Source: a virus
DNA: 64,000 bases
Virus genome (UHGV): UHGV-0033546
Reading direction: 5' to 3' (one strand)
Positions 1 to 64,000 of the stretch are shown piece by piece; positions within the stretch are counted from its first letter, which is position 1; the number at the start of each line of letters is the position of its first letter. The notes below the pieces were generated by a model. It ran no database searches, was not told where the DNA came from, and saw nothing but the letters and a program-made list of their open reading frames with translations. Position numbers and translations under genes: made by a program.

Positions 1-234
1 CTGCTTCAATAACATCCAAGTCATCATCAATTTGAATTATTTTAACGCTCGGTTTTTGAAGCATTACCGCATTCAAAAATCTTTTTTGTTTACATGAGCT
101 CCAATATTCCTTTCCGGAAGAGTCATATATTATTCCGTTCTCAAATGAGCAATTTAATTTACTACCGATATAGTAGTATGGCGGAGTCTTATTTTTGACA
201 CGGTCTTCAAATGTAAACCAATATACTATATTCA
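1..234 (-). CDS. Freestanding GIY-YIG-like homing endonuclease (seg-like), N-terminal part; ORF runs off the window start
   Basis: ATG at 234-232 on minus strand, open to position 1; N-terminus MNIVYWFTFEDRVKNKTPPYYYIGS resembles a degenerate GIY..YIG motif and is paralogous to the ORF at 51229-52116; sits where T4 has segG between 32 and 59 (from memory). Confidence 0.5.
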
Positions 235-236
235 TA

Positions 237-890
237 TTAATACTTGCAAGATTTCACAGTTTCAATGAAAACATTTTTAGCTTTCTGTGAATCAATATTT
301 AAAATTTTTCTATAAGCCTTTAACTTTATAGAATAATTATTCCAGACTAAATTATCAGTCTGTTCATCATGTTTATCAATTATATTTAAAAACGAATCAA
401 GCAAGATAAACGTCTCAAACGAAATTATGTTCGATTGAAGTAGTTTAAAAATATAACTTGACTGAACCTTTGGATTATATTCAAAAATTTCTTTAAAAGC
501 AGAAACTTCAACTTTTTTACTAAAATAATAAATGTTGCGAATATCTTCTTCAAACTTAAATTTAATTTGCTTTAAGCGTCCGATATATTCACGATAAAAC
601 ACAAGTGCATCAGCGTCAGAGATGTCACCAATCCAAGCATCTTGGTTAGCAACCAAATTGCTTATAAAGATTAAAGCAAGTTCCTTTAATTTATATTTTT
701 CTGATAACTTCTGAAAAAAATACTTATCCCTTCGCTTTTGATAAGCGGCATCAGACACCCGCATGCACCAATTATACTTAATTACATCATACTTTCCATT
801 CATATGTTGTTTTATCATTAAGTATAATTTATAAACTGATTTACCATCAATGTATCTTTCACCACCAGCAGGCATGCGGAGTTTAATCAT
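237..890 (-). CDS. 59: Helicase loader gp59
   Basis: 217-aa ORF; length, sequence and position next to 33/dsbA/rnh match T4 gp59 from memory. Confidence 0.9.
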   Translation of the reverse strand: MIKLRMPAGGERYIDGKSVYKLYLMIKQHMNGKYDVIKYNWCMRVSDAAYQKRRDKYFFQKLSEKYKLKELALIFISNLVANQDAWIGDISDADALVFYREYIGRLKQIKFKFEEDIRNIYYFSKKVEVSAFKEIFEYNPKVQSSYIFKLLQSNIISFETFILLDSFLNIIDKHDEQTDNLVWNNYSIKLKAYRKILNIDSQKAKNVFIETVKSCKY

Positions 891-1225
891 AATAGAAAAT
901 CTAATGTATTAGTTTTTTCACAACGAACGACAGAAGGACGTAAAAGATTTTCGTCAATAGCTTCTGACTGAATTTTTTCAATTATACCCGAAGGAATAAA
1001 TTTAGCAAATTGAGTTTCAGGAATAGAATTTTCTTCTAAGAATGCTGTTGTAGCTTCAAGATAACTCATTCCAAACTCTTCTACCATTTTTTCAATGATA
1101 AATCCATTTTCTTGACGATCAAGAAGCTTTGCTATTTCATCCTTTTCTTTCTTAATTGAAAGTTCTTTTTCTGAAAGACCGGCCTCATCGACCGGACGAA
1201 TATCATTTAGAGAAAACTGTGTCAT
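887..1225 (-). CDS. 33: Late transcription co-activator gp33
   Basis: ORF track gives 115 aa; start moved to second Met (MTQFSLNDIRPVDE...) giving 112 aa as in T4 gp33; start overlaps dsbA 3' end. Confidence 0.85.
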   Translation of the reverse strand: MTQFSLNDIRPVDEAGLSEKELSIKKEKDEIAKLLDRQENGFIIEKMVEEFGMSYLEATTAFLEENSIPETQFAKFIPSGIIEKIQSEAIDENLLRPSVVRCEKTNTLDFLL

Positions 1226-1472
1226 AAAGTTCAACTACCTCTTCAGTTTCAGCTTCAAACACATCACGGTTATCTTTATGATACAAAGCTAACAGACGAT
1301 TAAACATCTTGCCATCAACACCAAGTTCATCTTTGGCGCGAATTCGAATATCTTTAATCAATTCATTATAACCGGAAATTTTCAGTTTATGATCAGATGC
1401 TTCTTTAATAAATTTAGCCAAATCTTCGCCATGGATAGCTTCATCAAATTCAACCATTTCTTTTTTAGCCAT
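1203..1472 (-). CDS. dsbA: Double-stranded DNA-binding protein DsbA
   Basis: 89-aa ORF between 33 and rnh as in T4. Confidence 0.8.
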   Translation of the reverse strand: MAKKEMVEFDEAIHGEDLAKFIKEASDHKLKISGYNELIKDIRIRAKDELGVDGKMFNRLLALYHKDNRDVFEAETEEVVELYDTVFSK

Positions 1473-1480
1473 TATTCACC

Positions 1481-2398
1481 TCAAAATTCATTAATGCTAT
1501 TAGTTAATTTAGAAAGACCCGCTTTTACAAAATATGAATAAATTTTGCCACGCGGTGGTAATTTATATGAATTATAGTAATTCACAATATTTGAAGCAAT
1601 ATTATCAGGAATATAATCAAAATCAATTAGAACTAGATTTTCTTTATAACGATTATATTCAGATTCTGTGAGAAGCACCTTAGCTTGCTCACGGTCATTA
1701 GCAATAGCTTCAACGATTGAAGTTTTCATTGAAGGGGTTCGTTCACCATCGACTTTGGTAAACCAAAAGTCAGATCGTACTTTAACTGAAGCAACGTTAT
1801 CCTTTTTATCGCCTTTAAGGATTTTAGTCATACAGTCAATTTCGGCAGAACCGCTTTTAATTTTAACCCATTTCTTATGCATCGGTGACCATTGCTTAAC
1901 ATTTGGGTATTTGTGAAGTTGAGTAAAGTCACCATCCGACGAAATGATTAAAATCTTATGTCCTTCTAAAGAGAACTTTTTAACAAGAACAGCAATATGG
2001 TCATCTGCTTCATACTTATCGATATCCATAACAATGTATGGCATATAAGCTTTCAATTCATCTATAACTTTATGGCTGGATTCAAAATAACCTTCCCAGT
2101 CCCAAGTAGATTCTTCTCGTGCTTTTCCGCGGTTTTTCTTGTAATAATATGCGAAATCACGGCGCCAATATCCAGATTTCGCATTATCAATACACAGCAC
2201 GATTTTAGTGTATCCAAGCGTTTTTGCTTTTTTGACATTAAACTTAATTGAGTTCAATATCAAATGACGAACCATTGATAAATTAATTTTTTCTTTATCT
2301 GGGAAGTTTACCAAAGCAGTTGAAAGTGCAATTTGACTAAAGTCAATAAAGCAAATTCCTTCTTTGTAATCTTCATCCAGCATCATTTCTAAATCCAT
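1481..2398 (-). CDS. rnh: RNase H (5'-3' exonuclease, FEN family)
   Basis: ORF 1481-2413; start moved to internal Met (MDLEMMLDEDYKEG...) giving 305 aa as in T4 RNase H. Confidence 0.9.
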   Translation of the reverse strand: MDLEMMLDEDYKEGICFIDFSQIALSTALVNFPDKEKINLSMVRHLILNSIKFNVKKAKTLGYTKIVLCIDNAKSGYWRRDFAYYYKKNRGKAREESTWDWEGYFESSHKVIDELKAYMPYIVMDIDKYEADDHIAVLVKKFSLEGHKILIISSDGDFTQLHKYPNVKQWSPMHKKWVKIKSGSAEIDCMTKILKGDKKDNVASVKVRSDFWFTKVDGERTPSMKTSIVEAIANDREQAKVLLTESEYNRYKENLVLIDFDYIPDNIASNIVNYYNSYKLPPRGKIYSYFVKAGLSKLTNSINEF

Positions 2399-2427
2399 AT
2401 GAACCTCGTTCAATTAGTGAGATTTCT

Positions 2428-2457
2428 ATTATATACCATCCGAATCTTAAAGTAAAC
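2428..2457 (-). promoter_or_regulatory. T4-type early (sigma70) promoter upstream of rnh
   Basis: minus strand reads GTTTAC-N18-TATAAT; same architecture as 12 other sites in the window. Confidence 0.55.
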
Positions 2458-2460
2458 AAG

Positions 2461-2468
2461 TATAAATA
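2461..2468 (+). promoter_or_regulatory. T4 late promoter for gene 34
   Basis: exact TATAAATA about 35 nt upstream of the gene 34 ATG. Confidence 0.7.
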
Positions 2469-2502
2469 CTTATTATTGAAAACACAATAGGAGCCCGGGA
2501 GA

Positions 2503-5500
2503 ATGGCCGAGATTAAAAGAAAGTTCAGAGCGGAAGACGGTCTGGACGCAGGTGGCGATAAAATAATCAACGTAGCTTTAGCTGATCGTACCGTAGGAAC
2601 TGACGGTGTTAACGTTGATTACTTAATTCAAGAAAACACAGTTCAACAATATGATCCAACTCGTGGATATTTAAAAGATTTTGTAATCATTTATGATAAC
2701 CGCTTTTGGGCTGCTATAAATGATATTCCAAAACCGGCAGGAGCTTTTAATAGCGTACGATGGAGAGCGTTACGTACTGATGCAAACTGGACAACTGTTT
2801 CATCAGGACCGTATCAATTAAAATCAGGCGAATCAATTTCGGTTAACACTGCAGCTGGTAATGACATTACATTTACTTTGCCATCTTCTCCAATTGATGG
2901 TGATACTATAGTTCTCCAAGATATTGGAGGAAAACCTGGAGTTAACCAGGTTTTAATTACAGCTCCGGTACAAAGCATTGTAAACTTCAGAGGTCAACAA
3001 GTACGCTCAGTACTAATGACTCATCCAAAATCACAGATAGTTTTAATTTTTAGTAATCGTCTGTGGCAAATGTATGTTGCTGATTATAGCAGAGAAGCGG
3101 CAGTTGTAACGCCAGCGAGTCTTTATCAAGCGCAATCAAACGATTTTATCGTGCGTAGATTTACTTCTGCTTCAGCAATTAATATTAAACTTCCGAGATT
3201 TGCTAATCACGGGGATATCATTAATTTCGTTGATTTGGATAAATTAAATCCTCTTTATCATACAATTGTTACTACATATGATGAAACGACTTCAGTGCAA
3301 GAAGTTGGAACTCATTCCATTGAAGGCCGTACATCTATTGATGGTTTCTTGATGTTTGATGATAATGAGAAACTGTGGAGATTGTTTGACGGGGATAGTA
3401 AAGCCCGTTTACGTATCATAACGACTAATTCAAACATTCGTCCAAATGAAGAAGTTATGGTATTTGGTGCGAATAATGGAACAACTCAAACGATTGAACT
3501 TCAGCTTCCGACCGATATTTCCATTGGTGATACTGTTAAAATTTCCATGAATTATATGAGAAAAGGACAAACAGTTAAAATCAAAGCTGCTGGTGAAGAT
3601 AAAATTGCTTCTTCAGTTCAATTGCTGCAATTCCCAAAACGTTCAGAATATCCGCCTGAAACTAAATGGGTGACTGTTCAAGAATTAGTTTTTAATGGCG
3701 AAACCAATTATGTTCCAGTTTTACAGCTTGCTTATATCGAAGATTCCGATGGAAAATATTGGGTTGTACAGCAAAACGTTCCAACTGTAGAAAGAGTAGA
3801 CTCTTTAAATAATTCTACCAGAGCAAGATTAGGCGTAATTGCTTTAGCTACACAGGCTCAAGCTAATGCAGATTTAGAAAATTCTCCACAAAAAGAATTA
3901 GCAATTACTCCAGAAACGTTAGCTAATCGTACTGCTACAGAAACTCGCAGAGGTATTGCAAGAATAGCAACAACTGCACAAGTTAACCAGGATACTACAT
4001 TCTCTTTTGCAGATGACCTTATCATCACTCCTAAAAAGCTGAATGAAAGAACTGCTACAGAAACTCGCAGGGGTGTCGCTGAAATTGCTACGCAGCAGGA
4101 AACTAACACAGGTACTGATGATACTACAATCATCACTCCTAAAAAGCTTCAAGCTCGTCAAGGTTCTGAGTCATTATCTGGTATTGTAACTTTTGTATCT
4201 ACTGCAGGTGCTACTCCAGCTTCTAGTCGTGAATTAAATGGTACAAATGTTTATAATAAAAATACTAATAATTTAGTAGTTTCACCTAAAGCCTTGGACC
4301 AGTATAAAGCTACTCCAACACAACAAGGTGCGGTAATTTTAGCAGTTGAAAGTGAAGTAATTGCTGGACAAAGCCAAGAAGGATGGGCAAATGCGGTTGT
4401 AACGCCAGAAACGTTACATAAAAAGACATCAACTGATGGAAGAATTGGTTTAATTGAAATTGCTACGCAAAGTGAAGTTAATACAGGAACTGATTATACT
4501 CGTGCAGTCACTCCTAAAACTTTAAATGACCGTAAAGCAACTGAAAGTTTAAGTGGTATAGCTGAAATTGCTACACAAGTTGAATTCGACGCAGGCGTCG
4601 ACGATACTCGTATCTCTACACCATTAAAAATTAAAACTAGATTTAATAGTACTGATCGTACTTCTGTTGTTGCTCTATCTGGATTAGTTGAATCAGGAAC
4701 TCTCTGGGACCATTATACCCTTAATATTCTTGAAGCAAATGAGACACAACGTGGTACACTTCGTGTGGCTACACAAGTTGAAGCTACTGCAGGAACATTA
4801 GATAATGTTTTAATAACTCCTAAAAAGCTTTTAGGTACTAAATCTACCGAATCGCAGGAAGGTGTTATTAAAGTTGCAACTCAGTCTGAAACTGTGACTG
4901 GAACGTCAGCAAATACTGCTGTATCTCCAAAAAATTTAAAATGGATTGTGCAGAGTGAACCTACTTGGGCAGCTACTACCCTGGTAAGAGGTTTTGTTAA
5001 AACTTCATCTGGTTCAATTACATTCGTTGGTAATGATACAGTTGGGTCAACGCAGTCATTAGAATTATACGAAAAAAATAGCTATGCAGTATCGCCATAT
5101 GAATTAAACCGTGTATTAGCAAATTATTTGCCGTTAAAAGCAAAAGCTGCAGATAGTAATTTATTAGATGGTCTAGATTCATCTCAGTTCATTCGTAGGG
5201 ATATTGCGCAGACGGTTAATGGTTCACTAACCTTAACCCAACAAACGAATCTGAGTGCCCCTCTTGTATCATCTAGTACTGCTACGTTTGGTGGGTCAGT
5301 TTCAGCAAATAGTACATTAACTATTTCTAATACTGGAACAGCAACTCGATTGATTTTTGAGAAAGGACCTCAAACTGGAACAAACCCAGCCCAAACGATG
5401 ACTGTCAGAGTGTGGGGAAATCAATTTAGTGGGGAATCAGACACGACACGTTCTACTGTATTTGAAGTTAGTGATGAAACATCTAGTCATTTTTATTCTC

Positions 5501-6372
5501 AGCGCAATAAAGCCGGAAATATAACATTTAATATCAACGGTACAGTAACTCCGATAAATGTTAATGCTTCAGGAACATTGAATGCAAATGGTGTAGCAAC
5601 ATTTGGTAATTCAGTTACTGCAACTGGTGAAATTATTTCTCGAAGCGCAAATGCTTTCCGTGCTATTAACGGAAATTATGGTTTCATTGTTCGCAATGAC
5701 GGATCAGTAACGAATTTTATGCTTACTGCATCAGGTGATCAGACTGGTGGATTTAATGGATTACGCCCATTAGCTATTAATAATGCATCTGGTCAAGTAA
5801 CGATTGGTGAAAGCTTAATAATCGCCAAAGGTGCTACTATAAATTCAGGTGGTTTGACTGTTAACTCGAGAATTCGTTCTCAGGGCACTAAAACATCTGA
5901 CTTATATACCCGTGCGCCAACATCTGATACTGTAGGATTCTGGTCAATCGATATTAACGATTCAGCCACTTATAACCAATTCCCAGGTTATTTTAAAATG
6001 GTTGAAAAAACTAATGAAGTGACTGGACTTCCATATTTAGAACGTGGCGAAGAAGTTAAATCTCCTGGTACACTGACTCAGTTTGGTAACACACTTGATT
6101 CGCTTTACCAAGATTGGATTACTTATCCAACAACTCCAGAAGCGCGTACCACTCGCTGGACGCGTACATGGCAGAAAACCAAAAACTCTTGGTCAAGTTT
6201 TGTTCAGGTATTTGATGGAGGTAACCCTCCTCAACCGTCTGATATCGGTGCTTTACCATCTGATAATGCTACAATGGGTAATCTTACCATTCGTGATTTC
6301 TTACGAATTGGTAATGTTCGCATTATTCCTGACCCAGTGAATAAAACTGTTAAATTTGAATGGGTTGAATAA
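2503..6372 (+). CDS. 34: Long tail fibre proximal subunit gp34
   Basis: 1289-aa ORF, same length as T4 gp34; first gene of the 34-38 operon; GGAG RBS. Confidence 0.95.
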   Translation: MAEIKRKFRAEDGLDAGGDKIINVALADRTVGTDGVNVDYLIQENTVQQYDPTRGYLKDFVIIYDNRFWAAINDIPKPAGAFNSVRWRALRTDANWTTVSSGPYQLKSGESISVNTAAGNDITFTLPSSPIDGDTIVLQDIGGKPGVNQVLITAPVQSIVNFRGQQVRSVLMTHPKSQIVLIFSNRLWQMYVADYSREAAVVTPASLYQAQSNDFIVRRFTSASAINIKLPRFANHGDIINFVDLDKLNPLYHTIVTTYDETTSVQEVGTHSIEGRTSIDGFLMFDDNEKLWRLFDGDSKARLRIITTNSNIRPNEEVMVFGANNGTTQTIELQLPTDISIGDTVKISMNYMRKGQTVKIKAAGEDKIASSVQLLQFPKRSEYPPETKWVTVQELVFNGETNYVPVLQLAYIEDSDGKYWVVQQNVPTVERVDSLNNSTRARLGVIALATQAQANADLENSPQKELAITPETLANRTATETRRGIARIATTAQVNQDTTFSFADDLIITPKKLNERTATETRRGVAEIATQQETNTGTDDTTIITPKKLQARQGSESLSGIVTFVSTAGATPASSRELNGTNVYNKNTNNLVVSPKALDQYKATPTQQGAVILAVESEVIAGQSQEGWANAVVTPETLHKKTSTDGRIGLIEIATQSEVNTGTDYTRAVTPKTLNDRKATESLSGIAEIATQVEFDAGVDDTRISTPLKIKTRFNSTDRTSVVALSGLVESGTLWDHYTLNILEANETQRGTLRVATQVEATAGTLDNVLITPKKLLGTKSTESQEGVIKVATQSETVTGTSANTAVSPKNLKWIVQSEPTWAATTLVRGFVKTSSGSITFVGNDTVGSTQSLELYEKNSYAVSPYELNRVLANYLPLKAKAADSNLLDGLDSSQFIRRDIAQTVNGSLTLTQQTNLSAPLVSSSTATFGGSVSANSTLTISNTGTATRLIFEKGPQTGTNPAQTMTVRVWGNQFSGESDTTRSTVFEVSDETSSHFYSQRNKAGNITFNINGTVTPINVNASGTLNANGVATFGNSVTATGEIISRSANAFRAINGNYGFIVRNDGSVTNFMLTASGDQTGGFNGLRPLAINNASGQVTIGESLIIAKGATINSGGLTVNSRIRSQGTKTSDLYTRAPTSDTVGFWSIDINDSATYNQFPGYFKMVEKTNEVTGLPYLERGEEVKSPGTLTQFGNTLDSLYQDWITYPTTPEARTTRWTRTWQKTKNSWSSFVQVFDGGNPPQPSDIGALPSDNATMGNLTIRDFLRIGNVRIIPDPVNKTVKFEWVE
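3891..4944 (+). repeat. Degenerate tandem peptide repeats (about 40 aa, at least 8 copies) inside gene 34
   Basis: recurring pattern ...TPxxL..R.ATE(T/S)xxGxxxIAT(Q)xExxxGTDxT... visible in the gp34 translation. Confidence 0.7.
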
Positions 6373-6380
6373 GAGGTATT

Positions 6381-7496
6381 ATGGAAAAATTTATGGCAAA
6401 GTTTGGACAAGGATATGTCCAAACGCCATTTTTATCGGAAAGCAATTCAGTAAGATATAAAATAAGCATAGCGGGTTCTTGCCCGCTTTCTACTGCAGGA
6501 CCATACGTTAAATTTCAAGATAATCCTGTAGGAAGTCAAACATTTAGTGCAGGTCTTCATTTAAGAGTTTTTGACCCTTCCACGGGAGCATTGGTTGATA
6601 GTAAGTCATATGCTTTTTCTACTTCAAATGATACAACATCTGCTGCTTTCGTTAGTTTCATGAATTCTTTTTTAAACAATAGACTTGTTGCTATATTAAC
6701 TAGCGGAAAGGTTAATTTTCCTCCTGAAGTAGTATCTTGGTTAAGAACAGCAGGAACATCTGCTTTTCCATCTGATTCTATATTGTCAAGATTTGATGTA
6801 TCATATGCTGCTTTTTACACTTCTTCTAAAAGAGCTATTGCATTAGAACATGTTAAACTGGGTAATAGAAAAAGCACAGATGACTATCAAACTATATTAG
6901 ATGTAGTATTTGATAGTTTAGAAGATGTTGGAGCGACAGGATTTCCTAAAAGAACATATGAAAGCGTTGAGCAATTTATGTCAGCTGTTGGTGGAACTAA
7001 TAACGAAATTGCGCGTTTACCAACTTCATCCGCGATAAGTAAACTTTCTGACTACAATTTAATTCCTGGAGATGTGCTTTATCTTAAAGCACAACTATAT
7101 GCTGATGCTGATTTACTTGCTCTTGGAACTACGAATATATCCATTCGATTTTATAATGCATCAAATGGATATATTTCCTCAACACATGCTGAGTTTACTG
7201 GACAAGCTGGGTCTTGGGAATTAAAAGAAGATTATGTAGTTGTTCCTGAAAATGCAGTAGGATTTACGATATACGCACAGAGAACTGCACAAGCGGGTCA
7301 AGGCGGTATGAGAAATTTAAGCTTTTCTGAAGTGTCAAGAAATGGCGGCATTTCAAAACCTGCTGAATTTGGCGTCAATGGTATTCGAGTTAATTATATC
7401 TGCGAATCTGCTTCACCTCCGGATATAATGGTACTTCCTACGCAAGCATCGTCTAAAACTGGTAAAGTGTTTGGACAAGAATTTAGAGAAGTTTAA
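6381..7496 (+). CDS. 35: Long tail fibre hinge connector gp35
   Basis: 371-aa ORF directly after 34 (T4 gp35 372 aa from memory). Confidence 0.9.
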   Translation: MEKFMAKFGQGYVQTPFLSESNSVRYKISIAGSCPLSTAGPYVKFQDNPVGSQTFSAGLHLRVFDPSTGALVDSKSYAFSTSNDTTSAAFVSFMNSFLNNRLVAILTSGKVNFPPEVVSWLRTAGTSAFPSDSILSRFDVSYAAFYTSSKRAIALEHVKLGNRKSTDDYQTILDVVFDSLEDVGATGFPKRTYESVEQFMSAVGGTNNEIARLPTSSAISKLSDYNLIPGDVLYLKAQLYADADLLALGTTNISIRFYNASNGYISSTHAEFTGQAGSWELKEDYVVVPENAVGFTIYAQRTAQAGQGGMRNLSFSEVSRNGGISKPAEFGVNGIRVNYICESASPPDIMVLPTQASSKTGKVFGQEFREV

Positions 7497-7501
7497 ATTG
7501 A

Positions 7502-7528
7502 GGGAGCCTTCGGGTTCCCTTTTTCTTT
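7502..7528 (+). terminator. UUCG-tetraloop hairpin plus T-run after gene 35
   Basis: GGGAGCC-TTCG-GGTTCCC followed by TTTTTCTTT. Confidence 0.6.
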
Positions 7529-7535
7529 ATAAATA
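7528..7535 (+). promoter_or_regulatory. T4 late promoter for gene 36
   Basis: exact TATAAATA 24 nt upstream of the gene 36 ATG. Confidence 0.7.
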
Positions 7536-7558
7536 CTATTAAAATAAAGGGGCATACA

Positions 7559-8215
7559 ATGGCTGATTTAAAAGTAGGTTCAACAACTGGAGGCTCTGTC
7601 ATTTGGCATCAAGGAAATTTTCCATTGAATCCAGCCGGTGACGATGTACTCTATAAATCATTTAAAATATATTCAGAATACAATAAACCACAAGCTGCTG
7701 ATAATGATTTCGTTTCTAAAGCTAATGGTGGTACTTATTTAAATAAAGTAATTTTTAATAAAGGAATGACTGTTCCTGGTGCTGGGTCAGGTGACAACGG
7801 TATTTTTGCCGGTCCTGGTGATAATGCCACGTATGATACTACAAATATGGATATTGTTTCATGGTATGGTATCGGCTTTAAATCATCACAAGGAACAGCA
7901 GGTAGAACTGTAGTAATTAACACACGAAACGGAGATATTAGCTCAAAGGGTGTAATTGAAGCATCACAAATACGCGCAACTTCATTATCCCCAGTAAATA
8001 ATTATGACCTTACGAGAAAAGATTATGTTGATGGAGCAATAAATATTGTTACAACAAACGCAAACTCTAGGGTGTTACGCTCTGGAGACACTATGACAGG
8101 AAATTTAACTGCGCCAAACCTTTTTTCACAGAATCCTGCATCTCAACCCTCACATGTTCCGCGATTTGACCAAATCGTAATTAAGGATTCTGTTCAAGAT
8201 TTCGGCTATTATTAA
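7559..8215 (+). CDS. 36: Long tail fibre distal connector gp36
   Basis: 218-aa ORF between 35 and 37 (T4 gp36 221 aa from memory). Confidence 0.9.
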   Translation: MADLKVGSTTGGSVIWHQGNFPLNPAGDDVLYKSFKIYSEYNKPQAADNDFVSKANGGTYLNKVIFNKGMTVPGAGSGDNGIFAGPGDNATYDTTNMDIVSWYGIGFKSSQGTAGRTVVINTRNGDISSKGVIEASQIRATSLSPVNNYDLTRKDYVDGAINIVTTNANSRVLRSGDTMTGNLTAPNLFSQNPASQPSHVPRFDQIVIKDSVQDFGYY

Positions 8216-8223
8216 GAGGACTT

Positions 8224-11200
8224 ATGGCTACTTTAAAACAAATACAATTTAAAAGAAGCAAAACGGCAGGTCAACGTCCAGCTGCTTCAGTATTAGCCGA
8301 AGGTGAATTGGCTATAAACTTAAAAGACCGTGTACTTTTTACTAAAGATGACCAAGGAAATATTATTGATTTAGGTTTTGCTAAAGGCGGTAGTATTGAC
8401 GGGAATGTTATTCATAAAGGCAATTATAACCAAACTGGCGATTATACTTTAAACGGTACATTCACCCAGACTGGTAATTTTAATTTAACCGGTATTGCTC
8501 GAGTAACTCGTGATATTATTGCTGCTGGCCAGATTATGACTGAAGGCGGAGAACTTATTACAAAAAGTTCAGGTACATCACATGTTCGTTTTTTCGATGG
8601 CAATAGCCGCGAACGCGGAATCATTTTTTCTCCTGCTAATGATGGATTAACTACACAAGTAATTAACATCAGAGTTCAAGATTACAAAGCCGGTTCGGAA
8701 AATACTTTTTCTTTTAGCGGTAATGGTCTTTTCACATCGCCGGAAGTTTCTGCATGGAAATCTATGTCAACTCCCCAGATTTTGACTAACAAAGTCATTA
8801 CTAATAATAAATCTACGAGTGATTATGACATTTATTCGATGGCAGACAATGTTCCACTGTCTGAAAGCACTACTGCTATTAATCATCTACGCGTCATGCG
8901 CAATGCAGTCGGTTCTGGTATTTTCCATGAAGTTAAAGATAATGATGGAATAACTTGGTATAGTGGAGATGGATTAGATGCTTATCTTTGGTCATTTACC
9001 TGGAGCGGCGGAATTAAATCAAGCCACTCAATTTCTATCGGTTTAACACCCGGTAATAAAGATTATTCAATATTAGGACCATCTAGCATTGCTTTAGGAG
9101 ATAATGATACTGGATTTAAATGGCATCAAGACGGATATTATTTCAGCGTTAATAATGGAACAAAAACGTTTTTATTTAGCCCTAGCGAAACAACTAGCCT
9201 AAGAAAATTTGTAGCTGGATATTCTACTAATGGAACCGATTTAACTACTCCTCCGACTGAAAACTATGCTCTTGCTACTGTCGTGACATATCACGACAAT
9301 AACGCGTTTGGAGATGGTCAGACTCTTTTGGGGTATTATCAAGGCGGTAGATATCACCATTATTTTCGTGGAAGAGGAACAACTAATATTAATACCGCTG
9401 GAGGATTATTAGTTACTCCTGGTAATATTGATGTTATTGGCGGTTCTGTTAATATCGATGGTAGAAATAATGCTTCTACATTGCTATTGAAAGGTAACAC
9501 AACTGGTAGTAGTTCTGTGGATAACATGACAATTTCTGTGTGGGGTAATACATTTACTAATCCTAGCGAAGGTAATCGCAAAAATGTCATGGAAATTTCC
9601 GATGCAACTAGCTGGATGAGCTATATTCAAAGACTTACTACTGGTGAAGTAGAAATGAATGTTAACGGTTCATTTGAATCATCTGGTGTTACTGCTGGAA
9701 ATAGAGGAGTTCACACAACAGGTGAAATTTCATCTAGTGCCGTGAATGCACTCCGTATTTGGAATGCAGATTATGGGGCCATTTTTAGACGTTCAGAAGG
9801 TAATCTTCATATTATTCCAACTGCTTATGGTGAAGGCAAAAATGGTGATATTGGTCCACTTCGTCCATTTAGTATTGCTTTGGATACTGGTAAGGTTGTT
9901 ATTCCTGACTTGGATTTAAGTTATGCTTCTTTTGCCGCAAACGGTTATATTAAATTTGGCGGTCATGGCGCAGGTGCCGGCGGTTATGATATTCAGTATG
10001 TTCAAGCGGCTCCTATTTTCCAGGAAATCGATGATGATGCTATAAGCAAATATTATCCTATTGTTAAACAGAAGTTTTTAAATGGTAAAGCCGTTTGGTC
10101 TTTAGGTACTGAAATTAATTCTGGTACATTTGTTTTACATCATTTGAAAGAAGATGGTTCACAAGGCCATACATCAAGATTTAATGCTGACGGTACAGTC
10201 AATTTCCCCGATAACGTTCAAGTCGGTGGTGGTGAAGCTACTATTGCTCGTAATGGTAATATTTTCTCAGATATTTGGAAATCGTTTACTTCAGCAGGAG
10301 ACACTACAAATATTCGCGATGCGATAGCTACTCGTGTTGCCAAAGAAGGCGATACGATGACTGGCAAATTAATCGTTAAAAGAGGCTCTGACGCTATTAA
10401 CATTGCTGCCGATGAAAATGATTCTGGCTATTTACTTGGAACATCGGGTGGAGCGAATTCATGGTACATCGGTAAAGGAGGAGCAGATGACACTGCTTCA
10501 TTTTATAATTTCAAAACTACCGCAGGAATTACTCTTAATAGTGTAGGTGATATTGATTTTAATGTTAAAAATCAATCTACTGCCGCTTCATTAAATTTTT
10601 ATCGTTTATATTTAAATGGAAGACAGTGGACAGCTACACAAGGTCACGGCTATAATAATCAATGGCAAACAGAAGCCCCATTCTTCGTTGACTTTGGCGA
10701 ATCTGTTCCGAAAGATAGTTATATGCCTATAATTAAAGGAAGAAGCCAAATCATTAACGAAGGATATGCCACAAAGGCAGATTTTGGTATTATTCGATTG
10801 GGTGGAAATGCTACTTGGGGAAATGCAGTAATTCGTGTTGGTTCTGCGGAAAGCGGAGATAGCAGTCATCCTAATGCAATATTTGTGTTTCAGGCTAATG
10901 GCGATTTTAAAGCTCCGGCTGGCCTTCGTGCTGGTGTTAACTTGGGTGTCGGCACAATTCCAATATGGGGCGGAGCATCTATCGCCATCGGTGATGATGA
11001 TACCGGTTTAGTTCATGGCGGCGATGGTCGAATTAATATGTATGCTAACGCGCAGCATATTGCATCATGGGGCGCGGGCTATCAATCTCATCCGGGCCTT
11101 TGGGATTCAAATGGGGCTCTTTGGACAGAAGTTGGCAAAGCAATTATTTCTCATGGCCATTTAGTTCAGGCGAATGACAGTTATTCCACATATGTCCGTG

Positions 11201-11550
11201 ATGTTTATGTCCGCTCTGATATTCGTGTTAAAAAGGACCTTGTTAAATTTGAAAATGCTTCTGAGAAGCTTTCTAAAATTAACGGTTACACTTATATGCA
11301 GAAGCGAGGTCTAGATGAAGACGGTAATCAGAAGTGGGAACCTAATGCCGGTTTAATTGCTCAAGAAGTTCAAGCTATTTTACCTGAATTAGTTGAAGGC
11401 GATCAGGATGGTGAAGCTTTACTTCGTTTGAACTATAATGGTGTAATCGGTTTAAATACAGCTGCTATCAATGAGCATACCGCAGAAATTGCAGAACTTA
11501 AATCCGAAATTGAAGAGCTTAAAAAATTAGTTAAATCATTGTTAAAATAA
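8224..11550 (+). CDS. 37: Long tail fibre distal subunit gp37 with C-terminal intramolecular chaperone domain
   Basis: 1108-aa ORF after 36; last 111 aa (SDIRVKKDL...[15 protein letters not shown]...coiled coil) match the peptidase S74 / endosialidase chaperone pattern. Confidence 0.9.
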
Positions 11551-11554
11551 AATG

Positions 11555-11570
11555 AGGGGCTTCGGCCCCT
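11555..11570 (+). other. UUCG-tetraloop RNA hairpin between 37 and 38
   Basis: AGGGGC-TTCG-GCCCCT immediately before the gp38 RBS. Confidence 0.6.
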
Positions 11571-11581
11571 TGGAGGTTTAT

Positions 11582-12376
11582 ATGGCAGTTGAAGGACCGT
11601 GGGTAGGATGGTCTGCAAGGGTACAGACTGGAGACCCTTGGATGGCAGGAGCAGCCGTAAGATTAAGAATGGGTGTTCCGTTTTGGATGAGTAATATGAT
11701 AGGTCGATCTGTTGAAGTAATTCACACACTTGGAGCGGACCATAACTTCAATGGTCAATGGTTCCGAGATAGATGTTTTGAGGCAGGTAGTGCACCTATA
11801 GTGTTTAATATTACCGGAAATTTGGTATCATATTCTAGAGACGTTCCTTTATTCTTTATGTATGGAGATACACCTAATGAATATGTTCAGTTGAATATTG
11901 GTGGTGGCGTCCATATGTGGGGTAGAGGTGGACAAGGTGGATGGACTCATTCCGGCGGAGATGGTAATGGTCAACAAGGTGGTCATTGTATTCAAAATGA
12001 CATCGGTGGACGATTAAGAATTAATAACGGTGGAGTAATTTGCGGCGGAGGTGGAGGCGGAGGTGGTATCGCTTATCGTCCCCACTCTGGTGCAAATTGG
12101 CAAGATATTGGTGGTGGTGGAGGAAGACCATTTGGACCAGGTGGAGGCGGAGGTTATTCCGGCGGCGCAGCTTCTTATGATGGCCCAGGAGGTGGTTATA
12201 ATTATGGTAATGCTCACTCTGGACAAGGTGGTGATGCTGGCGCAAATGGACAAAATGCCTGGCATGATGGCGGTAAAGTACTAAAAGTCGGTGCTGGCGG
12301 AGCTGCTGGTTATGCCGTCATAGGGTCCGCTCCAACATGGCAAAATGTTGGAGTAATATATGGTCCAAGAGTATAA
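11582..12376 (+). CDS. 38: Receptor-recognising adhesin gp38 (T2 type, glycine-rich motifs)
   Basis: 264 aa from ATG 11582 (GGAGG RBS); the ORF-track start at 11552 lies inside the hairpin; poly-Gly blocks (GGGGGGGG, GGGGG, GGGGG) separated by short variable segments. Confidence 0.85.
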
Positions 12377-12406
12377 TTTGAATAAATACCCTTAAAAGGA
12401 GGGTCT

Positions 12407-13063
12407 ATGGCAGCACCTAGAATATCATTTTCGCCCTCTGATATTCTATTTGGTGTTCTAGATCGCTTGTTCAAAGATAATGCTACCGGGAAAGTTCTTG
12501 CTTCCCGGGTAGCTGTCGTAATTCTTTTGTTTATGATGGCGATTGTTTGGTATAGGGGAGATAGTTTCTTTGAGTACTATAAGCAATCAAAGTATGAAAC
12601 ATACAGTGAAATTATTGAAAAGGAAAGAAATGCACGCTTTGAATCTGTCGCCCTGGAACAACTCCAGATAGTTCATATATCATCTGAGGCAGACTTTAGT
12701 GCGGTGTATTCTTTCCGCCCTAAAAACTTAAACTATTTTGTTGATATTATAGCATATGAAGGAAAATTACCTTCAACAATAAGTGAAAAATCGCTTGGAG
12801 GATATCCTGTTGATAAAACTATGGATGAATATGCAGTTCATTTAAATGGACGTCATTATTATTCCGACTCAAAATTTGCTTTTTTACCAACTAAAAAGCC
12901 TACTCCCGAAATAAACTACATGTACAGTTGTCCATATTTTAATTTGGATAATATCTATGCTGGAACGATAACCATGTACTGGTATAGAAATGATCATATA
13001 AGTAATGACCGCCTTGAATCAATATGTGCTCAGGCGGCCAGAATATTAGGAAGGGCTAAATAA
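12407..13063 (+). CDS. t: Holin T
   Basis: 218 aa; one N-terminal transmembrane segment plus large C-terminal domain; position after 38. Confidence 0.9.
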   Translation: MAAPRISFSPSDILFGVLDRLFKDNATGKVLASRVAVVILLFMMAIVWYRGDSFFEYYKQSKYETYSEIIEKERNARFESVALEQLQIVHISSEADFSAVYSFRPKNLNYFVDIIAYEGKLPSTISEKSLGGYPVDKTMDEYAVHLNGRHYYSDSKFAFLPTKKPTPEINYMYSCPYFNLDNIYAGTITMYWYRNDHISNDRLESICAQAARILGRAK

Positions 13064-13336
13064 TTACTTGTTTGTATACATCTCTAGATATCGATATACA
13101 CCCTCAAAACCCTCGTTGAATTCGTCGATGAGGGTTTTCTTATCTTCCTGAGTTAATTCAGAAACAATTTTACGGAATGAATTCTGATTTAACTTTCTAC
13201 CTTCATGCGTTACTCCAATCTCATTCAGAAATGCAATAAAATTAGCACGATTCTCAACAATATCTTCTCGGGAAAATTTAATCAAAATAGACGCAACAGT
13301 AATAATTTCACGAACTGTATCAATATTTTTATTCAT
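13064..13336 (-). CDS. asiA: Anti-sigma70 factor AsiA
   Basis: 90-aa ORF; sequence matches T4 AsiA as I recall it. Confidence 0.95.
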   Translation of the reverse strand: MNKNIDTVREIITVASILIKFSREDIVENRANFIAFLNEIGVTHEGRKLNQNSFRKIVSELTQEDKKTLIDEFNEGFEGVYRYLEMYTNK

Positions 13337-13348
13337 TAACTATACCAC

Positions 13349-13501
13349 TCAATTAGTTGACTTTGTTATAATATCATCAGACGTTTGATTTGTAAACTGG
13401 TCTGCGGTATTTTCTTCAAAAATTTTTTCTACGAATTCTTTGAACGACTTACGTTCCTGAGCTACATTATGCTCGATTACTTTTTCAAGATTATGACTCA
13501 T
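13349..13501 (-). CDS. Small hypothetical ORF (50 aa) between arn and asiA
   Basis: ATGA overlap with arn stop; contains the asiA early promoter, so coding status uncertain. Confidence 0.3.
   Translation of the reverse strand: MSHNLEKVIEHNVAQERKSFKEFVEKIFEENTADQFTNQTSDDIITKSTN
13368..13397 (-). promoter_or_regulatory. T4-type early promoter upstream of asiA
   Basis: minus strand GTTTAC-N18-TATTAT. Confidence 0.55.
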
Positions 13502-13776
13502 TCGAAATAATCTTCAATTTCGTAATCATGGACATAAATCATTATAGTTTTTAATACATCATCAATACTTTTTCCTGGCGCTGGAATTACATAAAAATAT
13601 CTTGCTTTTGAGAGGTCTTTATAAGTTCCAACCAAGAAATCATTATTCTCGAGATGTAGTTCTTCAACTAATTCATTAACAATTGAATGATATAGATTTG
13701 GTAGAAACTTATATAGCTTTTCTAGAATATCAATTTTGATTGTGTATTGAACCACAGACTGAGAATCAATAATCAT
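13498..13776 (-). CDS. arn: Anti-restriction nuclease Arn (McrBC inhibitor)
   Basis: 92-aa ORF next to asiA; size and position as T4 arn. Confidence 0.8.
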   Translation of the reverse strand: MIIDSQSVVQYTIKIDILEKLYKFLPNLYHSIVNELVEELHLENNDFLVGTYKDLSKARYFYVIPAPGKSIDDVLKTIMIYVHDYEIEDYFE

Positions 13777-13854
13777 AGACCTTCCCCCTTATGTTTCTGT
13801 TTGTGATTAGATTCTTTAAACGCTTTCTTCTTATCTTTATGAACAGAAGCTTTA

Positions 13855-14079
13855 TTAAAATTGTGCTTTGCGACTAAATTGTTCATAGTGTTGAATTACC
13901 TCTCTTAAACATTTGCATGTGAATGAAAACTTTTTAGCTACACCACATTCAAATATATGTTCTCTTAAATCACGTGTGTCAGTATATCCCATCTCAACAA
14001 TAAAGTGTCTTATTAGATTTTTATCTTTATCATTGAGAGAATTAAAATAATCGGATTTTGAATTAATTTCCCTGGCCAA
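13855..14079 (-). CDS. Hypothetical early protein (74 aa)
   Basis: ORF in the arn-motA block; no recognisable motif. Confidence 0.5.
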   Translation of the reverse strand: MAREINSKSDYFNSLNDKDKNLIRHFIVEMGYTDTRDLREHIFECGVAKKFSFTCKCLREVIQHYEQFSRKAQF

Positions 14080-14359
14080 ATTGAATCACCTTCAGTTGAC
14101 GTTTTAATTCTTTTATCATTTCTTCGTTCATCGCAATATAAAGATCGCGTAAAGCGGGTTTTAGCATTCCATTTACTGGAGAACTAAATGGGCACACATA
14201 ATCTTTTCCTACGAGCCTTTTAGCGAATTCCATATCACAAAACTGAAATGCTGGTTCATTGGCATAAATGCCCCAATTAGTTGACATCATTTTATTGGCA
14301 TATTCCAGTGCCTGGATTTGATTCTTAATTCCATCAATTTGAAACTTTTTAATATTCAT
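14063..14359 (-). CDS. Hypothetical early protein (98 aa)
   Basis: ORF in the arn-motA block; overlaps neighbours by a few nt. Confidence 0.5.
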   Translation of the reverse strand: MNIKKFQIDGIKNQIQALEYANKMMSTNWGIYANEPAFQFCDMEFAKRLVGKDYVCPFSSPVNGMLKPALRDLYIAMNEEMIKELKRQLKVIQFGQGN

Positions 14360-14820
14360 TAGTAAAGGTCCTCAGAGTAAAGTTCTTTTTCACTACCACC
14401 ACGTTCAATACGTACTTGTCCGGCGTAAGTTGCAATAATCATTGCTTCTTCACGTGTCCAATAATTACTATATTGGTCAATAAACCCTTGGTCATCATCA
14501 CAAACTTGTTGAGTAACTAATTGAGGTTTAACTACATCTAAAACTTCTGCCATATCTTTAGAATAATGACGAGCACCTGGAATAACAAGAGTTCGTCCAT
14601 CTTTTAGTTTAAAACGGTTGGCTGCGCAAACAATTCGTCGTTGATACTTTTGGTTTTCGTCCCAATATGCAGACTGCCAACAAATTTCAGGAACTTCTTT
14701 CAGAATATCTTCTTCTGTGCATTTATAACCATGTGCTTTAAATTTTTCAACAAGACTTTCTGGAGTTTCACGAGATAAAGGAACATTCAGCATTTTTAAA
14801 CGATTAATAAATGGGTTCAT
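14359..14820 (-). CDS. Hypothetical early protein (153 aa)
   Basis: ORF with start/stop overlap to neighbours. Confidence 0.55.
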
Positions 14821-15146
14821 TTAAACCATCCTTTAATACGCTGCCACAAAGTTTTCTGTTGAGCTTTGTTAACACCAATTGAGCGAATAACTGGTTGAGA
14901 TTCCTGGAATTCTTTATAATCAGCAAGGTAAATTTCGTAAGCCGATTGAACAAAGGTACTAATCGCTGCCATGAAGTTCTTGCGAATTCCCATAGAGGCT
15001 TCAGAACCACCACGGATGATTAAATATTTGCCAGTCTTAATCTTTACGATAGTTCCAAGATAAGCTCCATGGTACCAGATGTCCCATCCCTCTTGAGTGG
15101 GTTCTGCACAACGACGAAGTTCATTAACAATTTCTAACTTGTTCAT
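14817..15146 (-). CDS. Hypothetical early protein (109 aa)
   Basis: ORF immediately downstream of motA. Confidence 0.55.
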
Positions 15147-15156
15147 TATTTATTCC

Positions 15157-15792
15157 TCACAGTTCAGATGCTACGGTGATTACTGCTTCAATGTTTTCTG
15201 CTGAGCGTTTAATGTCAAGATACACATTACCGTTTTTAGCAATTTTACATGACATTCCGATATCAGTAAATTTCTGAATATGATGTTCCATCATTTTGTA
15301 TCCAAAAATTCGCATATTTCCATTGTTGTTAATTTCAAAATTGCGAATTCCATGAGTGCGTTTTTCTAAAATAGCAAGATAGTTACTGCGGTAAGTTTCA
15401 ACCTTTTTAAGAACAAATCCATTTTCATCTAAAAGTTTTAACATGAGGTCTTTATCTTCTTCCATATCGGAAGTAATCTCACGAGCTTTACGAGTTGCTC
15501 GTTTTTTCAGAAGTTCCGGAGCATTTTCTTGTGCGTATAAAGTTGCTGCATTTGAAATAATATCCTGGGCTTCACCAGTAATGATTAATCCATCACCTGA
15601 TTTCTCCACCAGGCCTTTTTTAATCAATACCCCAATATTACTATTAACTACTGCGTTACCTAAATCTGGATGCACCTCACGAACTTCTGCAGCTGTAATG
15701 AAATCTTTCTTAGCAATGGTAATTAAAATCGCAGCAGTTTTTTCATTCAGAACATCGTTAGAAGCTTTGATGATGTAAGTTACTTTAGACAT
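15157..15792 (-). CDS. motA: Middle-transcription activator MotA
   Basis: 211-aa ORF; length and sequence match T4 MotA from memory. Confidence 0.9.
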   Translation of the reverse strand: MSKVTYIIKASNDVLNEKTAAILITIAKKDFITAAEVREVHPDLGNAVVNSNIGVLIKKGLVEKSGDGLIITGEAQDIISNAATLYAQENAPELLKKRATRKAREITSDMEEDKDLMLKLLDENGFVLKKVETYRSNYLAILEKRTHGIRNFEINNNGNMRIFGYKMMEHHIQKFTDIGMSCKIAKNGNVYLDIKRSAENIEAVITVASEL

Positions 15793-15833
15793 TTTCTAAT
15801 CTCCGTAATTCTGTATCAGTAGTTGATAGTTGT

Positions 15834-15863
15834 ATAGTACCACAGTATGCTTTGGTTGTAAAC
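15834..15863 (-). promoter_or_regulatory. T4-type early promoter upstream of motA
   Basis: minus strand GTTTAC-N18-TACTAT with AT-rich upstream tract. Confidence 0.6.
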
Positions 15864-15880
15864 CGTTTTGTGAAAAATTT

Positions 15881-15914
15881 TTGAAATAAAAAAAGGGAGA
15901 GCCTCGGCTCTCCC
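15881..15914 (-). terminator. Intrinsic terminator-like hairpin after the gene 52 transcription unit
   Basis: 20-nt palindrome GGGAGAGCC..GGCTCTCCC followed on the minus strand by TTTTTTTATTT. Confidence 0.6.
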
Positions 15915-15919
15915 TAAAA

Positions 15920-16069
15920 TTACTGCATGACTGTGATAACTGTCATGATAACACGTTGAATTCCGAATGCAAGAAGACCTCCTGCTACGGCAGGAACAAC
16001 ACCTAACCCCGCCAGTAAAATGCCACCGGATACTAATGCGGCGCTTGTAATACCAATGAATGGACTCAT
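15920..16069 (-). CDS. Small hydrophobic protein (49 aa)
   Basis: MSPFIGITSAALVSGGILLAGLGVVPAVAGG...; ATGA overlap with gene 52 stop; below ORF-track cutoff. Confidence 0.45.
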   Translation of the reverse strand: MSPFIGITSAALVSGGILLAGLGVVPAVAGGLLAFGIQRVIMTVITVMQ

Positions 16070-17394
16070 TTGATTTCCTCTAAATCTTTGGTGTATTCTG
16101 TAACTACATCAGTAGTTTTCCAATATTCGTTTTCTTCTTTTTTAGCTTTAGCTTCTTCAGCAAGTTTCTTTGCTTCGTCGGAAGTCATATGAAAAATATT
16201 CATTCCAACTAGTTTATCAACATAAGAAGAATACATATCAATTTTAGAAAGTTCTTCAGTCAGTTCTTTACGAGTTTTACCTTGCACAACAATTTCACCT
16301 GAAATTACTTTCTTAATGAAATGCGCCTTGGCAAAGGCTAAACGAAATGCTGATTCAGTTTCTTTGATTTTGTTATCAATTCGTTTTTGGACATAAGTTT
16401 TACGAACTTCAACGAAGTCTTTGATTAAATCAACTACGTTATCGTAAACTTGTAGTTTTCCTTTCTCATTAATAACGGTAATATTCTGGGAACGACGCTC
16501 AATCAACCCGAAGTCTTTCATAATTTTTGCATGGCGTTCTTCTTCGTTATCGCTTAAGGAATATTCTTTACGGAATTTAACTTTGAAGCCAAAACCATGC
16601 TCACCGCAAGCATCATCCCACGTAATAAAGCCTTTATCTTCAAGCGGGTCTAAAATTTTGCTCACGTAAGTTTCACGATCATACTTATACGGAATCTCAG
16701 TGATATGCATTTGAGTTCGTGAAGTAAACTTATATGTTCCACGAATTTCATATTGTCCATCAATTTCAACGACTTCACCGCGAAATTCTGGGAATTCTAC
16801 CTTCGGTTTAGTTACTTTCTTTCCTTGAAGAGCTTGTAGTACAGCTTTCTTGACAGAAGAAACACTATGAGGAAGAATGTAAGTTGCATAACCAGTTGCA
16901 ATACCGGAAACACCGTTAAGAAGAACAGTAGGAATAATAGGCAAATAGAAAGCAGGCGGAATGTGTTCTTTATCTTGATGTATCGGAGCATATTCAGTAT
17001 CTTTATATACACTATAGAAATTTTTACTTACACGAGCAAAAATATAACGACTTGCCGCTGCTTTTTGAACGGTACGGGAACCAAAGTTTCCTTGACCATC
17101 TAACAAAGGAAAGTTATTATTCCAAGTGTTAGCCATCAAAGCACCTGCGTCTTGCGCAGAGTTTTCACCATGATGATATCCAAGGTCTGCGACACCACCT
17201 GCAATAGAAGCGAGTTTGTGAAACTTATCTTTATTTCCTCGTGCCAAATCAAGAGCTCGAGCAATAACAAATCGTTGAACTGGCTTAAATCCATCAATCA
17301 TATTTGGAATAGCACGATTTTCAACCGTGTACATAGCATAAGCCAATGCTTCATTATCAATGATACTTTTTAAATCGCGATTATTCAGTTGCAT
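16066..17394 (-). CDS. 52: DNA topoisomerase II medium subunit gp52 (GyrA-like)
   Basis: 442-aa ORF, same length as T4 gp52; GyrA-like N-terminus. Confidence 0.95.
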   Translation of the reverse strand: MQLNNRDLKSIIDNEALAYAMYTVENRAIPNMIDGFKPVQRFVIARALDLARGNKDKFHKLASIAGGVADLGYHHGENSAQDAGALMANTWNNNFPLLDGQGNFGSRTVQKAAASRYIFARVSKNFYSVYKDTEYAPIHQDKEHIPPAFYLPIIPTVLLNGVSGIATGYATYILPHSVSSVKKAVLQALQGKKVTKPKVEFPEFRGEVVEIDGQYEIRGTYKFTSRTQMHITEIPYKYDRETYVSKILDPLEDKGFITWDDACGEHGFGFKVKFRKEYSLSDNEEERHAKIMKDFGLIERRSQNITVINEKGKLQVYDNVVDLIKDFVEVRKTYVQKRIDNKIKETESAFRLAFAKAHFIKKVISGEIVVQGKTRKELTEELSKIDMYSSYVDKLVGMNIFHMTSDEAKKLAEEAKAKKEENEYWKTTDVVTEYTKDLEEIK

Positions 17395-17398
17395 AAAT

Positions 17399-17539
17399 TT
17401 ACCATACTAGTGAATGTAGTGCCATAATAACATCAGAAATGAAAAGCACGACTTGAATTAATCCGAACATTACTCCATAATATAGTGCTACCAATAAAGT
17501 AGCAAGGACTAATGAATAGCCCAAGATTTTCTTAATCAT
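17399..17539 (-). CDS. Small membrane protein (46 aa)
   Basis: MIKKILGYSLVLATLLVALYYGVMFGLIQVV...; between 52 and stp where T4 has ac/52.1. Confidence 0.4.
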   Translation of the reverse strand: MIKKILGYSLVLATLLVALYYGVMFGLIQVVLFISDVIMALHSLVW

Positions 17540-17693
17540 TTTTAATCATCTTAAGTAAGCCAACAGAAGTAGAAAGCACCCAGGCAATAAACAGAAAACT
17601 TAAGAATACTGGACCTGGGGCCCACACGCCTAAAAAGAAGCAAACCGAACAGACAATAGCCGTAATAAGTTCAATAAAAACCAGAATAACCAT
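17532..17693 (-). CDS. Small membrane protein (53 aa)
   Basis: MVILVFIELITAIVCSVCFFLGVWAPGPVFLSFLFIAWVL...; GAGGAAA RBS. Confidence 0.4.
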   Translation of the reverse strand: MVILVFIELITAIVCSVCFFLGVWAPGPVFLSFLFIAWVLSTSVGLLKMIKND

Positions 17694-17703
17694 GTTTTCC
17701 TCA

Positions 17704-17781
17704 TTAGCGTCCGAAGACGCCTTTAGTTTTAAAATTATTACGATAGAATTGCATCACATGTTCGTTATGAAAATTACTCAT
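17704..17781 (-). CDS. stp: Stp peptide (activator of host PrrC anticodon nuclease)
   Basis: 25-aa [28 protein letters not shown], near-identical to T4 Stp as I recall it; start overlaps ndd stop. Confidence 0.8.
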
Positions 17782-18236
17782 TAATATGCCTGCAAAACGA
17801 ATTTAAAGTTATCAGCCAACATACGGTTCATTTCTTCAAGCGTTTGATACTCAGAATGATGATTACGAGTAAACGCTAAAGCTAACTGACCTTTTCCAAA
17901 TCCCGTCGTCAGAGGTTTCATCTTAGAAGCAGGAAGATAAAATACTGCGTATGGAACATTGTTATTTGCAATAGTACGTGCAAGCTGAGACCGACGTTGA
18001 CGAATATGACTTAGAACTGCACTGAACCCTTGCTTAGAACGCTGATTACCTACATAAAATCGTGCAGATACGCATGGACTACTAAATGGACCACCGAGTT
18101 TACTCACTAAAAAGTAAAATCCAGGTTTAGACAAAATGTCTTTGTGCGGAGTTCCCAAAAACCACTCACCACCCTTGATTGTACCAATAACAGTAGCACC
18201 TGCGTTGTTAAGATCAGTAACAGTCATATATTTCAT
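17781..18236 (-). CDS. ndd: Nucleoid disruption protein Ndd
   Basis: ORF 17781-18284; start at internal Met ([13 protein letters not shown]...) gives 151 aa as in T4 Ndd. Confidence 0.85.
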
Positions 18237-18296
18237 ATTAATTTCCTCTAAATTATTTTCTACTCCAAGGCCGCATGAATACACACGGCCATTAAA

Positions 18297-18512
18297 TTAA
18301 TCGTCGCAGTCGACGCTCAATTCCCAAAACTCTTCTACAGTATAAGTTTCAGTATCATTTTCAATACAGAAACGTTCATTACTGTTATTTGCTAAAGTAG
18401 CATTAACTGTCGGTTTCTCGCTAGTGCTCTTAAGAGGTGAAATACGAATTAATTGATCACCATTATCTAAACAGAAAATTTCGCCAACTTTTACATCTTT
18501 AAAAATTTTCAT
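18297..18512 (-). CDS. Hypothetical protein (71 aa)
   Basis: ORF downstream of ndd. Confidence 0.45.
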   Translation of the reverse strand: MKIFKDVKVGEIFCLDNGDQLIRISPLKSTSEKPTVNATLANNSNERFCIENDTETYTVEEFWELSVDCDD

Positions 18513-18627
18513 AATTCACCTCAGGGAGTATAAAATCCAAATGCAGTTGTTGACCATCCCATCCAATACGGAAAATTTGCACCAATGTAAAACATAAGAA
18601 TATAAAACCAACCGCTCAGTAAATTCA

Positions 18628-18846
18628 TCATTTTACACCATTCCAAATTGTTTCAACCACAGATTTTAAACCATTTTGATGAATATCCATTCCGACTACC
18701 GCCATCAAATAGATTCCAACTACAACTGAACCTAAGGCAAAAATCAGCATGAAAATGAATAAAGCCGGAAAAATATTATCGAAAAACCATTCAATAAATG
18801 TAAAAGCACTGCGTTTACGCTTCATGTTTTCCTCACATAAATCCAA
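18628..18846 (-). CDS. Small membrane protein (up to 72 aa)
   Basis: strongly hydrophobic core; true start may be internal. Confidence 0.4.
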   Translation of the reverse strand: MDLCEENMKRKRSAFTFIEWFFDNIFPALFIFMLIFALGSVVVGIYLMAVVGMDIHQNGLKSVVETIWNGVK

Positions 18847-19081
18847 AGTAAGCGTTTAATACATCAATCATTAAAACGATTGGGAATATACTCAAAACTA
18901 CTAGTATTATAACTACATTCCATATAGCTTTAACAATCTTTTTCATTTTCTGTTCCTCCGCAGTTGATAGAGTAATAATACCACAGAGGAACAGTCTTGT
19001 AAACAACTTTTTTAAAAATATTCGTAATAAATGTGAATACCAACTACTACCGCTGAAACTTGCGCAACCCACCATGCACAA
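18833..19081 (-). CDS. Small membrane protein (37-82 aa)
   Basis: hydrophobic; likely starts at internal MKKIVKAIW... Confidence 0.35.
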   Translation of the reverse strand: MCMVGCASFSGSSWYSHLLRIFLKKLFTRLFLCGIITLSTAEEQKMKKIVKAIWNVVIILVVLSIFPIVLMIDVLNAYFGFM

Positions 19082-19189
19082 GCAATAAGCACAGAATTCA
19101 AAATTTTCATAATAACCTCATTACAAAAGTAAATGTTAAACAAATTACTGGAATACTAATTAACCAAACAAAACACCACCACAATGAAC

Positions 19190-19453
19190 TCATAGTTCAA
19201 TCTCAGCGATTTTCATTTCATTACTATTAATAGCCGCTTTAAGACTATCTGAAAGAATTACACACCAGTGGTCATTCATATGACCATTAACTAAGCGTGT
19301 AATTTCTTCAGGAGTTGAAAAATAAGGCGTATCAGACTCCCAATGCGATAGTCCCAAGCGAGTATAAATCATACCTTCATCATCGCTAGAATATTCAACT
19401 GACACAAACTCATCAGTTATTTTATGTTTAGCGTAATAAAATTTAAATTTCAT
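19190..19453 (-). CDS. Hypothetical early protein (87 aa)
   Basis: ORF-track start 19546 lies upstream of the promoter; start moved to MKFKFYYAK with GGAGGA RBS. Confidence 0.5.
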   Translation of the reverse strand: MKFKFYYAKHKITDEFVSVEYSSDDEGMIYTRLGLSHWESDTPYFSTPEEITRLVNGHMNDHWCVILSDSLKAAINSNEMKIAEIEL

Positions 19454-19480
19454 TTTTACTCCTCCGTAGCTGATAGTTGT

Positions 19481-19510
19481 ATAGTACCACAGTCCTTGTG
19501 GTATGTAAAC
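19481..19510 (-). promoter_or_regulatory. T4-type early promoter
   Basis: minus strand GTTTAC-N18-TACTAT; 60-bp context near-identical to the motA promoter. Confidence 0.6.
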
Positions 19511-19527
19511 CGTTTTGTGAAAAATTT

Positions 19528-20085
19528 TTAAATGGAAAGATACCATCCATTGTAGTTGCTTTTTCTTACAACCTTACGAAGGTCTTCTCTATCACCGATG
19601 AACTTCGGAGTGTACTGGATGACGCCTGGATGAATTTCTTTAGTGTTGAATATAATTATACAGTCTGCGACTTGATGATTCAGAATGGGCCCTAGATTTA
19701 TTCCAGAACCGTATGGATACTCTCCGCTGCATCCTGTTGTTACAGAAATCCAACGTGAGTCGGTTTGATGTGTCTTAACTTCTACACGAAGCCCGCAATA
19801 TCTTGGATGCGCCAATACATCCCATGCGTATGTATACGGGTCATTAACATCCTCTTGGCCTTTGTTAACATACCCGCTTAGCCAATCTGCTACAAAAAAT
19901 TCTGCGTACACCGCGATACGGCATCTTTCGATAACTTCTGCTTTATCCTGGTTCGGGTTTTGTTTTAAAGAGTATCTTGCTGTATCAGCAATTTTGACCT
20001 TCATTTCACTAGTCAAGTCACTGTTCGATAGGGTAAATATCGGAATCTGAAATAGTCTCTGTAGCCCCGGATTCGTTTTCTGCAT
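19528..20085 (-). CDS. denB: Endonuclease IV DenB
   Basis: 185-aa ORF between ndd block and rIIB, length as T4 DenB. Confidence 0.75.
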   Translation of the reverse strand: MQKTNPGLQRLFQIPIFTLSNSDLTSEMKVKIADTARYSLKQNPNQDKAEVIERCRIAVYAEFFVADWLSGYVNKGQEDVNDPYTYAWDVLAHPRYCGLRVEVKTHQTDSRWISVTTGCSGEYPYGSGINLGPILNHQVADCIIIFNTKEIHPGVIQYTPKFIGDREDLRKVVRKSNYNGWYLSI

Positions 20086-20347
20086 TTAAACTTTCCTTTT
20101 TACCACTAAGATAAGCGTTATACACTTTAAGAGTACCATAGTAAATTCGATCATTTTCATCTAAAGAATTACGATCAAGTTCATCGAGCTCCTTTTTATC
20201 CATGACTATAATATCATTGCAGTAAAGAAACCCAAGTTTTTCGTGACCAAACTCAAATTTATTGCAGTACACAATATTAGCATGATGGTTTCCGTGCAGT
20301 TTAATCTCTTTTATGTCGGAATCACCGATATTCATACAATAAATCAT
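20018..20347 (-). CDS. Hypothetical protein (109 aa)
   Basis: ORF; start overlaps upstream gene. Confidence 0.5.
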   Translation of the reverse strand: MIYCMNIGDSDIKEIKLHGNHHANIVYCNKFEFGHEKLGFLYCNDIIVMDKKELDELDRNSLDENDRIYYGTLKVYNAYLSGKKESLNAENESGATETISDSDIYPIEQ

Positions 20348-20357
20348 AATTTTTCCT

Positions 20358-20380
20358 TAAAACAAAAGGGCCGAAGCCCC
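20358..20380 (-). terminator. UUCG-tetraloop hairpin with U-tract
   Basis: minus strand GGGGCTTCGGCCC followed by TTTTGTTTT. Confidence 0.55.
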
Positions 20381-20385
20381 TTATT

Positions 20386-20580
20386 TTATTTGAATTGTGC
20401 AATTCTTTTCTCTAAACAATCTGCGTAAGATTTCATTGAGATGAACTGTGAAAGCAGCAGTTCTTGCTCAACTGCACTAACTGTTAGAAACTTTGTGCTT
20501 TCTAAAAATTTACTCAGTGCATTAATTTTGAGCAGCAATTGATCGTATTCTTCTTTTACTCGTGCTTGATAACCTAACAT
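20386..20580 (-). CDS. Hypothetical protein (64 aa)
   Basis: ORF between rIIB and denB region. Confidence 0.5.
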   Translation of the reverse strand: MLGYQARVKEEYDQLLLKINALSKFLESTKFLTVSAVEQELLLSQFISMKSYADCLEKRIAQFK

Positions 20581-20608
20581 AATTTTCCTTAGTTAAGGGC
20601 CGAAGCCC

Positions 20609-21547
20609 TTATTTAAATTGTTCAGTAACGTCTTCAACTACTTCGTATTGGCAGGTACGCATTTTAGCATCGTTGTAATCAATCGGAATTGATACTACAT
20701 CGCGAGGATGCACTTTAACTTTTACAACTCGGCTGGTTGAACTGCCAAAGTGACGAATATAAGATTTAGAACACACATGCAGACCACGAGAACAAGTCTG
20801 TGTATCATCGTCATTCACACGAGTACGTGGCATTTTAACTACTTTACCCGGACTGTTATCAAAGGTATTTGAGTGACAGTCAAAGTAATTGCTGCGAACT
20901 ACTTTCCAAGCATAGAAGTAGCCGTCTTCTGTAATTTCAATATCGTTTGCTACCAAGAAATCAAAGAGTCGAGATACCGCTTTTTGGCTCGGGTTTTCCA
21001 ACAGATTTTCCAAGAATGGAAAATAAAATTCAAAGTTTTCGCCTTTTTCCATCGAGTCAAGAATACGATCAACTAAACCAGATCGCAATTCAATATTTTG
21101 ATAGAACAAGCTTCCACCTTCAATTCGAACATCACCGGAAATATATTTTTCAACAGCGCGACGAACGTTAATTTTTTGTGCAGCTTCTTCCAACTTATCT
21201 GCAACAAGCAGATTAAGAATTTCCTGGAAGTTTGAATGAGTATTAGGAGTTGCGTTATAAGTTACACCGTCAACAGTAATTGAAATGAATTTTTTAGATG
21301 CATTCCAAATAATGTCAGATTTAGTAACTGGAGCAATAACTGCATCGCTATTAACTTTAACTGTAATATCACCGCTAATAGTAACTTTAGAGTGTTCAGC
21401 TTCTTCAGCATTTTTCAAAACACGACGGATTGTGTCCACCGATACACCTTGCCAATCAGCCAATTCCTGTTGGGTGTAATTACCACTTGAATACAGTTTA
21501 ACAATTTCAGCTTGTTCGTTTTTGGTGAGGCATTTAATATTGTACAT
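20609..21547 (-). CDS. rIIB: rIIB protein
   Basis: 312-aa ORF, T4 rIIB length, directly downstream of rIIA. Confidence 0.9.
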   Translation of the reverse strand: MYNIKCLTKNEQAEIVKLYSSGNYTQQELADWQGVSVDTIRRVLKNAEEAEHSKVTISGDITVKVNSDAVIAPVTKSDIIWNASKKFISITVDGVTYNATPNTHSNFQEILNLLVADKLEEAAQKINVRRAVEKYISGDVRIEGGSLFYQNIELRSGLVDRILDSMEKGENFEFYFPFLENLLENPSQKAVSRLFDFLVANDIEITEDGYFYAWKVVRSNYFDCHSNTFDNSPGKVVKMPRTRVNDDDTQTCSRGLHVCSKSYIRHFGSSTSRVVKVKVHPRDVVSIPIDYNDAKMRTCQYEVVEDVTEQFK

Positions 21548-21558
21548 AATTTTCCTTA

Positions 21559-23736
21559 TTAGGCCGCAAGGGCCTTCATAGTTTTAGCGATTTGGGAAAC
21601 TTCATCATCACTTAAAGAGTTGCGATAACCGATGAAGTCGGAAACAATACGGAATTTCTTGGTAAACTCAGCAACCATTTTATCACTGTTTTTTGAAGCA
21701 TTATTTGATAATACATCAAAAAGATTAGTTACTGTCCAGATGTCATGACCGATGGTACCTTTTCCACCGTTGAAATATATACCCTGCAATGAACTAACCA
21801 TATTACCAAGGCGAGTATATTCTTCAGAAACTTCATCTACACTGAAGTACTTCATCATAAAATCGAGTTCAGGATACTTAATAATTTTATCAATATATCG
21901 TTTAGCTGAACTTGAATAACCTACATACTTATCATAATCTACAGCATCAAAAGCATCTACATATAAATCACGCAGAGTTTCAAAAATACATTGGCACTGA
22001 TCAAGTTCTTTTACCTTTTTCTGCAAAAGCGGACGAATAACATAAAATTTATTAATGCCAATAAGATTAGCCATACGAATCAAAATATTCATAGATGGAT
22101 GACAAAGAGATGTAGTACCATCCATAGAAAAAATATCAGAACGATGCATATACGCTACATACCCAGTAATTTCATCTGCTTCTGATGTGAGCGTAAATAA
22201 TTCCTCTTTTTCCCAGCGCCCGTCTTTAATTTCAAACTTAAATGCAGTGGCAGCTTTAGGACGAGGAGCTTTACTTTTAACTACCTTCGGAATATAACTT
22301 TTAACTAAAGCTTCAATTTCTGACAAATAATGAATGTTAACTTCATCACTTTCAAACATTGCCATAATATCAGGGAGTAAATCAATCTGCGATTCTACTT
22401 CCGGATTAATAAACAGAAGACGCTCATTATGATGAATATTCAAAGTGTTGTTAAATTCTTTATCATCTAACGCATGCGCTAATCCACGGACAATATTAAC
22501 ACGATTTTTAATATTATCAATAACAATATTAATTTTTGTTGTATTAATACCAAACAGACGATAACTTGATGCAACGGCTGAAGTTTCATGACTTTGCTTA
22601 ATGCGTTTCAGTCGAGGGTCAAGATTTACTTCATACACAACTCCTGCATTGCATAACTTACTGTCAGGTTCAAACATGCTTTGCATTTTCTTATATGACA
22701 GATTTTTAGTCGTGAATTTGACTGAATTACTAATCATATAATCTCGAGCAGAATATCCCATCTTCATCAATTCACGGTATGTATGACGAGGAGATGTAGA
22801 TTCTTTAAATCGTTTTACATCTTCATTGAATGCCTTCTCACTAAGCTCTTTAACACGCTCAATAATATTTTTACGAGTACGATCATCTAGTGAAAGAGCC
22901 TCGCGAGATGGAGCAATATCAAGTGAACCCATTGGAAACTTAATATAATTCACTTCATTGCGAATGCTTAGCCAGTTACGGTCTCTAATAACACCATCGA
23001 TAGGATAAACAATACCACCATAGATAGCGTACAATCCACCACGATCTGGCCAGTATCTTTCTGGATTTACGCCGTAATAATCATCGAAATCCGGAAAATA
23101 ATCAATTTCGCGGTCAAGACCATTAATGATAGCCAAATCTTTGAACGGTCGCATGATATAAGAAACTTCATAAGCAAAGTTTCTAAAGTCTTTTTCTTCA
23201 ACTGGAACTACGATTTCAATACCAGTTTTATCATCTGGACCCATTTCTTTTACGAATGTAGGTTTAATCTGCGGCCCGTCACCATCCATGTAAGCTACAT
23301 AACCACGAATTTCACCTTTATGATATGAAGTAATACTAAATGTATCAGTATAACTAAACGGAGATTTAGAACCTAAACCAAACCCACCAATGAAATCGTT
23401 AGATTCAGCCTTAGATGAACTAAAGTATGAATTATACAACCCGGGAGAATTATCATCACCTTGAATATCAAAATCACTCATACCCGGACCAAAATCTCGA
23501 CAAACAAATCGCGGATCTAATCGTCCTGGAACTTGTACGATAAATTTTTCAGGATTTCCATTGAGAGCATGGGCATCAATCATGTTGGTAATCAATTCAC
23601 GGACTACTGCGCGAATCTTGTTTGTATACAAATCAGATGACAGAATTTTAAATACTTTAGGAGATGCTGTGATGCTAAATGCTTTTGATTTAGAACCATT
23701 ACCAAGAATTGTTTCTTTTTCAGTGGTGATAATCAT
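21559..23736 (-). CDS. rIIA: rIIA protein
   Basis: 725-aa ORF, T4 rIIA length; N-terminal GHKL-type ATPase-like region. Confidence 0.95.
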
Positions 23737-23746
23737 AATTTCCTCA

Positions 23747-23950
23747 TTAATTCATATTACGCTTAATAACTTCAGCAACTTCTAGTAATTCATCTTTAGT
23801 TGCAGTGTCGGATTGAATTCTATCTCTAATATCTTTAAAGCGGTTTTTAAATTCTTCTGCTTCTCCCATATCGAAAAAGCGTTGAATGATTCTATATTCT
23901 CGATGAACTGCTTTATCAAAAAGTTCTAAATTTACTCTGTATGATTTCAT
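23747..23950 (-). CDS. Hypothetical protein rIIA.1-like (67 aa)
   Basis: ORF between promoter and rIIA. Confidence 0.55.
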
Positions 23951-23975
23951 TTCAATATCCTCATTTGCCCAATTA

Positions 23976-24005
23976 ATTATACCACATCCTTGTGGTAAAG
24001 TAAAC
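23976..24005 (-). promoter_or_regulatory. T4-type early promoter for the rIIA unit
   Basis: minus strand GTTTAC-N18-TATAAT. Confidence 0.6.
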
Positions 24006-25825
24006 TACTGGCTCATCCATTCTTTACGAAGGTCAGCATTATCTCCCATGAGCATTTCAAAAAGTTCTTTCCAATTCTCAGGAAGTTTAACAACATCATA
24101 TACTGGGTTTTGAATCATCTCACGATATTCAGATTTTTCCAAAGAGCCAAGTCCCTTAATATAACGGATGCTATGTTTAGGTAGAGCATCTTTGGCACTC
24201 TCATATTCAGCGACTGTATAAAACCATTCTTGTTTTTTACCGACCTGAGCGATGATTACAGGAGTTTTGACGAAACGAATTCTTCCTTGTTCAAACAGTT
24301 CTGGCCAATTACTAAAAAATCCGAGCAGAGAAGGATAAATGCTTCCTAGACCATCGTGATCAGCATCGGTCATAATAGCAATATTATGATAATTCAAGTT
24401 TTCAGCCTTTTCACCAAGAACTAATCCAGTGATTGCGCAAATATCAAACAGTTCTTTGTTTTTAAGCATATCAGCATATGACATACCCCAACTGTTAAGA
24501 ACTTTACCACGCAATGGATAACCACCATGAAGTTCTTTATCACGAACATCAATAAGATATCCGATAGCAGAATCACCCTCAGTCAAGAAAAGAGTCGTGT
24601 CAGCATCTTTACCACAAAGATTCGCTTTAATATGTTTATGAACCTTAGCTTTAGAAGCCTTTTTAGCTGCTTTAGTTTCTGCTGCCTTTTCTGCCGCCAA
24701 TTTACGAGCTAATGCTGCTTCAATAATTGGCATTAAAATTGCTTCATTATTTAGAATAGCGCGTGAAATCTTTTTAGCATCAAGTTGAATATGGCTACGG
24801 ATTTCACCAAATGGAGAAGTCAAACGCTCTTTAGTTTGAGAATCAAATCGCATGTTTTTCATATCACGAACAAACATAACGATAGTCAAACATTCTTTAA
24901 CACGTGCTTTAGTTACATCAATTTTGAACTTACGTTTGATTTGTGGAATAAGGTCTTCACAAATATCATCCATAACGCAGTCAATGTGATGGCCACCATT
25001 CTTAGTATGAATGTTATTGACGTATGTTAATTGACGAAAACCATCCGGTGAACGACCAACCGCAATAGAACAATTTTCTTGTTCTTGAACGATAGCGTGC
25101 TCATCATATTGGCGTGCGTATTTCTTAAAATTACCCTGAACCTTTTTACCATTAAAGGTAAATTGAATATCAGGATAAACTACCGCAAGTGTCTGGAGAC
25201 GATCTAGTGTAATGTCAAGATAAACCTGAGACAGCTCATTAGTTTCAAATGACATAAAATCAGGAATGAAAGTAACACGAGTTCCTTTCCATTTTCCAGG
25301 AATAGTTTCCCATGATTTATTTTCCATGCCATTTGAACAACGAACTACAATATTATTTTGACCATCACCAGTTTCACCGACAAACATCACAGAAAAAATA
25401 TTTGTCAAACTAGAACCAACACCATTCATACCGCCAGTGACGCGTTCTTTATCATCACCAAAGTTACCACCAGCTTTTGGAATAGTCCAGGCAGCAACAG
25501 GACCAGGAATTTCTTCACCAGTAGGTGTTTTAACCATCGCTTGTGGAATACCGCGACCGTTATCTTCAACTGTTACTTGATTGTTTTTAATAGTAACATT
25601 AATTTTATTTGCGAATTTAAACTTAGTACGAATACCTTCATCTACTGAGTTATCGATAATTTCATCAATAAGCTTAACAAGACCAGGTACATACTGAACA
25701 CTTTCCCATTTACCAAACAGAAAGCGCTCATGCATTTCATTAGCTGAAGAGCCAATGTACATGCCGCTACGCTTTTTGATATGTTCAATATCGCTCAGAA
25801 TTTTAATTTCATTCTTAATCATCAC
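24005..25825 (-). CDS. 39: DNA topoisomerase II large subunit gp39 (GyrB-like), unsplit
   Basis: 606-aa continuous ORF with GHKL ATPase and TOPRIM regions; no gene 60 split. Confidence 0.95.
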   Translation of the reverse strand: MMIKNEIKILSDIEHIKKRSGMYIGSSANEMHERFLFGKWESVQYVPGLVKLIDEIIDNSVDEGIRTKFKFANKINVTIKNNQVTVEDNGRGIPQAMVKTPTGEEIPGPVAAWTIPKAGGNFGDDKERVTGGMNGVGSSLTNIFSVMFVGETGDGQNNIVVRCSNGMENKSWETIPGKWKGTRVTFIPDFMSFETNELSQVYLDITLDRLQTLAVVYPDIQFTFNGKKVQGNFKKYARQYDEHAIVQEQENCSIAVGRSPDGFRQLTYVNNIHTKNGGHHIDCVMDDICEDLIPQIKRKFKIDVTKARVKECLTIVMFVRDMKNMRFDSQTKERLTSPFGEIRSHIQLDAKKISRAILNNEAILMPIIEAALARKLAAEKAAETKAAKKASKAKVHKHIKANLCGKDADTTLFLTEGDSAIGYLIDVRDKELHGGYPLRGKVLNSWGMSYADMLKNKELFDICAITGLVLGEKAENLNYHNIAIMTDADHDGLGSIYPSLLGFFSNWPELFEQGRIRFVKTPVIIAQVGKKQEWFYTVAEYESAKDALPKHSIRYIKGLGSLEKSEYREMIQNPVYDVVKLPENWKELFEMLMGDNADLRKEWMSQ

Positions 25826-25849
25826 TTATCCTCGTTTGGTTTCGGGAAT

Positions 25850-25876
25850 ATTATACTCCGGTAATCATAAAGCTAA
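25850..25876 (-). promoter_or_regulatory. Middle-promoter-like element upstream of gene 39
   Basis: minus strand TTAGCTTTA (one mismatch to MotA box TGCTTTA) -N12- TATAAT. Confidence 0.4.
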
Positions 25877-25891
25877 AGGCCCGAAGGCCTT

Positions 25892-26161
25892 TTATTTAAA
25901 ACGGATAGTCGAATCCTTGAAGAATAGACCAGAACATACGGTTCCTTCTACTTTCTGCCCGGTAGGTCCAATAGCACGAAATCCAGTATGTTGGAAATCA
26001 TTTTCAGAGCAACCGAACCAATTGTATCCAGTGATTTCAATATTAGTAAAACCGCTTGAAGACAAAACTCTAGTTGCGTTATCAGCATCAGTACATCCTG
26101 CTAAAGACACCGCTAATACTAATGCTGCGATAGAACGATTAATATATTTCATAGTTTTCAC
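25892..26161 (-). CDS. Predicted lipoprotein (about 85 aa)
   Basis: signal peptide with lipobox LAGC near the N-terminus. Confidence 0.55.
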   Translation of the reverse strand: MKTMKYINRSIAALVLAVSLAGCTDADNATRVLSSSGFTNIEITGYNWFGCSENDFQHTGFRAIGPTGQKVEGTVCSGLFFKDSTIRFK

Positions 26162-26532
26162 TTAAATTTAATTGCTTGAAGGAGACTAATAATTCTCAAG
26201 CGACTTCCTTCATCTTTAACTGTAAAGGAAAGAGGGTCACCAGATTTCATAGTGATAGTGCATTCAAAATCAAAACCTTCGGGAACTTCTTCGAAGAAGT
26301 CAAATTCTTCATCATAAATTAAAACTTCACTCCGCAGACTGTGAAGAATTTTTCCAGCATTTCTGCTAGTTGCTGTACTAATCATTGTAACATTATGACC
26401 TTTCATATCTTCAACGATAAATTCGCTTGTAGATATTACGGCATTAATAGAACCATTCCTATTACTAGCAGAAAGTAGATATTTCTTTTCTTCGCCTTCG
26501 CGAATACGATATTTCTTACCGATTTTAAACAT
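26158..26532 (-). CDS. Hypothetical protein (124 aa)
   Basis: ORF. Confidence 0.5.
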   Translation of the reverse strand: MFKIGKKYRIREGEEKKYLLSASNRNGSINAVISTSEFIVEDMKGHNVTMISTATSRNAGKILHSLRSEVLIYDEEFDFFEEVPEGFDFECTITMKSGDPLSFTVKDEGSRLRIISLLQAIKFK

Positions 26533-26534
26533 AA

Positions 26535-26711
26535 TTACCCTTTAAGTAAGTCGTAAAATCCACCATTCACATGCTTAGGAGCGGAAGGCCGACGAGTAGA
26601 CAGACGATGACATTTAGGGCAAACATCATTTTCTCGTTCAGAAATCTTTTTAATTTTTTCATATTCATGCCCGCAATCTTCGGATTGGCATTTATAATCA
26701 TACATCGGCAT
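26535..26711 (-). CDS. Zinc-ribbon protein (58 aa, FmdB-like CxxC..CxxC)
   Basis: MPMYDYKCQSEDCGHEY...CPKCH; below ORF-track cutoff. Confidence 0.5.
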   Translation of the reverse strand: MPMYDYKCQSEDCGHEYEKIKKISERENDVCPKCHRLSTRRPSAPKHVNGGFYDLLKG

Positions 26712-26713
26712 AA

Positions 26714-27118
26714 TTATTCCTTAAAATGAGCTTTCAACATCTGATACAAGGACCATGCCTGTTCATTATTTTCAATAGTAACTTTCATGACCGGGAATTC
26801 TGTGAAATCTTCTATTTGTTCTTGCTCTTCAGCTGCCTGATATGGGTTTTCCACTTCATCAAAGAACCCAGCTTCGTTAGTAGAAAGCCAAATAAAGTTT
26901 TCGTCAAGGATATCACCATGTGTTGCATATCCAATTGTGCCAGTAGATGTCACAATTTTAGTAGGACGACCAAGATGGTCAACATCTAAAATTTTAAAAG
27001 GATGCATACCTAAACGGCGTGCATAAATTCCGTTATCAGTATGGTCTTTAATAAAATTTTCTTGAGCTTGTTTATTTTTAAATTGATACCATTTATTAAC
27101 TTCAAATTTAATAGCCAT
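26714..27118 (-). CDS. Hypothetical protein (134 aa)
   Basis: ORF. Confidence 0.5.
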
Positions 27119-27333
27119 TAATAAATTTCCTTCCAGTAAGTTGTGCCATCTTCAGTAATTTCACGAAATACACCGTAAATTGGTTGTTTATCATCAACCT
27201 TTTCATACACATAAACTGAAGTCAAGTGAGTAAACTTAGCAGTGTGTTCCTTTTGAACTACTACCAAATCTGGATCGAATAATACATCTTCAAATTCGTC
27301 ATTAGTGCAATTCTGAACCGTTTTATGTTTCAT
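27118..27333 (-). CDS. Hypothetical protein (71 aa)
   Basis: ORF. Confidence 0.45.
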
Positions 27334-27346
27334 TACAATTTCCTCA

Positions 27347-27628
27347 TTAATTGAACAGTGGAGCGATGCGTTTCAGAAGAGTAGCAGCACCTTTGGCGAA
27401 TTTTACATCATGAAAAACAGTTTCTTCTTCCGTTACAACACGAGCTTTAATGTTTTCACAATCCCAATTTTTGCGAACAATCTTCAAAAGCTGCAGTAAA
27501 TCTTTACATTCAGCAATATCGATAACACATCCACGAGAATCTTCCATTATCGCACGATAACCATAAGCCATACCATAATCGTTGAAAGATTGCTCGATGA
27601 TAATTAAGTTTTCCATTTTATTCTCCAA
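27347..27628 (-). CDS. Hypothetical protein (93 aa)
   Basis: ORF. Confidence 0.5.
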   Translation of the reverse strand: MENKMENLIIIEQSFNDYGMAYGYRAIMEDSRGCVIDIAECKDLLQLLKIVRKNWDCENIKARVVTEEETVFHDVKFAKGAATLLKRIAPLFN

Positions 27629-27714
27629 GTTGTTTTCTATATCAGTAGTTGATATTGATATAGTACCATAATCAACTACTGATGTATATAGTTTTATGAA
27701 AAAAATTTTAAACT

Positions 27715-28212
27715 TTATGCACAGCGAGCTCGGCTATAATGTTTAATCCAACTTTCAGGAATGACTTTGTATGTTCCTAAAAATACCACGTTATACAGCT
27801 TAACACCATCTTCTACCCATTGATCAGTAATGTATGCACACATAGCGCGAGTACGATGTTTTTGAACAACCCCTTCCTCATCTTCAGTAAATTCGAATTC
27901 ATAAGGAGCAACGAACTTAATAGCCTGACCGAGTTTCCACTTAAAGTCTACACCTACATGCGAAGTATCAATCGTCTCAATTCCTTTAGCGGGAACAGCT
28001 TTCAAAAACGCAGATTCAAGAAATTTCGCACGAACATAGCCAAACTGAGGTTTAGACTTTCCATCTTTAGGAATGATACGCACTTTTACTTCAGAATCTT
28101 CATCTTTAACGCCATGTTTGAGCTGAATGCTTACAATTTCGACCAATTTTCCTGCTGCTTTAGAACGGGATTTATCAGATACACGAGCAATTTCACCAAT
28201 ATTAATAATCAT
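27715..28212 (-). CDS. MotB-like early protein (165 aa)
   Basis: position matches T4 motB; C-terminal motif ITDQWVEDGVKLYNVVF shared with the next ORF. Confidence 0.5.
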   Translation of the reverse strand: MIINIGEIARVSDKSRSKAAGKLVEIVSIQLKHGVKDEDSEVKVRIIPKDGKSKPQFGYVRAKFLESAFLKAVPAKGIETIDTSHVGVDFKWKLGQAIKFVAPYEFEFTEDEEGVVQKHRTRAMCAYITDQWVEDGVKLYNVVFLGTYKVIPESWIKHYSRARCA

Positions 28213-28255
28213 AGTTATCTCTCACTTGTTAAAAAGATTTATACTCCACAGGACC

Positions 28256-28285
28256 ATTATACTCTGGTCCCAAGAGTTTGTAAAC
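28256..28285 (-). promoter_or_regulatory. T4-type early promoter
   Basis: minus strand GTTTAC-N18-TATAAT. Confidence 0.6.
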
Positions 28286-28287
28286 TA

Positions 28288-28830
28288 TTAATTCAAAATA
28301 GCTACCACCGCACTACGGGGTACTACACTAAAATCACCTGCATGAACAACGTTCAGGAGTTCAACACCATCTTCAATCCACTGGTCTGTTACCCAACCAC
28401 AGACCGAAATAAATGGGGTCTTGATAGCTACAGCACGAGTCAAAAGGTCAGTGGGATCGCATTCTTGGAAGAGGATAAACTCTGCTTCAAAGACTATAGT
28501 TTTAATTACTTCATCATTATCTAAGCGTTGTGCTCGAATCACGTAAGCTTTATTCTTATCATGCCAATTACTTTTTGAAAAACTTTTAACCACAAACTCG
28601 CCTTCACCGAAAGCATCAGTCAATGCTTTATAACCCAAATTTAGTTCAGCAGTTTTAATTTCAGTTTCAACCAGTTTGTATGTTTTGCCAGTTTCGATGG
28701 TCCGAGCAGTCATAAATGTTTCCTTAATTTCTAATGGTTTAACAAGAGTGCCGTACATGCTTGCTATATCCATATCAAACGGTTTATCTACAGGATTCGG
28801 CGTGTATTCAGGATTATAATTAAATTTCAT
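28288..28830 (-). CDS. Paralogue of the MotB-like protein (180 aa)
   Basis: C-terminal VTDQWIEDGVELLNVVH aligns with the ORF at 27715-28212. Confidence 0.5.
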   Translation of the reverse strand: MKFNYNPEYTPNPVDKPFDMDIASMYGTLVKPLEIKETFMTARTIETGKTYKLVETEIKTAELNLGYKALTDAFGEGEFVVKSFSKSNWHDKNKAYVIRAQRLDNDEVIKTIVFEAEFILFQECDPTDLLTRAVAIKTPFISVCGWVTDQWIEDGVELLNVVHAGDFSVVPRSAVVAILN

Positions 28831-28832
28831 AA

Positions 28833-29345
28833 TTATCTCATTTCAATAAAATCTACAAGTTCAGCATGGGATTTACGGAACATTACTTGATGCCCACCAA
28901 TGATAACTTCATCTTCAGGAACTTCATAAATCGCAATGTACATTCCACGATCTTTTAAGTCTTCACGCTCTTCTCGAGTGAACCATCTCATCATATCATA
29001 TTCACTAGCGAAAGCAAAATGATATAATGCAATAAACCACAATGGAATGTAATTTTCAAATCGTGAATAATCTTTATTCCATTTAGTTTTAATAGCATCA
29101 TTAGCATTTTCAACTAATAACTTATCATCGTGTGGAATAGGAATACTTTCATGGCTTTCATAATTATCGCTATGATGATGAAATGACGATGAATTAATAC
29201 CGCAAAATTTTAGCCAAGTTCGAGTTTTCATAGAATCAAATCCACGATAAGGAGTTGATTGAACGCATAACTCTTGCCTAATTTTCACTATACCACTATC
29301 ATCGTTTAATGCGCTAAACGATGATTCAACACGATAAATTTTCAT
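28833..29345 (-). CDS. Hypothetical protein (170 aa)
   Basis: start moved to MKIYRV downstream of the promoter. Confidence 0.5.
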   Translation of the reverse strand: MKIYRVESSFSALNDDSGIVKIRQELCVQSTPYRGFDSMKTRTWLKFCGINSSSFHHHSDNYESHESIPIPHDDKLLVENANDAIKTKWNKDYSRFENYIPLWFIALYHFAFASEYDMMRWFTREEREDLKDRGMYIAIYEVPEDEVIIGGHQVMFRKSHAELVDFIEMR

Positions 29346-29372
29346 TTTATTATCCTCAGTAGCTATGGTGTT

Positions 29373-29402
29373 ATAATACCACAACTAACTGAGGAAGTAA
29401 AC
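29373..29402 (-). promoter_or_regulatory. T4-type early promoter
   Basis: minus strand GTTTAC-N18-TATTAT. Confidence 0.55.
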
Positions 29403-29408
29403 AACTTT

Positions 29409-30092
29409 TTATCGTTTTGTTGGAAGAGATAGAGGATCGCACTCTTCCTCTGACGGAGCATCTTCAAGACCCATAGCATATCGCAAAGCATACTTCATCA
29501 TCAGGATGTCTTTCGCACAGTCATGAATAGAATCATGTGCAACGAATCCATTTAAGGTTCCCTTTGGAAGAGGACATGTGGTCATATCACGAACAAGCAG
29601 AAGTGCTTCAATTCTGGTACGAATATCACGTTGATTCCAGAATTTACAAGGTTCTAACTTAAATGTATCAAGCTCATTCTCGGAAACGCCGTTAAGACGT
29701 TGAATATCGCGAATGAGATCGACTAAAATTGGAAAATCAAACGACATTCCACGGCACCAGCCTTGAGATTTCCAAGGATCGATGTTATGTGCGTTGATGT
29801 AATCATTAAATTTTGCAATACCATCGATAGTGCTTACATCTTCATCTGATGGTGCAATATTTTTTCGAGCTTCAGGAGATTGATTTTTCCACCATTCGAT
29901 AGTGCTTTTAGTAAAAAGACGTTGTCCTTTTTGGCTTTTTAAATCAAATTTGATTTTAATGCCACGTGAAACTAATTCATCGAATGTTTCAACTACTTCT
30001 GGATTAGGGTCAAAGGCAATAACGGCCAAATCAATAACCGCTGCTTTTTCACCACTTCCCATTGTTTCAAAATCTATAATAAAATCAAACAT
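29409..30092 (-). CDS. dexA: Exonuclease A DexA
   Basis: 227-aa ORF, T4 DexA length; DEDD-like N-terminus. Confidence 0.85.
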   Translation of the reverse strand: MFDFIIDFETMGSGEKAAVIDLAVIAFDPNPEVVETFDELVSRGIKIKFDLKSQKGQRLFTKSTIEWWKNQSPEARKNIAPSDEDVSTIDGIAKFNDYINAHNIDPWKSQGWCRGMSFDFPILVDLIRDIQRLNGVSENELDTFKLEPCKFWNQRDIRTRIEALLLVRDMTTCPLPKGTLNGFVAHDSIHDCAKDILMMKYALRYAMGLEDAPSEEECDPLSLPTKR

Positions 30093-30367
30093 TAAATTTT
30101 CCTCGCTAAATCACGAATTTGACCTACAGTATAATCTTGGATATAAACTTTATTAATGGGCTCATCAATAAATTTTGCCATAGATTCAATATCTTTTTGT
30201 ATCTCTTCAAGACTGTATACTATCTTTAAAGCTTTTTCGCGAATAGTAACATTATCAGGTCCTGGATTTTCTTGAATGACAGCTTTGACATTTGTCATAA
30301 GAGATTTAAACTGGTACCAATTTAATTCAATCATTAATAACCGCCTTATAAAGATGGCTAATTTCAC
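30092..30367 (-). CDS. Hypothetical protein (91 aa)
   Basis: ORF; paralogous to the next ORF. Confidence 0.5.
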   Translation of the reverse strand: MKLAIFIRRLLMIELNWYQFKSLMTNVKAVIQENPGPDNVTIREKALKIVYSLEEIQKDIESMAKFIDEPINKVYIQDYTVGQIRDLARKI

Positions 30368-30587
30368 CTAAAACATAATCACTGATTGTAACAGTTTTCA
30401 CTTCACCACAAAAGAATTCTAGAGCAATTAAGTCTCGTTCAATTTCTTCCAATTGAAGCATCAACTTGCCCGATTTAATTTTTACATTTGTACGATTTTT
30501 ACTATAAGCTATTTCATAAATTTCGCTAACTTTATCCTGAAGAAGATAAAACTGATCTTTAGTTATTTCCACGAATAGCTTCCTCAA
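30327..30587 (-). CDS. Hypothetical protein (86 aa)
   Basis: ORF; shares LEEI..D...........I.DY..G.I..L pattern with 30092-30367. Confidence 0.5.
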   Translation of the reverse strand: MRKLFVEITKDQFYLLQDKVSEIYEIAYSKNRTNVKIKSGKLMLQLEEIERDLIALEFFCGEVKTVTISDYVLGEISHLYKAVIND

Positions 30588-30819
30588 ATTTAATTAGTAA
30601 TTTACAGACACTTTCATCTAATGTAATTACCGTATCTGTATTACTATGATATGATTGTTTTTCAATTCGTTTAATTGCTAGTATAGTATCACTTATAAGA
30701 TAAAGCTTATGAAGGAGCTCAGCTCCTGTTACCATAACATTAAGATTGTCTTGCTTATTAGTATGCTTCCTTATACCATCTATTAGACGATTTAAATATT
30801 TTGAATTGATGTTAATCAT
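30559..30819 (-). CDS. Hypothetical protein (86 aa)
   Basis: ORF. Confidence 0.5.
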   Translation of the reverse strand: MININSKYLNRLIDGIRKHTNKQDNLNVMVTGAELLHKLYLISDTILAIKRIEKQSYHSNTDTVITLDESVCKLLIKFEEAIRGNN

Positions 30820-30825
30820 ATAGCC

Positions 30826-32145
30826 TCACACATAAAACACATCATAACGACCACGGGTGACACCAACATAAAGAAGTTGTTGAGCTAATTCAGCATCTGC
30901 ATAATGAATACAAGGCGTATAGATGAAAGCACGGTCTACAGACATGCCCTGAGCTTTATGGAATGTCGATGCAGGAAGTGCTTTCACTTTACTAAACTGT
31001 GATTTAGCATCCCAAAAATCACTCCATGGAGCTTTTCCGCCTTTGTTCCAATTTTTATAAGTTTCTGCCGTTTTACCTAAAAATAGGTTAAACTTATACA
31101 GCTCTTCATCAGATGAAATTATTTTAATCTTTTCACGATAATATTCATCATCGCCGTAAGTTTCTACTGTTAAATCCCAATGACGAATTAGATATTCTCC
31201 AGAAACACCACGAGCTTTAACAAAGGTTGATGTATACTCTGCTTCTATAATACGAACTAATTGTCCGTTGTTAAAAATAATTTCTGATACAGGCTTTCCA
31301 TCAATTTTATATGTTTTAATTAATGGTTCCTGCATTACAATAATTTCACCAACGATAAAATCTTTATCAGTTTCAAAAATCTTTTTACGAATGATGCTAT
31401 TTAACTTGTCAACAGATTTATTCGTAAATGCCATTACACGATTTTCAAACAAATCATCTAGTGATTTTACGATTGAAAAATAATTTACCATAAAATCGCG
31501 TAAAGCAGTATCACCAGTAAATCCACGTACTCCATGCCCGTCAACAACTTTATCATAAATCCACTTACCGTTGCGAACATCAGTAGCTACATCAATAATA
31601 GGAGCATTACTGCGTTTAACTTCAGTGAGTTCACACTGATAAAAGTCTTTGTGCGTAAAGAATGGACTGATATAAGCAGTGTTTTCTCCTGGGTCAACGG
31701 GTCTAATTTGCTTATTATCACCTATTCCAATTATAGTACACCACGGCGGGATAGTTGAAAGCAGAATTTTAAATAGCTTTCTATCATACATTGACACTTC
31801 GTCGCAGATTAATACTCTGCATTTAGCTAAATCCGGTACTTCTTTTTGTTCAAAAAGAACGTTTTCTTCATATGTTACCGGGTTAATTTTGAGAATACTG
31901 TGAATAGTACTCGCTTCTTTCCCCGATAGTTTTGAAAGAATCTTTTTAGCCGCATGTGTAGGAGCTGCTAAAATAATACCAGTTTCGCCTGTAGATATTA
32001 AGGCTTCAATGATGAACTTAGTAAGAGTAGTCTTACCAGTACCAGCAGGTCCATTAATAGTTACATGATGTTTCTTTTCTTTAATAGCCCTCATAACGAT
32101 GTTAAAGGCATTTTTCTGGCCTTCTGTCAAATCATCAAATGTCAT
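30826..32145 (-). CDS. dda: Dda DNA helicase (SF1B)
   Basis: 439-aa ORF; Walker A GPAGTGKT; matches T4 Dda. Confidence 0.95.
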   Translation of the reverse strand: MTFDDLTEGQKNAFNIVMRAIKEKKHHVTINGPAGTGKTTLTKFIIEALISTGETGIILAAPTHAAKKILSKLSGKEASTIHSILKINPVTYEENVLFEQKEVPDLAKCRVLICDEVSMYDRKLFKILLSTIPPWCTIIGIGDNKQIRPVDPGENTAYISPFFTHKDFYQCELTEVKRSNAPIIDVATDVRNGKWIYDKVVDGHGVRGFTGDTALRDFMVNYFSIVKSLDDLFENRVMAFTNKSVDKLNSIIRKKIFETDKDFIVGEIIVMQEPLIKTYKIDGKPVSEIIFNNGQLVRIIEAEYTSTFVKARGVSGEYLIRHWDLTVETYGDDEYYREKIKIISSDEELYKFNLFLGKTAETYKNWNKGGKAPWSDFWDAKSQFSKVKALPASTFHKAQGMSVDRAFIYTPCIHYADAELAQQLLYVGVTRGRYDVFYV

Positions 32146-32453
32146 CGTAAATTCCCTGCAATTGGTATACTAACAATACGCCCAGTATCTAAAATTCGCC
32201 GATATAATCTTTGTGTGTCTACATCAGGCTTAACATGTTTAACTTCTATTTTATTAAACCAAAACTTGCGTGGAGTCTCAACTAATCTCGGAATTCCCAT
32301 ACCTAAAGCTAGTCGATACTGATCTTTAAGAGTTGTAAATACTTTATCAGCAATCTCCCTTTCAAAAAATACAGCAGGACGATGTTCATCAAGCGGAACT
32401 GGCACCGCAAATCCATCTTTATCTCTATACACTATCGCATATACATAAACCAT
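32142..32453 (-). CDS. Hypothetical protein (103 aa)
   Basis: ORF. Confidence 0.5.
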   Translation of the reverse strand: MVYVYAIVYRDKDGFAVPVPLDEHRPAVFFEREIADKVFTTLKDQYRLALGMGIPRLVETPRKFWFNKIEVKHVKPDVDTQRLYRRILDTGRIVSIPIAGNLR

Positions 32454-32454
32454 A

Positions 32455-33210
32455 TTATCCTCGGATAAGTTTAAAAATTGAACAATTTAGCGGGTATCCT
32501 CTTTTCAGTTTAAGTTTATCAATGAAAGATAAGTTTTGATACCGCTCTACACCTTGAATAATTTTATCACACATATCATATTGCATTTCTGCTTCTGACA
32601 ACTTTTTCACAGTTTTCCAATCAGAGCCTTTAAGAAGAACGTTCAGTTTAACAATTTCAGCGCCTTCTGCTATGCGAGAACCGTCAATACGTGCTTTAAG
32701 TGTTATAATCCTTAGCTTAATGTCAGAGGTCTGTTTTGATTTAGAAAGCTGAGAAATGTGTTCAATTCGGTTTTCACGTTTTTTCTGTATAGCTTTAATT
32801 TGATTATAAGTCTTTTTGATTTTAGCCCATTTCTTTTCATCTAAATTTAGTTTATGAACTTTTTTCGCAGATGAACGACCAATTCGCAAAGCAAATAAAT
32901 CACGCTTTTCAATCAACTCTTCTAAAGTATAATCAGAACGAAATGTATTATACTTTTTCTTTACTGCAATAACATTCCCTTTAATGTATCCAACGTTATT
33001 ATCAAAACGTTCTAATGATAATTTCTCGCCTTCAATACGATTATCAAAAGGTTCTCCCGAGTAAGCACAAACTTTTTGATTTAAAATGTTCTTAATGTAA
33101 TTGAAGTCTAAGTTAAAATCTTTAGAACGTCTTTTTGCAGATGCCTGAGTATGCTCTAAGCGACGTTTAATTTTACGAATTTGATTATTAGACATATTAT
33201 GCAGTTTCAT
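32455..33210 (-). CDS. Srd-like protein (251 aa)
   Basis: by position between dda and modA as in T4; no diagnostic motif. Confidence 0.45.
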   Translation of the reverse strand: MKLHNMSNNQIRKIKRRLEHTQASAKRRSKDFNLDFNYIKNILNQKVCAYSGEPFDNRIEGEKLSLERFDNNVGYIKGNVIAVKKKYNTFRSDYTLEELIEKRDLFALRIGRSSAKKVHKLNLDEKKWAKIKKTYNQIKAIQKKRENRIEHISQLSKSKQTSDIKLRIITLKARIDGSRIAEGAEIVKLNVLLKGSDWKTVKKLSEAEMQYDMCDKIIQGVERYQNLSFIDKLKLKRGYPLNCSIFKLIRG

Positions 33211-33246
33211 ATTTTTCTCACATCTTACGGACGGTTAACTACTTAT

Positions 33247-33276
33247 ACTATAACATTTTTACCTTAGCTTGTAAAC
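33247..33276 (-). promoter_or_regulatory. T4-type early promoter
   Basis: minus strand GTTTAC-N18-TATAGT. Confidence 0.55.
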
Positions 33277-33288
33277 AACTTTATGTAA

Positions 33289-33316
33289 AAATGCTTTAAA
33301 ACTTTCGTGGTATAAT
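33289..33316 (+). promoter_or_regulatory. Middle-promoter-like element on the plus strand, antisense to modA
   Basis: plus strand AATGCTTTA (perfect MotA box) -N12- TATAAT; no plus-strand ORF downstream. Confidence 0.3.
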
Positions 33317-33333
33317 GAATCTAAGTCCTTCCA

Positions 33334-33936
33334 TTATAGATTAAATCCTTCAAAATCAAGAGTATAGATAGTGTATGTTGAATACTTTTTATACTCATAT
33401 CTATCTGCAATTCTAAATACACTTCCAGCTGGTATCATTACTTCTTGTTCATCTGAAACTAATTCCATATTACGATAGCGATGGCTATCCGGAAACTTAA
33501 AGCTTGGATTGTATTCTTTACAGCGTAGAGCTTTTATAGCATACTCCTGGAAATTAAATACCATAGGAGCTTTGAATTCAAAAATAATTTGTGTATTGTA
33601 TTCTAATCCAGAAGCAAAATGTAGAGCTATATTTTTATCATATGAAGCTGATACTACTTTATCAAATGTAATAATATCAATTCCTTGATTTAACACTTGT
33701 TTAGTCTCGACTGGAACACCTCTCCAAAGAGGTTTATCGTTTGGTTCCAAACGAGATTTGATTATTTCATTTAACCAAGTGTGGTCATCTGGCTTATTAG
33801 TAATACAATGAATTAAAAGTTCAATTTCGGATAAATTAAACCCTTCAGAAAGTAATTCTTCACGAATAGAAGCACGCACCGATGCATCCATTGATTTGAT
33901 TTTAAAATCATTTAATTGCATTGCTGAATATTTCAT
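33334..33936 (-). CDS. modA: ADP-ribosyltransferase ModA
   Basis: 200-aa ORF, T4 ModA length, upstream of srd. Confidence 0.75.
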   Translation of the reverse strand: MKYSAMQLNDFKIKSMDASVRASIREELLSEGFNLSEIELLIHCITNKPDDHTWLNEIIKSRLEPNDKPLWRGVPVETKQVLNQGIDIITFDKVVSASYDKNIALHFASGLEYNTQIIFEFKAPMVFNFQEYAIKALRCKEYNPSFKFPDSHRYRNMELVSDEQEVMIPAGSVFRIADRYEYKKYSTYTIYTLDFEGFNL

Positions 33937-34568
33937 TCAACTACCTCAATATCATAAACTCTAAATGTTCCAAATGAATCGTGTAATTTTTCTTTTGAAA
34001 TAGAAGTTATTTTATACTTTCCAATTGGAACCATCCATTCTTGTTCATGTACAATCATCATTAAGTTATCAGTACGTTCTGAATCTAATCCATCAGTATC
34101 TTCATATGTATACTTGAACTCAGTATTTGGAGAAGAAAGTATAATATCGCTGATATGGTCAGAGTAATTAAAAGCTTTATCAGTTTTTAAGCGAAATATT
34201 ATTTCAGTGAAATATTCAGCATAAGAAAAAGAGCATGCTGTATGCAAACTAGTAGTAAATGAATCTACTCTATTCGTTGAAAACACTTCTCCAACTTGCA
34301 AATCTTTAATGAGTTCTTTTGTCGATTTTGATATACCACGATATAGCTGATAAGGTGATTTAGTTAAATGCTTTTTAACGATTTTATTCAACTGCCGATG
34401 AAGAGCTTCATTCTTTTTGGCTTCCATACATTGCCAAAGAATTGACTGTTCAAAGTCAGTAAATTTTTCACAGACCTTTTTATACATATCATATTGAAAA
34501 TCGACGCTTTCAGCTTTTATAGATAACTGTTCAACATCTGCAGGATTAATAATCATGATAGCCTCCAT
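33933..34568 (-). CDS. modB: ADP-ribosyltransferase ModB
   Basis: 211-aa ORF paired with modA. Confidence 0.7.
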   Translation of the reverse strand: MEAIMIINPADVEQLSIKAESVDFQYDMYKKVCEKFTDFEQSILWQCMEAKKNEALHRQLNKIVKKHLTKSPYQLYRGISKSTKELIKDLQVGEVFSTNRVDSFTTSLHTACSFSYAEYFTEIIFRLKTDKAFNYSDHISDIILSSPNTEFKYTYEDTDGLDSERTDNLMMIVHEQEWMVPIGKYKITSISKEKLHDSFGTFRVYDIEVVE

Positions 34569-34582
34569 ATACTTCAGAAGCT

Positions 34583-34612
34583 ATCATATCATCGTTAGGA
34601 AGGAAAGTAAAC
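34583..34612 (-). promoter_or_regulatory. T4-type early promoter for modB-modA
   Basis: minus strand GTTTAC-N18-TATGAT. Confidence 0.55.
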
Positions 34613-34623
34613 AACTTTTTGAA

Positions 34624-34806
34624 TTATTTTGCCCAGGGAGCCCAGGGCGGAGGGTCAAGATGGTATGAAGCTAGTTCTTCTAGAAGAGCATCTGGGGCTT
34701 CAATTCCATAATTCTGTAATACTATACGGTACTCTTTCTTATAATCACTAGAATCATTCTGGATATTCGTAGAATGATTATCTTCTAACATCTCAAATAA
34801 ATCCAT
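34624..34806 (-). CDS. Hypothetical protein (60 aa)
   Basis: ORF. Confidence 0.45.
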   Translation of the reverse strand: MDLFEMLEDNHSTNIQNDSSDYKKEYRIVLQNYGIEAPDALLEELASYHLDPPPWAPWAK

Positions 34807-34814
34807 ATTAATTC

Positions 34815-35285
34815 CTAGCGATAAAAACCAAAATGACGATTAGCTTCAACAATCTTTCTTTCTTCTTCGGACATTCTCCAACGTAGTCCAACATCAAAAT
34901 GAGCCCAGACCATCTTAACAAATGCATTTATATCTTTAATATCTTCAATAATGAATGTTTTACTTTTAGAAGGCTGACTCACTAATTTAACTTTATCATC
35001 TTCAAACAAGTCAAAAAGACCGTATTCATGAGCTCTTTTATATCCTTTAATAGTTAAAGCTTCGGAAGAAGAAAACGGTGAATCCGTATTATGCAAAATA
35101 TCTTCAGTATGCTTTATAATTAGAATAACATTTTCTGGATATTTTCTTTCTTTTATATCTTTAATTAAAATATCCGGATTTTCTGCTAAAGGAATAATTA
35201 ATGAGCAATTTTTATCGAGCGTATTTACTGATTTACCTTCTTTAGACATAAATTCTATTGAATAGTGTTTTGCTACTTCAATCAT
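34815..35285 (-). CDS. Hypothetical protein (156 aa)
   Basis: ORF. Confidence 0.5.
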
Positions 35286-35442
35286 GTGATTTCCTCTTGC
35301 CTACTAATGGACCATCAGGAATTTTGTTTTCCTGGATATACTTCTCATTTTCTTCCATCATTTTACTACCGATTTTAAGAAGCAAATCTAACGCTTCATT
35401 TGCCTTAGCCTTAGCCTCTTCTAACGTCATATTCTTGTTCAT
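35278..35442 (-). CDS. Hypothetical protein (54 aa)
   Basis: ATGA overlap with upstream stop; below ORF-track cutoff. Confidence 0.35.
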
Positions 35443-35642
35443 GATTTATCCCCATAGATGTCTCTCATCAATTTAAGTGCTGAGCGCTCTAATTTCTTTT
35501 CTTTCTCAGCGCTAATCATTGATTTCATCCATTCTTCTGATTCGTTCTGCATTTCTTTATTTGCTTGTTCAACCCAATCATCATCAATATACATTGAGTT
35601 TGGTCTATTGAACCATTCAAGCATTTTCTTCAGAACTTTCAT
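35439..35642 (-). CDS. Hypothetical protein (67 aa)
   Basis: ORF. Confidence 0.45.
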
Positions 35643-36114
35643 TTGTTTTACCTAAAACGATAGTATGGACACCGTCAAATTCATGAATTTTTAGCAATTT
35701 TGGATTTAAATTATTCCATAAAGAGGTAATAAAATATGATAGCGCATTTTCTTCTGTAATTATAAATTTATTTCCTTTATCTATTTTCCAGTCATATATT
35801 GAATCATATGAATATAACGGCAATGGTTTATTGTTATAATATGATTCAGCAACATCAATATAGTTAGATTTAGTAAATGCTTGAATTGACATAAATGGAG
35901 AATTTCGTACAGTTTCAATAATTCCGATCTTTTTAAGTTTTATTTCAACATCTTCTGGAACTGGCATTGAAATAAAATCTTCTACTAGATACATGCTATT
36001 ATCATATCTTTTATCAATCATTACTGCTACTGTAATTGGAATATCTTTAGCAAACGCCATGCTATCACTACTAATATACATTTCAAACAAAATCGCTTCC
36101 ATAATTTTCCTCAA
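35617..36114 (-). CDS. Hypothetical protein (165 aa)
   Basis: ORF. Confidence 0.5.
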
Positions 36115-36449
36115 TCACAAGATGTAGATGAACAACTAGAATCACAAGAACTTCCACACGAATCGCCCGTCCATACATGAACAGGAACATTAGTGTCATA
36201 TGAATCAGAACTAGACTGTGTATTCTGCGTATTAGATGATGTAGGTGTTGACCAGCGCCAAGGATTTTTATAATATTCTTGGGCTTCTTCATAAGTCATA
36301 GTAACTGCTTCTACTGTTCCATCTCCCATATAAACATATTCAACTACAGTTAAAGGAAGGTAGTCATTTGAAATAGGAACTACACCTTCTCCGGGAGTTG
36401 TAGAGAAAAAATCCGTAAAGAAACTTTTAAACCAATTAAAGATAAACAT
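36111..36449 (-). CDS. Hypothetical protein with Cys/Ser-rich C-terminal tail (112 aa)
   Basis: C-terminus ...[18 protein letters not shown]. Confidence 0.5.
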
Positions 36450-36655
36450 TACAAAAAGCCTCTCTTGAATTCAACTTGCTTCTCGCCATAATCATGTCGA
36501 ATCTCTGCATTAAATTCGACAGAACCATCTGCATACATCATAAATGAATGCACAACAACTTCTGTAGACCATGGCTGTAGTTCATATTTTTTCATTACAT
36601 GCCGTGAAATGATAATATCTAAATCTTCATTTGGTTTAATCCAACGATTTAACAT
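36449..36655 (-). CDS. Hypothetical protein (68 aa)
   Basis: ORF downstream of promoter. Confidence 0.45.
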   Translation of the reverse strand: MLNRWIKPNEDLDIIISRHVMKKYELQPWSTEVVVHSFMMYADGSVEFNAEIRHDYGEKQVEFKRGFL

Positions 36656-36681
36656 AGTGCTCTCCTCTATAAGATAATTCT

Positions 36682-36711
36682 ATTATACCATACTCATTTT
36701 GGAAAGTAAAC
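36682..36711 (-). promoter_or_regulatory. T4-type early promoter
   Basis: minus strand GTTTAC-N18-TATAAT. Confidence 0.6.
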
Positions 36712-36721
36712 CGGTAAAATG

Positions 36722-36749
36722 AAAAAAAGGACTCCCGAGGGAGTCCTTA
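36722..36749 (-). terminator. Intrinsic terminator after soc
   Basis: minus strand AAGGACTCCC-TC-GGGAGTCCTT followed by TTTTTTTC. Confidence 0.75.
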
Positions 36750-36753
36750 AATT

Positions 36754-36990
36754 TTAACCACCTATTTCTGTAGGTGTAAACATTGCAGCATTTTTAGTTT
36801 TCCAAGTTGCTGCATCAGAAACTACGGTAGAATATGCTGCCTTTTCAGAAGGAAAGGTCTGATAATGAGAATCTGCAATACGGTGTTCATTTGAATATAC
36901 ATCAAATGCTACAGAAACTTCCATACCTTTAACTTCTTTGCCTTCACCTGCCGGATGAGTAAAGGTCTTGATGTTAACGAAACCACCCAT
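36754..36990 (-). CDS. soc: Small outer capsid protein Soc
   Basis: 78 aa; motifs VNIKTF and HYQTFPSEKAAYSTV match T4 Soc from memory. Confidence 0.8.
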   Translation of the reverse strand: MGGFVNIKTFTHPAGEGKEVKGMEVSVAFDVYSNEHRIADSHYQTFPSEKAAYSTVVSDAATWKTKNAAMFTPTEIGG

Positions 36991-37021
36991 AATAAACTCC
37001 TTTATTGTTTAATTACAGGTG

Positions 37022-37029
37022 TATTTATA
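37022..37029 (-). promoter_or_regulatory. T4 late promoter for soc
   Basis: minus strand TATAAATA about 30 nt upstream of the soc ATG. Confidence 0.65.
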
Positions 37030-37032
37030 TCA

Positions 37033-37551
37033 TTAATAACCTCTGTCTTGACGTGCGAAATTTTCTGCATTTTTCAGATAATAAAGTTTAAAGATTTCTT
37101 CAGCAGTAAGACCAAGACCTTGAAACATATTCAGAACGAAATGAAGAATATCAATCATTTCAAATTTAATTTCCAACTGGTCTTGCGGAGACAAATCAGT
37201 AATCAGAGTTTCACGGCGTTCACCATGTTGCGACTTCCAAGGTTTCCATACAGCAGATGCATCTTTTTCGCCATTGCTCATACCACCAAGAGAAGTCAGA
37301 AGTTCACGGAATTCATCATCAATATAGTCTTTCTGATTACGTAGCCAATCAACAACTTCACCGGCAGTAGCCAAATCATCAGGATGACGGTTATATTCAG
37401 GTTTATCTTTAGCTAAACGAACCTGTAAAGATTTCTGCATATCAAGCATAACCTGCAGCGGGTCTTTTTCATCACCGAGAATATCCCAGTATTCATTTTG
37501 AGCTTTATCAGCGCCTTCGATCAGTTGTGAACATTCGTTAAAGTATGCCAT
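37033..37551 (-). CDS. 56: dCTPase/dUTPase gp56 (MazG-like)
   Basis: ORF-track 203 aa trimmed to start MAYFNECSQLIEG (172 aa); matches T4 gp56 from memory. Confidence 0.9.
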   Translation of the reverse strand: MAYFNECSQLIEGADKAQNEYWDILGDEKDPLQVMLDMQKSLQVRLAKDKPEYNRHPDDLATAGEVVDWLRNQKDYIDDEFRELLTSLGGMSNGEKDASAVWKPWKSQHGERRETLITDLSPQDQLEIKFEMIDILHFVLNMFQGLGLTAEEIFKLYYLKNAENFARQDRGY

Positions 37552-37622
37552 TATTTTTCCTTTCAATTCATGGGTTAGTAGATTAATTATACAATAAATA
37601 TATAAAGCAATAAGGAGGACAT

Positions 37623-37823
37623 ATGGTACAAAAATTAATGGCACTTGTCAATGCCATAAAAGGTAATAAAAAGCGTATAGCTTTTACTATTTCTGCTATG
37701 GTAGGAATTTTACTCTGGAACTTTATTTTATCGCCAATTGCTATTGCTCATGGCGTCAATATTCCAGTAGTTACTCTTGATACATTCGTAGATTTAGCAT
37801 TTGCTTTAGTTGGGCTAATTTAA
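37623..37823 (+). CDS. Plus-strand small membrane protein (66 aa) between 56 and 61
   Basis: AAGGAGG RBS 7 nt before ATG; hydrophobic; opposite orientation to all neighbours. Confidence 0.5.
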   Translation: MVQKLMALVNAIKGNKKRIAFTISAMVGILLWNFILSPIAIAHGVNIPVVTLDTFVDLAFALVGLI

Positions 37824-38848
37824 ATTTTGGCATATTTAGATAGCCGCATTTTAGCCATTAACCCCTGGGCAATATTATTTTTCATATATTCCATAATTTG
37901 TTCAGGGGTTGCACCTTCCTTTCTAATCATATCATTAACATCTTTTGATTTCCAGGGAGATTTATCCCAGAACATAACCCTTTCTCCTGCATTGACTAAT
38001 TTAGTCATTCGCTTAATAGTGTCAGGATGACGAGGTTCATTATCTAAGACCCACACACGTCTATCTTTAAATGGAACAATTTCTAGGTCTAATTGACCAC
38101 CCGTAATAGCTATACCATTTTCAATAAAAAGTGAATCTATAGGTCCTTCTAGAACATATACATCACCATCTTTAACTCGTTCGACTCCATATATTTTTGT
38201 TGCCTCAGGATAAGCTTTAATGGTGATATATTTTTGAGGAGCATCTTTCTTTAATGCACGTCCTTGAAAAGACTCAGCTTTTCCATTAGCATTATAAATT
38301 GGAATAACAAGACGAGGCTCAGAAATTTCCTTTTTGTATGTTCCTGGTGCTATACTATTAACCAATTTTGGCCATTCAGTTGTAAACCAAAGATATTTCC
38401 ATTTATCCTTTGGAATACAACGAGCTTTTACGTATTTTATAATTGGATGGTCTTCCGCCAGTTTATCTAATCTAACACATGACGGAAGAGATTTAATTAT
38501 TTTCTTCTCAGGCTGTTTAGGAAGTTCTTTAGGTTTTTCTACTGGACGACTTTTACCTTTTTCTTTTCTTATTTCAAAGATATACTCGCGATATAAATCA
38601 GGTTCAAACTCCTTTAAATATATTCCGATTGGTGCATGATAGTTACAGTTATAACAATGAATATTTCCTTCATTATTATCGCCATAATACCATCCACGGG
38701 CTTTATTTTGATCGGTTTTTGAATCTCCACAAACAGGGCATCTAAACCGCAATTTAAAAGTTGAACTATTATTTACTTGTGTGAATTTAGGTAAATGAGC
38801 CAATGCACGGTATGCAAACTCATTATCAATCCAAGGTATTGATGACAT
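37820..38848 (-). CDS. 61: DNA primase gp61
   Basis: 342 aa; zinc ribbon CPVCGD...HCYNC plus TOPRIM; T4 gp61 length. Confidence 0.95.
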   Translation of the reverse strand: MSSIPWIDNEFAYRALAHLPKFTQVNNSSTFKLRFRCPVCGDSKTDQNKARGWYYGDNNEGNIHCYNCNYHAPIGIYLKEFEPDLYREYIFEIRKEKGKSRPVEKPKELPKQPEKKIIKSLPSCVRLDKLAEDHPIIKYVKARCIPKDKWKYLWFTTEWPKLVNSIAPGTYKKEISEPRLVIPIYNANGKAESFQGRALKKDAPQKYITIKAYPEATKIYGVERVKDGDVYVLEGPIDSLFIENGIAITGGQLDLEIVPFKDRRVWVLDNEPRHPDTIKRMTKLVNAGERVMFWDKSPWKSKDVNDMIRKEGATPEQIMEYMKNNIAQGLMAKMRLSKYAKI

Positions 38849-38850
38849 TT

Positions 38851-39015
38851 TTACTCTTCTTTTTCTTTAGATTCCTCTTTTTTCTTTTTAGGAATCTGTT
38901 CAGGACCTTTATTTACTACAGCACCTGACGTTGTTCCAGTAGAGATATTTTCAGGATTACCACCTGAATCTCCAGCTACCATATCTTCTTTAATAAATTC
39001 TTTATATGTTTTCAT
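38851..39015 (-). CDS. Hypothetical protein 61.1-like (54 aa)
   Basis: lysine/glutamate-rich C-terminus; below ORF-track cutoff. Confidence 0.4.
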   Translation of the reverse strand: MKTYKEFIKEDMVAGDSGGNPENISTGTTSGAVVNKGPEQIPKKKKEESKEKEE

Positions 39016-39016
39016 A

Positions 39017-39373
39017 TTAACCTCTATTCATAAAAGCATTAAAAATTTGGTCATCAATCGATGGAATAGCAACTTTTTCTGCATCATTTAGCAAATCATT
39101 AATTTCATCAGATAGCATAACACATGTACCTTTATTTCCTGTAATTGTTACTGCACAATTACGAACGTTTTCTTTATCAAATTTTAGGTTAATATTTTCG
39201 TAGTGAAAATCCTTTAATGCCGAATATATTTTTAAAATGAAATTGTCTTTTACTACAATAAACCCAACCTCGCTATTAAAACGTGGTTCATGGAAGCTGT
39301 AATAAATCTTTTCATCTATGAAATCGTATGAAATTTTTTCCAATTTTAAATATGAAAATTCAGAACTATACAT
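39017..39373 (-). CDS. Hypothetical protein 61.2-like (118 aa)
   Basis: ORF. Confidence 0.5.
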   Translation of the reverse strand: MYSSEFSYLKLEKISYDFIDEKIYYSFHEPRFNSEVGFIVVKDNFILKIYSALKDFHYENINLKFDKENVRNCAVTITGNKGTCVMLSDEINDLLNDAEKVAIPSIDDQIFNAFMNRG

Positions 39374-39385
39374 ACTAACCTCTAA

Positions 39386-39679
39386 TTATTCACCTACCAC
39401 TTCAGCGATGATATTTTTATTATTAAAGTTTTTATCGCAATACAGAACATAATTATATTGCATTACACCACCAGATTTAAGCTGTTTTTGCACTTCAGCT
39501 TTCATTTCAGGACGATCACGCTCAACGATATTCATAATATCTGCTTCAATTTGAGTTTCAACTTCAGTCTGATCCGCAGTCATAGACCATTCGCACAAAT
39601 CTTTATCATAACCTGCCATGGCAGGCTGAGCAGCACAAGAAGATAAAGCAAAAATTGCAGCAAAGATAAATTTTTTCAT
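39386..39679 (-). CDS. sp: Spackle-like periplasmic protein
   Basis: 97 aa with N-terminal signal peptide MKKFIFAAIFALSSCAAQPAMAG; size and position match T4 sp (61.3). Confidence 0.65.
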   Translation of the reverse strand: MKKFIFAAIFALSSCAAQPAMAGYDKDLCEWSMTADQTEVETQIEADIMNIVERDRPEMKAEVQKQLKSGGVMQYNYVLYCDKNFNNKNIIAEVVGE

Positions 39680-39737
39680 GATAATCTCCTCAGTAGTTTA
39701 TGTTTATAGTATCTCAATTTCCTGCAAAAGTAAACAG

Positions 39738-39995
39738 TTATTTTAAAACTTCTGCATAATCACATGTTACAAACTGTTTCTCTAACTTGACGATTTTACG
39801 AAAGTATCTTTTGCATTGGCGAATCTGTCGCTTCGTAGGGCGCACAGCAAACTTAATAAATTCCGCTCGACCAAATGGAGGGCTTTCTTCTGCCGGAATA
39901 TCTAATACTAATTCCCACGTATCTGCAATAAGTGCTTTGAATTGTGTATTTTTCCTGACGTTATACGGAGTAGGTTTAAATAAAACAATATGCAT
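39738..39995 (-). CDS. Hypothetical protein 61.4-like (85 aa)
   Basis: start moved to MHIVLF with GAGGA RBS so it no longer overlaps dmd. Confidence 0.45.
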   Translation of the reverse strand: MHIVLFKPTPYNVRKNTQFKALIADTWELVLDIPAEESPPFGRAEFIKFAVRPTKRQIRQCKRYFRKIVKLEKQFVTCDYAEVLK

Positions 39996-39996
39996 A

Positions 39997-40179
39997 TTAT
40001 CCTCGGCAATCCACTTCACATACTTTCTTGCCATCAATGAAAGCTTTAACTAATGCTTTATTAACTTCAGCATATTGAGTAGTAGCCCATTGAACGTCAT
40101 CTTTCATCATTGTGATTTCTTTAGTAAACATGCTTTCGTTCTTAAACCACCCCATAAAAACTACCTTTACCAATTCCAT
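39997..40179 (-). CDS. dmd: Dmd antitoxin (discriminator of mRNA degradation)
   Basis: 60-aa ORF adjacent to gene 41, first gene after the early promoter; size and position as T4 dmd (61.5). Confidence 0.7.
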   Translation of the reverse strand: MELVKVVFMGWFKNESMFTKEITMMKDDVQWATTQYAEVNKALVKAFIDGKKVCEVDCRG

Positions 40180-40208
40180 AACAATCTCCTCATTTAACCA
40201 ACAAGACT

Positions 40209-40238
40209 ACTATACCATAATCTTGTCAGCTTGTAAAC
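40209..40238 (-). promoter_or_regulatory. T4-type early promoter for the dmd unit
   Basis: minus strand GTTTAC-N18-TATAGT just after the gene 41 stop. Confidence 0.55.
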
Positions 40239-41665
40239 TAAAATTTTAATTCATTTGCCAAAGCATCTAACTGAGCTCGAGCGGATTCGTTTCTTTGATA
40301 GCGGTTCTGTTCAGCTTGAATCTGCTGTGAACCTGCTACTTCGTTCACTTCGGTTGGAGTAGAATCTTGTTCAATTTCTACCCATTTCTGATTTCCTTTT
40401 TGAACACCCATCAAAAACTTATTCCATTTATTCTTATCACCATATCGTGATTTGATTTGCTTAATGAGTTGTTGTTCAGCAGCTGCTAACTCTTCAGTTT
40501 CAATGACCGCAAGCATAAAATCGGCTGTCGCTGGAAGACCAGCAGATTCTGCTATATCACTCATGTTAACATCAGAAGAGTCCCAAGCTTGTTTACCAAC
40601 CTGCGCTGCAGTCCAAAGAACAGTTTCAGTTTCAACAGCCAGAGCACGTAATTCCTCTGCAATAGCTTTAACAGTTGTGTAACTATTTTCTGAATAAACT
40701 CGGATGCGGCACGATTTACAAATACCTAGATAGTCGACAATAATGATTGTTGGAACAAAATTCTTCTTGAGCTTCAATTCATTCAAGAGAGACCTGAATG
40801 TGTTAGCATCTGCTCCACCAGTAGGATACTGTTTAACAATTAAACGACCGAGAGTAGATTTCTCACGCCATTTTTCCATTTTTCCTTTATACTCAGCGTA
40901 AGAAATATGCCCATCATCAATGTCATCAAGAGAAACATCAAGCATATTAGCATCAATGCGCTTAGCACAGACTTCTTCTGCCATTTCCATGGAAATGTAA
41001 AGAACATTATGTCCAAGCTGCAAATAATCTGCTGCTAATGAACACAATCCTAATGACTTACCAACGTTAACACCAGCCATTAAAACGTTCAGTGTTCCAG
41101 TCTCAGCTCCGCCTTTAGTAATTTTATTCAGAATTTTGAGTCTAAATGGAACCTTACGAGCTTTATTCATATAAGATAGCCAACGTGCTTCGTAGTCATC
41201 CATCCAATCATGGCCAACGTAGCTATCAAATGAAATTGATAATGCTTGACGCATGATGTCAGGAATAGCACCTACATCTGGCATTTTCTTATTTCGTTTT
41301 TCCGGAGGAAGCTCAGCATTGGTTTGAATTTCAATTATTTTAGACGTAGCATTAAACATCGCCCTTTGCTGAACATATTTTTCTGTTTCTTTTACTAACC
41401 AACTGTGGTCTTCCGGAGAATCAGCTAGTTTTGAAATAAGTGTTTTTACACCAGAATATTCTGTTTCAGTAAATGAACTATTTTCTAATGCAACATTTAA
41501 CGCATTAATAGATGGAACGCTATGGTACTCATTGACATGAGATTTAATTAATTTGAATGTATTTTTAGCTGGACCACTTTCAAAATATTCTGAATCCATA
41601 TATGGCCAAACTTTTGAAAAATAAGCTTGATCAAATATGAGATGAGAAAGAATAATTTCTACCAC
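40238..41665 (-). CDS. 41: Replicative DNA helicase gp41 (DnaB family)
   Basis: 475 aa, T4 gp41 length. Confidence 0.95.
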   Translation of the reverse strand: MVEIILSHLIFDQAYFSKVWPYMDSEYFESGPAKNTFKLIKSHVNEYHSVPSINALNVALENSSFTETEYSGVKTLISKLADSPEDHSWLVKETEKYVQQRAMFNATSKIIEIQTNAELPPEKRNKKMPDVGAIPDIMRQALSISFDSYVGHDWMDDYEARWLSYMNKARKVPFRLKILNKITKGGAETGTLNVLMAGVNVGKSLGLCSLAADYLQLGHNVLYISMEMAEEVCAKRIDANMLDVSLDDIDDGHISYAEYKGKMEKWREKSTLGRLIVKQYPTGGADANTFRSLLNELKLKKNFVPTIIIVDYLGICKSCRIRVYSENSYTTVKAIAEELRALAVETETVLWTAAQVGKQAWDSSDVNMSDIAESAGLPATADFMLAVIETEELAAAEQQLIKQIKSRYGDKNKWNKFLMGVQKGNQKWVEIEQDSTPTEVNEVAGSQQIQAEQNRYQRNESARAQLDALANELKF

Positions 41666-41674
41666 ACTTACTCC

Positions 41675-42037
41675 TTAAAAGAATTTAAATTTTTTCTTTG
41701 ACCTTTTATTAAATGCATCTTGTAGTTGCATTGTAATACATTTTTCTACATGAGGAGCTAACTCAGCTTTTCTTTCTTGGTCAAGAACAGCAAAGTCCAT
41801 TACAACCTTTCCATCAACCCAATCTAATTTTGTCACATACACAATGTGTGTAGAACCATCTTCTAGTTTAATGACAATCTCCTGGATAACATTTTCCATG
41901 GCAGATTTAATTATCTTAAGAGATTCATTAAAAAGACGTTCTTTTCTTTCTTCTTCCCCCTCCGAAGAGGGGGATTCATCGATAATTTCTAGATCTAAAT
42001 CTAAATCATCTTTATTCATTAAATTCTTCCATATCAC
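41675..42037 (-). CDS. 40: gp40-like protein (120 aa)
   Basis: acidic N-terminus; position between uvsX and 41. Confidence 0.6.
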   Translation of the reverse strand: MIWKNLMNKDDLDLDLEIIDESPSSEGEEERKERLFNESLKIIKSAMENVIQEIVIKLEDGSTHIVYVTKLDWVDGKVVMDFAVLDQERKAELAPHVEKCITMQLQDAFNKRSKKKFKFF

Positions 42038-43193
42038 TTAACTGATCTAGGTCAGTTTCTAAATCAGCTGCTGATTTACTTTTACTTTCTGGAGATTTAA
42101 ATTTTTCAACCTTTGAGTTAATCAATTCATCAACTTCAGCTTCAACAATTTCATTACTATCAATAGCACCTAATTGATAAGCACGTTTAATAGCATCTCG
42201 GAATGGCTGATGCTTAAATAAAGGACCCCAGAATGTAGTGCAGTTGGTATCTTTTGCACGCCAAGATTTTTCTTCGCGAATCATCTCGCCGGTTTCTTCG
42301 TCAAGAAATTCACGAGCATACCAGCCATTTTTTGGTTTTACCACAAATCCTAATTCAAGAGCCATATCTAACAATCCAGAATAAGGATCGATACCACCGT
42401 CAAATTTAACATCAATAAAGAATTTACTTTTTTCTTTAACAGTACGAGATTTTTCTACATTTAGAACAAATTGATACCCCTGAAGATCAGAACCATCTTT
42501 AATCTGGCGCTTACCGATAATGAATACAGTATCAGCCGAATACATTACGCCTGTACCACCTGTCATCACGGTTTTACTAAACATTTCAATTGTTTCAATT
42601 GTATGGTTAACCGCAACACATGGAATATTTTTAATGCTAAAATAAGGAGTAACAATACGGAATAATGACTTCAGCGATTTAGCACGAGTCATATCTGCCA
42701 CAGATTTTTCATTCAAGGCATCTTCCGTTTCTTTCTTAGAAGCCATATTACCGATTGAGTCGATGAATACAATAACCTTTTCACCACGCTCAATAGCTTC
42801 AAGCTGATTCACCATATCAATTTTCAGCTGTTCAACTGACTGGATTGGCGTATGAATTACTCGTTCCGGGTCAACACCCATGGATCGCAAATAAGCTGGA
42901 GTAATACCAAATTCGCTATCATAAAATAGACAAACCGCGTCAGGATATTTGTTCAAATACGCCGCAACCATAGTCAAAGACATATTTGATTTAAAGTGTT
43001 TAGAAGGACCTGCAAAAATGGTTAAACCAGACTGCATACCACCATCAATCGCACCAGAAATAGCGATATTAAGCATTGGGATTTTTGTGCGAATTACATC
43101 CTTTTCATTAAAGAATTTAGATGTAGTCAGTTCAGCAGTCATTTTAGAAGTGGAAGCTTTAATCAAACGGGATTTTAAATCTGCAATAGACAT
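42012..43193 (-). CDS. uvsX: UvsX recombinase (RecA/Rad51 family)
   Basis: 393 aa; matches T4 UvsX from memory. Confidence 0.95.
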   Translation of the reverse strand: MSIADLKSRLIKASTSKMTAELTTSKFFNEKDVIRTKIPMLNIAISGAIDGGMQSGLTIFAGPSKHFKSNMSLTMVAAYLNKYPDAVCLFYDSEFGITPAYLRSMGVDPERVIHTPIQSVEQLKIDMVNQLEAIERGEKVIVFIDSIGNMASKKETEDALNEKSVADMTRAKSLKSLFRIVTPYFSIKNIPCVAVNHTIETIEMFSKTVMTGGTGVMYSADTVFIIGKRQIKDGSDLQGYQFVLNVEKSRTVKEKSKFFIDVKFDGGIDPYSGLLDMALELGFVVKPKNGWYAREFLDEETGEMIREEKSWRAKDTNCTTFWGPLFKHQPFRDAIKRAYQLGAIDSNEIVEAEVDELINSKVEKFKSPESKSKSAADLETDLDQLSDMEEFNE

Positions 43194-43270
43194 TCATTTT
43201 TTCCATAGGCATCATTATATTTTCCTCACTGGTTAAAGATAGAGTAATTATAACACAATAAATTTAGGCA

Positions 43271-44119
43271 TTAATCAACTGCTATTGGATGAATAGCATT
43301 AAACTTATGAAATGCTTCTGATTTTTCTTTACGCGAAACACACATACGAAGAACCTTTAATGGCTCGTCTTCTTCACCCAACGATTTTCGTTTTTCAATA
43401 TTAGAAGTTTTCCAACGAGCTTGCTCTGGAAACTCTCTATTGATTTGCTCAAGAGCTCTATTATGTTTTGAATTACTACGAATTGAACTACACCCACCAG
43501 GAGCTTGTGCTTTTCCAGATACAACTAGATATTTGAACAAGGCCAAATGCGGATAACCTTGATTAATTAAATTGAGAAATGCATACATATCTTCGCATAA
43601 ATCAATTTTTCCATACCCAATTTGTTCTGTGGTAAGTTTTCCTAAATCATACCATGTATTTGTGAATCCATATGAATTTTCACGATAATTACCCCAAGAT
43701 GAAGTAATTTTAAAAATTGGTAGACGAGCATGGCCATGATAATACCCGCAATCCATGGCATCTTCAACGTATTGAATCAATTCATAGAACTGTTCACGAG
43801 TTAATTGATTAATTTTATCTACGCAGCGACGATCATCTTTCTTTCGCATTGAACTCATACGAATAGTAGTATCATCATCAATCATCCAAATTCGTTGACC
43901 TGCATACATATCAGTAATTGCTTTACGAGTACCAGCAATTCCGTTAACATCATCAGGAATAGTTATAATTTTAGCTCTAGACCCGTAAGCGTCATAATAA
44001 GCTTTTTCTTCATGTTTACGCACTACAATATGGGGTTCATAATCAGTCGGAAACATATCAAGGGCAGAAACTGCCCCGACACGCTGATAACTTGGAATTA
44101 CGAATTGAATCATTTCCAC
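43271..44119 (-). CDS. Candidate DNA glucosyltransferase (GT-A-like), possibly the T2/T6-type beta-glucosyl-HMC alpha-glucosyltransferase
   Basis: 282 aa (T4 beta-gt is 351 aa); DxD-like WMIDDDTT; sits between uvsX and 42. Confidence 0.45.
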   Translation of the reverse strand: MEMIQFVIPSYQRVGAVSALDMFPTDYEPHIVVRKHEEKAYYDAYGSRAKIITIPDDVNGIAGTRKAITDMYAGQRIWMIDDDTTIRMSSMRKKDDRRCVDKINQLTREQFYELIQYVEDAMDCGYYHGHARLPIFKITSSWGNYRENSYGFTNTWYDLGKLTTEQIGYGKIDLCEDMYAFLNLINQGYPHLALFKYLVVSGKAQAPGGCSSIRSNSKHNRALEQINREFPEQARWKTSNIEKRKSLGEEDEPLKVLRMCVSRKEKSEAFHKFNAIHPIAVD

Positions 44120-44850
44120 TCACCATTATAATCTTTTTTCGCAATATGAGTTTCGCCAGTATTCCACCAATGGTCAACCAAATAAAACTGATTTTCGTAC
44201 ACATGAAGACTTCCGACATTCCATATAATAGAACCTGCTTTATACTGTCGTGATGGGTCGCCTGCATTCAAATCAGATACTAATTTATCTAGTACGTATT
44301 TTTGCCACGCATAATCATTACGATAGCCTGCCCAGCAGTCATTGCTTCTCATATTAACAACTGCATTGACTTTCTTATCACGAATCAGGTACTGTACTGT
44401 ATTAGTACACATGAAATCTGACATGCCGTCTTTGTTGTAGTCAAACTGCATAGATGGACGAGTATAAATCATGATACCACGCCGAGAATCAGGATTTTGA
44501 CCAAGTTCAGCTAAACACATATCATACTGGGCATAGTTATTTTCTGACCAGATAGCCCAACCATAATTCGAGTTAATTTCGCCTTTAGAAGATGCTACCT
44601 GCTGCCAAATCTTTGGTGTTTCACCTGGAATATCTTTAACAAACAAGCTCTTAGATTTATACCATTCAAGTTCACGCTGAATGTATTCATCATTAAGAGC
44701 GCCAAAAATAAACGGTTCATCTGCTACAAATGATGCGCCAATAATTTCAATAGTTTTAACACCAGTTTTATCAACTACGAAATCTTTTTCCTTTAATGCA
44801 AGCCCCAAATGAAGACGGATTTCTTCAACTGTCATAGAGTCACTAATCAT
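44110..44850 (-). CDS. 42: dCMP hydroxymethylase gp42
   Basis: 246 aa, thymidylate-synthase-like; T4 gp42 length. Confidence 0.9.
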   Translation of the reverse strand: MISDSMTVEEIRLHLGLALKEKDFVVDKTGVKTIEIIGASFVADEPFIFGALNDEYIQRELEWYKSKSLFVKDIPGETPKIWQQVASSKGEINSNYGWAIWSENNYAQYDMCLAELGQNPDSRRGIMIYTRPSMQFDYNKDGMSDFMCTNTVQYLIRDKKVNAVVNMRSNDCWAGYRNDYAWQKYVLDKLVSDLNAGDPSRQYKAGSIIWNVGSLHVYENQFYLVDHWWNTGETHIAKKDYNGEWK

Positions 44851-45003
44851 TTAAACCTCAATTGATACATTCATATTTAACTTGTAACAGTAATAAACTC
44901 CAACCTAAAATAATAGTTGGAATCATAAGAGGAACCGTTACACTATAGTATATACTTATTATAATCATCAAGATTAAAAGCAATGCTGCTATAATTTTGC
45001 TTT

Positions 45004-45255
45004 TCATTCCTTCTCTCTGATGATAATTACTTGATTTGGTTGTGCAGACTTTTTAGTTTCACCTGCAATTGACCAAATAAATGTAATAAACCAACCAATA
45101 ATTGACCAATTAAACAGTAAAGATGTGAAAAAGATTCCTACTGTCGATTTTGACCCACGCATCAAGGCGATGAACCACGGAAGCATGTATATAATAATAG
45201 CCAACACGCCTGAAACTAAAACCATAAAAATTGAACCTGCTACTAAAGTTTCCAT
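45004..45255 (-). CDS. imm: Superinfection immunity protein Imm
   Basis: 83 aa, two transmembrane segments; T4 Imm length and position. Confidence 0.8.
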   Translation of the reverse strand: METLVAGSIFMVLVSGVLAIIIYMLPWFIALMRGSKSTVGIFFTSLLFNWSIIGWFITFIWSIAGETKKSAQPNQVIIIREKE

Positions 45256-45262
45256 GTTTTCC

Positions 45263-45643
45263 TCACTTAGTCAAATTTTTTACACATGAATTATAAGAAT
45301 TCACTACATACTCCATCGGAGCATTTTTACCAGTACGCCATTGGTAATTATTAGCCCAATTAGCCCAAAGTTCGGCACAGTAGTTTTCAATTTTTTCTTC
45401 GCGTGTAATTACATCTGAATTACGATATGCTTGAGCAGATTCATCTGGACGAATAGCCTCGTCAAAATTCGCCTGCATTTGTTCTACCGTCTGTTTTGGA
45501 GCTTCTTTATAACACTTGACGTTAGGATTATAAAACTTACTTGAACAGTTTACAATTTTTCCTACATCAGATTGATTTACTACCGGTCCTTGAGCTACAC
45601 AACCAGTAAGACCCAATGCAATAACTAAAATAGTGATTTTCAT
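45263..45643 (-). CDS. Predicted lipoprotein (126 aa)
   Basis: ORF trimmed to MKITILVIALGLTGC (lipobox LTGC) with GGAG RBS, downstream of early promoter. Confidence 0.6.
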   Translation of the reverse strand: MKITILVIALGLTGCVAQGPVVNQSDVGKIVNCSSKFYNPNVKCYKEAPKQTVEQMQANFDEAIRPDESAQAYRNSDVITREEKIENYCAELWANWANNYQWRTGKNAPMEYVVNSYNSCVKNLTK

Positions 45644-45677
45644 TTCATTCTCCAAATCTGTATTGGTTGATAGTTGT

Positions 45678-45707
45678 ATAGTACCATGGAAGAACAGGGA
45701 TGTAAAT
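45678..45707 (-). promoter_or_regulatory. T4-type early promoter (variant -35 ATTTAC)
   Basis: minus strand ATTTAC-N18-TACTAT, same 60-bp family. Confidence 0.5.
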
Positions 45708-45788
45708 AGTTTTGTGAAAAAATTTTTAATGAATTTACAGGACCTAGAATCATCTATTTTTCCTAAGTATAGATTTATATTACTTGTA

Positions 45789-45811
45789 TGAAAAAGGGAC
45801 CCGGAGGTCCC
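45789..45811 (-). terminator. Terminator-like hairpin after gene 43
   Basis: minus strand GGGACC-TCCG-GGTCCC followed by TTTTTC. Confidence 0.6.
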
Positions 45812-45824
45812 TAGATTTATTCTA

Positions 45825-48521
45825 TCAGCCAAACAGGAAGTCTAACGAAGCTTTTTCCTCATAGTCCATACCTGCAGATTCACACATACCCGCAAGCGGT
45901 TTAACAAACGATTTTTGGAACAAAGTTGAGTAGTCAATCCAAGACAGTACGTCAGAACGAATTTCTTTTGGAAGTTCCGTACCCGATGGCCAAGCAATGC
46001 ACTTATCACCAAATGGATTTCCTTCACGTAATGGAAGAACCATTACCTTATTTCCATCCAAAATTGGAGCTACACCTAAACCGTTAACAGCTCGACGATA
46101 AGTTAGTACACCACGAATATGGAACGGACATTTAAATCCTGGCCAACCTTTATCATCATATTTCGCTATATCGTTCGCAGTTTTTACTTCAGCAATAACT
46201 TTATAGTCAAGTTGACGATATTCTTTCTCGAAGTTCTTGTAATATTCTTGGACAGACTCTTCACCTTCCTGAAGAATACGACGAATACTTTCTTCGAGAG
46301 CTTCTTGGACCGCTTTAGGCGTTGAGCTCTGCTGAGTTTCCATACCCATGATTTTTAGATGCGGTTCGGCAAATCGCTTATCTTCCATATCATAAACGTT
46401 CAGAGCATAACGTTTTTTCGCTTTCCAAAATCCACCGACACCCTTTGAACCAAGCGGAGGGCAAGAAATAGCTTCACGGTCCATATGCATCAGATGCTCG
46501 CGGTTATTCATATAATCACATAACTCGCGATATGCAACATCAATCATAGGTTCCATCTTTTTCTTACCGAACTGATTCATGAATTCAACTAAATCATTTT
46601 GTTCTTTAAAGCGATCAAGACCTACTTTTTCAATAACTTTATCTACACAAACATATACCGAATCAGTATCACCTGCTGCGATGAAATCTTCACCATTAGT
46701 TCCACATACTTTATTCAGATATTCATTAATTTTGCGAGCAATCCACTGAATACCGACTTGACCGAAAATTGTGATAGCAGTAGCATTTCGCAAATCATAG
46801 TAACGGAAATGAATATTACCAAGAGCACCATAAAGACTGTTAATAAGAATTTTACGGTTCAGCTGATTTGTGTTAGCAAGTGTAGCAGCTTTTTCACATT
46901 CTTCAATCAGACTATTAAGAACAGATTCGGTGTAATTCGATAATTCGTTTAAGAAATCATCACTGAACTTAACATATCGTTCAACTTCTGGTTTAGTTGA
47001 GCAAGACCCTGCACCTTTCATAATAATCTTTTTAATAGCTTCGGCATTCATTTCTTCCGCGAACATTTTCTTTTTCCAATCTTTACGCTGGAAAAATACT
47101 TTAGCGATTTCCTTTGGAATGATACCTTCTTGGTGCTTATCATACATCCATCCATTCGGAGAGCAAGAATATTCATCACTTGGCTTAGGAGCTGTTCCTG
47201 CGATATATTCATGAATTGGATGAACTTTAAACTGCCCACGAATAGTCTCAGGACTAATGTTAACCTGACGAATAATGCTAGGATACAGAGACGTCAAGTC
47301 AAAACTCATAATGTATCGACGAGCAATCGGTTTAGGTTCAAACACAAATGCACCTGGAAAACTCTGTTTAACGTGCGAACCTTGTTGAGGAATAACCTTA
47401 TGTTCACCTTTCAATGAGTTAAAAATAATAGCATCCCAAGTTTTAATAGGACTCATTACACCAGAAAAAGGCATTTTAGCATAATAAGACATACTTAAAA
47501 CTAGATCGATAAACCCACGAATTTTATCAATTGCTTGAACTGATTCTACGTCAATGATGTTATAACTAATGTATCGTTGATGATTAGTCTCACGAAGTTT
47601 ATTAATAGGACCATCGTACGGCAATTTACCTTTTTTGGTTTCATGTTGAGCAACTGATTCCAAAGAGAATGACGGCAAATTAGTAAAAGCGAATTTCTTG
47701 TACAAATCTAAATAATCAAGAATAGATACGCCATCAATAGAATAAATTTCTTTGCTACCATACATATTTTGAATTAGTTTAGATTTTACTCGACCGATTG
47801 GAGAGAAGCGTTTCATACTGCGTTCGCCCAGAACCATTTTAACACGATTCATGATATACGGAACGTCAAATCCCTCAATATTCCAACCGGTAAAAATAGC
47901 AGGTCGTTTCTGTTCCCAGAGATTAATATATTCCATGAGCATATCACGCTCATTATCGAATGGCATATAAATTACTCGGTCAAGAATTTCTTGAGGAACT
48001 TCATCACCACCTTCACAGTCAAGCTTAGCAGCTAACTTTGCATCCCATTTTGATACTGAACCGTACATTGAATTCAAAAGGTCGAAAACATAAAAACGAT
48101 CATCAATTGAATCATAATGGGTGATAGCATCAATTTCATATTCTGCTTTCATTGGGTCAGGAAATTTATCACCAGTAACCTCAATGTCGCAGTTAGCTAC
48201 ACGAACAAATTTTCGGTCATAAACAATTTCTGAACCATATGTATCACTGATATAAGCGAGTTTAAAATCGTTCATACCAAGAGCTTCGAGACCGATGTCT
48301 TCCATTCGTTTCATCCAATCTCGGGCATCTTTCATTGATGGAAATTTTTGAGGAGCACAGTTTTTACCGTAAATGTCTTTGTACTTTGACTCTTCCTTAC
48401 AGTGCCTAAACATAGTCGGAAGATATTCTACTTCGCGAGTACGTTCCTTTCCGTTTTCATCAATATAACGCTCAACAATGTTATTTCCGACTGTTTCAAT
48501 AGAGATATAAAATTCTTTCAT
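45825..48521 (-). CDS. 43: DNA polymerase gp43 (family B)
   Basis: 898 aa, same length as T4 gp43; exonuclease and polymerase motifs. Confidence 0.97.
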   Translation of the reverse strand: MKEFYISIETVGNNIVERYIDENGKERTREVEYLPTMFRHCKEESKYKDIYGKNCAPQKFPSMKDARDWMKRMEDIGLEALGMNDFKLAYISDTYGSEIVYDRKFVRVANCDIEVTGDKFPDPMKAEYEIDAITHYDSIDDRFYVFDLLNSMYGSVSKWDAKLAAKLDCEGGDEVPQEILDRVIYMPFDNERDMLMEYINLWEQKRPAIFTGWNIEGFDVPYIMNRVKMVLGERSMKRFSPIGRVKSKLIQNMYGSKEIYSIDGVSILDYLDLYKKFAFTNLPSFSLESVAQHETKKGKLPYDGPINKLRETNHQRYISYNIIDVESVQAIDKIRGFIDLVLSMSYYAKMPFSGVMSPIKTWDAIIFNSLKGEHKVIPQQGSHVKQSFPGAFVFEPKPIARRYIMSFDLTSLYPSIIRQVNISPETIRGQFKVHPIHEYIAGTAPKPSDEYSCSPNGWMYDKHQEGIIPKEIAKVFFQRKDWKKKMFAEEMNAEAIKKIIMKGAGSCSTKPEVERYVKFSDDFLNELSNYTESVLNSLIEECEKAATLANTNQLNRKILINSLYGALGNIHFRYYDLRNATAITIFGQVGIQWIARKINEYLNKVCGTNGEDFIAAGDTDSVYVCVDKVIEKVGLDRFKEQNDLVEFMNQFGKKKMEPMIDVAYRELCDYMNNREHLMHMDREAISCPPLGSKGVGGFWKAKKRYALNVYDMEDKRFAEPHLKIMGMETQQSSTPKAVQEALEESIRRILQEGEESVQEYYKNFEKEYRQLDYKVIAEVKTANDIAKYDDKGWPGFKCPFHIRGVLTYRRAVNGLGVAPILDGNKVMVLPLREGNPFGDKCIAWPSGTELPKEIRSDVLSWIDYSTLFQKSFVKPLAGMCESAGMDYEEKASLDFLFG

Positions 48522-48560
48522 AGATATTCCTTAGTTTATAGCCCGAGTTATTAGGCTCTT
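48522..48560 (-). promoter_or_regulatory. Gene 43 translational operator
   Basis: mRNA reads GAGCC-UAAUAACUC-GGGCU ... AAGGA ... AUG; the AAUAACUC loop is the one I recall for the T4 gp43 operator. Confidence 0.7.
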
Positions 48561-48599
48561 GATATATTATACTCCAAATAAGGGGCCGAAGCCCCTTGC

Positions 48600-48968
48600 T
48601 TAATTACCAATCGTATATTTAGGAACGAGTTTCCATTCATGTTTTTGTTTAAAAGAAATAACTCGGAAGTTATTAGTTAGATCTTTCATAAAAGTTCTTT
48701 GACCTGGAGCGATTTCAATCAGTCCCCAATCTTCTAACAGCCACGCAATCGAATCACGGCGAACTTCATCTTCTTCTGTCATTTCAACCTGACGGCCATC
48801 CATACGAAGCATTTCTTTAAAATGAACGATATAGTATAGTCCTTTTTTCTGAAGAATATGACAGGACTGATACAAAACTTTATCTTTATTATTAGCAATT
48901 CCCATACGAGTCAAAGTTTCTTTTACTTTCAGAAAATCTTCAGGTTTTTTAAGAGTAATTTCAATCAT
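48600..48968 (-). CDS. regA: Translational repressor RegA
   Basis: 122 aa; T4 RegA length and position. Confidence 0.9.
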   Translation of the reverse strand: MIEITLKKPEDFLKVKETLTRMGIANNKDKVLYQSCHILQKKGLYYIVHFKEMLRMDGRQVEMTEEDEVRRDSIAWLLEDWGLIEIAPGQRTFMKDLTNNFRVISFKQKHEWKLVPKYTIGN

Positions 48969-48969
48969 T

Positions 48970-49533
48970 TTACCATTCCAATGCTAGTTTTTTGAGTTGT
49001 TTCTGTTCTTTTACATTCTTAGTCACTTCTTTTAAAAAATCATCCGTGACTAAACCTTTTAGTTCTTTTAATACTAAAGGAAGTTTTCCATTTTTAGTAA
49101 GAATTGATTTATAGTTAATTGCATCATTTGTATTAACTTGATACCGTTTAGCAAGTAACTTAATAATCAATACTTCGGTAGAATCTTCAACCAGTTTTGC
49201 CCATTTACCATATCTTTTACCACGAGGAACTGCAGCCATCAGATAATTAAAATGAGCTTCATCACTTAATCCGGAACCGATTAAATTCATTGCATATACA
49301 GCTGGCATGCACTCCGGAAATTGTGATAATGCATTTTCAACCATGAATTTTGAATAATCTTTTTGAGCAATAGAGCATTTAGTTTTATTATTAATAGCTC
49401 CAATTATTTCAAAAAATTCATTTTCAGATTTTTCCTTAAAAGAATCAGCAGCAGATTGGACAGCTGTCCAATCTTTTGAATACCAAGCAACTTGATGCTT
49501 GTTTAATTGAATATCATCTTCAAATAAGCTCAT
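48970..49533 (-). CDS. 62: Clamp loader small subunit gp62
   Basis: ORF-track 194 aa trimmed to MSLFEDD (187 aa as T4 gp62). Confidence 0.85.
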
Positions 49534-49534
49534 A

Positions 49535-50494
49535 TCACTTCCACTGCATTTCACATGCTAATTGAATGAAAAGATATGCTAAATGTAATTCCGTATTAGC
49601 CGCAATTCCATGATACTGATTATTTTCACCAACAATTTCATACATACGAATAATACTTTGCGGAGTTACACGTGAATAAATTTCTTCGGCAAGTTTACCT
49701 ACGAACCACGAATAATCAGCTGCATATTTTGGTGCTAAAGCTCTGAGTTGTTTAACATCTTTATTTTTGAGAGACTCAAGAACATCATCAATAGCACCAC
49801 GATCGTTAGTAACCAATGATAAAATACCAGCATCCAAAACACCTTTAGATGAATAACTATCGAGCTCACCAATAGTTTTACGAAAATCAGGAAAATTCTT
49901 TTTAACCAAAGCTGCTACAACTTTCATATCAGCTATAGCAATTCCTTCATGCTTGCAGATTTCAGTCAATCGACGAATCATCTGCTTCATCATTTCAATT
50001 TTATCTTCATCAGTCGGTTGACCGAATGTAATAACTCGGCAGCGTGACTGAAGCGGTTTAATAATACCATCAATATTGTTAGCAGTAATAATAATACTAC
50101 AGTTTGAACTATAAGCTTCCATAAAGGAACGAAGATGTCGCTGAGACTCTGCTAACCCTGAACGGTCAAATTCATCAATAACGATTACTTTTTGACGACC
50201 ATCAAATGAAGCTGCACTAGCAAAATTAGTCAAAGGACCACGAACGAAATCAATTTTACAATCTGACCCATTCACAAACATCATATCAGCATTTACATCA
50301 TGACACAATGCTTTTGCTACAGTTGTTTTACCTGTTCCTGGAGAAGGAGAATGAAGAATAATATGTGGAATCTTACCTTTACTTGTAATAGATTTAAAGG
50401 TTTCTTTATCAAAGGCGGGAAGAATACATTCATCGATAGTAGATGGACGATATTTCTGTTCAAGAATGTGTTCTTTTTCATTTACAGTAATCAT
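49535..50494 (-). CDS. 44: Clamp loader large subunit gp44 (AAA+)
   Basis: ORF-track 324 aa trimmed to MITVNEKE (319 aa); Walker A GTGKT. Confidence 0.95.
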
Positions 50495-50545
50495 AATTTC
50501 CTCATTCAAGTTTTAGTGTAAATTATAAAGGGCCGAAGCCCTTTA

Positions 50546-51232
50546 TTAAAAATCATGGGTAGAATCAGCTTCAAGAGCTACTACATAATTCGCGTGTTCA
50601 CCTTCAAATTTAGCAGCACCTTGTTTACCTTTTGCCCAGAGCAGAAGTTTATAATTTCCTGGTTGCATTTTCATATTTGCCATATTGATAATGAAATTAA
50701 ATGTATTTTCACCATCATAATCACCAAGATTCAAAGAATATTTAACACGGGTCAGAGCAGAATCTTCTACTTTATTAAAACCGTTAATTACGATTTTACC
50801 TTCTTTTACCGTGATAGCAATTGTATCAATTTGCAGACCACGAGATACACGCAACAGTTGTTGAAGGTCTTCAGCTTTAATTTCAGTAACAACAGATGCT
50901 ACCGGGAATGGAATTGGTTTATTAGGAGCAACTACTGTACTCGGATCGGCTGCTGGCCAAAAAATTGTTGAACGAGCATCAGCAATTTTAATATTTCCAT
51001 CTTCTGATTGGGAAATTTCTGCATCATCATTAACTAGGGACAGAATACCGAGAAAACCGTTCAAATCGTAAATTGCTACATCAAAATCAATAGTGTCAGA
51101 AATATTTGCTTCCGCATAAGTTGTACCATTAACTGCGCGAGTCATAATAAATTGACCAGATTTAAGCATAATACCGGAGTTAATAGTAGCGAAATTTTTC
51201 AAAATATTCAGTGTGTCTTTAGATAATTTCAT
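50546..51232 (-). CDS. 45: Sliding clamp gp45
   Basis: 228 aa; T4 gp45 length. Confidence 0.9.
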   Translation of the reverse strand: MKLSKDTLNILKNFATINSGIMLKSGQFIMTRAVNGTTYAEANISDTIDFDVAIYDLNGFLGILSLVNDDAEISQSEDGNIKIADARSTIFWPAADPSTVVAPNKPIPFPVASVVTEIKAEDLQQLLRVSRGLQIDTIAITVKEGKIVINGFNKVEDSALTRVKYSLNLGDYDGENTFNFIINMANMKMQPGNYKLLLWAKGKQGAAKFEGEHANYVVALEADSTHDF

Positions 51233-52116
51233 TTCAATTTCCTATTTACATAATAGTTAGACCAGGACCGTACAGCACCCTGATAAGATTCGTCGTTAAA
51301 CCCATTAGCTACTGCAATTTTACGAAATTTATTATAACTCGGTTTTCCGTAAGCATGCCATAAAGATTTTAATTCATCTTCATGTTCAATCCAAGTTCCT
51401 CTAGCTTTAGATTTTCTAAATTTTGATTTGAATTCCGGTGAATTATTTCTAACAGTTGCTTGAATTGAAGCTCTCTGTCTTCTTTCAGCATTATTCCATA
51501 ACTCTTTTTGAGATTTAGAAATTTTTGATTTTACACTTTCTGAATTCATTATATCACTAAACTTTTTAGCATAACTGCAATCAAGATATTTCAATTTCAT
51601 CTTATTTGAAAGTTTAAGCTTTTTCTCATCGGTCCAGTGATTCTTCATTGAATTAGATATTTTGTATTTTACGTCAGAACTATGTTTGTAACCTTTACGA
51701 ATACCAACATAATCGGGCGTAATTTCAGATTGCGAAAGCTTTACAATTTTTCCAGTTAAAACATTTTTATATGTTCCATATCCTTTAGCGCCAATTAAAG
51801 TATTTTCATCTGCGTATGCTTTATTAAAATATTTTATATTACTTTTTGCTTTAACTTTTAATTGAAAAAATCTTTCCAATTTTCTTGGATCTAATATAGT
51901 TTCAGCTAAAATTTTGACGGTATATTTAGTGGTTTTAATAAGCTCAAAATATTCATCGCTATAACTCGATGACACGCTTCCAGTATAAATCTTTCCAGCT
52001 GAATCAATTATATTTGTTCCATCGAAAATTGCGTCAATTTTCGAACCTATATAATAACATGGAAAAATATTTTTAGCTTCCCGCTCTGGAAAGCTAATAA
52101 GATATACTAAATTCAT
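51229..52116 (-). CDS. Freestanding GIY-YIG-like homing endonuclease (seg-like) with NUMOD3-like repeats
   Basis: 295 aa between 45 and rpbA; N-terminus MNLVY...YYIGSK; two K-SxEx-KIS-S-K-W repeats; paralogous to ORF at 1-234. Confidence 0.6.
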
Positions 52117-52502
52117 TTATTAAAATCAGCCGCAATTGTTTCTGCAACAATTTGAGCAGCGACAATTAGACGTTCATCTGCATTACCACAATAATCATCT
52201 TCAAGGCGTTCACCACATGAAGTCATAATAAATTTAGCACCGGCGTTTAAAGATTCTGTCGTATGTTTGCGCATTAGTTCAATCCATTTATTACTTACTT
52301 CACGATCGATAGCTTCATAATACGCATAACGAGCAGGTGCAGATTTAATTTTATCCTGAATAATTTCCATTGCGTTTTCAGAAAGAGACAAAACCCATGC
52401 TCGACGAATTTTATTTTGGTTTTGTGGATTTGAATCAGAACGCACGTGTTTTGGCTGAATATCTTTTACATCAACAGTATAATTCACAGTAATTTTAGTC
52501 AT
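52113..52502 (-). CDS. rpbA: RNA polymerase-binding protein RpbA
   Basis: 129 aa; T4 RpbA length and position. Confidence 0.8.
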
Positions 52503-52511
52503 AATACACCT

Positions 52512-52700
52512 TTAGTCATAATAATCAGTAACAGTCCAAGCTTCATTTCTGTTGGACATTATTTTCATATATTCTGCTTTAAATGCATTCTTAAGCATAG
52601 ATTCAGTAACTATATGCTCTTCATTAGAAAAATTATTTCTCAGAATATATCGTTTTATTTCAGGAATAGTTAATAGATGCTGTCCAGTTGAATATTCCAT
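52512..52700 (-). CDS. Hypothetical protein (62 aa)
   Basis: ORF downstream of middle promoter. Confidence 0.5.
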   Translation of the reverse strand: MEYSTGQHLLTIPEIKRYILRNNFSNEEHIVTESMLKNAFKAEYMKIMSNRNEAWTVTDYYD

Positions 52701-52717
52701 GTTTTTCCTCCATAGAG

Positions 52718-52743
52718 ATTATACTCTAATAAATTAAAGCATA
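52718..52743 (-). promoter_or_regulatory. MotA-dependent middle promoter
   Basis: minus strand TATGCTTTA (MotA box) -N11- TATAAT. Confidence 0.55.
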
Positions 52744-52755
52744 ATCTCTTGTAAA

Positions 52756-54438
52756 TTAAACCATTACAGTAAATCGACCAACTTTCTTCATCTGAAGATG
52801 CTGACCATATTCTTGCGGGTCATGGTCTTTATGTGAAATTATAAAAACATTAGTGTTTTTCATTGAATTTATAATATTAGCTACACCTTTAATACCTTCA
52901 GCATCAAATGACCCGTCAAACACTTCATCGAGTATTAATGTACTAATACTAACACCAGATACAATAGAAGCAATATCACGCCAAGTAAATAAAAGAGCAA
53001 TATCAATTCGCGCTTTTTCACCTTCACTAAATGAAGCATAACTAAAATCTTCACGACCACGGGATTTAATTGTTTCATTAAATTCTTCATCTAATGTAAA
53101 CACATAATCCGCTTCCATTATTTTAAGATAATGGTTAATCTGCTTATTAAATAATGGAATGTACTTTTTAATAATAGCACCTTTAATACCAGAATCTTTG
53201 AGCATATCAGTCAAAATTCCTCTGTGGTATTTTTCCATTACTAAATTAGTTTTTGTTTTAACAATTTTATCAAGTTCTTCTTGAAGCAGTGCTATTTCAT
53301 CAGCATGGTCAATAAACTCGGATGATGCTTTTTCGATAGCCGCTTTAACTTTTTTAGCTTTATCTACTGTGGTGATTAAAGACTGCTTTTTATTGCGAAT
53401 ATCATTTGCCAACGTCTGTTGGGTTTTAATATTATCTCGGTATTCATCAACGAGAACTTTTAAATTATCACGATGTGTTGAAAGCTGTTCAAACGAATGT
53501 GTGCATTCAGAAACTTTATCTTTAATTTTAGAAACAACTTTATCACCGGAACTTAATTGTGACAAACAGGTTGGACATAATCCACCTTCGTGATACATAT
53601 TAATGACTTTATTATACGAGTCAATTTTTGATTTAATTAAAAATGCTTCTTGACCGATTTTATTAAATGCATCAGTCGGGTCTTCATCCAAAACAATATT
53701 AACTAATCTTTCATTAGCTTCTTCTATTTCCGATTTTAGTGTTCTAGCTTCTTTTGCCAAATCATCATACATATTCTGTAGACGAGTAAGATTATCACCA
53801 GTTAATTTTTTCTGGCGTTCAACATTATCGTTATATATTTTAATTTGTTGGATAATACTGTCTTTTTTAACATCAAGCACTTGGTTCTGCGAATTTAATT
53901 CACGTATTAGTGCTTTATTAAGCTTATCCATTTCAGCTAATGTTCCTACCTCAAGCAGGTCTTCCACAAGCTTTCTTCGCGCAGGGGTCGACAAACCCAT
54001 GAAAGGGGTATACCCTGCTGTACCAAGGACAACAATCTGCTTGAAACTGGCATATGACATTCCGATAAGCTGTTCAAATTCTGCTTGGAAATCTTTACTG
54101 CTGGCAGATTCATTAAGACGTGTACCGTTAACGGTGATTTCGAAAACGTTTGGTTTTTGTCCTCTTTTGATATAGTACTTTTTCTCATCATATTCCATCC
54201 ACAATTCAACTAAAAGTTCTTTCTTATTTGTGCTGTTTATTAATTGGCCTTTCTTTACATCACGAAATGGCTTGCCAAAAAGCCCAAATGTGATGGCTTC
54301 TAACATAGTAGACTTACCACCGCCATTTCGTCCAGTAATAAGAGTTTTTTGAACCTTATCTAATTGAATGTCAACTCCATTTTGACCAACTGACATTATA
54401 TTTTTATATTTTACTCTATTAAGTTTAAATGATTTCAT
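52756..54438 (-). CDS. 46: Recombination endonuclease subunit gp46 (Rad50/SbcC-like)
   Basis: 560 aa; Walker A GRNGGGKST; T4 gp46 length. Confidence 0.95.
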   Translation of the reverse strand: MKSFKLNRVKYKNIMSVGQNGVDIQLDKVQKTLITGRNGGGKSTMLEAITFGLFGKPFRDVKKGQLINSTNKKELLVELWMEYDEKKYYIKRGQKPNVFEITVNGTRLNESASSKDFQAEFEQLIGMSYASFKQIVVLGTAGYTPFMGLSTPARRKLVEDLLEVGTLAEMDKLNKALIRELNSQNQVLDVKKDSIIQQIKIYNDNVERQKKLTGDNLTRLQNMYDDLAKEARTLKSEIEEANERLVNIVLDEDPTDAFNKIGQEAFLIKSKIDSYNKVINMYHEGGLCPTCLSQLSSGDKVVSKIKDKVSECTHSFEQLSTHRDNLKVLVDEYRDNIKTQQTLANDIRNKKQSLITTVDKAKKVKAAIEKASSEFIDHADEIALLQEELDKIVKTKTNLVMEKYHRGILTDMLKDSGIKGAIIKKYIPLFNKQINHYLKIMEADYVFTLDEEFNETIKSRGREDFSYASFSEGEKARIDIALLFTWRDIASIVSGVSISTLILDEVFDGSFDAEGIKGVANIINSMKNTNVFIISHKDHDPQEYGQHLQMKKVGRFTVMV

Positions 54439-54453
54439 TTTGTATCCAATTGT

Positions 54454-55308
54454 TCACAATGAAGAAAATTCTTTAACTAAAGCCTGTAATGAAGCCTCTA
54501 TTGGATATCCATTCTTAACTAACATTTTCCTAAACATCACATGTTTAGGACGATTATATGATATCCACAATTCATACAATTTATCTTTATTATCCCAATG
54601 ATAGCCTTTTCGTCGAGATGCTATATGAGCTTTTCTAATCTCCGGATTTTTCCAACTAGCAGCTACTGAATTTAATATAGCTATTTTATATTCAGGTTTT
54701 GATAAAGCAGCACGAACAGCCTTTTGGTGTTTAATTTTATTTTCTTCGTTATTAAACCATTCCCTTGAAGCCATTGAAATTTTTTGTTTTGTTTTAAAAT
54801 TATTTAATCTTTCTTTGTTATCTTTCCTATTTTTTGCTACTGAAAAATATTTTAATGCCCTTTCTCTAGCAACATTTCTATTTTGTGGATTTGAATAATA
54901 CTGTTGAAGCCTTTTTGATATTGTGTCACTTACATCCTGTCTTATAAAACTATATTCAGCAGCTATTAAATCAACTTCGGCTAAAGATAAATTTTTATAT
55001 GTTTTTCCTGACATCATTCTATTTAAAGCATTTAGCATTTTTCCATTTTTACCTTTTGCTAATAAGAAATGTGCTTTGAAATGATTAAAATGACTTAAAT
55101 TAACTAAATTCCATGTAGATTTTAAATATTCAGGAAATATTGATTTAGGAAGCACGTGGTGTGCTTCCGTTTTACCTGGAGTTTTAACAGTTGAATTCAT
55201 AGAAATAAAATTAATATAAGACTTGGCGTCTTCTTCACTCAACGCTAATTTTTCAACTAATTCCTTTATTAAAAATTCATCATTAATATCAAGTTTAAAA
55301 TTCTTCAC
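54454..55308 (-). CDS. Freestanding HNH homing endonuclease (mob-like)
   Basis: 284 aa between 47 and 46; HNH motif AHHVLPKS...NLVNLSHFNHFKAH; NUMOD-like basic repeats. Confidence 0.65.
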   Translation of the reverse strand: MKNFKLDINDEFLIKELVEKLALSEEDAKSYINFISMNSTVKTPGKTEAHHVLPKSIFPEYLKSTWNLVNLSHFNHFKAHFLLAKGKNGKMLNALNRMMSGKTYKNLSLAEVDLIAAEYSFIRQDVSDTISKRLQQYYSNPQNRNVARERALKYFSVAKNRKDNKERLNNFKTKQKISMASREWFNNEENKIKHQKAVRAALSKPEYKIAILNSVAASWKNPEIRKAHIASRRKGYHWDNKDKLYELWISYNRPKHVMFRKMLVKNGYPIEASLQALVKEFSSL

Positions 55309-55520
55309 AAAAGATTCCTTTTAATGTATCTTTTAGACCATTCTATCATATCATCATAATCTAAAAAGTATTCATCAAATTCAGCCATGCAAACAACACC
55401 TTGTGCTGCTTTTGATGTGATATAAATTATTCCAACATATCTAGAATCTTCTTCGGTGTAATCAATATTTGCTATGAATTCATCATTAATGTCAAATGTC
55501 GAAAACTTCACAGTATGCAT
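55305..55520 (-). CDS. Hypothetical protein (71 aa)
   Basis: ORF-track 87 aa trimmed to MHTVKF to reduce overlap. Confidence 0.4.
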   Translation of the reverse strand: MHTVKFSTFDINDEFIANIDYTEEDSRYVGIIYITSKAAQGVVCMAEFDEYFLDYDDMIEWSKRYIKRNLL

Positions 55521-55755
55521 CCTTAATACAAGATATGGCTGTATCTTGTATTGATTTAGGTGTGTCATTATCTAAAATGTTGAAGTTAAAAGATACAGCC
55601 CAGTCAGTGCAGACCGTAACCTTTTTAATACAGTTATCTTCAACTTCTAGTGGTTCAAACCAGTATTCAATAATTTCTTTATGACCAATATCATCTTTTA
55701 CTTCGCATTCAAAATGCTGACTCATCATAACATTTTTAAATTCATCAAAAGTCAT
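55492..55755 (-). CDS. Hypothetical protein (87 aa)
   Basis: ATGA overlap with gene 47 stop. Confidence 0.5.
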   Translation of the reverse strand: MTFDEFKNVMMSQHFECEVKDDIGHKEIIEYWFEPLEVEDNCIKKVTVCTDWAVSFNFNILDNDTPKSIQDTAISCIKDAYCEVFDI

Positions 55756-56771
55756 TGTGTTGCCTCTACATATAACTGATTTGCATATTGAATAAGTGCT
55801 TCGCGATCAGAATCAGTGATGTCTGGAATTGCATTAATGTATTCTTCCATCAATGTCTGGAGAGATTGAACTTCAACTTCTTCACTATCATCTGACTCGA
55901 CAGAGTTATCAATCTTTGACACAACTCGTAACGAATGCACAACTTTTTCTAGTTCGGATTCGAACTTCGTTAGATTTTTGTCTACTTCAGTTACTATAAC
56001 ACGTACTGATAGATTTGTAAAATCTTTATAGTCAATTTTCCCCTTAAATGGATATTGAATTCGACGATGCCAGGTGGTGTTGTTTGGAATAAATTCCATT
56101 CGTTCTGTTTCTGTATCAAACATCCAGAACCCGCGAGGGTCATTCTCGTCACCTGCAGTTAGTGTCCATGGTGTCCCAATATATCTGACGTTAGCAGCCT
56201 CAGAGATAGTATGGAAGTGACCAGACCACACCTCTTTATAAGTCTTAAGGAAATCAGGTTCAAGACCGTGAGATTTCATTCCTTTATAAAAATAAAATCC
56301 ATTCAGTTCCCAGTGACCGACACAAAAAGAAGCAGATGAAGTTTTGATATGCTCAAGAATTTCACCAGTATTTTCTTCGCACATCCAGGGAATTAAATCA
56401 ATCAAACATCCGTCAAAATCTACTGTGGTAGGCTTATCATATACTTTAACATTAGGATATTTAGCCAAAAGCTCAGTAGAAGCATTTGGATGCATTACAT
56501 TTTTGTAGTGGAGATCGTGATTTCCTACAATAGTATGTAGGGTAATACCAGCATCATCAAGCATTTGAACTATTTCACGAGCGAACTCCATAGTTTTATG
56601 TGTGATTGCTTTTCGCACATCAAAAATATCGCCATATTGAATCCATGTAGTAATTCCATTTTTCTTAGAATATTCTATCGCTTGTTTAATTCCATCAATT
56701 TGAATACCGCGAATCCACTCATCATCAGCTTTAACACCTAAATGCCAATCACCTAAATTTAAAATTTTCAT
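55752..56771 (-). CDS. 47: Recombination nuclease subunit gp47 (Mre11/SbcD-like)
   Basis: 339 aa; phosphoesterase motifs (GDWH, GNHD); T4 gp47 length. Confidence 0.95.
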   Translation of the reverse strand: MKILNLGDWHLGVKADDEWIRGIQIDGIKQAIEYSKKNGITTWIQYGDIFDVRKAITHKTMEFAREIVQMLDDAGITLHTIVGNHDLHYKNVMHPNASTELLAKYPNVKVYDKPTTVDFDGCLIDLIPWMCEENTGEILEHIKTSSASFCVGHWELNGFYFYKGMKSHGLEPDFLKTYKEVWSGHFHTISEAANVRYIGTPWTLTAGDENDPRGFWMFDTETERMEFIPNNTTWHRRIQYPFKGKIDYKDFTNLSVRVIVTEVDKNLTKFESELEKVVHSLRVVSKIDNSVESDDSEEVEVQSLQTLMEEYINAIPDITDSDREALIQYANQLYVEATQ

Positions 56772-56908
56772 ATGTCAAGAACCGTCATTGAAATGCAAAA
56801 TAAAATTATTGAAATAAACCCATCTGGTGTGCTAAAGAACCCAATCCAACATGCTCTAGTGAATAAATAAAACGCGAGAAAAAGTATCACATATCCAAGA
56901 AATATCAT
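56768..56908 (-). CDS. Small membrane protein (46 aa)
   Basis: MIFLGYVILFLAFYLFTRACWIGFF...; stop overlaps gene 47 start. Confidence 0.4.
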   Translation of the reverse strand: MIFLGYVILFLAFYLFTRACWIGFFSTPDGFISIILFCISMTVLDI

Positions 56909-56947
56909 TATATCAAACTCCGTATAAAGCTAAAGGGCCGAAGCCCT

Positions 56948-58150
56948 TTATTTTGTAATAATGTCAAACTGTTCTTTAAAGCAGAAGCTTGAATCTTGAT
57001 GCTGATACAAAAATTCATAAGCTTTTTCTCGCTCACGGTCATAAAGAGCTCGGTCAGATGACAGTTCTTTAATACGCTCGAATGTCGATTCCATGTCATT
57101 TTCGTCAAACCAAACGATACCGCTATCATGAGAAATTAACGGAGTATTATCAACACGGAATTTTAAATTTTCGCCAGTAGATTTCCAAAATACCGGAATT
57201 GTTCCACACGCTCCAAGCTCGAGATGAGTATATTCTAAAGAACGTTGTAGATATTTTTTGTCCAACTTACTCAACTGATAACCAAAACCGGATTTACTCA
57301 TGCGTTCAAGCATTTCGCTATTTACATAACGATCAAGAATTTGCGTTGGCAAATTAGGAGCAATTTTAATTTGGTCTACTTGATGAAGACGATAATACTC
57401 GTATGGAATTCCTTTTTCTTTAATAGGAATGAACGCTGGAGAACGTTCCAGACCTTCCATAATAGTACTTAGCCCAGCAGGTTTAAGATGTTTTTCGTGG
57501 AAATCAAACATCTGATAAAAACCTTTCCATGTAGTCGTACGACCAATCCAACGATTGACATTCATGTTAATTTTAGAAACATCTTTCCAGTAGGTTGATC
57601 GAACCTTCGCAATATCCATAGGAGGCTGAAAGTTGTATACAGTCGGTGCTTCTTCAATATCATCAAACAGAGAAACCGTTTCTGGATACCATTCTTTCAT
57701 CAAAACTTTATTAAAATCGCCATTATCAGAATGACTAAAAATAACATCAGCTCGACGAACAGTTTCTTCTAATCCCAAATTTCGACGCAAAGAAAGAGAA
57801 GAATGGTCATGTTGATAAACTACAACACGAACCGAAGGTTTAATGTTATCAATAATTTTTTTATAGTTATTAATAGTGTCTTCTTCGACTGAAGTAGCAG
57901 GAACTGAATTGATAATTAGAATATCACAATCATTTACCAGCTTAAGCGTTTTATCATATTCTTTTGCCAATAAAACCGGAATTGAAAATGATTTATAATC
58001 ATGTGCGCAATTACGAGTAAATGATTTATCTTTAGCATAAACCAAAGTTACTTCATGACCATTTTTAATAAACCAATCACGTTGCTCGAGAGAAAATTTA
58101 GTTACACCACAACCTTCAAGACCCCGAGCCATAAAAATACATACTTTCAT
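56948..58150 (-). CDS. agt: DNA alpha-glucosyltransferase
   Basis: 400 aa; near-identical to T4 alpha-gt as I recall it. Confidence 0.95.
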   Translation of the reverse strand: MKVCIFMARGLEGCGVTKFSLEQRDWFIKNGHEVTLVYAKDKSFTRNCAHDYKSFSIPVLLAKEYDKTLKLVNDCDILIINSVPATSVEEDTINNYKKIIDNIKPSVRVVVYQHDHSSLSLRRNLGLEETVRRADVIFSHSDNGDFNKVLMKEWYPETVSLFDDIEEAPTVYNFQPPMDIAKVRSTYWKDVSKINMNVNRWIGRTTTWKGFYQMFDFHEKHLKPAGLSTIMEGLERSPAFIPIKEKGIPYEYYRLHQVDQIKIAPNLPTQILDRYVNSEMLERMSKSGFGYQLSKLDKKYLQRSLEYTHLELGACGTIPVFWKSTGENLKFRVDNTPLISHDSGIVWFDENDMESTFERIKELSSDRALYDREREKAYEFLYQHQDSSFCFKEQFDIITK

Positions 58151-58393
58151 TTAATATCCTCATTGTTTTGGTTTATTTTACCAAAAATTTATAAAGCAAT
58201 ATAGGAGCCGAAGCTCCTATCCACATAATACACCATACAGAGGCTCATTAGAGCTTCTAAATTTTATACGCTTATATGTTATAGTTCCTTCTGCTTTAGC
58301 TTTATCATGAGACTCTTTAAAGCGTCTCATCATTTCTACTTTAGAGGAACGAATTTTATTATAATCTATTTCACAAGTCTGGGCGTTCATCTT

Positions 58394-58600
58394 TCACAGC
58401 TGCCACCATTTTTTGACTTGATAAGAATCAACCCACACTTTCATATTAGGGTCTGCTCTTACAATAGGAGGATTAACTTCTTTAATTGAACTATCATGGT
58501 ATTCTTTTTCAGAAATTTTCACACAAAGATGACCGTTCAAAGATTCAGTAAATCCTGCATTAATTTTAAGACGCTTGAATTTTACGTGTGTAAGCATCAA
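58394..58600 (-). CDS. Hypothetical protein (68 aa)
   Basis: ORF; overlaps upstream ORF by 35 nt. Confidence 0.4.
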   Translation of the reverse strand: MMLTHVKFKRLKINAGFTESLNGHLCVKISEKEYHDSSIKEVNPPIVRADPNMKVWVDSYQVKKWWQL

Positions 58601-58883
58601 TCATATCCTCAATCTGCGATCTAGTAGTCTTCCAAAGAATACTAATGAGTTCATCGTTATATGGCTGTTTTAGAATATCCCGACTTTTCTTGATAGCATA
58701 TTCGTATTGAGCAAAATTATTATTTTCAGCTGCGATCTGAGCGTGCTTATAAAGACGGTTCAGTTCGCGTTTGTTTTTAGACAATAACTTATTTGCTTTT
58801 CTTTCTGCTTCAAGACGGTTCTTTTCTTCAATAGAAGAAATAAGCTTTTCCACTTCATCATTAATTTCGGGTTTATCAGTCAT
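58566..58883 (-). CDS. Hypothetical protein (105 aa)
   Basis: ORF. Confidence 0.5.
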   Translation of the reverse strand: MTDKPEINDEVEKLISSIEEKNRLEAERKANKLLSKNKRELNRLYKHAQIAAENNNFAQYEYAIKKSRDILKQPYNDELISILWKTTRSQIEDMIDAYTRKIQAS

Positions 58884-58884
58884 A

Positions 58885-59103
58885 TTATTTCTCTAATATA
58901 AAATAAAAATCATCATCTGTTAAATGATACCGATAGTTTAATTCTACACCATTAGATTTAAAAGCGGTATCATACGGATTTTCTGGGTCAATATCAATGT
59001 CAAGAGCTAAAACTTCCCTGAGATACATTTTAAGTAAATAGGGAATAGCTTCAACTTCAGGTATTTCTTCCAAGAATCCGGAGAGGTTAATCGTTAGCCT
59101 CAT
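58885..59103 (-). CDS. Hypothetical protein (72 aa)
   Basis: ORF overlapping gene 55 3' end. Confidence 0.5.
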
Positions 59104-59644
59104 ATAAAAAATCCAAACTAGGAGAATCGTCTACAACACTTTTCTTTTCAGCCCCCGGTGTTCTATAGGTTGATTCTTCGTAATGCGTCATTTTATCGTA
59201 GATGTCTTGAATAAAAGTTTCATCTACTAACGCAACCATATCGTCGTCACGACTGTCATAGACATTGTGAACGAAGTAACTATATTTCTTTGCAACTTCC
59301 TTACGTTCTTTTTTAATACGTTGGACGAATGCATTAAAACAAGCTTGAGTTATATATGCATGTGGGTTTTTATATTTCGTTTCATCAAAATTATGAAGTC
59401 CCTTAATAGAAGCTTCTATACCATCTGCAATCATTTCTTGTTTCCAAGATTGGGTGTATCCTGAAAAGTTGAAACGTTTAGATAAGCCTTCTGCAATAAG
59501 CATAATGGCTAATCCAATAGTATCATTCTGACGAACTACTTTATTTGGGTCTTTATTATTTGCTAATTCTGTTTTCCAATCAATAATAGCTTGTAAAAGC
59601 TCTTTATTGTTTACGTAATTATATTTAGGCTTAGTTTCTGACAT
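59087..59644 (-). CDS. 55: Late-transcription sigma factor gp55
   Basis: start at MSETKPKY gives 185 aa as T4 gp55. Confidence 0.9.
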
Positions 59645-59722
59645 TTTCACCTCTTAGCTCAATTCATAGATCTATTATATCATAATATTTGAAGATCTAT
59701 CTTAAAGCATAGAGGATATCAG

Positions 59723-59992
59723 TTATCTAAGTAAACAGTATGCTTGGAACACTTTCTCCATCATCTTTTTAAATTCATGAATATCTATGTAATGACTAGT
59801 TAAATCAGCATGATATAAAAAGTCTAAAAACTTTTCATGTGTGCTAACATATTCACTTTCATTTAATTCAGAAACATGACTTTCCCAATATCCAACACCA
59901 GTCTTATTTGGGAAAAATGAAATTTTCATGTATTGATCAACATAGAAAATGCCATAATTTTCAATAGTAATAGAAATATTAATAAATTTCAT
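59723..59992 (-). CDS. Hypothetical protein (89 aa)
   Basis: ORF. Confidence 0.5.
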   Translation of the reverse strand: MKFINISITIENYGIFYVDQYMKISFFPNKTGVGYWESHVSELNESEYVSTHEKFLDFLYHADLTSHYIDIHEFKKMMEKVFQAYCLLR

Positions 59993-60210
59993 GCATTCAT
60001 CAACTTAGCCGCTTCAAGAGCTGCATCTAGTGAATCAAATTGGTCAACGTATTCAATCAATTCGCCATAATTAGCGTATAACCACCATTGACTAAATTCA
60101 TACTCAAGGATGAATCCGTTTCCTTCAATTTGAGTTAAACCAATGCCATTTGTATTTACTTCATATCCGGCAAGACGCAAATCGTTAATAAGAGCTTCGT
60201 TCATATTCAT
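59989..60210 (-). CDS. Hypothetical protein (73 aa)
   Basis: ORF. Confidence 0.5.
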   Translation of the reverse strand: MNMNEALINDLRLAGYEVNTNGIGLTQIEGNGFILEYEFSQWWLYANYGELIEYVDQFDSLDAALEAAKLMNA

Positions 60211-60533
60211 ACCTTAGCAATTTTCAGGTCAGCAAATTTTTTCTTGCGTTGATTTTTCATACGACGAATAGTTTTATCGGAAATTTCATGCTTTTGATAA
60301 GCTTTAGATTCTACGCCAAAAGCTTTAACATCAAATTCTGACAAGATATATTGAACCAACAATTCACGGACAGTATTTCGTCCAATCTTCTGATCATTCT
60401 GTTTCATCGTCTGATGAAGCTCTTTTTCCCATTTATCCAAAATTTGAGGAGTTACAATATCGCCTTTTTCTAGCAAAGAAACTACTTTATCATATGCGTA
60501 AGAATTGATGGCGTTTTTAATTTGAATAGTCAT
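60207..60533 (-). CDS. Hypothetical protein (108 aa)
   Basis: ORF. Confidence 0.5.
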   Translation of the reverse strand: MTIQIKNAINSYAYDKVVSLLEKGDIVTPQILDKWEKELHQTMKQNDQKIGRNTVRELLVQYILSEFDVKAFGVESKAYQKHEISDKTIRRMKNQRKKKFADLKIAKV

Positions 60534-60585
60534 ACATTATCCTCAATTACATTAAAATTTTATTATCCAAAAAGGGCCGAAGCCC

Positions 60586-60786
60586 TTAACTAAACTGTTT
60601 GGCACCCTTCCAGCCTTCATACATCATTGCGGCTGATATTAATATTGCTCCTGAGCAACTTGAATATTTGTGATTCCAAAACCAATTTAGAAAAACTTCG
60701 TCATCAATACCTTGGGCTATCATATTTTCAAAGAACTGACGACGAGCTTCAGCAATTCGTTGCGATAATTTAGATTCAGGATTCAT
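60586..60786 (-). CDS. Hypothetical protein (66 aa)
   Basis: ORF. Confidence 0.5.
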   Translation of the reverse strand: MNPESKLSQRIAEARRQFFENMIAQGIDDEVFLNWFWNHKYSSCSGAILISAAMMYEGWKGAKQFS

Positions 60787-60925
60787 TTAAATTTTCCAGT
60801 TACCATTTTCATCAATAAATTTAATCCAGTCATTTACTGACCACTTGGTCGTATCGCTTTTTGGAGTAACATTTAAAGTATATAACCCTTGTTTAAAAAG
60901 CATTCGTTTGATATTCATATTTTCC

Positions 60926-61219
60926 TCAGCTGTAACGATAACACTCATTTGATTTACGTTTAGCAACTCGTTGAGAAGTATTATAATCAAAATCATCGTC
61001 AATGTAAACAGATTTTTTCAATTTTCTTACTTCACCACGTAATTGACGATTTAGCTCATCTTTAACTTCTGAATCGATGCCTTTCATTCTACGCCATTTA
61101 TCTGAGCGAAAAATGTTTTCAACCATATCTTTATGACTTACACCATCAGGAGCTTTACGCTTTCCAAAATAGTCATAATCACGAACTTTTAAGTCTTTAC
61201 GACGATACGTTTTACCCAT
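60926..61219 (-). CDS. Hypothetical basic protein (97 aa)
   Basis: ORF-track 110 aa trimmed to MGKTYRRK. Confidence 0.45.
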   Translation of the reverse strand: MGKTYRRKDLKVRDYDYFGKRKAPDGVSHKDMVENIFRSDKWRRMKGIDSEVKDELNRQLRGEVRKLKKSVYIDDDFDYNTSQRVAKRKSNECYRYS

Positions 61220-61260
61220 GGAGTTTAATTTCCTTAGCAACTGAACTAAATACAGCACGA

Positions 61261-61389
61261 TCGCAAATCAAGCGTTTATTCCATTTAAGTAAAGTATAGT
61301 GAACATCTAGATCATCTACTGCTGTAACAATAACAATATGTCCATTAACACGATAATACTGATCTCTTTTAATCTCTTTATCAACCATA
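61261..61389 (-). CDS. Hypothetical protein (58 aa)
   Basis: first ORF after the early promoter at 61419-61448. Confidence 0.35.
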
Positions 61390-61418
61390 TCAAATCCTCA
61401 AAGGCAATTCATATGTTA

Positions 61419-61448
61419 ATAATACCATAGTTTGAACTTGTTGTAAAC
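61419..61448 (-). promoter_or_regulatory. T4-type early promoter
   Basis: minus strand GTTTAC-N18-TATTAT. Confidence 0.55.
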
Positions 61449-61520
61449 AACTTTGTGAAAATTATTTTAGGTAATGATAAGAAAGGAACGATAGCTTAGA
61501 ATGGTAATATACAGAATGTG

Positions 61521-61542
61521 AGAAAGAAAGGCCCAGAGGGCC
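61521..61542 (-). terminator. Terminator-like hairpin
   Basis: minus strand GGCCC-TCT-GGGCC followed by TTTCTTTCT. Confidence 0.5.
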
Positions 61543-61546
61543 CGTC

Positions 61547-61870
61547 TTAATCTTCTATGATATCTCTATCATATCCAAGTGAAATGAGAGTTTCTTTGAA
61601 GTGTTTAATGTTCTTTTGTCTAGAATCATTAATGAAAATGACTGGATACCGAATGTTAAGAGATGTAAATCCAGCACGTTTAGCAAGAGATACAATCAGT
61701 GGACGATCATACTCAATCTTACCATTATTTGTAAGAACTTTATAGAAAGTAAAAGGAGCATTGAGCTCCTTTAGAAGTTTTGTAACTGATTGACATCCAG
61801 GACAACGACCTACTTCATCTGGAATTCCATAGACTTCAATCTTATTCTTTAAGTTCGAGTTTTGTTCCAC
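61547..61870 (-). CDS. Glutaredoxin/NrdH-like redoxin (CPGC active site); start uncertain, possibly non-AUG
   Basis: thioredoxin-fold pattern IEVYG...CPGC...YPVIFIND; no in-frame ATG between upstream stop and the first beta strand; GTG at 61870 assumed. Confidence 0.45.
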   Translation of the reverse strand: MEQNSNLKNKIEVYGIPDEVGRCPGCQSVTKLLKELNAPFTFYKVLTNNGKIEYDRPLIVSLAKRAGFTSLNIRYPVIFINDSRQKNIKHFKETLISLGYDRDIIED

Positions 61871-62153
61871 GAGAAATAATTCCTTGATAAGCCCAATAAG
61901 GAGGATTAACAGAATCCTCACCAGAGTTTTCTTCAGGAAAATAAACTTGGATAACAAATCCAGATGCGTCAAAGGTAAAATAAACTGTAGGCAGTTCACC
62001 TAACAATTCGGCACGAGCATTAATTTCTTCAAGATCGGATTCACGCCCAGCCCAAAAACTAGGATTTAGACTACATTCGTAGAAATAATAGTCATTACCG
62101 AACATATCAAAACCATTCCAGCTTTCCACCACATAACGTTCAAAACTAATCAT
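61842..62153 (-). CDS. Hypothetical protein (103 aa)
   Basis: ORF. Confidence 0.5.
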   Translation of the reverse strand: MISFERYVVESWNGFDMFGNDYYFYECSLNPSFWAGRESDLEEINARAELLGELPTVYFTFDASGFVIQVYFPEENSGEDSVNPPYWAYQGIISRGTKLELKE

Positions 62154-62155
62154 AA

Positions 62156-62371
62156 TTAATCCTTTTTATCAAGAACAGCATTCAGCTTGTTAGTAATTTT
62201 ATCCAGACGCTCATTGAACTCGCTAGAAGACAGTCCTTTTTCTGGAGAAATCAAACTAATTACGAAAAATATAACAATAAAAGGAATAAGGAAAATAGCT
62301 CCAACTGCCATAAACAAAAAGAATGTTACAGTTGTAAGAAAATCAGCTAAACCTTTACGAAATTTATACAT
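62156..62371 (-). CDS. Small membrane protein (71 aa)
   Basis: central hydrophobic segment. Confidence 0.5.
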   Translation of the reverse strand: MYKFRKGLADFLTTVTFFLFMAVGAIFLIPFIVIFFVISLISPEKGLSSSEFNERLDKITNKLNAVLDKKD

Positions 62372-62486
62372 ATTTTACCCTTAATTGATTAACCAAGCAT
62401 TGATAAGCACTAAACTATACTGCGAATAAAATTCTGGACCAAAATGAAAAATCATATCATTTATAGTATCCATAATGTAATTCAAT

Positions 62487-62957
62487 TTAATCATGTTTCC
62501 ACACCCCATTGGTATTTGACCAAAGCCGCTGATTATCTGATCCTCGCCACAGCTTTTTGGTCGGAAGATTTTTCTCATACTTCCCATCAATAATAACATC
62601 AACATATTTAAGCATTTCTAGTTGTTTAATATCTTCAAACTTATATCCTGTCCACAACCAAATGCTTTTATTTGGATAAAGATTTTTGATAGTTTGAACC
62701 ACAGAGTGAATTACATCTCTATTATCAGGATAAAGAGGGTCACCTCCGGTTATAGTTAATCCTTCTATATAATCGTTATTCAAGCATTCAATTAATTGTT
62801 CCAGTGTTTCACCAGTGAATGGAATACCATTTCTAGCATTCCATGTTGATTTATTATAACACCCTTCGCATTTATGCAAACAACCTGTAACGAAAAGAAC
62901 GGTCCTGCACCCAGGACCATTAATAAAATCGCAAGGATAAATTCTATCGTAATTCAT
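62487..62957 (-). CDS. nrdG: Anaerobic ribonucleotide reductase activating protein NrdG (radical SAM)
   Basis: 156 aa; cysteine motif CLHKCEGC; directly downstream of nrdD. Confidence 0.9.
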   Translation of the reverse strand: MNYDRIYPCDFINGPGCRTVLFVTGCLHKCEGCYNKSTWNARNGIPFTGETLEQLIECLNNDYIEGLTITGGDPLYPDNRDVIHSVVQTIKNLYPNKSIWLWTGYKFEDIKQLEMLKYVDVIIDGKYEKNLPTKKLWRGSDNQRLWSNTNGVWKHD

Positions 62958-64000
62958 TGATGCTTAACCCTATGCATGATTTCTTTATTTTTACCGAGAT
63001 TAAATCCGCGTTCGTTCGGGTTTCCCAAATATCCGCATGTTCTTCTTATGGTATTCATCTTTTTAGGATCAGTTTCTCCACAAATAGAACAAACAAATCC
63101 GGTTTCAGTAGGAGTCATTTCATGGGTACTTCCACATGTAAAACATTTATCTACTGGCATGTTAACACCAAAATAATCTAAATGTTGTGCAGCATAATCC
63201 CATACAGCCTCAAGACCTTTTAAGTTATTTTTCATATCAGGAAGTTCAACATAAGAAATGTGACCACCTGTTGCAATGAAATGATATGGTGCTTCACGAG
63301 AAATCTTTTCAAACGGGGTGATATTTTCTTCTACTGAAACGTGGAAACTGTTAGTGTACCAGCCTTTATCAGTAACATCCTTTACACTTCCATATTTTTC
63401 GGTATCAAGTTTACAGAAGCGATAACAAAGGTTTTCAGCGGGTGTAGAATACAAGCTAAAAGCAAAACCGGTTCTTTCAGTCCACTGCTTAAGATGAGCA
63501 TTCATTTTAGTTAAAATTTCCTGTCCAATATCACGACCAACAAGAATATTCAATTCATGAATACCAATGTATCCTAGAGACACTGAACTTCTGCCGTTTT
63601 TAAATAACTCAATTATATCGTCATCAGGTTTAAGACGAACCCCGAATGCACCTTCTTGATAAAGAATAGGAGCAACAGTCGCTTTAACTCCTTTTAAGGA
63701 ACTAATTCTACACATCAAAGCTTCAAAACACAAATCCATTCGCTCATTGAATAATTCAACAAATTTCTGTTCATTGAACTGTGTTCCAATATAAGAATCT
63801 AACGCAATGCGAGGAAGATTCAGTGTTACAACACCAAGATTATTACGTCCATCAAGAATTTCATTACCAGTCGAATCTTTCCATACGCTCAAGAAACTAC
63901 GGCAACCCATTGGAGAAACAGGAACAGATGAACCAGTGATAGCTTTATTGTTCTTAGCTGAAATAATATCAGGATACATCCTTTTGCTTGCACACTCTAG
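62954..64000 (-). CDS. nrdD: Anaerobic ribonucleotide reductase NrdD, C-terminal part (ORF runs off the window end)
   Basis: open frame to position 64000; C-terminal Zn-ribbon cysteines and glycyl-radical motif RRTCGYLG. Confidence 0.9.
   Translation of the reverse strand, partial: LECASKRMYPDIISAKNNKAITGSSVPVSPMGCRSFLSVWKDSTGNEILDGRNNLGVVTLNLPRIALDSYIGTQFNEQKFVELFNERMDLCFEALMCRISSLKGVKATVAPILYQEGAFGVRLKPDDDIIELFKNGRSSVSLGYIGIHELNILVGRDIGQEILTKMNAHLKQWTERTGFAFSLYSTPAENLCYRFCKLDTEKYGSVKDVTDKGWYTNSFHVSVEENITPFEKISREAPYHFIATGGHISYVELPDMKNNLKGLEAVWDYAAQHLDYFGVNMPVDKCFTCGSTHEMTPTETGFVCSICGETDPKKMNTIRRTCGYLGNPNERGFNLGKNKEIMHRVKHQ

Follow-up and report, generated by a model that had tools for sequence, protein, structure and literature searches.

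A probable SegG-like GIY-YIG homing endonuclease gene that a minority of T4-like phages carry as an insertion between rpbA and gene 45

We examined a 295-aa open reading frame (ORF295) situated between rpbA and gene 45 within a 64,000 nt stretch of viral DNA (the window; UHGV virus genome UHGV-0033546), which belongs to a T4-like (Tequatrovirus) genome. The gene is an insertion that most T4-like phages lack, and is best explained as encoding a SegG-like GIY-YIG free-standing homing endonuclease; for this reading as a whole, including the putative coupling of its translation to rpbA, its movement by homing and its replacement of a gene 45 promoter, we estimate a probability of roughly 0.7. Judged by sequence comparison, ORF295 is an uncharacterised and unnamed member of the Seg family, at a site (rpbA|45) outside the T4 catalogue. 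The comparison of three phage genera leads to a concrete target prediction, the start of gene 45, and also predicts how the promoter of an essential gene survives such an insertion; nothing fundamental is altered in the understanding of homing endonucleases.

The minus-strand gene order was 46 (52756-54438), 45.2 (52512-52700), rpbA (52113-52502), ORF295 (51229-52116), gene 45 (50546-51232), gene 44 and gene 62; Pfam matches confirmed Phage_RpbA (E 8.7e-41), both gp45 domains (E 6.5e-52) and Gp45.2. The reading frame named in the original prediction is real, with an ATG start and 295 codons on the minus strand between gene 45 and rpbA, and it is not a chance ORF because it is 95-100% identical at the amino acid level in about 25 phage records and 55-62% identical in other genera, with dN/dS of 0.1-0.2. 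The slot between rpbA and gene 45 of T4 had been described as holding only small ORFs; it holds none, being a 55-bp spacer, and the small ORF of this region, 45.2, is found on the upstream side of rpbA. At the start of the window the minus strand carries gene 59, gene 33, dsbA and rnh, preceded by an ORF of which the window edge leaves only the first 78 codons. This ORF had been described as a truncated paralogue at 1-234: the paralogy of the N-terminus held (37% identity to ORF295 residues 1-70), but its coordinates are 2-235 and it is SegG itself. The further suggestion of a family of endonucleases spreading within this genome was an over-reading, the paralogue being an ordinary segG that is 37-39% identical; no additional SegG-like or canonical GIY..YIG ORF was found in the window beyond ORF295 and the edge-cut segG, and these two are old paralogues and not the products of a recent intragenomic burst. 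Coordinates of the features are collected in Table 1.

Table 1. Features of the rpbA|45 locus and of the edge-cut segG within the 64,000 nt window. Positions are those of the whole window; amino acid (aa) numbers refer to ORF295.
Feature	Position	Strand	Basis
Whole ORF, 295 aa + stop; probable free-standing SegG-like GIY-YIG homing endonuclease gene	51229..52116	-	ORF listing; phrog_655 and phrog_7504; some GenBank annotations
N-terminal nuclease domain, aa 1-105, SegG-type GIY-YIG; conserved Y5, Y22-I23-G24-S25-K26, Y44-x-G46-S47, E81, F97-N98	51802..52116	-	
Linker, aa 106-142, three short predicted beta strands; family-conserved YGTYKN..TGK.VKL....YVG	51691..51801	-	Secondary structure of model; family consensus
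Helical repeat region, aa 143-242, degenerate NUMOD3-like motifs	51391..51690	-	Sub-threshold Pfam; family-level matches; seed HMM
C-terminal helical module, aa 243-295, presumed DNA-binding	51232..51390	-	BLASTP to SegA, SegF and the HNH ORF; model helices
Inserted segment, 875 bp, without counterpart in endonuclease-free relatives	51244..52118	.	Limits of BLAST homology with T4, DalCa and six IMG/VR Tequatrovirus loci; junction alignment
ATGA overlap of rpbA stop codon and ORF295 start codon	52113..52116	-	Sequence; ORF coordinates
ATGA overlap of ORF295 stop codon and gene 45 start codon	51229..51232	-	Sequence; ORF coordinates
Recoded gene 45 start and ribosome-binding region; proposed cleavage target or immunity site	51215..51240	-	Fixed differences; table of 32 loci; stronger in Mosigvirus
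Putative MotA-type middle promoter of gene 45 within the ORF, TGCTTAC-N12-TATAAT, some 100 nt before the gene 45 ATG	51331..51355	-	All 10 Tequatrovirus copies, same position in the ORF
segG N-terminal 78 codons, cut by the window edge	2..235	-	98.7% identical to T4 SegG 1-78; phrog_7504 E 1.2e-48

Megablast with the locus matched 642 phage records, of which 25 (about 4%) contain the ORF; elsewhere the query is split in two around it. In T4 and phage DalCa the ORF is absent and the 55-bp spacer lies between rpbA and gene 45, and in each of 16 IMG/VR relatives (gp45 identity 53-99%) rpbA directly adjoins gene 45. BLAST and the junction alignment showed that homology to endonuclease-free loci ends at the last codon of rpbA and restarts at the ribosome-binding site of gene 45, the 875-bp segment standing where the endonuclease-free relatives have 51 bp of the 55-bp spacer. 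The locus is thus a clean 51-bp versus 875-bp replacement, present or absent at a fixed site between conserved genes of otherwise collinear genomes. These comparisons bear out the insertion between gene 45 and rpbA that had been proposed.

The same slot was occupied by full-length relatives (55-62% aa identity) in Mosigvirus FL31 and AV115 and in Gaprivervirus VR26, so that the occupied site is shared by three genera: Tequatrovirus, Mosigvirus and Gaprivervirus. The position, the orientation and the overlap with gene 45 are alike in all of these, and likewise in the PaulHMueller orthologue bas45_0164, which is 98% identical at the amino acid level. VR26_053 ('putative DNA endonuclease') was annotated too short, its GTG start having been missed by the annotators. 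In the Mosigvirus copies recoding extends over the first ~27 nt of gene 45, amino acid changes included. The AV115 copy, unlike the ORF in the window, is frameshifted, as is that of EC121 (Tequatrovirus), and these two frameshifts represent the stage of decay expected of a selfish endonuclease gene.

Assignment of the N-terminal domain to the GIY-YIG nucleases was supported by several comparisons. ORF295 matched phrog_7504 (E 3.4e-17, aa 1-103) and phrog_655 (E 3e-32), each of which bears the label 'homing endonuclease', the former being the significant N-terminal match by which the SegG-like subfamily is recognised; in BLASTP it was 38.8% identical to T4 SegG over 103 columns (E 3.7e-15). Alignment by hhalign of a 101-sequence N-domain profile with T4 SegA/D/E/F and I-TevI gave a probability of 96% (E 3.7e-9, 89 columns), and paired the GIY tyrosine, the YIG motif, the Seg-type Y-x-GS, the glutamate and the asparagine. 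The SegG, phrog_7504 and hhalign matches together uphold the call of a seg-type, free-standing endonuclease of the GIY-YIG type. An exhaustive HMMER search returned 147 cluster representatives at E <= 1e-30; in 144 aligned relatives the residues Y5, Y22, G24, Y44, S47 and N98 were invariant, and V4, P19, I23, S25, K26, E81 and F97 nearly so, and all of them are kept in ORF295.

Y5, E81 and N98 stand at the aligned positions of the canonical Tyr, Glu and Asn; no Arg aligns with R27 of I-TevI, and K26 and K42 are conserved candidates for its place. V4-Y5-L6 and Y22-I23-G24 fall upon two adjacent predicted strands (residues 2-8 and 21-26), the arrangement looked for in a GIY/YIG pair, within a domain having the alpha/beta fold sought for the catalytic domain. 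The spacing from GIY to YIG is 17 residues, compared with the usual 10-11. The motif had been termed degenerate; this does not describe it well, since T4 SegG also has the 17-residue spacing and no counterpart of Arg27, and the motif is therefore the norm of the SegG-like subfamily and not a product of decay.

The Pfam scan of ORF295 gave no GIY-YIG match (PF01541, PF19835) at E <= 1, nor was there one in the NCBIfam scan, and PF19835 was touched by only 9 of the 144 family members (best E 3.3e-4). Absence of a profile match had been named beforehand as an outcome that would count against a GIY-YIG nuclease, and taken formally this is the outcome for Pfam; however, when the same Pfam scan was calibrated upon known proteins, SegA, SegD, SegE and I-TevI matched, while two T4 proteins that PMC2988022 counts among the active GIY-YIG homing endonucleases, SegG and SegF, were without any match. 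The argument that a missing Pfam or NCBIfam match refutes the nuclease was rejected on this calibration, because two active enzymes share the absence. The Pfam GIY-YIG profile misses the SegG-like branch, which comprises at least 147 clusters at 50% identity, and genes of this branch are therefore often recorded as 'hypothetical protein' or left uncalled (as in GiZh). For the single protein, phmmer against PDB sequences returned only noise, and Foldseek against the PDB placed I-TevI first at a non-significant E of 3.2; Foldseek against viral models returned SegG, Seg-like, GIY-YIG and NUMOD endonucleases.

Beyond the nuclease domain, the structure model contained three short strands within residues 113-138, followed by helices from residue 147 to 291; the helices predicted at the C-terminus (243-255, 261-270 and 279-291) were of low pLDDT, ~50-65. 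Two NUMOD3-like repeats had been claimed for this part of the protein. They are visible at about aa 145-159 and 192-205, which were the two best, weak matches (3-6 bits) to a crude seed HMM for NUMOD3 made from T4 proteins, but the Pfam NUMOD3 match (PF07460, aa 142-158) remained below the gathering threshold (10.4 bits, the cut-off being 20.4; E 0.65). NUMOD3 matches were present in 97 of the 144 relatives (E <= 0.01), and the family profile, when compared with PDB sequences, matched I-TevI in its NUMOD3 part alone (DNA-binding domain 1i3j, E 3.6e-5). NUMOD3 is real at the level of the family; in ORF295 itself the repeats are weakly supported, and the motifs are best termed degenerate NUMOD3-like. 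The last ~50 residues resembled, by BLASTP, the tails of SegA (residues 176-207, E 0.001) and SegF (E 0.01).

A longer match joined ORF295 residues 93-286 to residues 70-282 of the 284-aa HNH ORF at 54454-55308 (26.7% identity, E 2.6e-12), a mob-like ORF that matches phrog_655, as does ORF295, and phrog_12434. The C-terminal ~200 aa, comprising the helical repeats and the terminal module, are common to the two proteins, whereas the nuclease domain of the second is HNH, not GIY-YIG, and its slot lies upstream of gene 46; what appears to be one DNA-binding module is therefore carried upon two different nuclease domains within 2.3 kb. T4 SegG (gp32.1), which is free-standing between genes 32 and 59, is the closest of the characterised proteins over the N-terminal ~100 aa; it shares with ORF295 the phrog_7504 match, the motif set VY..., PxYYIGSK, Y-x-(G/S)-S, E and YFN, and a place beside an essential replication gene. 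SegG has 210 aa, and the C-terminal two-thirds of ORF295 is unrelated to it, with no significant match past residue 100. The target of ORF295 must differ from that of SegG, because the insertion sites differ (rpbA|45 compared with 59|32), and SegG has been tested experimentally. From the I-TevI catalytic domain (PDB 1ln0/1mk0) and from SegA/D/E/F, also among the nearest known systems, ORF295 differs in having no PF01541 match, a longer GIY-YIG spacing and no residue aligned with Arg27; I-TevI is moreover intron-encoded and has a zinc finger, which ORF295 is without.

The flanks of the insertion were compared in an alignment of 10 carrier and 8 non-carrier Tequatrovirus loci, these being used because IMG/VR gave only 16 loci, all without the insert. 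Fixed differences between carriers and non-carriers were confined to ~20 nt at each junction. They affected the final rpbA codon, four positions at 51233-51240 in the ribosome-binding region and, silently, gene 45 codons 3 and 6 at three sites (51226, 51224 and 51215). In a table of 32 loci, non-carriers of several genera shared ATGAAACTGTCTAAAGAT at the start of gene 45, and every carrier lineage departed from it. The effect was stronger in Mosigvirus, where gene 45 of FL31 was 96% identical to that of the endonuclease-free L014 but only 57% identical over the first 30 nt, the changes including a switch of serine codon family and four amino acid changes; on the rpbA side the homology of this pair reached the stop codon. 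Carriers are thus changed in sequence beside the insertion site, with the qualification that, in a search with 45 nt, the carrier-type start of gene 45 turned up beside a normal spacer in three phages without the endonuclease (RPN226, LH2 and ERS-1). Strict linkage of the silent changes in gene 45 to the insert was rejected because of these three, which may be resistant empty sites, or descendants from which the insert was lost. The recoding suggests that the site recognised or cut takes in the start of gene 45, and that carriers are immune; alternatively, it could represent a very short co-converted or linked flank.

No Shine-Dalgarno sequence was present upstream of ORF295, and its ATG overlaps the stop codon of rpbA; low-level translation coupled to that of rpbA is therefore inferred, a mode of expression described for several promoter-less seg and mob cassettes (PMC2988022). 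For gene 45, the spacer of non-carriers contains ATTGCTTTA-N12-TAAAAT, which was removed by the insertion and which fits, by its sequence, a MotA-dependent middle promoter; the T4 promoter Pm45 has been documented by primer extension (PMC6024815). The element embedded in ORF295 (Table 1) is matched in FL31, AV115 and VR26 by TGCTTTA-N12-TATATT at the corresponding place in the ORF, and may be a replacement for the deleted spacer element. The MotA-type pattern is loose, with chance matches being common (four per 1.1 kb in FL31), and the embedded match overlaps a conserved protein motif. There is a known parallel in segG and gene 32, where the reading frame of the endonuclease contains promoters for the downstream gene (PMC2988022). 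A search of every allele for the late promoter TATAAATA, within the ORF and in its surroundings, gave none. A terminator-like hairpin inside the 5' end of the ORF (52097-52073) was considered as an expression regulator and discarded, its z-score being -1.37 and the hairpin not being kept in FL31, AV115 or VR26.

The reading that we favour would operate as follows. ORF295 probably shares the transcript of the 46-45.2-rpbA-45 unit, and its coupling to rpbA would probably give a low level of translation. Upon co-infection with a T-even relative bearing the bare 55-bp spacer, the enzyme would cut the DNA of the relative at or near the rpbA/45 junction, at a target that most likely includes the first 20-30 bp of gene 45; recombination-dependent repair of the T4 type would then copy the endonuclease gene, with a few flanking bases, from the carrier. 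The carrier itself would be protected, its spacer being gone and the first codons of gene 45 being recoded. Removal of the MotA-box element of the spacer, with a presumed substitute inside the 3' part of the ORF, would make the inserted element hard to lose. The more specific combination, that the first 20-30 bp of gene 45 are recognised, that the recoded immune start travels along with the gene, that the function of the MotA promoter has been absorbed so that loss is hard, and that the DNA-binding module is the same as in the HNH endonuclease 2.3 kb away, is put forward tentatively, and we would give it clearly less than an even chance of being right in all its parts; if true, one targeting module has been exchanged, inside one cluster of replication genes, between two kinds of nuclease chemistry.

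Selection upon the protein bears on whether the gene is still that of a working nuclease. Among intact Tequatrovirus copies the overall dN/dS was 0.10-0.17, with 0.04-0.06 for the nuclease domain and 0.16-0.48 for the remainder; between genera it was ~0.2, a comparison in which dS is saturated. The protein, and the nuclease domain above all, is maintained by purifying selection. A former homing endonuclease that is now immobile, and is kept for the gene 45 signals in its 3' end or for some host-phage function such as DNA binding or regulation, would account for the loss of the spacer MotA-box element with a candidate substitute inside the ORF, for the overlap of the stop codon with the start of gene 45, and for the rarity of the insert (~4% of genomes) with decayed copies in EC121 and AV115. 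However, the strongest constraint lies upon the nuclease domain, the opposite of the pattern expected of a mere promoter carrier; all family-invariant nuclease residues are kept; and the frameshifted copies show that the phage can do without the protein but keeps the DNA. We regard such an immobile gene as unlikely. Somewhat more improbable in our estimate is an active, site-specific nuclease whose main role is competition or exclusion (marker exclusion near an essential replication gene), or local recombination and amplification. SegG is described as promoting marker exclusion (PMC2988022), and a 2026 paper reports that SegB drives the amplification of anti-defence loci; the proposed target here is moreover the essential sliding-clamp gene. 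Against this, no defence or anti-defence genes were seen adjoining ORF295, and the sequence does not separate exclusion from ordinary homing, two roles that are compatible with each other.

The two remaining alternatives deny either the nuclease or the insertion. If the GIY/YIG-like letters were coincidental and the N-terminal domain belonged to a protein that only binds DNA, the missing Pfam match, the missing counterpart of Arg27 in I-TevI and the non-significant Foldseek result against the PDB would be as found; we consider this very improbable. The original prediction would also have been undone by a gene conserved at this position in all relatives, and a core gene of the phage group lost from T4 alone has in its favour only the tight packing between essential genes; it is refuted by the absence of the ORF from ~96% of the records and from all 16 IMG/VR relatives, and we give it next to no weight.

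The homing endonuclease reading of ORF295 agrees in part with existing database entries. A literature search upon rpbA-linked homing endonucleases and Tequatrovirus GIY-YIG proteins returned no paper on the rpbA|45 insertion. In GenBank the orthologue is recorded as 'hypothetical' or is unannotated (GiZh, original record) in some entries, and is labelled '(putative) homing endonuclease' in PaulHMueller, F13076 and the SHBML-50-1 RefSeq record.

Besides the gene for ORF295, the 295-aa SegG-like GIY-YIG-type predicted homing endonuclease between rpbA and gene 45, the window holds a second free-standing endonuclease gene, an HNH-type ORF of 284 aa. Its product matches phrog_655 (E 1.2e-44) and also phrog_12434 "HNH endonuclease". 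Over the C-terminal ~200 aa, this protein and ORF295 show homology to each other (E 2.6e-12). The ORF is flanked by gene 46 and by two 87-aa ORFs (55305-55755) in the position of T4 46.1/46.2, upstream of gene 47; in T4, this slot is without a gene. The truncated segG at the window edge adjoins gene 59, the same arrangement as in T4. When the window ORFs were compared with a SegG-like profile, ORF295 and segG were returned with no further match, and nowhere in the window did an ORF fit a loosely defined canonical GIY...YIG motif in a Seg-like context. Because of these two search results, the phage may be without segA and segF, both of which T4 has in the corresponding region. Some relatives have a further annotated "homing endonuclease" of 717 nt between 45.2 and 46; it is absent from the window, where the corresponding place lies at ~52700-52760. 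Variable sites across relatives reach 32-37 per 100 nt in window positions 52700-52999, versus 5-13 elsewhere.

Features within or near the endonuclease genes
Feature	Location	Strand	Remarks
segG	2-235	minus	78 codons present, window opens inside gene; 98.7% identity to T4 SegG
Terminator-like hairpin	52073-52097	minus	within ORF295; 10-bp stem, 5-nt loop, then AAATATTTTT
HNH-type ORF	54454-55308	minus	284 aa; motif HHVLPKS...NLVNLSHFNHFKAH
"Homing endonuclease", F13076 (L029)	3856-4572	opposite	between 45.2 and 46; annotation
"Homing endonuclease", FL31 (L030)	1081-1797	opposite	between 45.2 and 46; annotation

The terminator-like hairpin begins 19 nt inside ORF295 and might lower endonuclease expression in the lineage of this phage; its folding z-score is only -1.37, it was not found in the diverged ORF295 alleles of FL31, AV115 or VR26, and it may represent a chance occurrence. 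Two orthologues of the ORF295 gene are inactivated, that of EC121 (L027) by a 1-nt insertion near codon 20, immediately ahead of the YIG motif, and that of AV115 (L031) by a 4-nt insertion leaving the ORF in two pieces. The VR26 orthologue (L032, 2501-3388) has the full 295-aa frame, with a GTG start overlapping the rpbA stop codon; its annotation, a "putative DNA endonuclease" of 210 aa, begins at an internal ATG.

The Tequatrovirus phages RPN226 (L033), LH2 (L034) and ERS-1 (L035) are endonuclease-free and have the normal spacer between rpbA and gene 45, yet codons 3 and 6 of their gene 45 have the silent substitutions typical of phages carrying ORF295. Possible readings are that these are empty sites with resistance, or that the phages once had the insert and lost it. 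A second polymorphism at the start of gene 45, unlinked to endonuclease presence, was seen in codons 8-11 (window ~51199-51211), which read TTALL in T4-type phages versus TLNIL in the window, DalCa and the relative at locus L006, with about 9 nucleotide differences in 15 nt between the two alleles.

Follow-up and report, generated by a model that had tools for sequence, protein, structure and literature searches.

A probable free-standing Mob-type HNH homing endonuclease gene near the start of recombination gene 46 in T4-like phages

An open reading frame (ORF) of 284 amino acids on the minus strand of the viral genome UHGV-0033546 (positions 54454-55308) is best explained as a selfish, free-standing homing endonuclease gene (HEG) of the Mob family and HNH type whose insertion point is at the 5' end of recombination gene 46. 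We put the probability of this explanation at roughly 0.8. The stretch of DNA analysed, referred to as the window, is 64,000 nucleotides long and is a segment of a Tequatrovirus (T4-like) genome, which across positions 54000-56200 is 98.5% identical to phage LYE-01. The element is of the Mob HNH kind, lies within neither an intron nor an intein and occurs sporadically, at a fixed site, among close relatives. In cells co-infected by T-even phages, free-standing homing endonucleases influence which of the alleles persist. To our knowledge, only a few of those of T-even phages have been characterised, namely SegA-G, MobA and MobE.

The ORF starts with GTG, is intact in the window and ends in TGA (54454-54456). 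Its residues 49-80 read AHHVLPKSIFPEYLKSTWNLVNLSHFNHFKAH, which confirms both the ORF and the motif quoted in the original prediction, made from this sequence alone. Two substitutions, A146V and S211L, set it apart from the other copies. A chance ORF can be dismissed, since an exhaustive phmmer search recovers 998 homologues at E<1e-3 and since 72 phage records contain a copy whose protein is 95-99% identical. The exhaustive search was needed to find relatives, as a word-indexed protein search returned 7 matches only. According to the ORF list and profile searches, the minus strand encodes, in this order, the metallophosphoesterase gene 47 (55752-56771), 46.2 (T4_Y03C, 55492-55755), 46.1 (55305-55511, assigned by a Pfam DUF5487 match at 2e-48 and by the T4 annotation), the HEG and gene 46 (52756-54438). 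The latter, which is the host of the insertion, encodes a Rad50/SbcC-like recombination nuclease subunit, as indicated by Pfam AAA_23, SMC_N and Rad50 zinc hook matches and by the T4 annotation. T4 has the same gene order minus the HEG. The ORF had been predicted to interrupt the pair formed by genes 47 and 46. It does lie in the interval between them, but what it actually splits is gene 46 itself, downstream of 46.1.

Alignment of the window with T4 reveals that the insertion is 870 bp long, in frame and located after codon 6 of gene 46. In T4, gene 46 begins with GTGAAGAATTTTAAACTT followed directly by AATAGAGTAAAATAT, and its GTG overlaps the stop codon of 46.1. In the window, the 18 nucleotides identical to T4 GTGAAGAATTTTAAACTT (GTG and codons 2-6, MKNFKL; 55291-55308, minus strand) have become codons 1-6 of the HEG. 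Their GTG overlaps the TGA stop of 46.1 (GTGA), and 7 nucleotides upstream of it lies the Shine-Dalgarno sequence AAGGA (55316-55320, minus strand, read from the sequence), which is the same in T4, where it is the ribosome-binding site of gene 46. The stop codon of the HEG is followed by a 15-nucleotide spacer, ACAATTGGATACAAA (54439-54453, minus strand), after which gene 46 restarts from an ATG with the replacement sequence ATGAAATCATTTAAACTT (MKSFKL; 54421-54438, minus strand), again followed directly by AATAGAGTAAAATAT. This replacement start is an imperfect direct repeat of 55291-55308. The two 18-mers lie 870 nucleotides (290 codons) apart in the same frame, and their core, TTTAAACTT[A/G]ATA, was also recovered by a repeat search (family D5). 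HEG and gene 46 consequently share one reading frame, with one stop and five sense codons between them. Moreover, the first 15 nucleotides of the replacement start, ATGAAATCATTTAAA, are identical to the gene 46 start of RB69, and the HEG spacer, GGATACAAAATG, resembles GAATACATATG, the end of RB69 46.1 at the 46.1/46 junction. Together, the two RB69-like segments suggest that the cassette was imported from a relative outside Tequatrovirus.

The captured GTG is the only plausible start of the HEG, because Y31 is invariant, alignments with homologues begin at residues 7-17, and the first in-frame ATG corresponds to M37. The HEG thus appears to have no start of its own and would be translated from the resident initiation region of gene 46 (AAGGA plus GTG). 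The element also explains the inconsistent annotation of the gene 46 start and of the "hypothetical proteins" in this interval. We also considered whether the insertion could be a group I intron, which was rejected since no Rfam intron family is found in 54200-55700, or an intein, which was rejected despite the in-frame insertion, since a TGA closes the HEG and gene 46 restarts from a separate ATG. Sigma-70-like promoter matches that could belong to the HEG are at background level (17 found versus 13.8 expected), the nearest match to the T4 late promoter (TATAAATA), at 37022, lies more than 17 kb away from the locus, and no minus-strand terminator was found inside the element. On this basis, the HEG is most likely read within the 47-46 transcript. 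Finally, a hairpin sequestering the ribosome-binding site at the new gene 46 start, as in mobE, is not supported, the RNA structure in this region being no more stable than shuffled sequences (z = -0.10).

How widespread the insertion is was determined in the GenBank phage collection, because only two loci, both of them empty sites, were recovered when IMG/VR was scanned with the exact junction pattern. Among 518 Tequatrovirus records, which include duplicate and laboratory-strain entries, the 46.1/46 junction is uninterrupted in 446 and split by the HEG in 72. The same 72 records hold the whole interval of the window together with the 95-99% identical protein. Presence of the element is therefore strain-specific, as had been predicted, and conservation in all relatives was not found. 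Junction sequences were compared in 16 loci, and the junction is identical in eight out of eight HEG-containing loci that were read (the window, LYE-01, T6, T2, RB51, IsaacDaniel, PP01 and OMNI12). HEG-containing phages span several ICTV species (T2, T6, RB51, pp01, ime09 and gee9062), and two phages of one species can differ: IsaacDaniel has the HEG and ime09 lacks it. The HEG diverges by only about 1% between phages whose gene 47 diverges by 8-10%. Moreover, in IsaacDaniel the HEG and the gene 46 start are T6-like, and from about nucleotide 546 onwards the sequence is ime09-like over more than 50 consecutive informative sites.

The first approximately 70 nucleotides of gene 46 exist in Tequatrovirus as two alleles, which show 14 differences in about 60 nucleotides and are almost identical beyond. 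Identity between the HEG-linked allele A and allele B of HEG-less Tequatrovirus is 75% in nucleotides 19-69 of gene 46 and 95-99% in nucleotides 70-900. The divergent patch, delimited by identity comparison across genera, comprises codons 7-23 (54370-54420, minus strand). HEG-less phages with allele A (T4, PST) read ...CTT AATAGAGTAAAATATAAAAATATAATGTCAGTTGGTCAAAATGGGATTGAC and HEG-less phages with allele B (Sf22, RB7, RB27, ime09) read ...CTA AACCGAGTTAGGTATCAAAATATAATGTCAGTAGGTGGAAATCCTATTGAC. Identity bands divide the records into about 372 that are B-like, about 74 with allele A but without HEG, and 72 with the HEG. Allele A is present in all HEG-containing loci that were read, and 71 out of the 72 HEG-containing records give the second place in a megablast search that is expected for A. 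We infer that the patch may be the immunity or target region of the enzyme. Two further observations concern the same part of gene 46. In several GenBank and RefSeq records, those of RB7, RB27 and ime09, the gene (504-2144) is annotated from an internal ATG (Met15) instead of the GTG overlapping the 46.1 stop, so that the polymorphic patch lies partly outside the annotated coding sequence. Furthermore, ime09 has a second patch at nucleotides ~396-495 of gene 46 (window ~53944-54043; alignment columns 4089-4188), with about 20 substitutions in 100 nucleotides, that is not shared by the other Tequatrovirus loci examined.

Homologues of the HEG with 45-55% identity occupy the same gene 46 locus in two other genera, in 10 of approximately 155 Mosigvirus and in 5 of 16 Gelderlandvirus records. 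The closest relatives of the protein, at 45% identity, are among them. In the Mosigvirus SQ17 the homologue lies immediately upstream of gene 46 and overlaps its start; in the Gelderlandvirus SEA1 it is found between genes 47 and 46. The SQ17 HEG begins with the first seven codons of 46.1 (MTKTDYE, the sequence also seen in RB69 46.1) and stands in for the remainder of that gene, a second case of start capture. The Mosigvirus HEG (SQ17 2944-3804) thus takes the place of 46.1 (RB69 1245-1484, DUF5487) rather than adjoining it, which implies that 46.1 is dispensable there. In the Gelderlandvirus S16, the 46.1 homologue is annotated with 40 amino acids, and an upstream GTG overlapping the gene 47 stop would lengthen it.

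Both genera were compared with HEG-less genus-mates, RB69 for SQ17 and S16 for SEA1. SQ17 and RB69 are 76% identical in nucleotides 19-69 of gene 46 and 98% in nucleotides 70-900; for SEA1 and S16 the corresponding values are 57% and 100%. In the core of the patch (nucleotides 34-66), RB69 is 88% identical to Tequatrovirus allele B and 64% to SQ17, and SQ17 in turn resembles Tequatrovirus allele A more (79-82%). At the protein level, the HEG-less alleles of the three genera encode ...Q12...G18-G19...P21 and the HEG-linked alleles K/S12...G18-Q19. The three genera share the codon (~22-23) at which the patch ends, and in Mosigvirus only codons 12-22 of gene 46 are still of the HEG type. These identities and residues indicate that the patch tracks the HEG and not the genus, a grouping by HEG status that carries limited statistical weight since the patch is short (33-51 nucleotides).

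By analogy with characterised enzymes, we infer that the HEG product would home by nicking or cutting at gene 46. In a mixed infection, the enzyme would attack HEG-less genomes near the start of the gene, and recombinational repair from the HEG-containing genome would copy in the HEG together with the adjoining gene 46 sequence. This model is drawn from the established behaviour of MobE, MobA, SegF and SegG (PMC2988022). Where exactly the target might lie is a more evenly balanced matter. Our favoured proposal, to which we would give even odds, places it in the range of codons ~12-22 of the allele that is common among HEG-less phages (...TATCAAAATATAATGTCAGTAGGTGGAAATCCTATTGAC...) and holds that the linked patch protects HEG-containing genomes by exchanging GGTGGAAATCCT for GGTCAAAATGGA, among other substitutions. 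It is favoured because the association between HEG and patch has outlasted recombination in three genera and because codons 12-22 are all that Mosigvirus has kept of the HEG-type sequence.

A different and less probable arrangement is a classical target, in which the enzyme recognises the uninterrupted allele A across the insertion point, GTGAAGAATTTTAAACTT joined to AATAGAG, and allele B is resistant. The HEG could then spread only among allele A genomes. This accounts equally well for the restriction of the HEG to allele A, in that about half of the allele A records contain it (72 versus approximately 74) and none of the approximately 372 allele B records does. Moreover, a site spanning the junction would not survive the five changes that distinguish the regenerated start (ATGAAATCA versus GTGAAGAAT). 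However, the Q19-type patch is found with the HEG and the G19-type patch without it in three genera, suggesting that the patch travels with the HEG and did not already exist as its target, and those free-standing T4 HEGs for which studies exist cleave the adjacent gene in phages lacking the HEG, with the donor carrying polymorphisms (PMC2988022). Alternatively, the patch could have a neutral boundary, reflecting a first block that is conserved enough for crossover between genera rather than a target site.

If, as in the favoured proposal, the patch arrives with the HEG, the HEG-less allele A of T4 is best read as a loss. T4-type genomes with allele A but no HEG would then be derivatives in which the HEG was deleted between the 18-bp repeats. 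Recombination within TTTAAACTT, which is common to both 18-mers, yields exactly the T4 sequence, and the start of gene 46 in T4 could be a scar left by a HEG copy that has since disappeared. More tentatively, and at somewhat less than even odds, a Mob lineage specialised on gene 46 may exist in the three genera, characterised by a captured start in place of one of its own (codons 1-6 of gene 46 for Tequatrovirus, codons 1-7 of gene 46.1 for Mosigvirus), by a cleavage-immune gene 46 allele of about 50 nucleotides that always accompanies the HEG, and by a scar that makes T4 an immune empty site.

The state of the individual copies bears on whether the element is still mobile. The HEG is uninterrupted, with intact catalytic residues, in 59 of the 72 records and disrupted in the remaining 13, by independent lesions in at least four lineages. 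T2 strains carry a 2-nucleotide deletion near codon 203 that causes a frameshift, RB51, RB68 and Ac3 have a 1-nucleotide deletion in an A-run near codon 175, and G2133 and MLP2 show other lesions. As far as can be judged from the genomes compared, the combination of patchy occurrence at one constant site with mosaic flanks and repeated, independent decay is the signature that a homing element would be expected to leave. The element might instead be an immobile passenger or a domesticated gene, that is, a former HEG that is kept by its linkage to the essential gene 46 or by a benefit to the phage, such as the exclusion of competitors or the modulation of gp46 expression. This reading gains from the facts that translation of gene 46 relies on sequence supplied by the element, so that imprecise loss would be lethal, that the DNA has been retained even where the copy is disrupted, and that diversity among the copies is low. 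We nevertheless consider it unlikely, since most copies are intact down to the catalytic residues, since both the patchy spread over species and the mosaic nature of the flanks point to recent transfer, and since phages with frameshifted copies (T2, RB51) are viable, which shows that the protein is dispensable.

The assignment of the protein to the HNH endonucleases is based on several lines of evidence. It matches PHROG 655 ("homing endonuclease") with an E-value of 1.2e-44 over residues 1-282 and phrog_12434 ("HNH endonuclease") with 4.8e-15. The HNH profile search proposed as a check of the original prediction is thus positive in PHROG and blank elsewhere: the Pfam search gave neither an HNH nor a NUMOD match at E<=1, the NCBIfam search and a search of PDB sequences with the single sequence gave no match, and a PDB search with a profile of 92 sequences gave low-complexity helical noise only. 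Homology to Mob proteins is detected for PST MobC (36% identity, 3e-21) and T4 MobD (30%, 9e-11) by tblastn, and for T4 MobB by BLASTP (3e-8, with 31% identity across the HNH domain). H50, H51, P54, N67, H76 and H80 vary hardly or not at all in alignments comprising 92 and 100 homologues, and T47, H50, H51, P54, N67, L71, H76, A79 and H80 are invariant between the HEG, its Mosigvirus and Gelderlandvirus homologues, MobC, MobD and MobB. In the HNH, or His-Me, constellation, the HH pair contributes the histidine that acts as general base and is followed by a structural asparagine and by a metal-ligand histidine or asparagine. This constellation is kept as H50, H51, N67, H76 and H80, both in the 100 homologues and in the alignment with MobB, MobC and MobD. 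Residues 24-50 of T4 MobB reach the gathering score of Pfam HNH PF01844 and align column for column with residues 47-71 of the HEG. Only 4 of 92 HEG homologues match PF01844, suggesting that the group is a divergent HNH subfamily that is mostly missed by Pfam.

The invariant columns, the structural models and the MobB alignment place the HNH (beta-beta-alpha-metal) core, with T47, H50, H51, P54, N67, L71, H76 and H80, at residues 47-80 (55069-55170, minus strand). The AlphaFold model has a pLDDT of 93.2 for the full-length protein and of 91.7 for residues 1-110. In the models, two strands (47-51 and 68-72) and one helix (73-84) make up a beta-beta-alpha core at 47-84, followed by an all-helical C-terminal half (residues ~109-284; 54457-54984, minus strand). 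Fold searches with these models gave weak results, since helical noise scores as high as the HNH match and helical repeats dominate when the full model is used. The C-terminal half is presumably a DNA-binding domain made of NUMOD3-like repeats and a terminal helical module. The NUMOD-like repeats of the original prediction are not matched by any profile at E<=1, but three of them can be discerned by eye (YYSNPQNR, WFNNEENK and WKNPEIRK, of the type [S]x3-7[WY]x[N]P[EQ]x[RK]), and NUMOD3 is detected in 29 of the 92 homologues. We conclude that the protein is in all probability a Mob-type HNH endonuclease, as predicted: PHROG matches, homology to MobB, MobC and MobD, the invariant HH..N..H..H, the PF01844 alignment through MobB and the beta-beta-alpha AlphaFold model agree on this, with motif and homology being clear and the fold weakly supported. 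The notion of a DNA-binding or regulatory protein that merely resembles HNH proteins could draw on the missing Pfam, NCBIfam and PDB sequence matches and on the weak fold matches, but is highly improbable given that HH..N..H..H is invariant in 100 homologues and aligned with the above-threshold Pfam match of MobB, and that MobA-E are classed in the main HNH group of the His-Me finger proteins (PMC5714182).

At the DNA level, a perfect 9-bp inverted repeat with a 3-nucleotide loop (GGAAGCACGTGGTGTGCTTCC; 55148-55168) lies inside the codons for TEAHHVLP, which include the catalytic HH motif. It was flagged as terminator-like on the plus (antisense) strand, and there is no such palindrome in the corresponding sequence of SQ17.

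Further ORFs were noted in the neighbourhood of gene 46. A second free-standing HEG-like ORF of 295 amino acids (51229-52116, minus strand) is situated between rpbA and gene 45, where T4 has a 55-nucleotide spacer only. It matches PHROG 655 at 3e-32 and phrog_7504 at 3e-17, has no Pfam match, and its N-terminus is GIY-YIG-like by look (VYLISF...YYIGSK). The C-terminal halves of this Seg-like ORF and of the HEG are 27% identical (E 2e-12). Only 25 of 521 records hold the interval containing it. In the window, the block consisting of 46, 45.2 and rpbA is thus flanked by two sporadic HEGs. Besides its frameshifted HEG, RB51 has a further ORF annotated as similar to mobB (5055-5768), which is located between 46 and 45.2 and runs on the opposite strand. 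Finally, an ORF of about 620 nucleotides that overlaps the gene 47 start is located between alpha-gt (or its equivalent) and gene 47 in LYE-01 (4250-4873) and SEA1 (1372-1992). It takes the place of 47.1 in LYE-01. Neither the window nor T4 has this ORF, which could represent one more variable insert.

The element resides in the gene for a Rad50-like nuclease subunit, and gp46/47 is a candidate for processing the break during homing (PMC2988022). It is apparently intact in T6 and in many phages that are candidates for therapy, and frameshifted in T2. It would make a compact natural system for studying how a HEG can settle in a coding sequence and leave the gene alive, with one start codon captured and another supplied. 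The same system would serve for the questions of how an immune allele stays linked to a HEG over several genera and how HEG loss gives rise to resistant empty sites. Many records already carry the RefSeq label "homing endonuclease". Table 5 of Petrov et al. 2010 lists one "other HNH" HEG each in T2, T6 and RB51 without giving loci, and these entries would fit the gene 46 HEG. In the literature searched, we found no experimental or descriptive paper on it. Start capture and replacement, the in-frame geometry, the fidelity to one locus in three genera and the linked patch appear, within that literature, not to have been described before. These features are nonetheless variations on known themes, namely Aeh1 mobE, replacement by SegH and Hef, and intronless homing with donor polymorphisms. 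Thus, the original prediction was essentially right, and the HEG is an ordinary kind of element with a testable twist.

The closest experimental precedent among the HNH Mob proteins is MobE, whose gene lies between nrdA and nrdB and which nicks the adjacent essential gene of HEG-less phages, resulting in high-frequency inheritance and co-conversion (PMC2988022). The same mechanism would be expected of the gene 46 HEG, although mobE is intergenic and has its own regulated initiation region. As is the case for SegF and SegG, which are associated with T4 genes 56 and 32, the HEG product would cut the adjacent conserved gene of a rival, the donor allele being different, and would cause localised marker exclusion. 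SegF and SegG, however, are GIY-YIG enzymes that make double-strand breaks, and the immune allele of the gene 46 HEG is deduced from population data. With T4 MobB, MobC and MobD the HEG shares 30-36% identity, the free-standing and sporadic occurrence in T-even phages, and an architecture in which an N-terminal HNH domain (T-E-x-H-H-[IV]-x-P ... N-L-V-x-L ... H-x3-H) is followed by a helical, DNA-binding C-terminal half. It differs from them in its locus, which is gene 46 rather than alpha-gt, nrdD/G or nrdC.11, in a longer loop between HH and N (LPKSIFPEYLKSTWN) and in lacking its own start codon; none of MobA-E is its orthologue, and, unlike MobB and MobC, it has neither a NUMOD1 nor an I-HmuI-like module. 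In Aeh1, mobE reportedly splits nrdA into a gene in pieces. There too, a Mob HEG resides inside the coding sequence of an essential gene that still functions, but the Aeh1 host protein is divided into two polypeptides, whereas in the present case six codons are duplicated and gene 46 is whole from its new start. Finally, in work by Sandegren et al. from 2005, SegH and Hef are said to replace mobC and mobE. Similarly, different or divergent HEGs are found at one locus in different T4-like phages here, with the Mosigvirus homologue replacing 46.1. What sets the gene 46 element apart from SegH and Hef is that a single HEG lineage is held at one target gene over three genera.
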